NCBI RefSeq assembly: GCF_018336915.1
Contig: NZ_CP064923.1
Location: forward strand, 3,510,001-3,542,000
Reading direction: 5' to 3'
Length of the DNA: 32,000 bases
Source of the DNA: Acaryochloris marina S15
GTDB lineage: Bacteria; Cyanobacteriota; Cyanobacteriia; Thermosynechococcales; Thermosynechococcaceae
Shown: piece after piece, positions 1 through 32,000 of the stretch
Layout of the letters: every line of letters starts with the position of its first letter
How positions within the stretch are numbered: the stretch's first letter is position 1
Position numbers and translations under genes: made by a program
The notes under the pieces: generated by a model
What the model saw: only the letters and a program-made list of their open reading frames with translations
Told to the model about the DNA's origin: nothing
The model's database searches: none

Positions 1-115
1 AGAGCCAAACTCCCAAACCGATATTAAGCCCGCCCAATAACATAAAGACAATGGCGACCTCTCTTTTATAGCGGAGAAGGTAGGGGAGTTGAGGAAGGGA
101 AGGATCTGTACTCAT
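1..115 (-). CDS. Partial ORF: first 38 codons of a hypothetical membrane protein that runs off the left edge of the window
   Basis: ATG at 115..113 (minus) opens a frame with no stop down to position 1: MSTDPSLPQLPYLLRYKREVAIVFMLLGGLNIGLGVWL. A basic patch followed by a hydrophobic stretch resembles a TM helix. No Shine-Dalgarno sequence seen and no family recognised. Confidence 0.25.
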   Translation of the reverse strand, partial: MSTDPSLPQLPYLLRYKREVAIVFMLLGGLNIGLGVWL

Positions 116-208
116 GTCTTGAGGTTAATGAAATAGCTCACCTCTATGATTACCACATCAAGATTTTCCCTGTCGTGGGGATTTCAAGCACAATAATAAG
201 GTCTCGGC

Positions 209-1174
209 TTAATATGACTTGGCGGTAGGACGAGGCTGTAGACAGGCTTTGCAAATCGCTTCAATATGTCGATGGTCGGTCCCGCAACATCCCCCTAAGA
301 CATTCAGGTTAGGTAAGGCATCACTTAAATTTAAATATTGCTGACCCAGTTCCTGGGGGTTACCATCATCGAGTTCTACCGCTTCATCCAATTCGGCATG
401 GCTTTTGGTGGATGCATTGGCCCGAAGTCCATGAATGCGGGTCAGCCAAGGTTCGTTGGTTGCAAATATATGATCGAAATGGGATGGATGAGCACAGTTG
501 ATCATGTAATAAATAGGTCCATTGCCCGTGGCGGCATCGACTTGTGCGATCGCATCTTTCAATACTTGCCCCGTCGGTAATTTGCCGTCAGTTTCCACGG
601 TGAAGGAGATAACCACAGGCATACCGACTAAGTGGGCTGCTCTCGTAATGCCAATGGCTTCTTCGGCATAGGTCATGGTGACGGCACTGACCATATCGGC
701 TTCGGCATCCCGAAAGGCTTCAATTTGAGGGAGATGGTATACCTGAGCTTCGGCTGGAGTCATGGCGGTATCGACCTGATACCCGTCTCCCCGAGGGCCG
801 ATACAGCCACTAATCACCATGCGGCTGGTTTCGGTTTCGTATTGTTGGCGAATGGTATGCAGAAGTGCGATCGCATTCCGATTCATGGCGGCTAACTCGG
901 CTGCATCATACCCAAGCTTGGTGCCCCAGTCTGGATTGGCTCTCCACGTTGCACTTTCTAGAATCAGGCCCACTTCATAGGTCTGAGCGAGCTGAGCATA
1001 GGTTTGAAAGTACTCGTAGAGAGCTTGATACCCTGGATTATCTTTTAATAAATCGAAGGCAGCAAAATTAGGTAAATCGATGCCTTGATGAAAGATTAGG
1101 GTGGTTTCTAGCCCCCCGTCCGTCAAAAAAACGTCGCTCGATAATTGGGGTAAATTTTGTCGATATTGAGGCAT
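209..1174 (-). CDS. Homocysteine S-methyltransferase family protein
   Basis: ORF 209..1249. Family motifs: DGGLETTLIF near the N-terminus, INCAHP in the middle, and GGCCGT (Zn-binding Cys pair) near the C-terminus. I prefer the start at ATG 1174 (MPQYRQNLPQL...) because GGGGAG lies about 6 nt upstream on the minus strand. The 25 codons upstream of that do not look like this family. Confidence 0.85.
   Translation of the reverse strand: MPQYRQNLPQLSSDVFLTDGGLETTLIFHQGIDLPNFAAFDLLKDNPGYQALYEYFQTYAQLAQTYEVGLILESATWRANPDWGTKLGYDAAELAAMNRNAIALLHTIRQQYETETSRMVISGCIGPRGDGYQVDTAMTPAEAQVYHLPQIEAFRDAEADMVSAVTMTYAEEAIGITRAAHLVGMPVVISFTVETDGKLPTGQVLKDAIAQVDAATGNGPIYYMINCAHPSHFDHIFATNEPWLTRIHGLRANASTKSHAELDEAVELDDGNPQELGQQYLNLSDALPNLNVLGGCCGTDHRHIEAICKACLQPRPTAKSY
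546..553. repeat. HIP1 octamer GCGATCGC
   Basis: Perfect GCGATCGC read directly from the sequence. Confidence 0.9.
867..874. repeat. HIP1 octamer GCGATCGC
   Basis: Perfect GCGATCGC read directly from the sequence. Confidence 0.9.
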
Positions 1175-1659
1175 GGGCTGCTCCCCTGTCAGATGCATAT
1201 ACCTTTCAGGGTGTGGGATTTCAACAGACGGAACAATGATCACTATCACCCCAGTTCAACACCCCAATCACAGCCCCTACCGCTCATTTCACTGCCATTT
1301 ATTTTGCCGCCGTCGCATGGATTGGGTGATCTGTTTCCAACGAGCTTTGGTGTTGATCTGCGCTTTTTGATCTTGCTGGCGGTACAGATAGGCTTCTTCT
1401 TTGCGGATTAATCGTTTTGAATAAAAGTGACCATGCAGTGCAGGCTTTTGTCAGGATGTGCGAACGATGCAATTTCAGGCTGGGCAGGGGAAGCGGAGTC
1501 AGTGAATTCTATGCAAGCCGACCTATTCAGCAACATCCATCAGCAGAGCGTTAGCCTCAAGAAAGAGTTGCACTACTTCCTTCATAGTTTGTAGCAATGG
1601 TGATGGACTCTAGAGGGTAGCACGTTATTCTAAATGGGAGATCTAACTTGCATACTCTA

Positions 1660-2253
1660 ATGGTTGCCTCCCCAGAACAAGTCCATCTCTCCCCAGAACA
1701 ATATCTTTCCCATGAGGAAGCCAGTCCCATCAAGCATGAATACCGGGATGGGGAAGTCTATGCAATGGCAGGTGCATCAGATGCCCATGTCACCATTGCA
1801 GGCAATCTATTTGCAATCTTACGCAATCACATCAGAGGGTCTGGATGCCGAGTCTATATCTCGGATATGAAAGCACGTGTCAACCCGAACAATCGTTTTT
1901 TCTATCCTGATGTCATGGTGACCTGTGATGATCGCGATCAGGCAACAGCAACCTACAAACAATTTCCCTCCTTGATTGTGGAAGTCCTTTCGGCCTCCAC
2001 TGAAGCTTTTGACCGGGGGGATAAATTTGCCGATTATCAGTCCCTTGAGAGTCTGCAGGAATATGTGTTAATCAACGCTAAACGGCAACGAATTGAGTGC
2101 TTTCGTCGGAGTGAAGGTAGATGGGTTTTGGAAACCTACACCTCTACCAGTGAGACCTTCACGTTGAGTAGCATCAATTACGAGGGAGAGATGGCGGCGA
2201 TCTATGAAGATGTGATTTTTGATCCACCCACTCCTGAGCCGTCTGATCGCTAA
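1660..2253 (+). CDS. Uma2 family (formerly DUF820) restriction-endonuclease-like protein, paralogue 1
   Basis: ORF 1648..2253. The track start is TTG; an in-frame ATG lies at 1660 (MVASPEQVHLSPEQY...). Family hallmarks: HEYRDGEVYAMAG, FYPDVMVTCD, PSLIVEVLSASTE, DRGDKFADY, LQEYVLI. Confidence 0.85.
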   Translation: MVASPEQVHLSPEQYLSHEEASPIKHEYRDGEVYAMAGASDAHVTIAGNLFAILRNHIRGSGCRVYISDMKARVNPNNRFFYPDVMVTCDDRDQATATYKQFPSLIVEVLSASTEAFDRGDKFADYQSLESLQEYVLINAKRQRIECFRRSEGRWVLETYTSTSETFTLSSINYEGEMAAIYEDVIFDPPTPEPSDR

Positions 2254-2382
2254 GCTGTAAGGTCTTAGAAATAATCTTCTTCAACGCAGGTGAACAGAGT
2301 CATGAAGATTTTCAAGTTCTGTGGTGTTGGGAGTTGCTGCGTCATATGATAGATAGCCTGTGTGCTTTCTATCGAAACAATC

Positions 2383-3471
2383 ATGACTCAGTCCTATCGA
2401 ATTACGCTGTTGCCAGGAGATGGTATTGGCCCTGAAATCATGGCCGTGGCCGTTGATATTCTTAAGGTTGTGGGGCAGCAGCAAAATTTGACCTTTGAAT
2501 TTAATGAGGCATTGATTGGAGGAGCGGCCATTGATGCAGTAGAGAACCCGCTACCGAAACAAACCTTAGATGCCTGTCGCCAGAGTGATGCCGTATTGCT
2601 GGCCGCAATTGGGGGCTATAAATGGGACACAATGCCCCGTCATCTCCGTCCTGAGACTGGGCTGTTGGGATTACGGGCAGGACTAGAACTCTTTGCCAAT
2701 CTGAGACCCGCCCAAATTCTGCCCCAGCTGATTGATGCGTCCAGTCTAAAACCTGAGGTGGTTGAAGGCGTGGACATCATGGTGGTGCGAGAGCTAACAG
2801 GCGGCATATATTTCGGCTCACCCAAAGGGGTGTTTAGCACCGAAACGGGGGAGCAACGGGGCGTCAATACAATGGCCTATACCGTGGCAGAGATTGATCG
2901 GATTGGTCGAGTCGCCTTTGAAACGGCCCAAAAACGGAGTGGCAAGCTCTGTTCTGTGGATAAAGCAAATGTGTTGGAAGTGTCGCAACTGTGGCGCGAT
3001 CGCATCACCGCATTGTCATCCGAATACCCTGATGTAGAGCTCTCTCATCTGTACGTGGATAACGCCGCTATGCAGCTCGTCCGCTGGCCCAAACAGTTCG
3101 ACACCATCGTTACCAGTAACCTATTCGGCGATATTCTCTCAGATATTGCTGCCATGCTCACAGGCAGTATCGGCATGTTGCCCTCTGCCAGTTTAGGTGC
3201 GGATGGTCCAGGGGTATTTGAACCGGTTCATGGCTCTGCCCCAGATATTGCGGGTCAGGATAAGGCAAATCCTTTAGCCCAAGTTTTGAGCGTAGCAATG
3301 ATGTTGCGCTATGGGTTGGATCAACCCGCAGCGGCGGATAAAGTTGAGTCCGCTGTGCTGACTTTGTTGGCTCAAGGTTATCGGACAGGTGATATTCAAT
3401 CGCCAGGTACAACGGTCTTAGGTTGTAAGGCCATAGGGGAAACTCTGATCCAGATTTTGAATCAGAGTTAA
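2383..3471 (+). CDS. leuB: 3-isopropylmalate dehydrogenase
   Basis: ORF 2362..3471. The track start is GTG; ATG at 2383 gives the canonical N-terminus [19 protein letters not shown]. Also contains NLFGDILSD and [14 protein letters not shown]. Confidence 0.97.
2996..3003. repeat. HIP1 octamer GCGATCGC
   Basis: Perfect GCGATCGC inside leuB. Confidence 0.9.
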
Positions 3472-3633
3472 ATACTCTCCAACTCTCCATTGGTCATAAA
3501 GTTTAGCTTAATTGAGCAACAATTTTGTTCAAGCATTATAGCTAGTCTACAATCGTTGTTTCACACAGGTGTTGTAGCCAGTGCATCTCTTATAGCGGCA
3601 GACGACCGCTTAGACTCTACGCTTACTAATAAT

Positions 3634-4176
3634 TTAGTCGGGCAGAATAGCACGATCAAAGATACTACCCTTAAGACGAGTATGAACTTCCGTAAGAGTA
3701 GCTCCCATTAGATTACTATCAGTGAAGTCAGCACAACCTCTGGCCTCATCCAAATTGACTCCTCGCATATCAGCTTCCCTGAAGCTAGTTCCCAAAATGC
3801 TAGTAGCCCCCAAATCAGCACCACACAAGTTGACATTATTGAACAGAGCACCTTCGAGGAACGCTTGATACATTTGGGCCATACTGAAGTTGGCTTCATA
3901 ACAGTTAGCCCCTATCAATCTCGTCCCTCCAAGAATGGCATTTTGGAAATTAGCACGTCCAAGCATGGCGCTGGTCAAATCAGCAGCATCCAGGATAGCT
4001 CCACTCAAGTTAGCTCCTTCCAAGTTAGCCGTAATCATTTTGGCCTTTTTCAGTTTGGCACCAGACAGATCAATTCCTCTCAAGTCAGCTTGAATAAAAC
4101 TAGCCTTCCAGAGATTTATACCTCTGAAATCCCGCTCCCCAGCGGCATATCGCTCCATTAATTCCTCAGCAGTCAT
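3634..4176 (-). CDS. Pentapeptide repeat protein
   Basis: ORF 3634..4191, with a TTG track start. ATG at 4176 is preceded by GGGAG on the minus strand. The body is tandem A(D/N)LxX-type pentapeptides (ADLRGIDLSGAKLKKAKMITANLEGANLSGAILDAADL...). The N-terminus MTAEELMERYAAGERDF is typical of this family. Confidence 0.9.
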   Translation of the reverse strand: MTAEELMERYAAGERDFRGINLWKASFIQADLRGIDLSGAKLKKAKMITANLEGANLSGAILDAADLTSAMLGRANFQNAILGGTRLIGANCYEANFSMAQMYQAFLEGALFNNVNLCGADLGATSILGTSFREADMRGVNLDEARGCADFTDSNLMGATLTEVHTRLKGSIFDRAILPD

Positions 4177-4243
4177 CACTACAACTCCCAAAACACAATG
4201 GTTTCAATGCCTCCAGGATTCCACTCCATTTAACCTCAACTTC

Positions 4244-4312
4244 CCAGGCATAAAGATCCTAAACAGTCAGCCCATAGGGGAAACCCTGATTCAGATACTG
4301 AACCAGGGCTGA
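4244..4312 (+). pseudogene. Ghost fragment: a second copy of the last 22 codons plus stop of leuB
   Basis: 4244..4312 translates to [22 protein letters not shown], against the real leuB tail [22 protein letters not shown] at 3403..3471. The offset is exactly 841 nt on the same strand. By my count 50/69 nt are identical with no gaps, the stop codons are in register, and 11 consecutive residues are identical despite 5 synonymous nt changes. Confidence 0.75.
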
Positions 4313-4367
4313 TGGGGAATATAAACACTTAGATCAAGAGAGCAGTCAGACTGCGGGGTAAAACCCT

Positions 4368-5321
4368 TTAGTTCAGAGCTTCAGCACCGCCGACCACCTC
4401 AAGCAGCTCTTGAGTAATCGCTGCTTGCCGAGCCTTGTTATAAGACAAGGTCAAGGTACTAATTAGATCAGAAGCATTATCACTAGCATTGTTCATCGCA
4501 GTCATTCGAGCAGCCAATTCACTGGCGGCTGATTCTTGCAATGCCCGCAGTAGCTGGTTGTTTAGATACAGTGGCAATAAAGCATCCAAAATTTGAATGG
4601 GATTTTGCTCAAAGATCATATCTGAAGGCATTTCCTGGGGAGCAGATCGATCCAATCGTTCGCGCTCCACCTGAAACTCACCTCCTCGAGTGGTTAATCG
4701 GAAGACCTCATCTTCCTCTGCCACCACCAACTCATCAGGGTCGAGAGGAAGTAGGGTTTGGACCACAGGTTTAGAATTCACCAGGGAAAGAAACCGGGTA
4801 TAAATCAACTCAACATGATCAACTGTTTCTGAGAGATACAGCGATAAGAGTTCATCCGCAATACCAGAGGCTTCTTGAGCCGTAGGAATTTGCTCTAAAG
4901 CATCGTAAGTAGCTGAGATTGGCTGATCACGGCGCTGAAAGTACTGAATCGCTTTCCGACCCACGAGGACAAACGTATAGTCAATCCCTTTAGCTTTCAG
5001 TTCATTGGATCGCACTTCAGCTCGTTTGATGGCGTTACTGTTGTAGGCACCACAGAGACCACGGTCTCCAGTGATCACCAACAAACAGACTTTACTTAGA
5101 GCCCGTTCTCGCAGCAGCGGTAATTCCACTTCTTCGAATCGAAGTCGAGCTTGCAAGCCATAGAGGACCTGAGCTAAACGATCAGCGAAGGGACGGGTTG
5201 CTGTCACCTGCTCCTGGGCACGTCGGACCTTGGCGGCGGCCACTAGCCGCATCGCCTCAGTAATTTTCTTGGTATTCTTGACCGTCGAAATGCGATCACG
5301 AATCGATTTGAGGTTTGGCAT
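4368..5321 (-). CDS. atpG: F0F1 ATP synthase subunit gamma (atpC in cyanobacterial nomenclature)
   Basis: N-terminus [36 protein letters not shown] and C-terminus [27 protein letters not shown] are canonical gamma termini. It is the last gene of the atp operon. Confidence 0.97.
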
Positions 5322-5330
5322 AATTCCCTC

Positions 5331-6848
5331 CTAGACCGCAGCCATAAAAGCTTTCTTGAAATCAGCGATGGCTGTTTTTAGAATCCCTTCGGCTTCATCA
5401 CCCATCTTCTTCTCGCCTCGGACCAAGTCACCATATTTGGCGTGGTTGGCTTTCAAATCATCCCGCATCCCTTGGACAAATTCTGTCACTTTATCTGTAG
5501 GGACATCATCAAGATAGCCATTGGTACCGGCATAAATCACTGCAACCATCTCTTCTACAGGTAGAGGAGAATATTGAGGCTGTTTCAGAATTTCCCGGAG
5601 GCGTGCTCCACGAGCCAACTGATTTTGAGTCGCTTGATCCAAGTCAGAGGCAAACTGAGCAAAGGCTTCCAGTTCAGCAAACTGAGCCAATTCCAGCTTC
5701 AACTTACCGGCAACCTGTTTCATCGCTTTAATCTGAGCAGCAGATCCCACTCGGGACACTGAAATACCAGCATTAATGGCAGGACGCAGACCGGCGTTAA
5801 ACAAGTCAGAAGACAAGAAGATCTGACCGTCAGTAATGGAAATAACGTTAGTAGGAATATAAGCCGACACGTCACCCGCTTGGGTTTCCACAATCGGTAG
5901 TGCGGTCATACTTCCTTCACCCAGTTCAGGGCTTAGCTTTGCAGCCCGCTCCAACAAACGAGAGTGGAGATAGAACACATCACCAGGATAGGCTTCACGT
6001 CCGGGTGGACGACGGAGTAGCAAGGACATCTGACGATAGGCCTGAGCTTGCTTGGAGAGGTCATCGTAGATCACCAAGGTGTGCTTGCCTTTGTACATAA
6101 AGTACTCAGCAATAGCTGCGCCAGTATAAGGAGCCAAATATTGTAGAGTGGCGGGGTCGTTAGCGTTAGCAGCAACCACAACAGTGTAGTCAAGGGCGCC
6201 CCGTTCTCTCAGGACTTCAACTACCTGAGCCACGGTAGAGGCTTTCTGACCAATAGCAACGTAGACACAAATCACATCTTCAGACTTTTGGTTGAGGATG
6301 GTGTCAATCGCAACGGCTGTTTTACCCGTTTGACGGTCACCAATAATCAACTCTCGCTGGCCTCGGCCAATAGGCACCATGGAGTCAATCGCAGTGATGC
6401 CCGTTTGCATGGGCTCATACACAGACTTCCGCTCAATAATGCCAGGGGCAGGAGACTCAATCAGGCGAGTTTCAGATGTGTTCATATCGCCCTTACCATC
6501 GATGGGGCGAGCTAGAGCATCTAGAACGCGACCAACCAAGGCATCACCCACAGGGATTTGGGCGATTTTACCAGTTGAACGAACGGTACTCCCTTCCTGG
6601 AGTTCGCGACCGTCTCCCATCAGCACCACACCGACGTTATCCTCTTCCAGGTTGAGGGCAACACCTACAGTGCCATCTTCAAATTCTAAGAGTTCTCCGG
6701 CCATGGCTTTTTCTAAGCCATAAACACGGGCGATACCGTCACCCACTTGGAGTACGGTACCAACATTGTCAACTTTGACTTGTTGATCGTATTGCTCAAT
6801 CTGTTGGCGAATAATATTGCTAATTTCGTCGGGTCTGATGCTTACCAT
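5331..6848 (-). CDS. atpA: F0F1 ATP synthase subunit alpha
   Basis: Walker A motif GDRQTGKT plus full-length similarity to alpha subunits ([21 protein letters not shown]). Confidence 0.98.
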
Positions 6849-6921
6849 GGGACTTGCTCTAATTTGTGATGTGGGTAGAGGTCAAACAACTTAAGCGGTA
6901 ATCAAGAAAATTACCATTACC

Positions 6922-7479
6922 TTAAGACAGGCTTGTTATAGAAGAATTCATCCGGCGCAACTGGCCACGAATGCTGGCGTCTAAAACTTGAGAGCCAATT
7001 TTAATAATCACACCGCCAATGAGGTCAGAATCGATACTTGTTTGAAGATCAACCTGGGCCGCTTGACTCATATGTTTCACTTTTTCAGTGATGGCTTGAC
7101 GTTGCTCTTTGGTGAGTTCCACCGTTGAGGTCACTTCTGCCAAAACCGTATTGTTGAGTTTGCGCAGTAATGTCTGATAGTACTTGCAAATACCTTCTAA
7201 GAAGATGATGCGTCGTCGATCAATCAAGAGCAGCAAAAAATTGAAGAATTGCTTCTGAACCCGCGATTCAGCTAACTGCCGAAGAACGGCCTTCTGAGCA
7301 TCGGCGGGGGTCAGTGGATTGACCAAGAAATCTTTCAGGTCAGTAGAGGTTTCCAAAAGACTGAGGACAAAGCTAATATCTTCACCAATCTGGTTGGTGA
7401 GGTTGTTGCTTTGAGCCACAGACATTAACGCCTCGGCATAGGGTTCAACAATTTTGGAGCTAACCATGCTTTGTGTCAT
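6922..7479 (-). CDS. atpH: F0F1 ATP synthase subunit delta (OSCP; atpD in cyanobacterial nomenclature)
   Basis: 185 aa, with OSCP-like features ([13 protein letters not shown]..., [23 protein letters not shown]). It sits between b and alpha. Its start overlaps the atpF stop by 4 nt (ATGA at 7476..7479). Confidence 0.93.
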
Positions 7480-8036
7480 GAGTTGCCTCCTAGCAAGGCA
7501 ATACTTTGATCGACTAATTTCCGCTGGGCGGATTCATTATTCCCTAACTGATTTTTCAAATCAGCTTCAACTTTCTCTAGGGCCATAGCGGTAACGCGCT
7601 GTCGAATTTCTGAGATCGCACGTTCCTGACTAGCAGAAGTATCTTGAGATCCAGCATCTTTGATGCGTTGAATCTCTGTTTTCGCTTCAGCCAGGATTTG
7701 CTCTTTCGCTTTACTTGCATTGGTCTGGGCATTAGCCAGAATCTTTTTCGCTTCTGCTTGGGCTTGAGCAAGCTTCTCTTGCTCTTCTGCCAAGGTTGCA
7801 GCAGCTTTTTCTTGATTGGCTTCAGCTTCGGAGATCGCGGTTTCAATGTCTTCTCGTCGCTTAACTAGGGATTTCCCTAGAAAGCCTCGACCAAAATAAA
7901 TGAGTAATCCAATAACGATTACCAAGTTGACGACATTGGCTTCCAGAATATCAAAGTTAAGGCTGTAACCACCAGCCTCAGCTAGTTGTGGAAACCCAGT
8001 CATGCCAGCGCTTGCCGGCCAATTAAACATCCCCAT
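7476..8036 (-). CDS. atpF: F0F1 ATP synthase subunit b
   Basis: One N-terminal TM helix ([15 protein letters not shown]) followed by a long A/E/Q/K-rich helix. Operon position fits. Confidence 0.92.
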
Positions 8037-8068
8037 GTTTATAGTCCTAACTGCGGTGCTGTGATGGC

Positions 8069-8497
8069 TTATGCCAGGGTTGAGCCTAAGAGCTTATTGA
8101 GAATTTGCTGGCTGAGGGTATCAACCTGCTTCTCTAATTCGCCAAAGGCAGACTGTTTCTGTGACTCGAGTTCGGCTTGAGCTTTCATCACTTCAGCTTG
8201 AACTTGCTGTTGGGCTTCAGTGATTTGTGTTTGAGCAATTTTTTGGGCTTCGGCTTGAGCATCTGCCAACACTTGTTGTGATTGCTTTCGCGTGCCTGCC
8301 AACTCCTGTTCATATTGCTCAGTTAAGCTCTTGGCTTTAGCCAAACGCTCACGGGCTTCAGTGTTGTTGGTACGAATAAAACCATCTCGCTCATCAATCG
8401 CTTGAGTGAGGGGTTTGAAGAACACTGCGTTCAACACAGCAACCAACAAAAAGAACTGGAACATCATCAATGGCAACGTGCCATTAAAATCAAACAT
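8069..8497 (-). CDS. atpF2: F0F1 ATP synthase subunit b' (atpG in cyanobacterial nomenclature)
   Basis: [30 protein letters not shown], then a coiled-coil region. A second b-type subunit is diagnostic of cyanobacterial and chloroplast operons. Confidence 0.92.
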
Positions 8498-8609
8498 TGT
8501 TTTGCTCAGTCTAAAAAAGGGTCAGATTCAGAAAAAGTCGGAGTTGTAGCTGAAGGTAATGAGCACTTAAAGAAGCGCCATCTAGATTCAATACAACTAG
8601 AAACGGAGA

Positions 8610-8632
8610 AGGGACGTTACGCGAACGTCCCT
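8610..8632 (-). terminator. Perfect 9-bp stem / 5-nt loop hairpin 12 nt downstream of the atpE stop; candidate attenuator or RNA-stabilising element
   Basis: aGGGACGTT acgcg AACGTCCCt (arms 8610..8618 and 8624..8632). On the transcribed minus strand it is followed by UUCUCCGUUUCU. Confidence 0.5.
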
Positions 8633-8643
8633 CACTAACCTAT

Positions 8644-9008
<365 letters not shown>

Positions 9009-9019
9009 TGACTTTGAGG

Positions 9020-9790
9020 TTAGTGGGCCTCTTCTCCGTCCCCATGACCTTCTAACGACTCGTGAATATAAGCACCAGCCAAGGTCGCAAAGACCAATGC
9101 TTGAATACCGCTGGTAAATAGTCCCAGCAACATCACAGGCAAAGGCACAATTAAGGGAACGAGTAGCACCAAAACTGCAACCACTAGCTCGTCGGCAAGG
9201 ATGTTACCAAACAGACGAAAACTAAGGGAAAGCGGCTTGGTGAAATCTTCAAGAATCGCAATTGGTAGCAGTACCGGAGTGGGTTCGATGTACTTGCGAA
9301 AGTAACCGAGACCTTTTTTCCGAAATCCTGCGTAAAAGTAAACAAACGAAGTACACAATGCCAAAGCGACAGTGGTGTTGATGTCGTTTGTGGGTGCTGC
9401 GAGTTCTCCCTCGGGAAGACTAATAAGCTTCCAAGGGAATAGAGCACCGGACCAATTGGAGACAAATATGAATAGAAAGAGCGTCCCGATGAATGGCACC
9501 CATGGACGGTATTCTTTCTCGCCAATTTGATTTTTGGTCAAATCACGGACAAACTCTAGCGCGTACTCCATGAAATTTTGGAGACCACTAGGAATGCGCT
9601 CAACCTTGCGGGTTGCCAGCACAGACACAATGACTAAGATGCCGATGACGATCCAGGATGTAATCAGAACCTGACCATGAACCTTTAAGCCACCGATCTG
9701 CCAGTATAGGTGCTGACCCACCTCTAAACTTGCTAAAGGCAAGGTGGTGAACCAATTAAAAGAATCTAGCAGAAGGCTGCTGTGATGCAT
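9020..9790 (-). CDS. atpB: F0F1 ATP synthase subunit a (atpI in cyanobacterial nomenclature)
   Basis: Polytopic membrane protein. Contains the conserved [13 protein letters not shown] motif (essential Arg) and a C-terminal HESLEGH. Confidence 0.96.
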
Positions 9791-9848
9791 AATACGCCCA
9801 ACCTCGTTGGAACTTCAGGCAAAAAAATAGGGGCATTCTGTCGATTTC

Positions 9849-10208
9849 TCAGGAATTAGTTGAGGGCGACAGAACTGCAGACCACAAGACGAAAAAGAGG
9901 ATGCCAACTTTGTAGGTTAGAAATCCTAAAAAAACAGGTAGGACTTCTAACTGATTCCACTTAGCTGCCACGACAATGAGGATGACAAAAACACCTAGCT
10001 GGCCTTTGCCGACTTGGGTATTCCCGCTTCCTAACTGTTCAACGTTCTTCGCCAAAATCCTTAGGTATAGCACTCCGACGGATGCACCGAGCAAATAGCT
10101 GCTGGCAACTTTCAGAGAGTACACCCACCAAACAGGGCCAAAAAATAACCCTGCTATAACTGAAGATGAAATTATCAAGCCATTTTTGAATTGATAAAAG
10201 TCATCCAT
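9849..10208 (-). CDS. atpI: ATP synthase protein I (atp1)
   Basis: Small hydrophobic protein and first gene of the operon. The track ORF starts at GTG 10298. I prefer ATG 10208 (MDDFYQFKNGLII...) because AGGAG sits 5-6 nt upstream (minus strand reads GCAGGAGATTCG-ATG). The extra 30 codons are acidic/Ser-rich and atypical. Confidence 0.8.
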   Translation of the reverse strand: MDDFYQFKNGLIISSSVIAGLFFGPVWWVYSLKVASSYLLGASVGVLYLRILAKNVEQLGSGNTQVGKGQLGVFVILIVVAAKWNQLEVLPVFLGFLTYKVGILFFVLWSAVLSPSTNS

Positions 10209-10371
10209 CGAATCTCCTGCTTGAGAGATCTGCGATTCAACTGGCTCACTCTCGCTTGAGGTGGCACCGGGCTGAAGGGGAGTATCTGACAATTCCACAG
10301 GCTAGAAATTTGGTTTGGATGCGTTACTGCAGGCCAAGGCCAATGATATCACGGCTGGGTAACATTACTTA

Positions 10372-11391
10372 ATGAATAACCTTGAGAATCTAAAATTTAA
10401 CCCAAAGATATTCTGGTCATTTTTGTTTATGTGCCTAGGGGGATGTTCGATGGCTAAAAAGCTTGATATTTCGCCTTCGCAAGTGCAACGTTCTCCATTG
10501 CCAATTCAGACTCCTAAACAACCTGAACAGCTGCAGCAACAGGTAATCCCTGTCTCTGCTGACAAAAACTTAAAGTCGGTACAGCCTTCTCAGTTAAAGG
10601 CTTCTAATGATGGTGTAGTGATGAATGCGATCGCAGGTTGGAACCGGGATTTGCAGGTCAAAGACGTATATTACGATTTGTATCTACCGCCACAATTACA
10701 AGAAAATCCCAATCCTCAGCGTCCCTGTTTAGTCGTTTTACCAGGCTGGGATTTCCCCCGGGCTAGCTGGGTGGAAAACACCAACTTAGTCGACTTTGCC
10801 GATCGGTATGGCTATGTGTTGTTGCTCCCTGAAATGGACAAGACCCTCTATGCCAGTGCCTACCATCCCGAAACCACCCTCAAGTGGAATAGCATTCCGG
10901 GGGGAGCATTCATCAAAACAGTGTTTATCCCCGCAATCCAGAAACGCCACCAACTACTCCTGCCGGGTCAACACAATACCCTGCTGGGTCTCTCTACTGG
11001 AGGCCGAGGGGTAGCTCTGATTGCCCTTGAAAATCCAGGACTATTTGTGGCGGGTGCCAGTTTGTCGGGAGACTTTAGCCAGGAGAATACCCCTGAAGAT
11101 CGACTGATGACTGCTCTGTATGGTTCTTTTTCTCAATTTCAATCCCGTTGGCTCGGTCGAGATAACCCGCAAGCTCGGGCTTCAGAATGGACCATGCCCA
11201 TATATCTGTCCCACGGCAAAGCAGATAACATTGTGCCAGAGTCTCAAAGTCGCCTATTTTTTGAAGCCATAAAACAGCAGCAATCGTCTGCAGTTGTGGA
11301 GTATCATCCAGTGGCTGGTGCAGGCCATGATTATCCCTATTGGGGAAGCCAATTAGAGGCCGTTTTCAAGTTTATTGACCAGCCCCGATAG
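10372..11391 (+). CDS. Alpha/beta hydrolase (putative esterase family), probable lipoprotein
   Basis: N-terminal signal with lipobox-like FLFMCLGGC. Nucleophile elbow GLSTGG (GxSxG). C-terminal HGKADNIVP and GHDYPYW are consistent with an Asp/His triad. Confidence 0.75.
   Translation: MNNLENLKFNPKIFWSFLFMCLGGCSMAKKLDISPSQVQRSPLPIQTPKQPEQLQQQVIPVSADKNLKSVQPSQLKASNDGVVMNAIAGWNRDLQVKDVYYDLYLPPQLQENPNPQRPCLVVLPGWDFPRASWVENTNLVDFADRYGYVLLLPEMDKTLYASAYHPETTLKWNSIPGGAFIKTVFIPAIQKRHQLLLPGQHNTLLGLSTGGRGVALIALENPGLFVAGASLSGDFSQENTPEDRLMTALYGSFSQFQSRWLGRDNPQARASEWTMPIYLSHGKADNIVPESQSRLFFEAIKQQQSSAVVEYHPVAGAGHDYPYWGSQLEAVFKFIDQPR
10627..10634. repeat. HIP1 octamer GCGATCGC
   Basis: Perfect GCGATCGC read directly from the sequence. 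Confidence 0.9.
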
Positions 11392-11422
11392 TCTGGCTGT
11401 TTCGAATGTTCCTGTTGAACAC

Positions 11423-12760
11423 ATGCGCATTGTTGCCTATCTCTACCAGGACTTAACGTGGGAAACAAAGTTAGAACCCACCATTTGGGGATGGGAAGTG
11501 GATCGGGTTTATCAGGATTTAGATTGGCGACGGTCCCAACTCACGGCGCTACTAGCGGACTGTCAGACTGAAATACCTGACTATTTACTGGTGATACGGC
11601 TGGAAGATTTGGGAGAATCCCTGAGCCAGGTCACAGAGAATTTAGTGCAGCTTGAAGGACTAGACATCTGCATTGTTGCGATTGAGCAAGACTACCAATC
11701 TCCAAATTTCAAGCCAGGGCTGGCAACTCTTGATCAGAATGGTGCAGAAAGTGCCGATTCATCCCAGCTTTTGGTGTTACTAGAGGCAATTCAAGCAGAG
11801 CAGCGCAGTCGGCGCATTCGCCATGGCCATGCCCAAAACCGGATCAAACGACGTCCGCCCCCAGGGAAAGCTCCCTATGGCTATAAGCGAGGCAAAGATC
11901 GATATGTGATCGATCGCACGGTTTCTCCAGTAGTAAAAGACTTTTTCGAACATTTCCTCCTCTATGGATCTTTGCGTGGGTCTGTGCGGCATATTGCCAA
12001 GAAGCATGGCAAAAAGATATCGGTTTCTACTGGACGGCGATGGCTGACCAATCCCGTTTATCGGGGAGACTTAACCTACCAAAACCAACAGGTAGTGATG
12101 GACACCCATACGCCCCTGCTTTCCCGAGAAGAAGGAGCCCAAGTAGATCGGCTTCTGCGCCGCAACCGCAGTATGACGCCTAGGGCTGCGAGTGCACCTC
12201 GATCTCTTTCAGGAATTGTATTTTGCGCCACCTGTCAATCTCCCATGACCATCTCGCGAGTCATGCCCCGAGGTAAAGGCAAGGAATATCTCTACCTACG
12301 GCCAACGAAGTGTCCTGAAAAGCCGAGATGTCAGGCGATTTCCTATGACAAGATTTTGCAGAAAACGATTCAATCCATTTGTGAAGAACTTCCCCAGGCA
12401 GTGGCTGGGGTCAACCAACCGATCCTGAATCAATTTAAACAAGGTGTAGATACTGAAATTGCAGCAAAACAAGCCATTTTGTCTCAATTACCTGCACTGG
12501 TCGAAACCAAAGTTTTGGACCAATCTACAGCCGATTTACGAGCCTACAATGTGCAAACTGAAATTGCAGAGTTAAAAAGTCGATTGGCTCAACTCCCCCC
12601 GGTGAACTTAAAGGAAATTGCCCAAACCGTATCCATCGATCAGTTTTGGATGGATCTATCAGAATCTGAACGACGCTTTTATTTTCGAGAGTTTATTCGC
12701 CAGGTGGATCTGATTCGAGATGGCAAAGACTGTGATATCAAACTAAATTTCATGTTTTGA
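11423..12760 (+). CDS. Large-serine-recombinase-like protein (resolvase-like N-domain, recombinase domain, Zn ribbon, coiled coil) lacking the catalytic Ser and Arg residues
   Basis: ORF 11375..12760, with a TTG track start; ATG at 11423 gives MRIVAYLYQDL.... The recombinase domain is recognisable (PPPGKAPYGYKRGKDRYVIDRTVSPVVKDFFEHFL, RRWLTNPVYRGDL, THTPLLSREE). A Zn ribbon (FCATCQSP...CPEKPRC) and a C-terminal coiled coil are present. The N-domain has YLYQDL where YxRVS(T/S) is expected, and RLEDLGES where LDRLxRS is expected. Confidence 0.7.
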   Translation: MRIVAYLYQDLTWETKLEPTIWGWEVDRVYQDLDWRRSQLTALLADCQTEIPDYLLVIRLEDLGESLSQVTENLVQLEGLDICIVAIEQDYQSPNFKPGLATLDQNGAESADSSQLLVLLEAIQAEQRSRRIRHGHAQNRIKRRPPPGKAPYGYKRGKDRYVIDRTVSPVVKDFFEHFLLYGSLRGSVRHIAKKHGKKISVSTGRRWLTNPVYRGDLTYQNQQVVMDTHTPLLSREEGAQVDRLLRRNRSMTPRAASAPRSLSGIVFCATCQSPMTISRVMPRGKGKEYLYLRPTKCPEKPRCQAISYDKILQKTIQSICEELPQAVAGVNQPILNQFKQGVDTEIAAKQAILSQLPALVETKVLDQSTADLRAYNVQTEIAELKSRLAQLPPVNLKEIAQTVSIDQFWMDLSESERRFYFREFIRQVDLIRDGKDCDIKLNFMF

Positions 12761-12781
12761 GAAGTATTCCAGGCAAAGACT

Positions 12782-12818
12782 TTTAATAAGTAAAATACTT
12801 AAGGATCTACTTATTAAA
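12782..12818. terminator. 11-bp perfect inverted repeat between convergent genes; candidate bidirectional terminator
   Basis: tTTAATAAGTA (12782..12792) and TACTTATTAAa (12808..12818) with a 15-nt loop. It lies between the recombinase-like stop (12760) and the DUF2059 stop (12826). The stem is AT-rich, so it is weak. Confidence 0.35.
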
Positions 12819-12825
12819 TATAAAG

Positions 12826-13692
12826 TTAGGGTTTTGTCTCATTGCTAGTTTCTTTTGGGTTGGATTTGGAAGATTCAGGTCCAAATTCTTCTTGCATAAT
12901 TTCTTGCAAGAGCTGAGTGATTTCTGGTAGCAAAATATCGTTGGATTGAGCCAATGCTTCTTTAGTCAATTGAGGCAAAGTTGCGATCGCTTTTCGTCCT
13001 GTCGGCGTTTGATAGAACTTGATTAAGTCTTTTAGCTCTTTCTCTGTATAGTACTTGGCATACAGATTCGTGCTAATTTCCTCAGTTATTTCACCAATGT
13101 TGATCCTACTGGGTAATAATTCTCGATAACGCTGCACCATTCGTTGGGTGGTGGCCGTAACGCGGTTGAGCAGTTTATCTCCTTGTAACTGGGTGCGATC
13201 GCGAATGACATTCGCCAACACCTTCGGCAATGTTTCCTCCATATTCGCCAACATGGCCTCTAGGCGCTGCTCCGCATTTTTTTTCTGCTCCGTAATCCTC
13301 AACAGCCGCTGAATCAGAGCTAATTTTTTGGCAGAAGGGGGGGCTACAGTTTCTTTAGGCAGGGTAGTTTTCTTGGGTTTGCCCTTGGAATCACTGTTCT
13401 GGGTATCTAAGGTCGGTATAGCCGATTTGGTATCCTTCGATTTCGTCTCAGAAGCAGCGGGGGTTTGCTGATCCAGATCGGGGGATGACGACTCTTTTGA
13501 TTTCTCTGTTGATGGGGCAGCTGGCTCAACAGTTGCAGCATCTTCCTGAATGGAGGTTGTCTGCTCTTCCGCCTTCACCTCAACGGGGATACCTATTGGA
13601 GTACCCAGCATTGTCATCGATAGACCCAATAACCCAATTCTCACACCCCAAGATTGAACCAAAATGCCTGCACTCCTGATAACCGTAAACAA
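12826..13692 (-). CDS. DUF2059 domain-containing secreted protein
   Basis: Hydrophobic N-terminus, then a long low-complexity S/T/K/P/E linker. The C-terminal part, YAKYYTEKELKDLIKFYQTPTGRKAIATLPQLTKEA, matches the DUF2059 pattern. The track start is TTG; an in-frame GTG at 13644 (VRIGLLGLSMTML...) is an alternative start. Confidence 0.7.
   Translation of the reverse strand: MFTVIRSAGILVQSWGVRIGLLGLSMTMLGTPIGIPVEVKAEEQTTSIQEDAATVEPAAPSTEKSKESSSPDLDQQTPAASETKSKDTKSAIPTLDTQNSDSKGKPKKTTLPKETVAPPSAKKLALIQRLLRITEQKKNAEQRLEAMLANMEETLPKVLANVIRDRTQLQGDKLLNRVTATTQRMVQRYRELLPSRINIGEITEEISTNLYAKYYTEKELKDLIKFYQTPTGRKAIATLPQLTKEALAQSNDILLPEITQLLQEIMQEEFGPESSKSNPKETSNETKP
12983..12990. repeat. HIP1 octamer GCGATCGC
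   Basis: Perfect GCGATCGC read directly from the sequence. Confidence 0.9.
13195..13202. repeat. HIP1 octamer GCGATCGC
   Basis: Perfect GCGATCGC read directly from the sequence. Confidence 0.9.
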
Positions 13693-13845
13693 CGTATGGG
13701 TGCCAGTTTAGCAATTCCTTAATGGCATCATTATTTTGCCTCCAATGGTTAGAGTATTTAACTCTATTACAGGTTCATTTCAAGCGAAGTTCTGGTCCAA
13801 AAGACTCTTAGAATTAAGCCATAGGTTGTATTTAAGATCCTGACC

Positions 13846-14511
13846 ATGCCTAAGACTCCATCCCAAGCCAGTACCGCATGGCATAGCCCACTATGGTACC
13901 AACGTTTTTTTGCCTGGGCTATGGCTACGGCTGCCCAGGGTTATGAAACGAAAATGGCCGATCGCAAACGACAACTGTTTGAAAATTTACAAGGGGAAGT
14001 CTTAGAACTGGGTCCCGGTGCAGGGCCAAACCTGCCTTATTTCAAACCTCATATTCATTGGTTAGGACTAGAACCCAATCCCTATATGCACCCTTACCTC
14101 CAGCAGCAAGCGGATGAGTTAGGGCTAAATATTGAGGTACAGACTACGACTCTAGCCGACATTGCTATTTCCGATAACAGCAAGGATGTCGTCTTATGTA
14201 CTCTGGTTCTCTGTTCAGTCCCAGATTTAGAGTCAACGGTTCAAGATATTCTGCGGGTGCTGAAGCCGGGGGGGCAGTTTCTGTTTATAGAACATGTCAT
14301 GGCTCCCGCTGGTAGTTTTCTGCGCCAAGTCCAAACGGGCCTTTGTCCTCTTTGGCAGGTGATAGGTGATGGCTGCCGCTTAGATCGAGAGACCGGTAAG
14401 GTGATTGAATCTGCTGGATTTGCCAATGTCGATTATCAAACCTTTGAAGCGCCTGTCCCTATTGCTGTCGTCAAACCCCACATTATGGGTGTGGCGACTA
14501 AAGCCTCTTAA
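13846..14511 (+). CDS. Class I SAM-dependent methyltransferase
   Basis: SAM-binding motif I VLELGPGAGPN, plus post-I/II-like DVVLCTLVLCSV and LKPGGQFLFIEH. Confidence 0.85.
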   Translation: MPKTPSQASTAWHSPLWYQRFFAWAMATAAQGYETKMADRKRQLFENLQGEVLELGPGAGPNLPYFKPHIHWLGLEPNPYMHPYLQQQADELGLNIEVQTTTLADIAISDNSKDVVLCTLVLCSVPDLESTVQDILRVLKPGGQFLFIEHVMAPAGSFLRQVQTGLCPLWQVIGDGCRLDRETGKVIESAGFANVDYQTFEAPVPIAVVKPHIMGVATKAS

Positions 14512-14616
14512 TCCTCACAACTTCCTCAAACTCTTTGTTTAATTTGGATATATCGGATAGAGGGGAGAGCTAAATCCCCATCAAGCTTATTTTGGTTGAT
14601 ATCGGGAGGATTTCTC

Positions 14617-14730
14617 ATGAATACAATCCGTCGCCAGGATAATTTCTGGCACCGTGACCCCTATGGAACAGTATTTTCAGGTTTGCTTATGCTGTTATTT
14701 CTGATTTTTTCCATCGCATCACTTTTTTAA
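14617..14730 (+). CDS. Candidate small membrane protein, 37 aa, below the ORF-track length cutoff
   Basis: ATG at 14617 is preceded by GGGAGGA (14604..14610) with 6-nt spacing. Translation: MNTIRRQDNFWHRDPYGTVFSGLLMLLFLIFSIASLF*, a polar N-terminus followed by one TM-length hydrophobic segment. It lies directly upstream of, and co-oriented with, the second pentapeptide-repeat gene. Confidence 0.45.
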   Translation: MNTIRRQDNFWHRDPYGTVFSGLLMLLFLIFSIASLF

Positions 14731-14814
14731 AGGGGGTGATGCAGGACGGAGAGGGTGAATCTATCTGGAGAGGAGATTCGCCCTCTCGATGGCAAGCATG
14801 CAGAGGGAAAGCTT

Positions 14815-15291
14815 ATGAATTCAACTCAACTGTTACGAGACTATGGTTCTGGACAACGTGGTTTCCAGAATGCCTATTGCCATCAGATTGATCTGCGGGG
14901 CGCAGCCTTAAGTCAGATTCATTTGAGTGGGGCTGATCTGAGTCAAGCTGATTTAGCCAGTACAAACCTGAATGGTGCCAATTTGAGTTGCGCCAATTTG
15001 ACGGATGCTGATTTGAGTCAAGCTGATCTTCGCAGTGCCAATTTGAGTCAGGTTAACTTGATTGGCGCTGATTTAAGTGGTGCAAAATTGGGGCGGGTTA
15101 ATCTCAAAGGGGCTGATTTGCGGTGTGCGAACCTTAGCCATGCCGATTTTACTGGGGCTTGTTTGGATGGAGCCGAATTGAGTGGTGCCGAGTTAAATGG
15201 AGCCAACATTACCCAAGCAGAATTAAGCCAAACAGCTCGACACAGTGGTGAACCCCACCAATGGGTGAGTTGGGCAGGAAGCCACCAGTAG
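14815..15291 (+). CDS. Pentapeptide repeat protein
   Basis: ORF 14755..15291, with a GTG track start. ATG at 14815 is preceded by AGAGGGA with 6-nt spacing. It gives MNSTQLLRDYGSGQRGF, which parallels the N-terminus of the other pentapeptide-repeat protein (MTAEELMERYAAGERDF). The body is very regular A(D/N)LSx repeats with 15-nt periodicity in the DNA. Confidence 0.9.
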   Translation: MNSTQLLRDYGSGQRGFQNAYCHQIDLRGAALSQIHLSGADLSQADLASTNLNGANLSCANLTDADLSQADLRSANLSQVNLIGADLSGAKLGRVNLKGADLRCANLSHADFTGACLDGAELSGAELNGANITQAELSQTARHSGEPHQWVSWAGSHQ

Positions 15292-15401
15292 GTTAATACT
15301 CTATCTCCCTACCTGGACTAAGTTATGACCTCTGAATTCGGTTTTGAATAACCGTTATATTGAGGAAATGGCATAGCCTCACGAAGTGTAGGGAGATTTG
15401 G

Positions 15402-16046
15402 GTGAAGACAGTCTACAAAGACAATTGGTTTGATCGGGCCTTTATCTGGTTGTTCTCAGTAAAGATGGCCCAGGTGGTGGGCAAAGAAAGTGAACTAGCG
15501 GGTTATGAAGGGCTGGTTGATCTGTCTGTACAAATTATGCGAGGCCGAAATGCTAAGCAGCAGCAGGAAGCCTTGGCTACGGTATTGCGATCGCTCATCC
15601 CCAGCTTTGTCTTACTCGGGATCCGCACTCTGTTTAATCCTACTAAGCGCATCCTCGAATGGAATGCTTGGTTTGCCAGCCGGATGTTTACCTGGCTGGT
15701 GGGTCCCTGCGATCTGACGGAGGTGGAAGTCGAAGGCGAGAACGGGCAACTCCGCACGCAACGAAGTGGTCTCCACATTCAAAAATGTCGCTATCTAGAG
15801 GAAAGTGGCTGTGTGGGCATGTGTGTGAATATGTGCAAGTTACCCACCCAAGACTTTTTTGCCAAGGAGTTTGGCTTTCCCCTGACTCTAACCCCGAACT
15901 TTGAAGACTTGAGCTGTGAAATGGTGTTTGGTCATGCTGCACCTGCTATCGAGGAAGAAGCGGTCTATAACCAACCCTGCCTAGTGGGTGAATGCCAGAT
16001 TGCTCAACCCAAAGCCCCGGCCTGCCCACAGATGAGAACGTCTTGA
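15402..16046 (+). CDS. DWARF27-like (DUF4033) protein, putative carotenoid isomerase family
   Basis: YKDNWFDRAFI near the N-terminus. The C-terminal block KCRYLEESGCVGMCVNMCKLPTQDFFAKEFGFPLTLTPNFEDLSCEMVFG is the D27 signature as I remember it. The start is uncertain: the track uses TTG 15360, and I prefer GTG 15402 because AGGGAGA (15390..15396) lies 5 nt upstream. Confidence 0.75.
   Translation: MKTVYKDNWFDRAFIWLFSVKMAQVVGKESELAGYEGLVDLSVQIMRGRNAKQQQEALATVLRSLIPSFVLLGIRTLFNPTKRILEWNAWFASRMFTWLVGPCDLTEVEVEGENGQLRTQRSGLHIQKCRYLEESGCVGMCVNMCKLPTQDFFAKEFGFPLTLTPNFEDLSCEMVFGHAAPAIEEEAVYNQPCLVGECQIAQPKAPACPQMRTS
15587..15594. repeat. HIP1 octamer GCGATCGC
   Basis: Perfect GCGATCGC read directly from the sequence. 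Confidence 0.9.
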
Positions 16047-16137
16047 ATGTATTCTCCGCTATAACTTCTAAGGGTCGTTGGAAGTTAGAAGATTCGGAAC
16101 CCTATTGGTTGAATGTTGCTCAAAGAAAGCAAGAATC

Positions 16138-16935
16138 CTAGCTGATTTGATATGTCCATATCTCAAACTGGGCTTCTGACAATATCTCAGTTGTTAATGA
16201 GCTATAGTGCCTAAGGCAAAACGCCTCAAACTCATTCAGTGCCTGTTCAAATTCTTCATCTGATGAACGCCAACACAAACCGTAGGCTCGTACCTTCAGA
16301 AAACCAAGCAGCTCCTCAACCGTATTACTCACCAACCATTTTTTAGCAACTGCATAATTGGATCGATATCCTTTTTTACTGAAATAGTCCTCTACGCTAA
16401 TCTCTCGGTTGCCCGTATGTCTGGGAGAAGAAGCGGGTGTATTGGTGCCCTTCGCCAAAATAGCTTTGAAGTAGGACTCAAACTCCATACGGGCAGGTGG
16501 TGTGATCCATTGGGCATTCAAATAGAATCCTCCAGACTTGAGGACTCGTTCTATCTCATCAAGAAATCGCTGCCAGTGAGAGACGGTATGCACCATATGG
16601 ACCGTCAGGACAACATCAAAACTGTGATCGGGGAAAGAGAGATGAGAGGCATCTGCCTGAATCAGGGTCAAATTTGGGGGAATGCCCTTCAGCTTATTGC
16701 TAAATTGATCAAGCATTTCCTGGGAAATATCTATACCAGTGACAGAATAGCCCCGTTTCACAAGGGGCAGGACATTCAAGCCAGTCCCCACCCCAGGCTC
16801 TAAAAAAGAGGTGTCAGGCTTGGCATTAATCAGCTCCACAATAAAATCTGCGACCTCTTCTGCCACTGACTCCGACATCCAGCGGGTTTGGTCGTAGATT
16901 GAAGCGATGTTGTCGTAGTAATTACCTTGACTCAT
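16138..16935 (-). CDS. Class I SAM-dependent methyltransferase
   Basis: Motif I FLEPGVGTGLN, followed by GIDISQEML, FDVVLTVHMVH and LKSGGFY. Confidence 0.85.
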   Translation of the reverse strand: MSQGNYYDNIASIYDQTRWMSESVAEEVADFIVELINAKPDTSFLEPGVGTGLNVLPLVKRGYSVTGIDISQEMLDQFSNKLKGIPPNLTLIQADASHLSFPDHSFDVVLTVHMVHTVSHWQRFLDEIERVLKSGGFYLNAQWITPPARMEFESYFKAILAKGTNTPASSPRHTGNREISVEDYFSKKGYRSNYAVAKKWLVSNTVEELLGFLKVRAYGLCWRSSDEEFEQALNEFEAFCLRHYSSLTTEILSEAQFEIWTYQIS

Positions 16936-17003
16936 ATTGCTGAATACTCAGAAGCACTCAGAGTTGATTAGAGCATCGTAAGCAAATGATTCCAAAACTA
17001 TGG

Positions 17004-17285
17004 CTAACCCCATTCATGTCCACATTGGTTGCACCGCAGTTTTGGGTTAGTATCCATCAGATCACACCCACCCAAGGAAATCAATCCCTTGTCCAAATTT
17101 TGCTTCATTTGATCGTCAAAACTGGGTAATCCATACAAGATCAGAGCTGTATCTTGAGCGTCACAACTAGGACATGGCGTTTGATGGATTTCAGCAAGAA
17201 ATTGGCGGTCGGCTGCAGCTTTTTCCTCTGCTTTAGCTTTAGCTTTTGCGGCGGCACGATATTTTTTACTATGGATTCTGGCCAT
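17004..17285 (-). CDS. Small hypothetical protein with a Lys/Ala-rich N-terminal tail and a CxxC...CxxC zinc-ribbon-like core
   Basis: 93 aa. Contains AAAKAKAKAEEKAAA, then CPSC ... C ... CNQCGHEW. It lies between cysH and a methyltransferase, all three on the minus strand with short gaps (54 and 68 nt). Confidence 0.55.
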   Translation of the reverse strand: MARIHSKKYRAAAKAKAKAEEKAAADRQFLAEIHQTPCPSCDAQDTALILYGLPSFDDQMKQNLDKGLISLGGCDLMDTNPKLRCNQCGHEWG

Positions 17286-17339
17286 GGTTCATCACAGGAG
17301 CTTGCCGTTGCTAACTTAGCTTTTGTGATGTGCAAACGC

Positions 17340-18068
17340 CTACAAAGAACTGGAATCTAAACTTTGAGACTCTTCAGGAGTTTGTGGCAAGTGCAAACCA
17401 CATTCTTCCTTGAGTCCTTGGAATCGGGTGGCGCGGTCATTTTCATCTTCTGCTCCGACCGGGCGGCTAGAATGCCAGTCTCCAACAGTGGTATAGCCTA
17501 AGTCAAAAAATGGATGATAGGGCAAATCATGGGCTTGTAGATATTGATAGATATCTTTAGAGTGCCAGTTTAATATGGGTAGAACTTTATAGAGTTCGCC
17601 TTGGGATTCCACTCGGCGCAAAGATTGCCGAAAGTTCGTTTGCTTACTGCGTAATCCAGCCAGCCATGCGGTGGCCTGTAATTCTTGTAAAGCCCGCTGC
17701 ATGGGTTCAACCTTCCGCATCTGATCGTACTGATTAAACGCTTTGACATCGTTGAATTCCCATAGCTTGCCGTAGAGGGCTTCCATGCGGGCGGGGCTGA
17801 TAAGGGACTGATACACCTTGAGGTTGAGTTTTAGGCGTTCAGCCAATTTCTCGGCAAATAAATAGGTTTGGGAGGGTAAATATCCCGTATCGATCCAAAT
17901 AACAGGTATATCAGGAACAACCTGCGTGACTAAATGCAGCATTACTGCTGCTTGGATGCCAAAGCTGGTACTCATCACTAAGCCATCCCCAAAGGTCTCA
18001 GCAGCCCAGCCGACGACATCTTCAGCAGATGCTTGATCAAACTTTTGGTTGATCTGATCTAAATCCAT
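17340..18068 (-). CDS. cysH: Phosphoadenosine phosphosulfate (PAPS) reductase-type CysH
   Basis: ORF 17340..18167. Contains [21 protein letters not shown] and the C-terminal catalytic ECGLH. It has one Cys in total, so the CC...CxxC Fe-S motif is absent. I prefer the start at M34 (18068, [10 protein letters not shown]...), which removes a low-complexity 33-aa extension. ATG 18167 remains possible. Confidence 0.88.
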
Positions 18069-18390
18069 TTTTTTGCCCAAGGATCCCTTTTGATTGGAAC
18101 CAGTTGAAGTGCGGAGGCCATGGGGTTCCCTGCTTTGTTCAGAAGGGGAGGCATCAATTAAGGACATTACAATACCAACGCAGGTTCAAATTCTATTAGT
18201 ACCATGCTTTTTCTATCCGGGCTTGATGATTTATACAGTCCACCCTAGACGGATGCATCTATAGTTGAGGTTTAGATGTTTGAGGTTGTTCCTACCAACG
18301 CTAGACCCCATAGTGATGGCGTCATCTGGCCGGCTAGCTTTTGGAGCCAGCTTCACCATTGTCAGTTTCCAAAGTCTCTTCCATCGCATT

Positions 18391-18888
18391 ATGCTGAGGG
18401 CTACAGTCGATATAAAGGATATAGCTGACGTGTCACTGGTATTTGTTCGCAAGCTGTCCAACACAGAAAAACGTAAAGCTGATTTGATGTTAGCTCTGAC
18501 GGCTGAAGAACGGATGCGATCGCGCCATAAATTCCAAACTCCAGAGGGCCAAACCGTCTTCCTGCAGCTGGATCGAGGCACTGTTCTATATGATGGTGAC
18601 TTGCTGCAATCTGATAGCGATACCGTATTGCGTATCGTTGCTAAACCCGAACCTGTTTTAACGGTCCAAGCCCCTACTCTTCTAGATCTATTGAGGAGTG
18701 CTTACCATTTAGGCAATCGTCACGTTCCCTTAGAAATTACACCGACCTGTTTACGTCTCGCGCCCGATTCGGTTTTGCGCAATATGCTGGAACAGTTGGG
18801 AATGGATGTGACGGAAGAATTGCATCCCTTTCAACCCGAAGCGGGCGCTTATGGTTCACAGGGAAACCATCATAGCCATTCCCATTAG
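18391..18888 (+). CDS. ureE: Urease accessory protein UreE
   Basis: [48 protein letters not shown], and a His-rich tail GNHHSHSH. The track ORF (18265) carries an implausible N-terminal extension. Candidate starts are ATG 18391 and GTG 18430 (VSLVFVRKL...), the latter with AAGGA about 10 nt upstream. Confidence 0.88.
18516..18523. repeat. HIP1 octamer GCGATCGC
   Basis: Perfect GCGATCGC read directly from the sequence. Confidence 0.9.
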
Positions 18889-18958
18889 CACCTGGGTTAT
18901 CAATCCCGTGTTCTGATCTTAAAGTCTAAAATCATCTCATTGATTGTTGTAAGCTCCC

Positions 18959-19531
18959 ATGAACCCTGATGTCATAGAAGAGCGTATTCGTTGGACTACC
19001 ACAGATTTAGCATTGCTTCCTGAAAGTAGCAGTCGCTATGAAATTATTGATGGCGAGCTTTTTGTGACGCCTGTTCCTCACTGGCAGCATCAAAACGTTA
19101 GTGGCAATATTTTTGCAGAACTGCGTGATTGGTCTTTAGAGATGGGAATCGGTGAGTCAGTTATAGCTCCAGGTCTCGTTTTTAGCGATGTAGACAGCAT
19201 TATTCCAGATGTAGTGTGGATCAGCAAAGGACGTTTAGCTGCTGCTTTGGATGAATCAGGACATCTTGTGGCCGCTCCTGAGTTAGTGATTGAGGTTTTG
19301 TCGGCAGGCACGGAAAACGAGCGCAGAGATCGCGAGGCCAAACTCAAGCTCTACAGCGTTCGCGGAGTGCAGGAATACTGGATTATCAATTGGCAATTGC
19401 AGCAAGTGGAAATTTACCGTCGCCAACAAGCAATGTTGAAATTGGTTACAGCGCTACTGGATGATGCAGAGACTATCGCTTCCCCCCTTTTGCCTAATTT
19501 TGCTTGTCCTCTATCACGATTGTTTATTTAG
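18959..19531 (+). CDS. Uma2 family (formerly DUF820) restriction-endonuclease-like protein, paralogue 2
   Basis: YEIIDGELFVTPVP, IIPDVVWISKG, PELVIEVLSAGTE, RDREAKLKLY, VQEYWII. These are the same conserved blocks as in paralogue 1. Confidence 0.85.
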   Translation: MNPDVIEERIRWTTTDLALLPESSSRYEIIDGELFVTPVPHWQHQNVSGNIFAELRDWSLEMGIGESVIAPGLVFSDVDSIIPDVVWISKGRLAAALDESGHLVAAPELVIEVLSAGTENERRDREAKLKLYSVRGVQEYWIINWQLQQVEIYRRQQAMLKLVTALLDDAETIASPLLPNFACPLSRLFI

Positions 19532-19534
19532 GAA

Positions 19535-19549
19535 GAGGGTGTCACCCTC
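19535..19549. terminator. Short GC-rich palindrome between convergent genes
   Basis: GAGGGTG t CACCCTC, located 4 nt after the Uma2 stop and overlapping the stop codon of the minus-strand hydrolase gene. Too short to be a confident terminator. Confidence 0.25.
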
Positions 19550-20651
19550 AGGATGGCTTAGCTAAAGATAGGCTCTGGCTATAGTATTTGCGAATCACTT
19601 CTGCGGCCGGTTTGTTCTGGGGTGAGAAACCAGCGCCTTGTTGTTTGGGATTGGCCTCAATTGAGGGAATCCACTTCCACCAGTACACCCCAGCAAACCA
19701 GTCTTGCTGCCAGATGGTTTGGAAGAAGGCTTCATAGCAATTCGCTTGAGTACGTAAGCCCTCTGAGGTTGCTAGCTGGGTTGGATTGATTTCAGAGGTG
19801 TCGGGCCATTTCCACGGTTCTATGGCGGCATCTGAGGTACTGCGATACCCCAGTTCTGTGAAGATGACGGGTTTCTGATATTTGTTGTGGAGGGTTGCGA
19901 TCGCATCCCCATATTGCTGCCAAGCCTGCTTCAACTCCGCTACTCTCGGTTCAGTTTTGGAGGCCAAGGGAAAATAAGCTTGAATACCAATAAAGTCCAA
20001 GGCATCCCAAAACTGAATTTGCTCATAGGCTTCATACCAGTTGGCAGCATAGGTGAGCTGCCCAGGATACACCTGCCGAATCTCAGCAATTAATTGTCGC
20101 CAGTCTTGTTCTCGTTCTACGGCTGTGGTCTGCAGTTCAGTGCCAATGCAGAGGATGGGAATATTCTGTTGTTTAGCCAACTGGGCGTAATGCAGAATAA
20201 ACCGACGATAGTTGGTAAACCAGGTCTGCCAATCCGCCTCAGATTTCATTTTGATATCCGTCCGCCACTTACCTTCCTGGGGGCGAGTTAACCAGATATG
20301 TGGTTTTAAAAGGGTTTGAATGCCTCGCTTTTGAGCCAATTGAGTGGTGGTGCTCAGTCCCTCATCGGTCTCGCCCCACCAAACCCCTTTTGTGGTTAGT
20401 GCTAAATCAGGGGAATCAATATCCTGCTGCCACCCAAAAGGGGTTTGGACGATCCAATTCACATGGGCTTTAATCAGGGTGTCAAAATTCTCGGCAGAGA
20501 TGGGGGTGCGTTCTGCTGTCCAAGACATCCCTCTCTGCTTAGCTCCGGGTTCAATTTGAACGACAGCTGGCGCTTGGCTGTCAACTTGGAAGATCTTGCA
20601 ACCGACCACTAATAGCATGGTGAGACTCACCAGCAGGATAAACCTTTTCAT
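19548..20651 (-). CDS. Putative glycoside hydrolase (clan GH-A-like TIM barrel), lipoprotein
   Basis: Signal peptide with lipobox LLVVGC. CIGTELQ and VIFTELGYRS resemble the acid/base and nucleophile Glu strands of GH-A enzymes. The exact GH family is not recognised by eye. Confidence 0.6.
   Translation of the reverse strand: MKRFILLVSLTMLLVVGCKIFQVDSQAPAVVQIEPGAKQRGMSWTAERTPISAENFDTLIKAHVNWIVQTPFGWQQDIDSPDLALTTKGVWWGETDEGLSTTTQLAQKRGIQTLLKPHIWLTRPQEGKWRTDIKMKSEADWQTWFTNYRRFILHYAQLAKQQNIPILCIGTELQTTAVEREQDWRQLIAEIRQVYPGQLTYAANWYEAYEQIQFWDALDFIGIQAYFPLASKTEPRVAELKQAWQQYGDAIATLHNKYQKPVIFTELGYRSTSDAAIEPWKWPDTSEINPTQLATSEGLRTQANCYEAFFQTIWQQDWFAGVYWWKWIPSIEANPKQQGAGFSPQNKPAAEVIRKYYSQSLSLAKPS
19897..19904. 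repeat. HIP1 octamer GCGATCGC
   Basis: Perfect GCGATCGC read directly from the sequence. Confidence 0.9.
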
Positions 20652-20746
20652 GGAGATGAAGATGGATAGATGCTCTTTAGACTAACGGTTGTGCTGGATG
20701 TCAGAATGAGTAACCGCTTAGAAACGGATTTGTTATTGATTCATGC

Positions 20747-21454
20747 ATGTTGCCTCTAGTTGTGAACAATCTCCAAACTCTCCAACGCTTACTCCAATTA
20801 ACGAGTCCGACTTTACCCGTCGGGGCCTATAGCTATTCCGAAGGTTTGGAATGGTTAGTTGACCAGGGAACGATAAACAACGAATCCCATTTGTGGACAT
20901 GGTTGCTTCAAGAGCTAGCCTATGGCTCCATTCGTATGGAAGCTGCGGTCATGGTTCGTGGGTATCGGGCCAACACAGATTTGCAAACATTGCAGTACTG
21001 GAATGCCTGGTTATCTGCGGCTAGAGAAACGGAAGAGTTGAGGCTTCAAAGCTTACAGATGGGGCGATCGCTGTTGCGATTATCTCAAGCGTTGCAAGAT
21101 CCAGAAAACTCTAGCTCCGAATTGATCGAGGTATGGGAGAAATTGCGCATAGAAGGATGCAATTTTGCGATCGCATTTGGTCTCACCGCCAACCTCTGGC
21201 AAATCCCCCTAGAAGCTGCCACCCTAGGCTATCTCCACAGTTGGGCCACTAATCTCATCGGTGCCGGGATTAAACTTATACCCCTCGGACAAACCTCAGG
21301 GCAAAAACTACTTTTTCAACTTCAACCCCATTTGGAAGCAGCAACTCAATCGATTTTGCTCCTCGAAGATGAAGATCTCTGCAGTTGTGGATGGGGACTG
21401 GCCCTGGCCAGCATGGCTCACGAGACTCAATATAGTCGTTTGTTTCGCAGTTAA
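20747..21454 (+). CDS. ureF: Urease accessory protein UreF
   Basis: [24 protein letters not shown] is the canonical UreF N-terminal block. Length is 235 aa. Confidence 0.92.
21064..21071. repeat. HIP1 octamer GCGATCGC
   Basis: Perfect GCGATCGC read directly from the sequence. Confidence 0.9.
21167..21174. repeat. HIP1 octamer GCGATCGC
   Basis: Perfect GCGATCGC read directly from the sequence. Confidence 0.9.
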
Positions 21455-21537
21455 AAAAACACGTCTCCCAAGGCTTGTAAGATACTGGCAGCCTTTTTTA
21501 GTTCATCAACCTTTGAAATTCTAGGACTGACCTCATC

Positions 21538-22152
21538 ATGAATTCCCTTCGAGTTGGGGTTGCTGGCCCCGTTGGCTCAGGCAAAACGGCATTAGTAGAT
21601 GCCCTCTGTAAAGCAATGCGGGATCAGTACAATCTGGCCGTTGTCACCAACGATATCTATACCCAAGAAGATGCTCAGTTTCTGGTGCGCAGTCAGGCCC
21701 TAAGCCAAGACAGAATCTTAGGGGTCGAAACAGGCGGATGTCCCCATACCGCTATCCGCGAAGATGCTTCCATTAACCTAGCTGCGATCGAAGATTTAGA
21801 GCAGCAGTTTTCTCCCGATATTGTCTTTGTCGAAAGTGGGGGAGATAACTTAGCAGCTACTTTCAGTCCCGAACTCGTCGATCTCACGATTTATGTCATT
21901 GACGTCGCGGGTGGCGACAAAATTCCTCGTAAAGGCGGACCAGGGATCACTAAATCTGACTTATTGGTCATCAATAAAATTGATCTTGCTCCTTATGTTG
22001 GGGCCAGTCTCCAAGTCATGGAGGAAGATACGAAAAAAATGCGGGGTACTAAACCCTTTGTCATGGCTAACCTTAAGGAACAGGATGGTCTTCCCGCAGT
22101 TAAGGAGTTTGTCGTTCAACACATTCCGCCAGTTCCCAATAAAAAGCGGTAA
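21538..22152 (+). CDS. ureG: Urease accessory GTPase UreG
   Basis: P-loop GPVGSGKT, plus [20 protein letters not shown] and LVINKIDL. Confidence 0.97.
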
Positions 22153-22188
22153 TCAGCAAAGCCAATTACCGCACAGTTGAGTGAGTCA

Positions 22189-22223
22189 GGAGTTAAACCA
22201 TGAAGCTAACTCCCGGAGTTAAA
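22189..22223. terminator. Three-arm complementary element between convergent ureG and the porin gene
   Basis: GGAGTTA (22189..22195), TAACTCC (22207..22213), GGAGTTA (22215..22221). The middle arm can pair with either flanking arm. GGAGTTAAA is directly repeated at 22189 and 22215. Confidence 0.35.
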
Positions 22224-22234
22224 AACCTAGAACA

Positions 22235-24067
22235 CTAGAACGAGAACACGACCCGAAGCAAGCCCTGATAGAGGTTGGGCTCAATACTGCTACTGTTGGG
22301 ATTCAAAATAGCAGAGAAAATGGGGCTAATGGTGATGTTGTCATTCACTGGGAAACGATAGAAGGCTTCGAAGTTAATTTGGTCTTCATCGTTCACCCCT
22401 ACCGCTTGAGGCAGATTGTTCATGAAAGGCATGCCAGCGGAAACCGCAAATAAGGAACCCGGTACTAACAAATCGTGAATACCAGCACCTGCCTGCCAAG
22501 TTTGGGCATCAAAACGCCCCACATTACCCGCAGCAAACGGAATGGGGTTCGCGACGTTATTGCCATTGGCAAAGGAATAAGCGTAACGGCCAAAAATGCC
22601 GAACTGACCAAATTTTGCTTCTGCATTGACTCCCACAACATTTTGGCTAACACCAAATGTTTCAGAATTCGTATATTGCAGCTTCACGGCATAGTTGGAG
22701 TCATCGCCTAACTCACCGGTATATTCCAATTCAGCCGTCGCTTGGTAGGGATCACCAAATAGGCCACCATCATTGGGTGGGCCTGTGTTAACTGCGGAGA
22801 AACCATTCACCGCAACATAGGCACCCCGTAAAGACACAGGACCGCCATTGAAATTCCAGTCAAAACCAGCACCTGCACCACCTAAGAAGTTGGTGATGTA
22901 AGGAGTAATCAAGGGGTTATTGATCAAGAACCAGGTACTGAAACCTGTAAACGGGCTGGTGTAGCTGTTGCCGTCAATAATGTCTGTTGGATAATACAAC
23001 GGTGCCACCGTTACCGCTAAATCTTCGATGGGCTTAAAGGTATAGGCTAAGCGGTAGAGGGTCGCATTATTGGGTAGGCCAGCAAAGTAATACTGACCTG
23101 GGTTGAATAAAGGTGCACTTTGGGCGAAGGGCAGTGTTGCAGTACTCCCAACCTGGGCATTGGAGAATAAATCTTGCCCGTTATTACCAAAGAACAACGT
23201 GGTTTGTAAGAGGTCATCTCCAGAAAAGCTGGTATTGAAGCTCATGTAAACAGAGCCAATCGCACTTGCCCGAGAGTCTGCCAATTGGTTGACGCCAGGC
23301 GTTAAACCATCGGAAGAGTTATCGAAAGCTCGGTTGTCTGAATCACCAAATTGGGCCGTAAAAACAGCGTCAACACTCAATTTAGTCGTAGTGGAGAACT
23401 GTTGGGCTTCAACGGTGGCGACCCGAGCCTCAAGGCCGTCAACCCGTCCTCTCAAAGTCGCAAGTTCAGCTGCAAATTCATCTTGCAGAGCCTTCAGGGC
23501 ATCCAGATCTTCCTTCGTGGCAAAGCGATTGCTGAGGTTGTCTAGACAGGCGTTGACTAAAGCTGCAGCTTCCCGACGAGACATGGCTCGCCCCGGACGG
23601 AACGTACCATTGGGGTAACCGGCAACACAGCCATAGCGCTCGACTAAGGACTGAATGGCCTGAAAAGCCCAATCATCAGGCTGAACATCCGATAACTGAG
23701 AAACCGAGGTTACTTGCCCCACGGAATCAGTTTGGGTTTCCTCCATCAAATCTGCAACAGAAGAAGACACTGGAGTAGAGTGATTGGCTAATTGTAAGGA
23801 CTCTACTTCTGCAACTGTAGTGCTAGAAGTCTCATCAGACTTGATATCAATCTCTTCTAATACCTCAGGGGTAGTAAAGAGGGCTTGAGCTTCCTCACTA
23901 TCATCAATCTCAGAGTTGAGAGCTAACTCCAAAGAGGGGATCGCAGTGATATCTGCTTGCACTTCTTCCAAAGCGGTGGGTTCTACTGCCCCCACAGCAG
24001 TAGGCAACAAACATGCCCATAAAGCGAGAGATGAAAAAACTAGGGATTTATCCCGAATACTGGTCAT
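22235..24067 (-). CDS. Cyanobacterial outer-membrane porin with SLH domain, coiled coil and OprB-type beta-barrel
   Basis: Signal peptide and acidic linker, then an SLH motif (DDWAFQAIQSLVERYGCVAGYPNGTFRPGRAMSRREAAALVNACL). A coiled coil (ELATLRGRVDGLEARVATVEAQQ) is followed by a G/N/F/Y-rich barrel ending in ...VVFSF, the C-terminal Phe typical of OMPs. I prefer the start at ATG 24067, with GAGGA about 8 nt upstream; the track start is 24085. Confidence 0.9.
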   Translation of the reverse strand: MTSIRDKSLVFSSLALWACLLPTAVGAVEPTALEEVQADITAIPSLELALNSEIDDSEEAQALFTTPEVLEEIDIKSDETSSTTVAEVESLQLANHSTPVSSSVADLMEETQTDSVGQVTSVSQLSDVQPDDWAFQAIQSLVERYGCVAGYPNGTFRPGRAMSRREAAALVNACLDNLSNRFATKEDLDALKALQDEFAAELATLRGRVDGLEARVATVEAQQFSTTTKLSVDAVFTAQFGDSDNRAFDNSSDGLTPGVNQLADSRASAIGSVYMSFNTSFSGDDLLQTTLFFGNNGQDLFSNAQVGSTATLPFAQSAPLFNPGQYYFAGLPNNATLYRLAYTFKPIEDLAVTVAPLYYPTDIIDGNSYTSPFTGFSTWFLINNPLITPYITNFLGGAGAGFDWNFNGGPVSLRGAYVAVNGFSAVNTGPPNDGGLFGDPYQATAELEYTGELGDDSNYAVKLQYTNSETFGVSQNVVGVNAEAKFGQFGIFGRYAYSFANGNNVANPIPFAAGNVGRFDAQTWQAGAGIHDLLVPGSLFAVSAGMPFMNNLPQAVGVNDEDQINFEAFYRFPVNDNITISPIFSAILNPNSSSIEPNLYQGLLRVVFSF

Positions 24068-24336
24068 ATAAAAATCCTCACACACACCTAGAACTTCGAT
24101 TCAGAACTTGAATCTGTTCTTAAAACTTAAACATTTCATCAAAAGCAAGAAACTGACTGCTTAGCCACAGACACTAAATACAAATAATTTAGGTGTTATG
24201 GAAGCTTTTGTGTGTTAAATCAGGTCGACATTAGTCTATAAAAACGTATCAATTGGCTATGGAACTGTAGCCAGTTAGACAAAGCACTAGCCTTTAAACA
24301 CTTTGGTCATATTGCTTAGATGACAATTTCCTAACT

Positions 24337-24374
24337 CTTATATTAAGGCAGCCTTAGTAGATCCTTAATATAAG
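24337..24374. repeat. 12-bp perfect inverted repeat with a 14-nt spacer in the porin/urtA divergent region
   Basis: CTTATATTAAGG (24337..24348) and CCTTAATATAAG (24363..24374), about 270 nt upstream of the porin start. No gene ends nearby, so it is not an obvious terminator. Possibly an operator or an RNA hairpin. Confidence 0.4.
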
Positions 24375-24413
24375 TCCCCCAAATACAACTACGGTATAGC
24401 AGGTATTTTTTTT

Positions 24414-24427
24414 GTAAAATACAATAC
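24414..24427. promoter_or_regulatory. Sequence matching the NtcA consensus GTA-N8-TAC
   Basis: GTAaaatacaaTAC read directly. No well-spaced -10 (TAN3T at about 22 nt) found in either direction. In DNA this AT-rich a chance match is plausible. Confidence 0.2.
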
Positions 24428-25034
24428 AAATTAAAGAACAATTAAACTTGTGATTTCTTGGAATCTAAAAAGACTGATACCCAAGAAATATATGAGTGCT
24501 TGAATAAGTGAACTTTGGCGATATATTTTGAGGGCGTTGAGTAATTTCATTATAAAAACTCACTTCATATATCACATATTGTCAGCCTTGCCAAAGATTT
24601 TCTTTAGAGCTATGAAAAGAATATTTCTCAACGGAACTTCAAAGCTAAAAATAGAATTGCATTAATTATTGAAGATATTTCTCAATTATTAGCTTGAGAT
24701 CAAAGAAATTTGTGAATTCCTCATGGTAGTGGCGAGTAATAGACAAGCTGAAGAGAAGATATCTTAGCCGAACTTGAGTATCAATAGAGGTATGTGAGTA
24801 TACTCCAAATGGGCAATTTATTCTAAAAAAAACCAAATTAGGTGTTTAGCTAGTATTAGCAGATGTTGAGCTTTATAGCGATACTCAATGGCTTTAGTGA
24901 CTATGTTCTAACGCCAGGAAAAACCTTGGAATTTAACTTTTTGTTAATAAAAACAATAAATCTTCCTAGTCTTTACAGAGCAAGGGTTATAGGCGATGAC
25001 TTATTTCATAAATAGGAAGAATAGCAGATTTTCT

Positions 25035-25048
25035 GTATCAGAGATAAC
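25035..25048 (+). promoter_or_regulatory. NtcA-type box (GTA-N8-AAC) with a correctly spaced -10, upstream of urtA
   Basis: GTAtcagagatAAC, then 23 nt, then TAGTAT (25072..25077; fits TAN3T). This matches the class II NtcA-activated promoter architecture. It lies about 250 nt upstream of the urtA start. Confidence 0.4.
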
Positions 25049-25073
25049 ATTTTTCTTGCAGGTTAAATCTCTA

Positions 25074-25087
25074 GTATTTTCTGTTAC
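25074..25087 (+). promoter_or_regulatory. Perfect NtcA consensus GTA-N8-TAC upstream of urtA
   Basis: GTAttttctgtTAC read directly. The nearest good -10 (TATATT, 25118..25123) is 30 nt away, longer than the canonical spacing of about 22 nt. This box overlaps the putative -10 of the preceding box. Confidence 0.4.
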
Positions 25088-25288
25088 AGGTCATGTTGCC
25101 AGGAATCAGCAATCATTTATATTGTGCTAATCAAAGACCAAAGCAACTGAATTAGGGGGAAGATCGAAACTGTTTCTTCGGAGATTGAGAAAAAATTGAC
25201 CACCTAGACATGTGATGCTAGCAATCTGTTAATCAATAAACATGTCTGTATTTATCAAGTTACTTTGTTTTGTGGAGTGAATCGGTTT

Positions 25289-26581
25289 ATGGCCAGAGGA
25301 TTTGGTCGGCGCGAATTCCTAATTATGGGTTCCGTCGCTTCAGGGAGTGTGCTGCTCAAAGCCTGTACACCCGGTAGTCAGGACAGTGGAAGCACAGATG
25401 GTGGTAGTCCTTCCGGTGACACCATCAAGGTGGGGATTCTCCACTCTTTGAGTGGCACCATGGCAATCAGCGAGAAAAGTGTTGTAGACGCTGAGAAATT
25501 AGCCATTAAAGAAATTAATGCAGCAGGAGGCGTCTTAGGGAAGCAGATCGAGGCCATTACGGAAGATGGTCAGTCTGACTGGGATAAGTTCTCAGAAAAA
25601 GCGAAAAAGCTGATTGAACAAGACAAGGTCGTGACCGTCTTTGGTTGCTGGACCTCTGCCAGTAGAAAAGCGGTCAAGCCTGTATTTGAGTCCAAAGACC
25701 ATATGCTGTGGTATCCCGTTCAATATGAAGGCCAAGAATGCTCCAAGAACATTTTCTATACGGGCGCAGCACCTAACCAGCAAATCGAGCCTTCTGTTGA
25801 TTGGCTGCTGGAAGAATACAAGGGCAAGCCTTTCTTTTTAGTGGGGTCTGACTACGTTTTCCCCCGTACTGCTAACACCATCATCAAAGCTCAGCTAGAA
25901 GCGAAGGGTGGTAAGCATGTGGGTGAAGAATATATCCAACTGGGTAGTACGGATGTCACTCCTGTCATTGCCAAAATCCAAGCTGCCCTCCCTGAGGGTG
26001 GTGTCATTTATAACAGCCTGAATGGCGATACGAATGTTGCCTTCTTTAAGCAATTGCAAGGTAAAGGGCTAGGCCCAGATAAATACCCCTCTATGTCAGT
26101 CAGTATTGCTGAAGAAGAGGTGAAGGCCATTGGTGTTGAATACCTCAAAGATCACTATGCGGCTTGGAATTACTTCCAAACCGTTGATTCTCCTGAAAGC
26201 AAAAAGTTTGTAGAAGCTTTCAAGAAGGAATATGGTGAGGATCGGGTCGTTAATGACCCTATGGAAGCGTCTTACATCATGGTGTATCTATGGAAGCAGG
26301 CTGTAGAGGAAGCAGGTACTGCTGATGATCTAGAGAAAGTAAGAGCTGCTGCTATTGGCCAAGAATTTGCAGCACCGAATGGTCCTGTTAAGGTTGCGGG
26401 CAATCACCATATTTCCAAGACAGTGAGAATCGGCAAGATTGGAGAGGATGGTCTCTTTGAAATTGTCAATTCCACCGATGGTCCTGTGGAACCCATTGCT
26501 TGGAACCAGTTTGTGAAAGATACCAAGGGATATGCCTGTGATTGGTCTGATCCCAATAAAGGCGAGAAATATAAGATCTAA
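25289..26581 (+). CDS. urtA: Urea ABC transporter substrate-binding protein UrtA
   Basis: ORF 25265..26581, with a TTG track start. ATG at 25289 gives [26 protein letters not shown] (an RR-containing signal ending in Cys). The body is a LivJ-like periplasmic binding fold ([30 protein letters not shown]). It is followed by urtBCDE. Confidence 0.93.
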
Positions 26582-26627
26582 GCCTCGCCTACCGTTATCA
26601 ACAACCTTTTAACCATGAGGAGATGCT

Positions 26628-27788
26628 TTGCTCACTTCGTTATTGGATGGTTTGTTTGATGGCATCAGCATAGGCTCAGTGCTGCTTTTAGCGGCATTGG
26701 GCCTTGCCATTGTTTTTGGCCTCATGGGTGTGATCAACATGGCCCATGGGGAATTGATGATGATCGGTGCCTATACAACATTCGTTGTCCAGAATGCCTT
26801 TAAGTCCTTTGGTCAACCTTGGTTCGGTGCCTACATTTTTGTGGCATTGATCTGTGCTTTCTTCGTTACTGCTTTATTGGGGCTAATTCTTGAAAAAGGG
26901 GTGATTCGCCACCTCTACGGCAGGCCGTTAGAGACACTACTGGCTACCTGGGGCGTCAGCTTAATCCTGCGACAGTTTGTGCGGAGTGTGAGCTGGGTAA
27001 TGGTGCTGGGATTAGGCGTTTTTTGTGTCCTTTATTTTGGGGCTATGGCCATTCTTTCTCGAAGGCCAAACGTCGAAAAGATCCGGGGTTGGGCGCGTAC
27101 TGTTTTAATCCCTCTCTCGGCTGGAATTGCCTGGTCAGCCGGTAACATGCTGGGTCAAACCTATCAGCTAGCAGCGACCAAACCTTGGTTCGGTGCACAG
27201 AATGTAGATGTTACTGCACCAGGTTGGCTGCGCAAGGGGATCAAGCTGGGTACCTATCAGCTACCCTATGTCCGTTTGTTTATCCTGGTGTTGACGATCG
27301 TCTGCATCCTTGGCATGTACCTATTTTTGCAACGCTCTGCCTGGGGACTTCGTATTCGAGCGGTCACTCAAAATCGGAGTATGAGTGCTTGTTTAGGCAT
27401 TCCCACAGAGCGAGTGGATGCCCTTACCTTTGCTTTAGGGTCAGGGTTGGCAGGGGTTGCGGGCTGTGCAGTCAGTTTATTAGGCTCAGTGGGTCCAAAT
27501 ACAGGCCAGAACTATATTGTGGATACCTTTATGGTTGTTGTTGTGGGGGGGGTTGGCAAGCTAGTGGGCAGTATTGTAGCGGCAATGGCTATCGGCATCG
27601 CCAATTACATGATTGGTGCTGATGCCCTGAGTCCGCTAGTATCCTGGTTCCCCCAATTAGCAGCTGTTCTACAGTTCTTTGCCAACGCTAGCATGGCGAA
27701 AGTCCTTGTCTTTGCTCTCATTGTTACGTTCTTGCAATTCCGACCGGCTGGCATATTCCCCCAAAAAGGACGCATGGTAGATGCTTAA
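26628..27788 (+). CDS. urtB: Urea ABC transporter permease UrtB
   Basis: LivH-like permease (GISIGSVLLLAALGLAIVFGLMGVINMAHGELMMIGAY). TTG start with GAGGAG (26615..26620) 7 nt upstream. Confidence 0.92.
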   Translation: MLTSLLDGLFDGISIGSVLLLAALGLAIVFGLMGVINMAHGELMMIGAYTTFVVQNAFKSFGQPWFGAYIFVALICAFFVTALLGLILEKGVIRHLYGRPLETLLATWGVSLILRQFVRSVSWVMVLGLGVFCVLYFGAMAILSRRPNVEKIRGWARTVLIPLSAGIAWSAGNMLGQTYQLAATKPWFGAQNVDVTAPGWLRKGIKLGTYQLPYVRLFILVLTIVCILGMYLFLQRSAWGLRIRAVTQNRSMSACLGIPTERVDALTFALGSGLAGVAGCAVSLLGSVGPNTGQNYIVDTFMVVVVGGVGKLVGSIVAAMAIGIANYMIGADALSPLVSWFPQLAAVLQFFANASMAKVLVFALIVTFLQFRPAGIFPQKGRMVDA

Positions 27789-27797
27789 AAGCAGCAT

Positions 27798-28976
27798 ATG
27801 ATTACAGATTCTCCTCCCGTAAAGTCCTCATCTGCCATGCGCCGACGCTCTTTGGTGATCGAAGGGGTGATTGTGGTTGCGATCTCACTTCTGATTCTGT
27901 TTGGGGCTCCTCAATTTCTGACAGCCATCGGTCAAGAATTTCGCATCAATATGCTAGGCCGCTTTATGGCCTTAGCGATTGTAGCTTTGGGAATTGACCT
28001 CATCTGGGGCTACACCGGGATGCTGAGCTTAGGCCACGGCATCTTTTTCTCCCTAGGGGGATATGCCCTAGCTATGTTTCTACAGCTCCAACTCCCAGAA
28101 GGTCAGCTCCCAGAATTCTTCACCCTATTTGGTGTAGATAAGCTTCCCTGGTTTTGGCAACCGTTTCACTCCTTGCCCTTTACCTTGATGGCAATTGTAT
28201 TTATTCCTGCCACCATTGCTGGCCTGTTAGGCTACCTAGTGTTTCGCAACCGTATTCGAGGCGTTTACTTCTCGATCCTTACCCAAGCATCTCTGATTGT
28301 CTTCTTTAACTTTTTTAATAGCCAACAGAAGCTAATCAACGGCACAAATGGCCTTAAAACCGATACCACTAAAATATTTGGGGTCTATGCAGGATCAGAT
28401 CAAGCCCAGTCTGTTTTCTATACCCTCACGGTCCTTTTCTTAGTACTGGCCTATTTCCTCTGTCGTTGGTTGACCAGTGGCCGGCTCGGTCGGTTACTGA
28501 TCGCGATTCGGGACGACGAAAGTCGGGTGAGATTTTCTGGATATGATCCAACGGGATTCAAAGTTTTGGTATTTGCCGTATCAGCCGGTCTTGCAGGAAT
28601 GGCAGGGGCGCTCTATACCGTCCAATCTGGGATTATCTCTCCCAAAACCATGGATATTGCCTTTTCCATTGAGATGGTGATTTGGGTCGCGGTTGGGGGA
28701 AGAGCCAGTTTAATTGGTGCCATTTTGGGAGCATTGATCGTTAATTTTGCTAGAAGTATCTTGACTGAGCAATTCCCAGAAATTTGGCTATTTTTTCAGG
28801 GGGCATTGTTCTTGGTGGTGGTTACGGTCCTCCCCGGCGGATTTATCGGTTGGTTACGAAACGAAGGACAGGAACTGTTTCGATCTTTAATTGGGCGACC
28901 CCGACGAGTGATGACTTATCCCAGTTTGTCTGAAGATCCGGAAGTGGAGTATGAGCGACAAAATCTTAGAAATTGA
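27798..28976 (+). CDS. urtC: Urea ABC transporter permease UrtC
   Basis: LivM-like permease (IDLIWGYTGMLSLGHGIFFSLGGYALAM, LIAIRDDESRVRFSGY). Confidence 0.92.
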   Translation: MITDSPPVKSSSAMRRRSLVIEGVIVVAISLLILFGAPQFLTAIGQEFRINMLGRFMALAIVALGIDLIWGYTGMLSLGHGIFFSLGGYALAMFLQLQLPEGQLPEFFTLFGVDKLPWFWQPFHSLPFTLMAIVFIPATIAGLLGYLVFRNRIRGVYFSILTQASLIVFFNFFNSQQKLINGTNGLKTDTTKIFGVYAGSDQAQSVFYTLTVLFLVLAYFLCRWLTSGRLGRLLIAIRDDESRVRFSGYDPTGFKVLVFAVSAGLAGMAGALYTVQSGIISPKTMDIAFSIEMVIWVAVGGRASLIGAILGALIVNFARSILTEQFPEIWLFFQGALFLVVVTVLPGGFIGWLRNEGQELFRSLIGRPRRVMTYPSLSEDPEVEYERQNLRN

Positions 28977-29706
28977 AAATGTAACCGTCAGCTTTGAAGG
29001 ATTCAAAGCCCTCAATCAGCTCAACTTCAGCATGGAGACAGGAGAGCTGCGGGTTATTATTGGCCCCAATGGAGCAGGGAAAACCACCTTCTTGGATGTG
29101 ATTACGGGCAAGGTTCAACCCACGACGGGGAGAGCACTATTCAAAGGTAAAAACCTCCGAGCCAGATCCGAGCACAATATCTCTCGACTAGGAATTGGTC
29201 GTAAGTTTCAAACGCCGCGGGTCTATTTACAACTCACCCCCCGGGAAAACTTAGATTTATCCTGCAATCGTCATAAAAATGTGCTGGCAACCTTAATGGG
29301 ACACCCTTCAGGACCAGAACGTCGCACCGTTTCTGGCTTGCTAGAAACCATTGGCTTAACGACAAAGGGAGATATTCCAGCAGCGCTGCTGTCCCATGGC
29401 GAAAAGCAGCGCCTTGAAATTGGCATGTTGGTGGCTCAATCCCCCGATTTACTACTGGTGGATGAGCCCGTTGCTGGCCTGACCGACGAAGAAACAGAGA
29501 ACGTTGGCGACCTATTGCTCACCCTGGCCAAAAGCCACTCAATCATTGTGATTGAGCATGACATGGAATTTGTCCGCCAGATTGCCAGACAAGTCACGGT
29601 GTTACATCAAGGCAGCGTCTTGTTTGAAGGCAACATGGATGAAGTACAAACGAATCCCCAAGTGATTGAAGTCTATTTGGGACAGCCGGAGGAAGACGAT
29701 GGTTAA
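28951..29706 (+). CDS. urtD: Urea ABC transporter ATP-binding protein UrtD
   Basis: Walker A GPNGAGKT, signature LSHGEKQRLEIG, Walker B LLLVDEP. The start overlaps the urtC 3' end by 26 nt and has GGAG upstream. Confidence 0.93.
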   Translation: MSDKILEIENVTVSFEGFKALNQLNFSMETGELRVIIGPNGAGKTTFLDVITGKVQPTTGRALFKGKNLRARSEHNISRLGIGRKFQTPRVYLQLTPRENLDLSCNRHKNVLATLMGHPSGPERRTVSGLLETIGLTTKGDIPAALLSHGEKQRLEIGMLVAQSPDLLLVDEPVAGLTDEETENVGDLLLTLAKSHSIIVIEHDMEFVRQIARQVTVLHQGSVLFEGNMDEVQTNPQVIEVYLGQPEEDDG

Positions 29707-30442
29707 TCAGGCATCATCCCAGACTCACTCCCCCCAGGCTCTACTGGATATCTCGAACCTCAACGTTTACTATGGCGAGAGCCATATTCTCCGCAATGTT
29801 GATTTGAGCGTTGGCCCTGGAAAAATGGTTTGCCTCATTGGTCGGAATGGCGTGGGCAAAACCACCTTACTCAAGACGATTTTAGGGTTGCTGTCTCCCC
29901 GGACGGGCAACATTGTGTTGGAGGGACAGTCAGTCCTGAATAAAACCTCCGATCAGCGGGCTCGGCTGGGGGTGGGGTATGTCCCTCAAGGTCGGGAAAT
30001 TATTCCCAGTCTCACGGTCCAGGAAAACTTACTTTTAGGACTAGAGGCTCGACCCCGAGGTCGAAAAAAAAGTGACACCATCCCCGAACAGGTCTTTCAA
30101 CTCTTTCCGGTCTTAGCCAGTATGTTAGGCCGAATGGGAGGAGATCTCAGTGGTGGCCAACAGCAGCAGCTAGCCATTGCTAGAGCATTAGTGGGAAAGC
30201 CGCGCCTATTAGTCCTCGATGAACCCACAGAAGGCATTCAGCCATCGATTATTCTAGAAATTGAAGCCGCTGTGCGACGGATTGTTGAAACGACAGGAGT
30301 CTCTGTGCTCTTGGTTGAACAACATCTTCACTTTGTGCGCCAGGCAGATTGGTATTACGCCATGCAGAAAGGGGGCATCGTTGCATCTGGTTCAACCGAT
30401 GAGCTGAGTAATCAGGTGATCCAGGAGTTTCTTGCTGTTTGA
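29699..30442 (+). CDS. urtE: Urea ABC transporter ATP-binding protein UrtE
   Basis: Walker A GRNGVGKT, signature LSGGQQQQLAIARAL, Walker B LLVLDEP. I prefer ATG 29699 (MVNQASS...), which overlaps the urtD stop (ATGgtTAA) and has GGAGGA upstream. The track start is TTG 29666. Confidence 0.93.
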   Translation: MVNQASSQTHSPQALLDISNLNVYYGESHILRNVDLSVGPGKMVCLIGRNGVGKTTLLKTILGLLSPRTGNIVLEGQSVLNKTSDQRARLGVGYVPQGREIIPSLTVQENLLLGLEARPRGRKKSDTIPEQVFQLFPVLASMLGRMGGDLSGGQQQQLAIARALVGKPRLLVLDEPTEGIQPSIILEIEAAVRRIVETTGVSVLLVEQHLHFVRQADWYYAMQKGGIVASGSTDELSNQVIQEFLAV

Positions 30443-30605
30443 CCCTTGTATGCCTGGGCTGGCCCAATAACAATTGAGACAAATGCTATCTGACCTATAA
30501 ACATGATTTTAGAGAGATAAGCGAATAAAACGCTAGAATTGCAATTCGTTCCTAATTGACCAGCACTTTACGCTGTCATAGGGTTCTATGCGTCCGGATA
30601 TAGTG

Positions 30606-31223
30606 ATGAGTCAATTCAAAGTATACGGCGATATATATTCTGGTAACTGCTATAAGGTCAAGCTACTCATGTCTCTACTGGAGATAGAGCATGATTGGGT
30701 TCATATTGACATTCTGAATGGCGAAAGTCGGACCAATGAATTTTTAGCAAGGAATCCGAATGGTCGTGTACCTGTATTGGGGCTTCCAGATGGGCGATGG
30801 CTGTTCGAGTCGAACGCAATCCTTCATTTCTTAGCCCAAGACTCATGTTTTTTGCCCATAGATCCCTATGGCCATGCCCAAGTACTGCAATGGCAGTTTT
30901 TTGAGCAATATAGTCATGAGCCTTATATTGCCACGTCTCGATATATCATTCGCTATTTAGGGTCACCGCCTGATCGGCAGGCGGATTTGGAGGCCCGCCG
31001 AGTCTGGGGATATGCCGCCTTAGACGTGATGGAAAGCCATCTTGAAAAGCAAGATTTTTTTGTGGACGAGCACTATTCCATTGCCGATATCTCCTTATAT
31101 GCCTATACCCATGTCGCCTCGGAAGGAGGATTCTCCCTCAAGCCTTATAGCAACGTTCGCAATTGGCTACGGCGTATCTCTCAACATCCTCAACATGTGA
31201 CGATGGAGCAATTTGCCCCTTAA
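30606..31223 (+). CDS. Glutathione S-transferase family protein
   Basis: N-terminal thioredoxin-like part FKVYGDIYSGNCYKVKLLM...NPNGRVPVL...ESNAILHFL, plus a helical C-domain. The start is ATG 30606 (MSQFKVYG) or ATG 30588, and the sequence does not decide between them. Confidence 0.85.
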   Translation: MSQFKVYGDIYSGNCYKVKLLMSLLEIEHDWVHIDILNGESRTNEFLARNPNGRVPVLGLPDGRWLFESNAILHFLAQDSCFLPIDPYGHAQVLQWQFFEQYSHEPYIATSRYIIRYLGSPPDRQADLEARRVWGYAALDVMESHLEKQDFFVDEHYSIADISLYAYTHVASEGGFSLKPYSNVRNWLRRISQHPQHVTMEQFAP

Positions 31224-31266
31224 GGCAGAGACTCAGTCATTCCACCATGAGCGACCAGAACTGATC

Positions 31267-32000
31267 TCAATGTCCTTGAGGGATATCGCTATTGACTAAG
31301 ATTCTAGGGAGTCGATGCTTAAATCCACAGACAATCTCGTAGGAAATCGTATCCAGCGCCTCAGCCCAAGTTTCAGCAGAGATTGACGCCGGACCATCCT
31401 GACCCAAAAGGGTGACCACCTCTCCTACCGGTAAATGGGGAAAGTCACTGACATCCACCATGAGCTGGTCCATGGTAATGGCTCCAATTTGGGGAGCCAA
31501 TCGACCCCGAATCATCACATCCATTTGGTTAGATAGGGACCGGGGAACCCCATCGGCATAGCCAATACCGACCACTGCAACGGTTAAAGGATGCTCTGTG
31601 GTGAAGGTATGGTTATAGCTCACCCCTGATCCGGCGGGTAAAGTCTTGATTTGGGTAATCCGAGCTTTGACTTCCATAACAGGTTGTAGCGAAACCGTCT
31701 GCTGGAAGTGGGACGCAGGATATAAACCATATAGTGCCAATCCCACTCGGACCAAGTCGTAGTGAAATTGGGGACCTGCTAAGGTTGCCGCTGAGTTGGC
31801 GAGATGGAGTTTGGGTAAGGGAATATCCTGGGCTTGGATACGGCTTAAGACGTCCTGTAATCGACTTTGCTGCTGCAGCATAAAGCTAGAGTCTGCATCA
31901 TCGGCCGTTGCTAAATGGGAATAGATACTGGCAATCTTGAGATTAGAAAGACGGGAGACAAATTCAATAAAGGTTGCCCCCTGCTGCCAAATGGGCCCCA
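31267..32000 (-). CDS. alr: Alanine racemase, 3' portion; the gene continues beyond the right edge of the window
   Basis: The track ORF (31267..31881) begins at an internal Met. The frame stays open to position 32000, reading ...GPIWQQGATFIEFVSRLSNLKIASIYSHLATADDADSSFMLQQQ.... YSHLATAD, PVMEVKARITQIK, GYADG and SYEIVCGF..RLPR are alanine racemase blocks. Confidence 0.88.
   Translation of the reverse strand, partial: GPIWQQGATFIEFVSRLSNLKIASIYSHLATADDADSSFMLQQQSRLQDVLSRIQAQDIPLPKLHLANSAATLAGPQFHYDLVRVGLALYGLYPASHFQQTVSLQPVMEVKARITQIKTLPAGSGVSYNHTFTTEHPLTVAVVGIGYADGVPRSLSNQMDVMIRGRLAPQIGAITMDQLMVDVSDFPHLPVGEVVTLLGQDGPASISAETWAEALDTISYEIVCGFKHRLPRILVNSDIPQGH

Follow-up and report, generated by a model that had tools for sequence, protein, structure and literature searches.

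A second leuB terminus beside the atp operon

Why does the 3' end of leuB recur downstream of the intact gene, beside the end of the atp operon, and what has kept part of that second copy recognizable? The window is the whole 32,000-nt stretch of Acaryochloris marina S15 DNA that was analyzed (contig NZ_CP064923.1, positions 3,510,001 to 3,542,000), and the features of the leuB-atpC interval are listed in Table 1. Pairwise comparison of the working leuB tail (3403-3471) with the downstream copy (4244-4312, hereafter the ghost) gave 50/69 identical nucleotides without gaps and, after translation, 14 identical residues out of 22, with both stop codons in register and 11 consecutive identical residues at the tail ends. 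These counts had been given in the initial annotation and were reproduced exactly on re-alignment. An independent repeat search also recovered the tail pair (D1; 63 nt, 75%, spacing 841), and its 33-nt core occurred twice in the window compared to 0.00 expected occurrences in 100 shuffles. The sole gene between the two tails is the minus-strand pentapeptide gene (3634-4176).

The 11 shared codons contain five nucleotide differences between working tail and ghost (act/acc, atc/att, att/ata, ttg/ctg, and aat/aac), all five of them synonymous, for which the probability under random substitution is 2e-4 to 1e-3. The pattern would arise because both tails are once-functional leuB alleles, and the earlier suggestion that both had once been translated was upheld, with the last 39 nt of the ghost matching the functional leuB tail of the relative L096 at 37 of 39 positions.

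Table 1. Features of the leuB-atpC interval, numbered from the first nucleotide of the window.
Feature	Positions	Strand	Evidence or remark
leuB (3-isopropylmalate dehydrogenase), intact, 362 aa	2383..3471	+	ORF; Pfam PF00180, E 2e-135
Current working leuB tail, repeat copy 1, arrived with inserted block	3403..3471	+	
Hairpin inside working leuB tail	3441..3469	-	More stable on minus-strand RNA
3' flank of pentapeptide gene, within strain-variable cassette	3472..3633	-	
Pentapeptide-repeat protein gene, 180 aa, inserted cargo	3634..4176	-	Pfam PF00805, E 4.8e-31
Upstream region of the pentapeptide gene, right-hand end of inserted block	4177..4243	-	Homology to pMB05 paralogue
Ghost, first 30 nt, decaying part of displaced native leuB tail	4244..4273	+	
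Ghost, last 39 nt, conserved part	4274..4312	+	
13-bp hairpin on atpC-sense RNA, then UUUCCCC; proposed atp operon terminator/3' stabilizer	4282..4310	-	
Original leuB-atpC spacer, still in place	4313..4367	.	Aligns with L096 and L092 spacers
atpC (ATP synthase gamma subunit), last gene of atp operon	4368..5321	-	Pfam PF00231, E 5.5e-98

The empty site and the polarity of the displacement

Close strains were defined as those with an AtpC identical to that of the window (n = 8, L081-L088), in all of which the atp operon order was seen. The ghost was present in nine of nine strains examined, i.e., the window and these eight, and the cassette has meanwhile been swapped between three allele classes, such that the repeat is not a recent strain-specific scar. 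More distant lineages retained the empty site, with leuB directly convergent on atpC and no pentapeptide gene between them, in L090/L091 (56 nt from leuB to atpC), L092 and L094 (83 nt), and L096 (~85 nt), bearing out the proposal that the ancestral leuB was convergent on the atp operon. The window LeuB was 95% identical to LeuB of L092, L094, and L096.

In L096 and L092, the spacer past the stop of the working leuB (TGGGGAATATAAA...GAGAGCAGTC) aligned with window positions 4313..4367, which separate the ghost stop at 4312 from the atpC stop codon (4368-4370) 55 nt away. Ghost plus spacer aligned to the real leuB tail plus spacer of L096 with a score of 116, compared to 47 for the window's own tail. 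The ghost and its spacer are consequently orthologous by position to the real tail in the relatives, which makes the ghost the native copy and the working tail the later arrival; the mirror-image scenario, considered equally possible in the initial annotation, is excluded. With an in-register direct repeat of the gene's 3' end, empty-site relatives that match the ghost, and a ghost covered by no + strand ORF of at least 20 aa, the leuB relic is a clean example of a known scar type, the displaced native 3' fragment. A LeuB scan of genome contigs returned only relatives at 83% identity or less, none with atpC within 6 kb of leuB, and exact-sequence look-ups gave a match for AtpC and none for the window LeuB or the pentapeptide protein. 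The left flank of leuB was rearranged in every lineage, with homology ending ~81 nt upstream of the start, and is therefore compatible with import of the tail only as well as of the whole gene.

The right-hand junction and the origin of the working tail

The region at 4177..4243 was homologous to sequence lying upstream of a pentapeptide paralogue carried by the A. marina Moss Beach plasmid pMB05, and the local alignment stopped at 4243 although the query reached 4420. A motif conserved in the pentapeptide upstream region (TTGAGGTTAAAT; 4227-4238, + strand) was also identified upstream of the L098 and L099 homologues. Homology to the paralogue extends up to 4243 and homology to the leuB tail begins at 4244, identifying 4243/4244 as a non-homologous join, and the end of paralogue homology at this exact position supported the claim that a block of leuB tail plus pentapeptide gene had been inserted there. 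Homology-facilitated illegitimate recombination, the mechanism proposed for this event, is a candidate that agrees with that join on its illegitimate side, but the donor arrangement was not found among the contexts of the homologues: no donor with leuB adjoining this pentapeptide gene was recovered, and P0122, P0123, and the plasmid paralogues do not lie beside leuB.

The leuB body resembles the L092/L096 type, whereas the codon choices of the working tail and the 11 nt past its stop (TAAAyMCTCC) were closer to the L089/L090 type than to the ghost/L092/L096 type. The last 99 nt of leuB contain five lineage-informative sites only, which are split 3:2, and sliding identity of the window leuB against L092 displayed no clear breakpoint, with polymorphism increasing toward the 3' end of the gene. 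A foreign origin of the working tail is weakly suggested by three of the five informative sites together with the 11 nt past the stop. The 3:2 split and the missing donor would also suit a local duplication, in which the 69-nt tail was copied in place during insertion by a staggered break or template switch and diverged later without any foreign allele, as would L093, where the left-hand context is that of the window and the real leuB tail has ATA and GGC in common with the ghost. However, with the ghost 37/39 identical to L096, nearly all of the 8/39 differences would then fall in the constrained working tail, and several of these differences, like the 11 nt past the stop, agree with the L089/L090 type, which is more distant; local duplication is an unlikely account, but one that deserves some weight. 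Clearly less probable is a site-specific integration in which an integrase element targeted the leuB 3' end with a substitute tail and subsequently shrank until the pentapeptide gene was left. The architecture is that of icd, e14, and icdC in Escherichia coli K-12 (PMC13626634) and the rise of polymorphism toward the leuB 3' end points the same way, but no recombinase gene was identified in the 772-nt block or adjoining it, where the neighbors are leuB and atpC. Moreover, the right junction falls at the end of the pentapeptide upstream region rather than at an att-like core or at the repeat core, and the two tails share identical runs of at most 13 nt in the window (CCATAGGGGAAAC) and at most 8 nt in other strains.

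Non-coding state and uneven conservation of the ghost

Under the preferred reading, insertion of a block that carried its own leuB tail, the ghost is a stranded piece of coding sequence. Judged by its sequence it is non-coding, because it contains an in-frame TAG in L082/L088 and has lost its stop in L083; no + strand ORF of at least 20 aa covers it in the window. The ghost could in principle encode a small protein, either as a + strand peptide in the leuB frame or through a 30-aa minus-strand ORF (4236-4328; MFIFPISPGSVSESGFPLW...) of which the N-terminal 19 residues are nearly the same in L097 (MFIFPVSPGSVSESGFPLW). The + frame lacks a start codon in addition to the above variants, while the minus-strand ORF shows I-to-V, I-to-S, and S-to-P substitutions between close strains and is wholly different in its C-terminal part in L097, its conservation following from that of the nucleotides. 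This reading is highly improbable and was rejected on the frame-breaking variants.

Conservation within the ghost is uneven. The first 30 nt were identical at 19/30 positions to the working tail of the window and at 17-19/30 to the tails of relatives, with an in-group pi of 0.17 that was the highest among alignable segments, compared to 0.044 for the last 39 nt. Between the window and L096, identity was 17/30 (57%) in the first 30 nt, 37/39 in the last 39 nt, 37/55 in the spacer, and ~80% in atpC; between lineages, the last 39 nt were 95-97% identical as opposed to 67-82% for the spacer and about 80-90% for atpC. In L097, the relic consists of the last 39 nt only (38/39 identical to the window), located next to an unrelated gene at a distance of 56 nt from atpC, and the break coincides precisely with the beginning of the 39-nt unit, other sequence having wholly taken the place of the 30 nt that precede it. 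The earlier view that the two tails diverged under translation rather than by decay thus holds in that both were once translated, but the first 30 nt of the ghost are decaying and its last 39 nt are apparently kept as a hairpin.

A predicted hairpin facing the atp operon

On the atpC-sense transcript strand, the conserved part of the ghost is predicted to fold into a 13-bp stem-loop starting 58 nt past the atpC stop, at -21.3 kcal/mol (z -4.2) on the minus strand and -16.5 kcal/mol (z -2.5) on the plus strand. On the same strand, tails of the ghost/L092/L096 type gave -19 to -21.6 kcal/mol (z -4.2 to -6.2), and the hairpin was stronger on the atpC-sense than on the leuB-sense strand in the window and in all five other sequences folded. 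Pairing was preserved in 96.4% of cells across 15 distinct sequences, and an A-to-G change in the L082-type ghost converts a G.U to a G-C pair in the stem. Folding of the whole 204-nt atpC-to-pentapeptide intergenic RNA was unremarkable (z -0.67), and only the local hairpin stands out. Covariation was modest, with two pairs changed on both sides in 15 distinct tails and the observed values reached by 36-44 of 500 shuffles. Extra third-position conservation in the last 12 codons of functional leuB was not significant (0.64 versus 0.54, rank 44 of 351 windows), and this mild elevation suggests that the hairpin is partly a by-product of the LIQ-I-LNQ codons.

A consensus terminator scan called neither the ghost hairpin nor that of the working tail; the ghost possesses the stem-loop of an intrinsic terminator but only three U (UUUCCCC) in place of the U-rich tract. 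No Rfam family was found over 3300-4500 at E up to 1. A second, canonical hairpin lies in the spacer of L092, L094, and L096, where the one in the leuB tail may not serve as the principal terminator. The element resembles intrinsic and bidirectional terminators in being a stable stem-loop shortly past an operon end, between ancestrally convergent genes, and stronger on one strand, and differs from the usual ones in that the ancestral hairpin lies within the last 10 codons of the convergent gene's coding sequence and has a UUU tract only. The balance tilts slightly toward a role for the ghost hairpin as terminator or 3' stabilizer of the atp operon.

The last 39 nt might instead be functionless and look conserved owing to a fairly recent insertion combined with a low-diversity haplotype beside atpC. 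In-group diversity falls smoothly from the cassette to atpC (0.17, 0.044, 0.027, and 0.005), so that the low diversity of the last 39 nt could be partly positional, and both the weak covariation and the short U tract would fit. Such a position effect is hard to reconcile with the identity of the last 39 nt between lineages, which exceeds that of the spacers and of atpC itself, with the loss of similarity in the directly adjoining 30 nt, or with the coincidence of the L097 break with the start of the 39-nt unit. A functionless ghost therefore seems doubtful, on a par with local duplication.

Proposed history and comparison with known systems

The identity of the relic, its polarity, the junction, the non-coding state, and the uneven conservation are held with high confidence. 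The history that joins them, a displaced native leuB tail whose last 39 nt are kept as an atp hairpin, is given a probability of about 0.6. In the ancestor of the A. marina clade, leuB would have lain head-on to the end of the atp operon with stops about 55-85 nt apart. A block comprising a replacement leuB tail, an opposite-strand pentapeptide-repeat gene, and the upstream region of that gene would then have entered leuB at a point 69 nt ahead of the stop, the reading frame staying complete via the replacement tail and the native last 69 nt becoming stranded beside atpC. The stranded sequence would have ceased to be translated; its first 30 nt would be decaying, whereas its last 39 nt would be held near-constant because on the atp transcript they form the 13-bp hairpin followed by UUUCCCC, ~58 nt past the atpC stop, which most likely ends or stabilizes the atp mRNA. 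The working tail bears the same kind of hairpin, which would now face the pentapeptide gene.

One of the closest parallels is E. coli K-12, where icd is completed by a tail borne on the e14 element, followed by cargo and then by the displaced native 3' fragment icdC, and where the icd and icdC tails show mostly synonymous or conservative differences (PMC13626634). Both cases involve an Iso_dh dehydrogenase gene with its frame kept intact by the inserted tail and the native C-terminal fragment at the far end. In contrast, the e14 prophage is 15 kb long, encodes an integrase, and can excise, while the insert in leuB measures 772 nt, contains a single pentapeptide gene but no recombinase, and left a relic of 69 nt, part of which, unlike icdC, appears to be selected in its own right. 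Orphan 3' ends of T6SS effector and Rhs genes arise from a homology anchor in a conserved upstream gene and an illegitimate downstream join, with the old 3' end kept (PMC5361080). As in those arrays, alleles at the leuB locus are still exchanged by ordinary homologous recombination; in contrast to them, no toxin/immunity logic is evident (PADLOC negative) and a single displacement is recorded.

The locus is a small resolved case of a single gene wedged between two essential transcription units with neither harmed, for which the empty site, the filled site, the nucleotide-level junction, and the polarity have all been established. It also features a dead coding sequence that seemingly survives through a role on the opposite strand, reminding annotators that a regulatory element can hide in what looks like a conserved "pseudogene fragment", and it is useful for the study of terminators inside convergent genes.

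A hypervariable pentapeptide cassette

The inserted gene has become a cassette that is hypervariable at the level of strains, and the site marks such a pentapeptide-repeat locus in A. marina. Its product scored 106.4 bits against Pfam PF00805 (cut-off 20.2), and three allele classes of 166, 175, and 180 aa with ~45% identity were found in strains with identical AtpC, the gene being hypervariable past codon ~20. On the leuB side, strains diverge ~10-15 nt past the leuB stop, and the stretch there is 59-162 nt long depending on the allele, with 59-69 nt from the pentapeptide stop to the leuB stop in the L084/L081 alleles and 162 nt in the window. PADLOC returned no match for any of the three pentapeptide alleles, and a consensus promoter scan called no pentapeptide gene promoter in 4177-4312.

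The hairpin within the working leuB tail folded at -15.0 kcal/mol (z -3.9) on the minus strand and -12.0 kcal/mol (z -2.0) on the plus strand, and could act as a terminator of the convergent pentapeptide gene. More speculatively, the last 13 leuB codons might have a dual use as coding sequence on one strand and atp terminator on the other, with entering genes having to bring or copy a tail and the hairpin directing a cassette slot. If true, hairpin-bearing tails would constitute a slot that takes different pentapeptide genes without plain homologous recombination; we regard this as a long shot. Relatives of these pentapeptide genes adjoin Y1 (IS200/RAYT-like) or IS256 transposase genes.

The two leuB tails and their coding state

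The end of the intact leuB gene (the working tail) and the displaced second leuB tail near atpC (the ghost tail) aligned without gaps with 50/69 identical nucleotides and 14/22 identical residues, exactly as counted in the initial annotation, including the run of eleven identical residues at the end of both tails where the five nucleotide differences were all synonymous (5/5) and the stop codons were in register. The pair was also recovered by an independent repeat search (63 nt, 75%, spacing 841), its 33-nt core occurred only at these two sites in the window where shuffles expect none, and placing five substitutions at random in the eleven codons would yield synonymous changes alone at a probability of 2e-4 to 1e-3. 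The ghost codons ACC, ATT, CTG, and AAC were those of the functional tails in the more distant relatives L092 and L096, and the working tail had ACT, ATC, TTG/CTG, and AAT, in part like relatives L089/L090. This agreed with the earlier proposal that the tails differ synonymously because both alleles were once translated. No plus-strand open reading frame and no start codon were identified over the ghost tail, its ninth codon was TAG in the close strains L082 and L088, and its stop was lost in L083; judged from sequence, the ghost tail is non-coding.

Features of the leuB-atpC region in the window and, where named, in related records
Feature	Record	Position	Strand	Remarks
Uma2-family gene	window	1648-2253		Putative restriction endonuclease; PADLOC candidate defense family PDC-S03, E 9e-30
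Region where upstream leuB homology ends	window	2298-2382
leuB	window	2383-3471	+	Pfam Iso_dh; confirmed
Working tail	window	3403-3471	+
Working-tail hairpin (predicted)	window	3441-3469	-	-15 kcal/mol, z -3.9
Hypervariable cassette	window; L081-L088	3472-4120; 7157-7863
Promoter-like site	window	3535-3564	-	GTGAAA, 18-nt spacer, TATAAT; 10/12 matches
Pentapeptide-repeat gene	window	3634-4176	-	Confirmed
Missing 11-nt stretch	window	4202/4203
TTGAGGTTAAAT motif	window	4227-4238	-
TTGAGGTTAAAT motif	L100; L098; L099	~2600; 3926-3940; 612-628
Ghost tail	window	4244-4312	+
atpC	window	4368-5321	-	Convergent gene; confirmed
90-aa gene and 39-nt remnant	L097	400-540	+	Gene precedes remnant
Additional spacer hairpin	L092; L096	~6140-6170; ~1500-1530		L096 as reverse complement
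Y1_Tnp match	L098; L099	4760-5293; 1858-2376		Weak
IS256 transposase	L100 (pMB05)	704-1945

The ghost tail as the native end of leuB

The AtpC of the window was identical in eight assemblies (L081-L088), including CP071717.1 (GCA_021497025.1) from Acaryochloris marina strain Moss Beach (PMC9029297). The ghost tail lay beside atpC at the same position in 8/8 of these assemblies with a pentapeptide-repeat gene between it and leuB in 8/8, and the scar is therefore common to the clade rather than strain-specific. More distant relatives were located via LeuB homologues and a DNA pattern, and leuB was directly convergent on atpC without a pentapeptide gene in L090/L091 (LeuB identity to the window 87%; 56 nt between stops), L092 and L094 (95%; 83 nt each), and L096 (95%; about 85 nt); in the window, 55 nt separated the ghost stop from the atpC stop. 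These relatives show the ancestral layout that was inferred in the initial annotation.

In both L096 and L092, the functional tail and spacer aligned with the ghost tail and its following spacer, including the TGA stop and TGGGGAATATAAA...GAGAGCAGTC; the local alignment score of the ghost was 116 against L096 vs. 47 against the window's own tail. Its last 39 nt matched L096 at 37, L092 at 34, and the working tail of its own genome at 31 positions. As the ghost tail is closer to the L096 and L092 functional tails than to its own working tail, it is the native leuB end, still at its original site, and the working tail is the newcomer; the mirror-image scenario, formerly considered equally possible, can be set aside.

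Uneven conservation and a predicted hairpin on the atpC strand

Up to a third of positions in the first 30 nt of the ghost tail differed among the close strains (pi 0.17), with 57-63% identity to the relatives' tails, and the last 39 nt had a pi of 0.044 and identities of 95% to L096 and 97% to L097; in the latter two comparisons the adjoining spacer was 67-82% and atpC about 80-90% identical. The metagenome contig L097 (1.3 kb), whose atpC is diverged, retains just the last 39 nt of the leuB tail, 56 nt from atpC and downstream of an unrelated 90-aa gene, with neither leuB nor a pentapeptide gene. This contig (Ga0114957_1078635) belongs to another Acaryochloris-like lineage, and the C-terminus of the 90-aa protein is hydrophobic.

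On atpC-strand RNA, the ghost end was predicted to form a stem of 13 bp closed by a 3-nt loop, with UUUCCCC after it (-21.3 kcal/mol, z -4.2), compared to -16.5 (z -2.5) on the leuB strand where the fold is weaker because G.U pairs turn into A.C mismatches. The L097 relic, the ghost of L082 type, and the functional tails of L090, L092, and L096 likewise folded more stably on the atpC strand; standard pairs occupied 96.4% of pair positions on that strand across 15 distinct tail sequences, and an A-to-G change in the L082-type ghost turned a G.U into a G-C pair. The hairpin occurred in three settings (within leuB, between the pentapeptide gene and atpC, and beside an unrelated gene), and what stayed constant was its position a short distance past the atpC stop. 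The most economical reading is that the conserved part may serve as a terminator or 3'-end stabilizer of the atp-operon transcript, and the ghost tail would remain near its translated state because the proposed hairpin constrains its sequence. Several results temper this reading: the hairpin was not called by a consensus terminator scan and its U tract is short, covariation across the tail sequences was not decisive, and synonymous sites in the last 12 codons of functional leuB genes exceeded the average conservation of the gene only mildly.

A further caveat is that L092, L094, and L096 carried an additional canonical hairpin in the leuB-atpC spacer that was absent from the window's clade and L097; its stem is perfect, with T's after it on the atpC strand (e.g., GTCAAGACTCCG...CGGAGTCTTGA). 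The working tail has an equivalent predicted hairpin facing the pentapeptide gene, at a distance from the gene's stop that varies with the allele (59-162 nt).

Junction and entry of the inserted block

A search of plasmid records identified a pentapeptide paralogue on the Moss Beach plasmid pMB05 with homology to the first codons of the gene and to the 67 nt upstream. As this homology stopped at 4243 (query to 4420) and leuB-tail homology began at 4244, the inserted block extended from a leuB tail across the pentapeptide gene to the far end of the upstream region belonging to that gene, and its join to native leuB lies 69 nt ahead of the stop. The end of the paralogue homology places the illegitimate join, previously put near 4243/4244, within a few bases. 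The shared upstream region starts with the motif TTGAGGTTAAAT, which also precedes the homologues on two metagenome contigs (L098 and L099). In this subfamily the motif is conserved on the chromosome, plasmid pMB05, and both contigs at 60-75 nt ahead of the start codon; it is possibly a promoter or operator and does not match sigma-70 consensus spacing. An 11-nt stretch (TTyyCmCCTGGC-like) missing from the upstream region in the window was present in 8/8 close strains and the plasmid paralogue.

The insertion architecture is that of icd/e14/icdC in E. coli K-12 (PMC13626634) and also matches the orphan 3' ends that displacement leaves at T6SS effector and Rhs loci, where homology-facilitated illegitimate recombination is the proposed mechanism (PMC5361080). 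The scar is a well-resolved instance of this already known type. It differs from these cases by its small insert, the lack of a recombinase, and a relic part that appears retained for an opposite-strand function. The inserted block contains no recombinase gene, which argues against an e14-like element. The initial observation is confirmed and its interpretation largely holds; the polarity is now settled, the scar is older than a strain-specific event, and the predicted hairpin adds a structural constraint.

One non-homologous junction is shown (4243/4244). The leuB body was of L092/L096 type at most lineage-informative sites, and its last 99 nt had just five such sites, split 3:2. The 11 nt past the working stop (TAAAyMCTCC) were like L089/L090 and not the ghost type, which weakly favors import of the working tail. 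No donor arrangement was found among the closest pentapeptide homologues, none of which was beside leuB; these adjoined Y1-type or IS256 transposase genes, a hint that mobile elements may carry this subfamily along. Upstream of leuB, homology to L092 or L096 ended ~81 nt before the start codon and the left flank differed in every lineage from there, and is therefore uninformative on block entry. The left neighbor was Uma2 in the window (three Uma2 genes in L093), Peptidase_M50 in L092/L094, and a VWA/GEVED protein in L089/L090; leuB plus a short leader appears to behave as a unit with its left side repeatedly rearranged.

Strain-level variation of the cassette

Pentapeptide alleles in strains with identical AtpC formed three classes (166, 175, and 180 aa) with about 45% protein identity that have only the upstream region and the initial ~19 residues in common, and strains carrying different classes had atpA at least 99.7% identical. 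PADLOC gave no match for any of the three alleles. The 180-aa class alone has a long 3' flank, and a promoter-like site there is probably due to chance, as its count was within the shuffle range.

Diversity among the nine close strains was maximal at the cassette and fell into both flanks. Toward the atp side, pi decreased through the two ghost segments to 0.027 in the spacer, 0.005 in atpC, and 0.002 in atpA; along leuB, pi was ~0.02 over the first 500 nt and climbed to 0.06-0.11 at the 3' end and tail, a pattern resembling that of recombination tracts that derive from diverged donors and stop within leuB. Ghost variants and cassette classes were reassorted among strains, which together with the diversity peak fits repeated allele exchange by homologous recombination, and the locus became a strain-level hot spot following the insertion.

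Follow-up and report, generated by a model that had tools for sequence, protein, structure and literature searches.

As enzymes, serine recombinases are known from mobile elements and programmed rearrangements. The transcription factor WhiA, whose role has been experimentally established, is a degenerate LAGLIDADG homing endonuclease. Among the large serine recombinases (LSRs), XisF is, by its NCBIfam name (NF041201), the developmentally regulated excisase of the fdxN element, while phage integrases such as A118/LI (4kis and 9dxd), Bxb1 (9iu2), PhiC31 (9rah and 9tep) and TP901-1 (3bvp) are active enzymes that work with attP/attB sites and directionality factors. We describe a gene of Acaryochloris marina S15 whose product has the complete LSR domain order and none of the serine-recombinase catalytic residues. 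It lies in the window, the whole stretch of 32,000 nucleotides that was analysed (NZ_CP064923.1, forward-strand positions 3,510,001 to 3,542,000), with the features listed below. A literature search found no paper on this family, and no described case of a vertically inherited LSR that has no catalytic residue left and is under strong purifying selection.

11423-12760, + strand: LSR-homologue open reading frame, catalytically degenerate; 445 aa plus stop, full-length hhalign match to true LSRs (E = 8.6e-53)
11423-11752, + strand: N-terminal resolvase-fold domain (residues 1-110); net charge -13, least conserved domain
11435-11464, + strand: degenerate motif 1, AYLYQDLTWE (residues 5-14); recombinase counterpart GYxRVSTxxQ
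11591-11620, + strand: degenerate motif 2, VIRLEDLGES (residues 57-66); recombinase counterpart LDRLxR
11756-11845, + strand: helix alpha-E (residues 112-141, an AlphaFold2 helix); net charge +6
11873-12187, + strand: recombinase domain, PF07508 (residues 151-255); basic with net charge +12, most conserved domain
12206-12364, + strand: Cys4 zinc-ribbon domain, PF13408 (residues 262-314); net charge +7
12344-12598, + strand: coiled-coil insertion (residues 308-392); AlphaFold2 helices 308-328, 333-361 and 367-389, conserved tip at about 359-375
12599-12757, + strand: C-terminal helices and beta-hairpin (residues 393-445) with FW.DLSE.ERRFYFREF; the same element occurs in XisF-type LSRs

The open reading frame starts with ATG at 11423 and ends with a stop codon at 12758-12760. 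Because the homologues begin at the same Met as the product MKIIAYLY..., we assign the start to this ATG and not to the TTG at 11375. Both spacings given in the original prediction, a 31-nt gap to the esterase gene (stop at 11391) and a 17-nt overlap if the TTG is used, were reproduced.

The full LSR domain order that had been read from the sequence alone is borne out by Pfam, AlphaFold2 and Foldseek. The protein runs from a resolvase-fold N-domain through alpha-E, the recombinase domain and the Cys4 zinc ribbon to the coiled coil. Pfam places PF07508 (Recombinase) at residues 167-248 (E = 1.2e-9, 38.8 bits against a cut-off of 21.1) and PF13408 (Zn_ribbon_recom) at residues 262-314 (E = 9.2e-8, 32.8 bits against 25.3). 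PF00239 (Resolvase) scores 22.6 bits, slightly below its cut-off of 23.3, and is recorded for most relatives; its alignment covers profile positions 32-139 only, so that the part of the profile with the Ser motif is left unmatched. The AlphaFold2 model (pLDDT 79.5) shows a beta-alpha-beta N-domain (strands 3-8, 28-32, 54-57 and 83-86; helices 38-49 and 67-79) and a long helix at 112-141, followed by the recombinase domain, zinc ribbon and coiled coil. Foldseek aligns the N-terminal part with the catalytic domains of Sin, gamma-delta and TP901-1 at a target TM of 0.5-0.7, in agreement with a resolvase fold and a long alpha-E, and the coiled-coil insertion in the zinc-ribbon domain is seen both in the AlphaFold2 helices and in full-length structural alignment to LSRs. 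After alpha-E comes a conserved RPPPGKAPYGY linker, and in an alignment of 25 sequences Q124, G135, H136, N139, R140, P146, P147 and G148 around the helix and linker are invariant, as are the zinc-ribbon cysteines C268, C271, C297 and C303.

The best structural matches to the model are full-length phage integrases, led by 9dxd (1e-16) and including Bxb1 9iu2, A118 4kis and PhiC31, with Foldseek E-values of 1e-16 to 1e-10 over the integrases named above. These share the arrangement of recombinase domain, zinc ribbon and coiled coil at only 13-20% identity, although the recombinase and zinc-ribbon domains of A118 can still be matched by sequence (E = 2e-8). In contrast to these active enzymes, the window protein has neither the catalytic Ser and Arg residues nor an att-like repeat at its gene. 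By sequence, the XisF-type LSRs and related outgroup LSRs, among them P0204, P0214 and P0246, have the same domain order and align over their full length at approximately 24-31% identity. Their likeness extends to the C-terminal FW...E(K/R)R..Y..F element, in which FW.DLSE.ERRFYFREF aligns to FWxxxxxxEKRxxYxxFVxRV of the outgroup LSRs. The window protein nevertheless scores 131.5 bits with the XisF equivalog NF041201, whose cut-off is 375, and the family to which it belongs is a vertically inherited chromosomal gene rather than an element-borne excisase.

That the nucleophile Ser and the active-site Arg residues are replaced had been proposed from an alignment made by eye. This alignment proved correct in hhalign (probability 100 between the family and true LSRs), in HMMER profile alignments and in the column counts of the family, and no profile alignment placed a Ser or Arg of the window protein in the catalytic columns. 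The hhalign register puts Y6 on Y6, Y8 on R8, Q9 on V9 and D10 on S10 in motif 1, and E61 on D67, D62 on R68 and E65 on R71 in motif 2; the DRLxR motif falls in the same register when HMMER aligns TP901-1 integrase or gamma-delta resolvase, so that three independent alignments agree. The column counts cover 246 distinct members of the family, with 41 LSRs as the outgroup. The R8 column of the family contains Tyr (237), Cys (7) or Phe (2) and no Arg. The nucleophile column, S10 of gamma-delta resolvase, is mostly Asp (187), with Glu in 20, Asn in 7 and Ser in none. At R68 the residues are Glu (173) and Asp (52), with Arg in 3 of the 246, the only catalytic Arg column in which that residue occurs in the family, and at R71 they are Asp (195), Glu (29) and Asn (15). 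The outgroup LSRs, on the other hand, retain R8 in 40, S10 in 39, R68 in 39 and R71 in 38 of 41 sequences. With Y8, D10, D62 and E65 in these four columns, the window protein has lost the nucleophile as well as the three phosphate-binding Arg residues, and thus serine-recombinase chemistry.

The remainder of the protein is strongly conserved. Over the whole gene dN/dS is 0.035-0.053, and it falls to 0.013-0.04 for alpha-E plus the recombinase domain. Pairwise identity is 70% in the recombinase domain, where 31 of 105 columns are at least 95% conserved, compared with 47% in the N-domain, and the most conserved parts altogether are the basic recombinase and zinc-ribbon domains and the coiled-coil tip (L359 in 242, D366 in 245, R373 in 243 and Y375 in 237 of 246). 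The DNA-binding and coiled-coil modules are kept, as the original prediction had it.

Relatives are widespread among cyanobacteria and sharply separated from their nearest true LSRs, family members scoring at least 344 bits with the family HMM and LSRs at most 113 bits. A genome scan found the family in at least several hundred candidate stretches, 565 of the 600 pattern-matched stretches listed being confirmed as relatives, with both patterns able to match in a single gene. The 80 loci retained for comparison, each from a different genome record, are all cyanobacterial, and the reading frame is intact in every one. The gene is also present in non-heterocystous lineages, and members were found in Thermostichales (ABD00507.1), Gloeomargarita and Pseudanabaenaceae. 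With taxonomic groups assigned from record titles, the gene tree recovers Nostocales (22/22), Microcoleus (15/15), Acaryochloris (4/4), Moorena (4/4) and Chroococcidiopsidales (3/3) as monophyletic, and the early-branching Thermostichales and Gloeomargarita are basal. The gene is therefore vertically inherited across cyanobacteria under purifying selection. A sporadic distribution with flanking att sites, as expected of an active integrase or a decaying prophage, was not what we found, since the tree follows taxonomy at the low dN/dS given above and a search of 2.9 million viral contigs returned no family member.

The surroundings of the gene carry no sign of a mobile element. Its GC content is in line with that of the neighbouring genes, PADLOC gave no match, and the reported lack of flanking att-like or terminal inverted repeats holds, as only short pairs of chance size were detected at the gene. 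The description of the locus as a housekeeping neighbourhood with HIP1 copies stands in part: HIP1 (GCGATCGC) has 11 copies in the window where 0.33 would be expected, but the neighbourhood is not conserved beyond close relatives. Only one to three of these share the atp, esterase, DUF2059 and methyltransferase neighbours, and synteny in the window thus gives no functional clue. In most other cyanobacteria the gene directly follows a small VOC/glyoxalase-like gene, which is absent from this window; the VOC gene is directly upstream in 61 of the 80 loci, often 4 nt away. Operator motifs were sought by k-mer enrichment in 37-57 de-replicated loci, taking from each the 250-300 bp that precede the gene or the VOC-gene pair. 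Early k-mer matches were rejected as an operator because they are the coding start of the VOC gene (ATGCAAATTACCCA, encoding MQITH), and after its removal only lineage-specific Microcoleus strings were left, with no phylum-wide upstream motif in these loci. Promoter and terminator scans returned nothing informative.

Vertical inheritance and strong selection across cyanobacteria make it probable that the host has repurposed this recombinase as a protein that binds DNA without cutting it. We consider the gene product most likely to be an ancient, host-domesticated and non-catalytic LSR, a putative sequence-specific DNA-binding and possibly DNA-bridging protein. The catalytic columns, the distribution, the tree and dN/dS all support the proposal that it is an exapted, catalytically inert recombinase with its DNA-binding modules in place; from the retained modules we infer DNA binding, dimerisation and bridging, and a biological role as a regulator, a nucleoid protein or a partner of another recombinase. 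A dimer held together by alpha-E would bind specific DNA sites through the recombinase and zinc-ribbon domains, and the conserved coiled-coil tip would contact a second dimer or a partner protein. The protein would in effect work like an LSR-att complex frozen before cleavage, in an architectural, bridging or regulatory capacity. The history resembles that of WhiA, in that a mobile-element enzyme lost its catalytic residues, kept its DNA-recognition scaffold and became a conserved, vertically inherited host protein, although fold and chemistry are unrelated and only the role of WhiA is experimentally established.

This model does not explain the N-domain. With a dN/dS of 0.07-0.11, not neutral, with acidic residues conserved at the former R68 (E/D in 225 of 246), R71 (D/E in 224) and S10 (D/E in 207) positions, and with Y6 (246/246), D32 (245/246) and R37 (244/246), which correspond to resolvase Y6, D36 and R45, nearly invariant, the domain is not freely decaying and may have a function of its own. 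In TOPRIM or receiver domains, acidic residues occupy what would be the same topological positions as these Arg-to-acid replacements. It is therefore conceivable, though we think it unlikely, that the N-domain was rebuilt as a new functional site controlling the DNA-binding modules, an acidic pocket for a metal, a small ligand or a phosphoryl group. The pocket might be formed by D10, E61, D62 and E65, located where beta1 and beta3 end, and by Y6, D32 and R37, which were retained, a composition to which we likewise assign a minor chance. The VOC metalloprotein gene directly upstream in most loci hints at a link to a metabolite. Two of these acidic residues, however, vary in divergent lineages, where column 10 is T, S, N, H, P or A and column 61 is A, G or S. 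The N-domain is, moreover, the least conserved part of the protein and appears to be reduced or lost, and dispensable, in some Pseudanabaenaceae, for which gene calls from metagenome bins give proteins of 304, 374 and 388 aa that apparently miss the N-domain and/or alpha-E and keep the rest.

A more doubtful proposal addresses the DNA target of the domesticated recombinase, and holds that it is a HIP1-linked factor that binds or bridges HIP1 DNA or takes part when transforming DNA is taken up or processed in a HIP1-dependent manner. The recombinase and zinc-ribbon domains are very highly conserved from one order to the next, which implies that their DNA target, too, is conserved throughout the phylum, and the genome of the window is rich in HIP1. 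The family is present in HIP1-rich lineages and Thermostichales, with none seen in marine picocyanobacteria among 30 clusters. A HIP1-binding protein has been proposed and never found (PMC5861425). According to a 2026 preprint (bioRxiv 10.64898/2026.06.24.733823), the 'recombinase family protein' ABB57196.1 (Synpcc7942_1166) of Synechococcus elongatus is one of 110 families that co-occur with HIP1 over-representation, being found in nearly all HIP1-rich genomes with 5 mismatches in each direction. Synpcc7942_1166 (also WP_011242696.1) is a candidate and probably the S. elongatus orthologue of our family, with the same PGAP name as family members and a compatible phyletic pattern; the accessible text of bioRxiv 10.64898/2026.06.24.733823 does not mention missing catalytic residues. 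A profile of divergent family members gave no S. elongatus confirmation, its best 120 matches all being mainstream members, and S. elongatus was absent from cluster look-ups of 30 representatives. The locus tag Synpcc7942_1166 found no mention in the searchable literature.

Several observations weigh against the HIP1 link, beginning with the orthology of Synpcc7942_1166, which is only probable. The co-occurrence is weak evidence, since 2,148 families correlate with HIP1 in total in the same preprint. Thermostichales, which lack HIP1, still keep the protein. The dimer of a canonical LSR reads 40-50 bp, as stated in the abstract of a PhiC31 preprint, and the contacts of the LSR recombinase and zinc-ribbon domains fall well outside the central 8 bp. 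At 979 HIP1 sites the positions flanking the octamer carry no sequence information (0.05 bit or less each), which argues against an att-like site of 40-50 bp centred on HIP1. The full form of the idea, in which the dead recombinase is the long-sought HIP1 partner and binds and bridges HIP1 DNA with the modules it keeps for DNA binding and coiled-coil synapsis, is in our judgement rather improbable. If it is true, HIP1 would be connected with nucleoid architecture or with the way in which transforming DNA is processed, and in a variant of the idea HIP1 binding would respond, through the rebuilt acidic N-domain, to a metal or metabolite, possibly in connection with the adjacent VOC protein.

An active recombinase with a non-canonical site, in which Ser/Thr9 or a tyrosine (Y6 or Y8) serves as nucleophile, is very improbable. 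Y6 is invariant and Y8 nearly so, D32 and R37 are kept, and position 9, adjoining the former nucleophile column, is Ser or Thr in 171 of 246 members (70%). However, this position is Gln in the window protein and 35 others and Tyr, Cys, Arg or Val in other members, and the Tyr and acidic residues that replaced the three phosphate-binding Arg would repel the scissile phosphate. There are, in addition, no flanking sites, the gene context varies between orders and the tree is without signs of mobility. A prophage or integrative-element remnant that is functionless and decaying, although the closest active relatives are element-borne XisF-type LSRs, can virtually be dismissed with an intact frame at 80/80 loci, a dN/dS of approximately 0.04, about 60% identity between cyanobacterial orders, a tree congruent with taxonomy and no island signature. 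Selection, distribution and active-site data together led us to reject both of these readings.

A separate observation concerns the name shared by such proteins. We take the Synechocystis gene slr8029 to be plasmid-borne. Its product is likewise called a 'recombinase family protein', and an RNA-seq paper put it in the Resolvase TF family.

The annotations 'recombinase family protein' and 'DNA invertase Pin-like' mislead when applied to the family described here, which is also likely to be called falsely by prophage or island predictors with LSR domains among their markers. If the reading as a host-domesticated, non-catalytic LSR is correct, there would be a new scaffold among the few bacterial proteins with a DNA-binding or architectural role that descend from enzymes of mobile elements. 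The nucleoid proteins of cyanobacteria are poorly known (PMC5861425), and these organisms would gain a candidate for a factor that bridges DNA at specific sites. Because the family and HIP1 probably co-occur, the 30-year-old question of HIP1 function and its binding partner becomes directly testable on one protein.

The large serine recombinase (LSR) homologue in the window is encoded by an intact reading frame, whose start we place at the ATG at 11423, not the upstream TTG, because homologues share the first methionine (MKIIAYLY...):

11423-12760, + strand: LSR-homologue ORF, intact, 445 codons

The domain order read from the sequence in the original prediction is borne out by Pfam, which places the Recombinase domain (PF07508) at residues 167-248 (E = 1.2e-9) and the recombinase zinc ribbon (PF13408) at residues 262-314 (E = 9e-8), and by an AlphaFold2 model built from a 25-sequence alignment (mean pLDDT 79.5). 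The modelled protein begins with a beta-alpha-beta N-domain and a 30-residue helix at 112-141, followed by the recombinase domain, zinc ribbon, a two-helix coiled coil and a C-terminal hairpin. The top PDB matches to this model in Foldseek are full-length LSRs, including the LI/A118-type integrase-RDF complex 9dxd (E = 1e-16), with Bxb1 (9iu2), A118 (4kis) and PhiC31 also among the best, and structures of the catalytic domain alone, from Sin, gamma-delta resolvase and TP901-1 integrase, align to the N-domain. The closest named relative in NCBIfam is the XisF equivalog, at 131 bits versus a cut-off of 375. The Resolvase profile (PF00239) scored 22.6 bits against a cut-off of 23.3, and its alignment covers only profile positions 32-139, so that the part of the profile holding the serine motif is unmatched.

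An alignment by eye had indicated that the nucleophile serine and two active-site arginines are replaced by acidic or neutral residues; three independent alignments (HMMER, hhalign and MAFFT) agree on this register and thus show it to be right. In HMMER, the profile of the family (the window protein and its cyanobacterial homologues) reads 'rrLEeLGdS' where TP901-1 integrase has 'YKLDRLSRS' and gamma-delta resolvase 'KKLDRLGRD'. Full-length hhalign of the family against ten of the nearest true LSRs (probability 100, E = 8.6e-53) pairs Y6, Y8, Q9 and D10 with Y6, R8, V9 and S10, and D32, R37, E61, D62 and E65 with D36, R45, D67, R68 and R71. For the column counts, 246 non-identical family members were aligned in MAFFT with 41 outgroup LSRs and gamma-delta resolvase.

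Table. Residues at the catalytic columns (resolvase numbering) in the family (n = 246) and outgroup LSRs (n = 41)
R8 column: family Y 237, C 7, F 2; outgroup R 40
S10 column: family D 187, E 20, N 7, no Ser; outgroup S 39
R68 column: family E 173, D 52; outgroup R 39
R71 column: family D 195, E 29, N 15; outgroup R 38

No serine or arginine falls in these columns in the window protein and, judged from the alignments, the family has lost the nucleophile together with all three phosphate-binding arginines. The replacements are consistently acidic, not random, and other residues of the old active site are kept (Y6 in 246/246, D32 in 245/246, R37 in 244/246). At position 9, which adjoins the former nucleophile column, 171/246 members carry Ser or Thr and the window protein Gln. 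Arg occurs at the R68 column in three of the 246, apparently including the homologue P0144, which reads WDRLGDN there.

The family is large and uniform. A word-indexed search returned 2,460 relatives, the best 120 of which cover the whole query at 56-93% identity; any organism names they carry are cyanobacterial. In an exhaustive library clustered at 50% identity, family representatives match at E = 1e-88 or better (44-57% identity), and the next full-length tier, at about 1e-23 (25-31%), is made up of LSRs whose GYxRxS and DRLxR motifs are intact; the family HMM scores members at at least 344 bits versus at most 113 bits for the nearest true LSRs. Scanning one genome per GTDB species with two patterns, by which one gene can be counted twice, confirmed 565 relatives among the 600 pattern-matched stretches listed. 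The 80 loci kept from the matches listed come from 80 different records, all cyanobacterial, and span Nostocales, Oscillatoriales, Leptolyngbya-like groups, Acaryochloridaceae, Thermosynechococcaceae, Chroococcidiopsidales and Pleurocapsales; an Acaryochloris bin protein is 93% identical to the window protein. Cluster look-ups extend the family to Thermostichales ('Synechococcus' JA-3-3Ab, ABD00507.1), Gloeomargarita and Pseudanabaenaceae. The gene is widespread in cyanobacteria, not sporadic. In a neighbour-joining tree (n = 64), groups assigned from record titles form clades: Nostocales (22/22), Microcoleus (15/15), Acaryochloris (4/4), Moorena/Symploca (4/4) and Chroococcidiopsidales (3/3). 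Thermostichales and Gloeomargarita are basal in it, as they are in species trees. Pairwise dN/dS among Acaryochloris orthologues is 0.035-0.053; by domain, the N-domain gives higher values (0.07-0.11) than alpha-E plus the recombinase domain (0.013-0.04).

Table. Conservation by domain in the family, and net charge in the window protein
N-domain: mean pairwise identity 47%; columns at least 95% conserved 7/110; net charge -13
Alpha-E and linker: 55%; 4/40; +6
Recombinase domain: 70%; 31/105; +12
Zinc ribbon: 61%; 14/52; +7

It is established that, in active LSRs, the att half-site is held by the C-terminus of alpha-E with the linker, the recombinase domain and the zinc ribbon, and the tips of the coiled coil make the intersubunit contacts that control synapsis. 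Q124, G135, H136, N139, R140 and PPPG are invariant in alpha-E and the linker (25-sequence alignment), and the coiled-coil turn is nearly so (L359 242/246, D366 245/246, R373 243/246, Y375 237/246). This pattern of selection suggests that DNA binding and the coiled-coil contacts have been kept and catalysis has not. Consistent with that, metagenome-bin gene calls in Pseudanabaenaceae include forms of 304 aa (P0162/P0316), 374 aa (P0163) and 388 aa (P0153) that begin at or just before the PPG.PYGY linker, lacking the N-domain and/or alpha-E and keeping the recombinase domain, zinc ribbon, coiled coil and C-terminus; these could be natural versions with the DNA-binding module only, or gene-calling artefacts. 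We infer that the family protein would be a non-catalytic, sequence-specific DNA binder, its binding, oligomeric state and role all being predictions, and that it may bridge two DNA sites. A less probable proposal, which overlaps this DNA-binding model and does not exclude it, is that the N-domain was rebuilt as an acidic pocket that would bind a metal or ligand, or act as a phospho-acceptor, and regulate DNA binding; the acidic replacements are conserved and Y6, D32 and R37 retained, but D10 and E61 vary in deep lineages and the N-domain is apparently lost in some Pseudanabaenaceae.

The window gene was described as lying in a housekeeping neighbourhood with copies of HIP1, a palindromic octamer over-represented in many cyanobacterial genomes. 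The copies and a 31-nt gap to the esterase stop, upstream on the same strand, are there, but the neighbours (atp1/atpI, esterase, a DUF2059 protein and a methyltransferase) are common to just 1-3 close relatives among the 80 loci.

9020-9790, - strand: ATP synthase subunit-a ORF; the ATP synthase operon runs on along this strand to lower coordinates
9849-10298, - strand: ORF upstream of subunit a, matching Pfam CGL160_C and ATP-synt_I; appears to be cyanobacterial atp1, related to a plant ATP-synthase assembly factor
10372-11391, + strand: esterase (alpha/beta-hydrolase) ORF, N-terminus with a lipobox-like LGGC
14755-15291, + strand: pentapeptide-repeat protein ORF, with runs of A(D/N)LSxADLSx
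L014:7638-7997 and L007:7578-7940 (collected loci), same strand as the LSR homologue: VOC gene, as in 59 other loci

Adjacency to the esterase occurs in only 1/80 related loci and is therefore a local novelty of the window's lineage. The immediate upstream neighbour in 61/80 loci, on the same strand, is a gene for a VOC/glyoxalase superfamily protein of about 119 aa (PF00903, E = 5e-11; MQITQ.LHTAILV.DLE..EHFYG...; top NCBIfam match the YaeR-like family, under cut-off), separated from the LSR homologue by a median of 42 nt and often only 4 nt. This pairing, found in several orders, suggests an old two-gene operon. The VOC gene has no tblastn match anywhere in the 32-kb window, where the esterase gene occupies its place.

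The literature searched on inactive or domesticated cyanobacterial serine recombinases yielded no account of the family, nor do the relevant passages of a 2022 review on recruitment of mobile-element genes include such a recombinase. A 2026 preprint (bioRxiv 10.64898/2026.06.24.733823) lists ABB57196.1, a 'recombinase family protein' (Synpcc7942_1166, WP_011242696.1), as one of 110 families tracking HIP1 over-representation across 166 cyanobacterial genomes, with five genomes having the protein without HIP1 and five HIP1 without the protein. Its name and distribution fit, and on these Synpcc7942_1166 is a candidate family member. The family is present in Thermostichales, which are without HIP1, and the clusters looked up showed no member from marine picocyanobacteria. 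Both the function of HIP1 and a protein that binds it await identification (PMC5861425). The genome of the window is HIP1-rich, the window holding 11 HIP1 octamers versus 0.33 expected from shuffles:

546, 867, 2996, 10627, 12983, 13195, 15587, 18516, 19897, 21064, 21167: HIP1 octamer, GCGATCGC

The recombinase-like ORF contains none of the 11, and the convergent DUF2059 gene immediately downstream contains two. That the family protein binds HIP1 DNA is improbable: the 979 HIP1 sites in the collected loci hold no information beyond the octamer, whereas an LSR dimer reads 40-50 bp (PhiC31 preprint), and the preprint's co-occurrence screen flagged thousands of families.

Flanking repeats sought around the gene were just short pairs of chance size, in keeping with the predicted lack of att-like sites, and its GC content equals that of its neighbours. 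No family member was found in 2.9 million viral contigs and PADLOC gave no match. The sole viral-contig match to the family patterns, L081:6001-6402 (IMGVR_UViG_3300035523_000151), is a distant relative (27% identity over residues 146-275), presumably a conventional phage LSR. The window gene is a vertically inherited host gene. An active recombinase with a non-canonical site is very unlikely; an integrase was rejected on the taxon-congruent tree, the lack of att-like repeats, even GC and the absence of viral-contig members, and the selection and distribution data leave virtually no room for a decaying, functionless remnant.

The loss of chemistry and the domestication of an LSR, as the original prediction proposed, are solid, given the replaced catalytic columns, purifying selection, vertical inheritance and lack of mobile context. 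At the level of sequence, these data support exaptation of an LSR scaffold into a non-enzymatic host protein, widespread in cyanobacteria. Such loss of catalysis and domestication would surprise specialists, and the family gives a concrete way into the biology of the cyanobacterial nucleoid and of HIP1.
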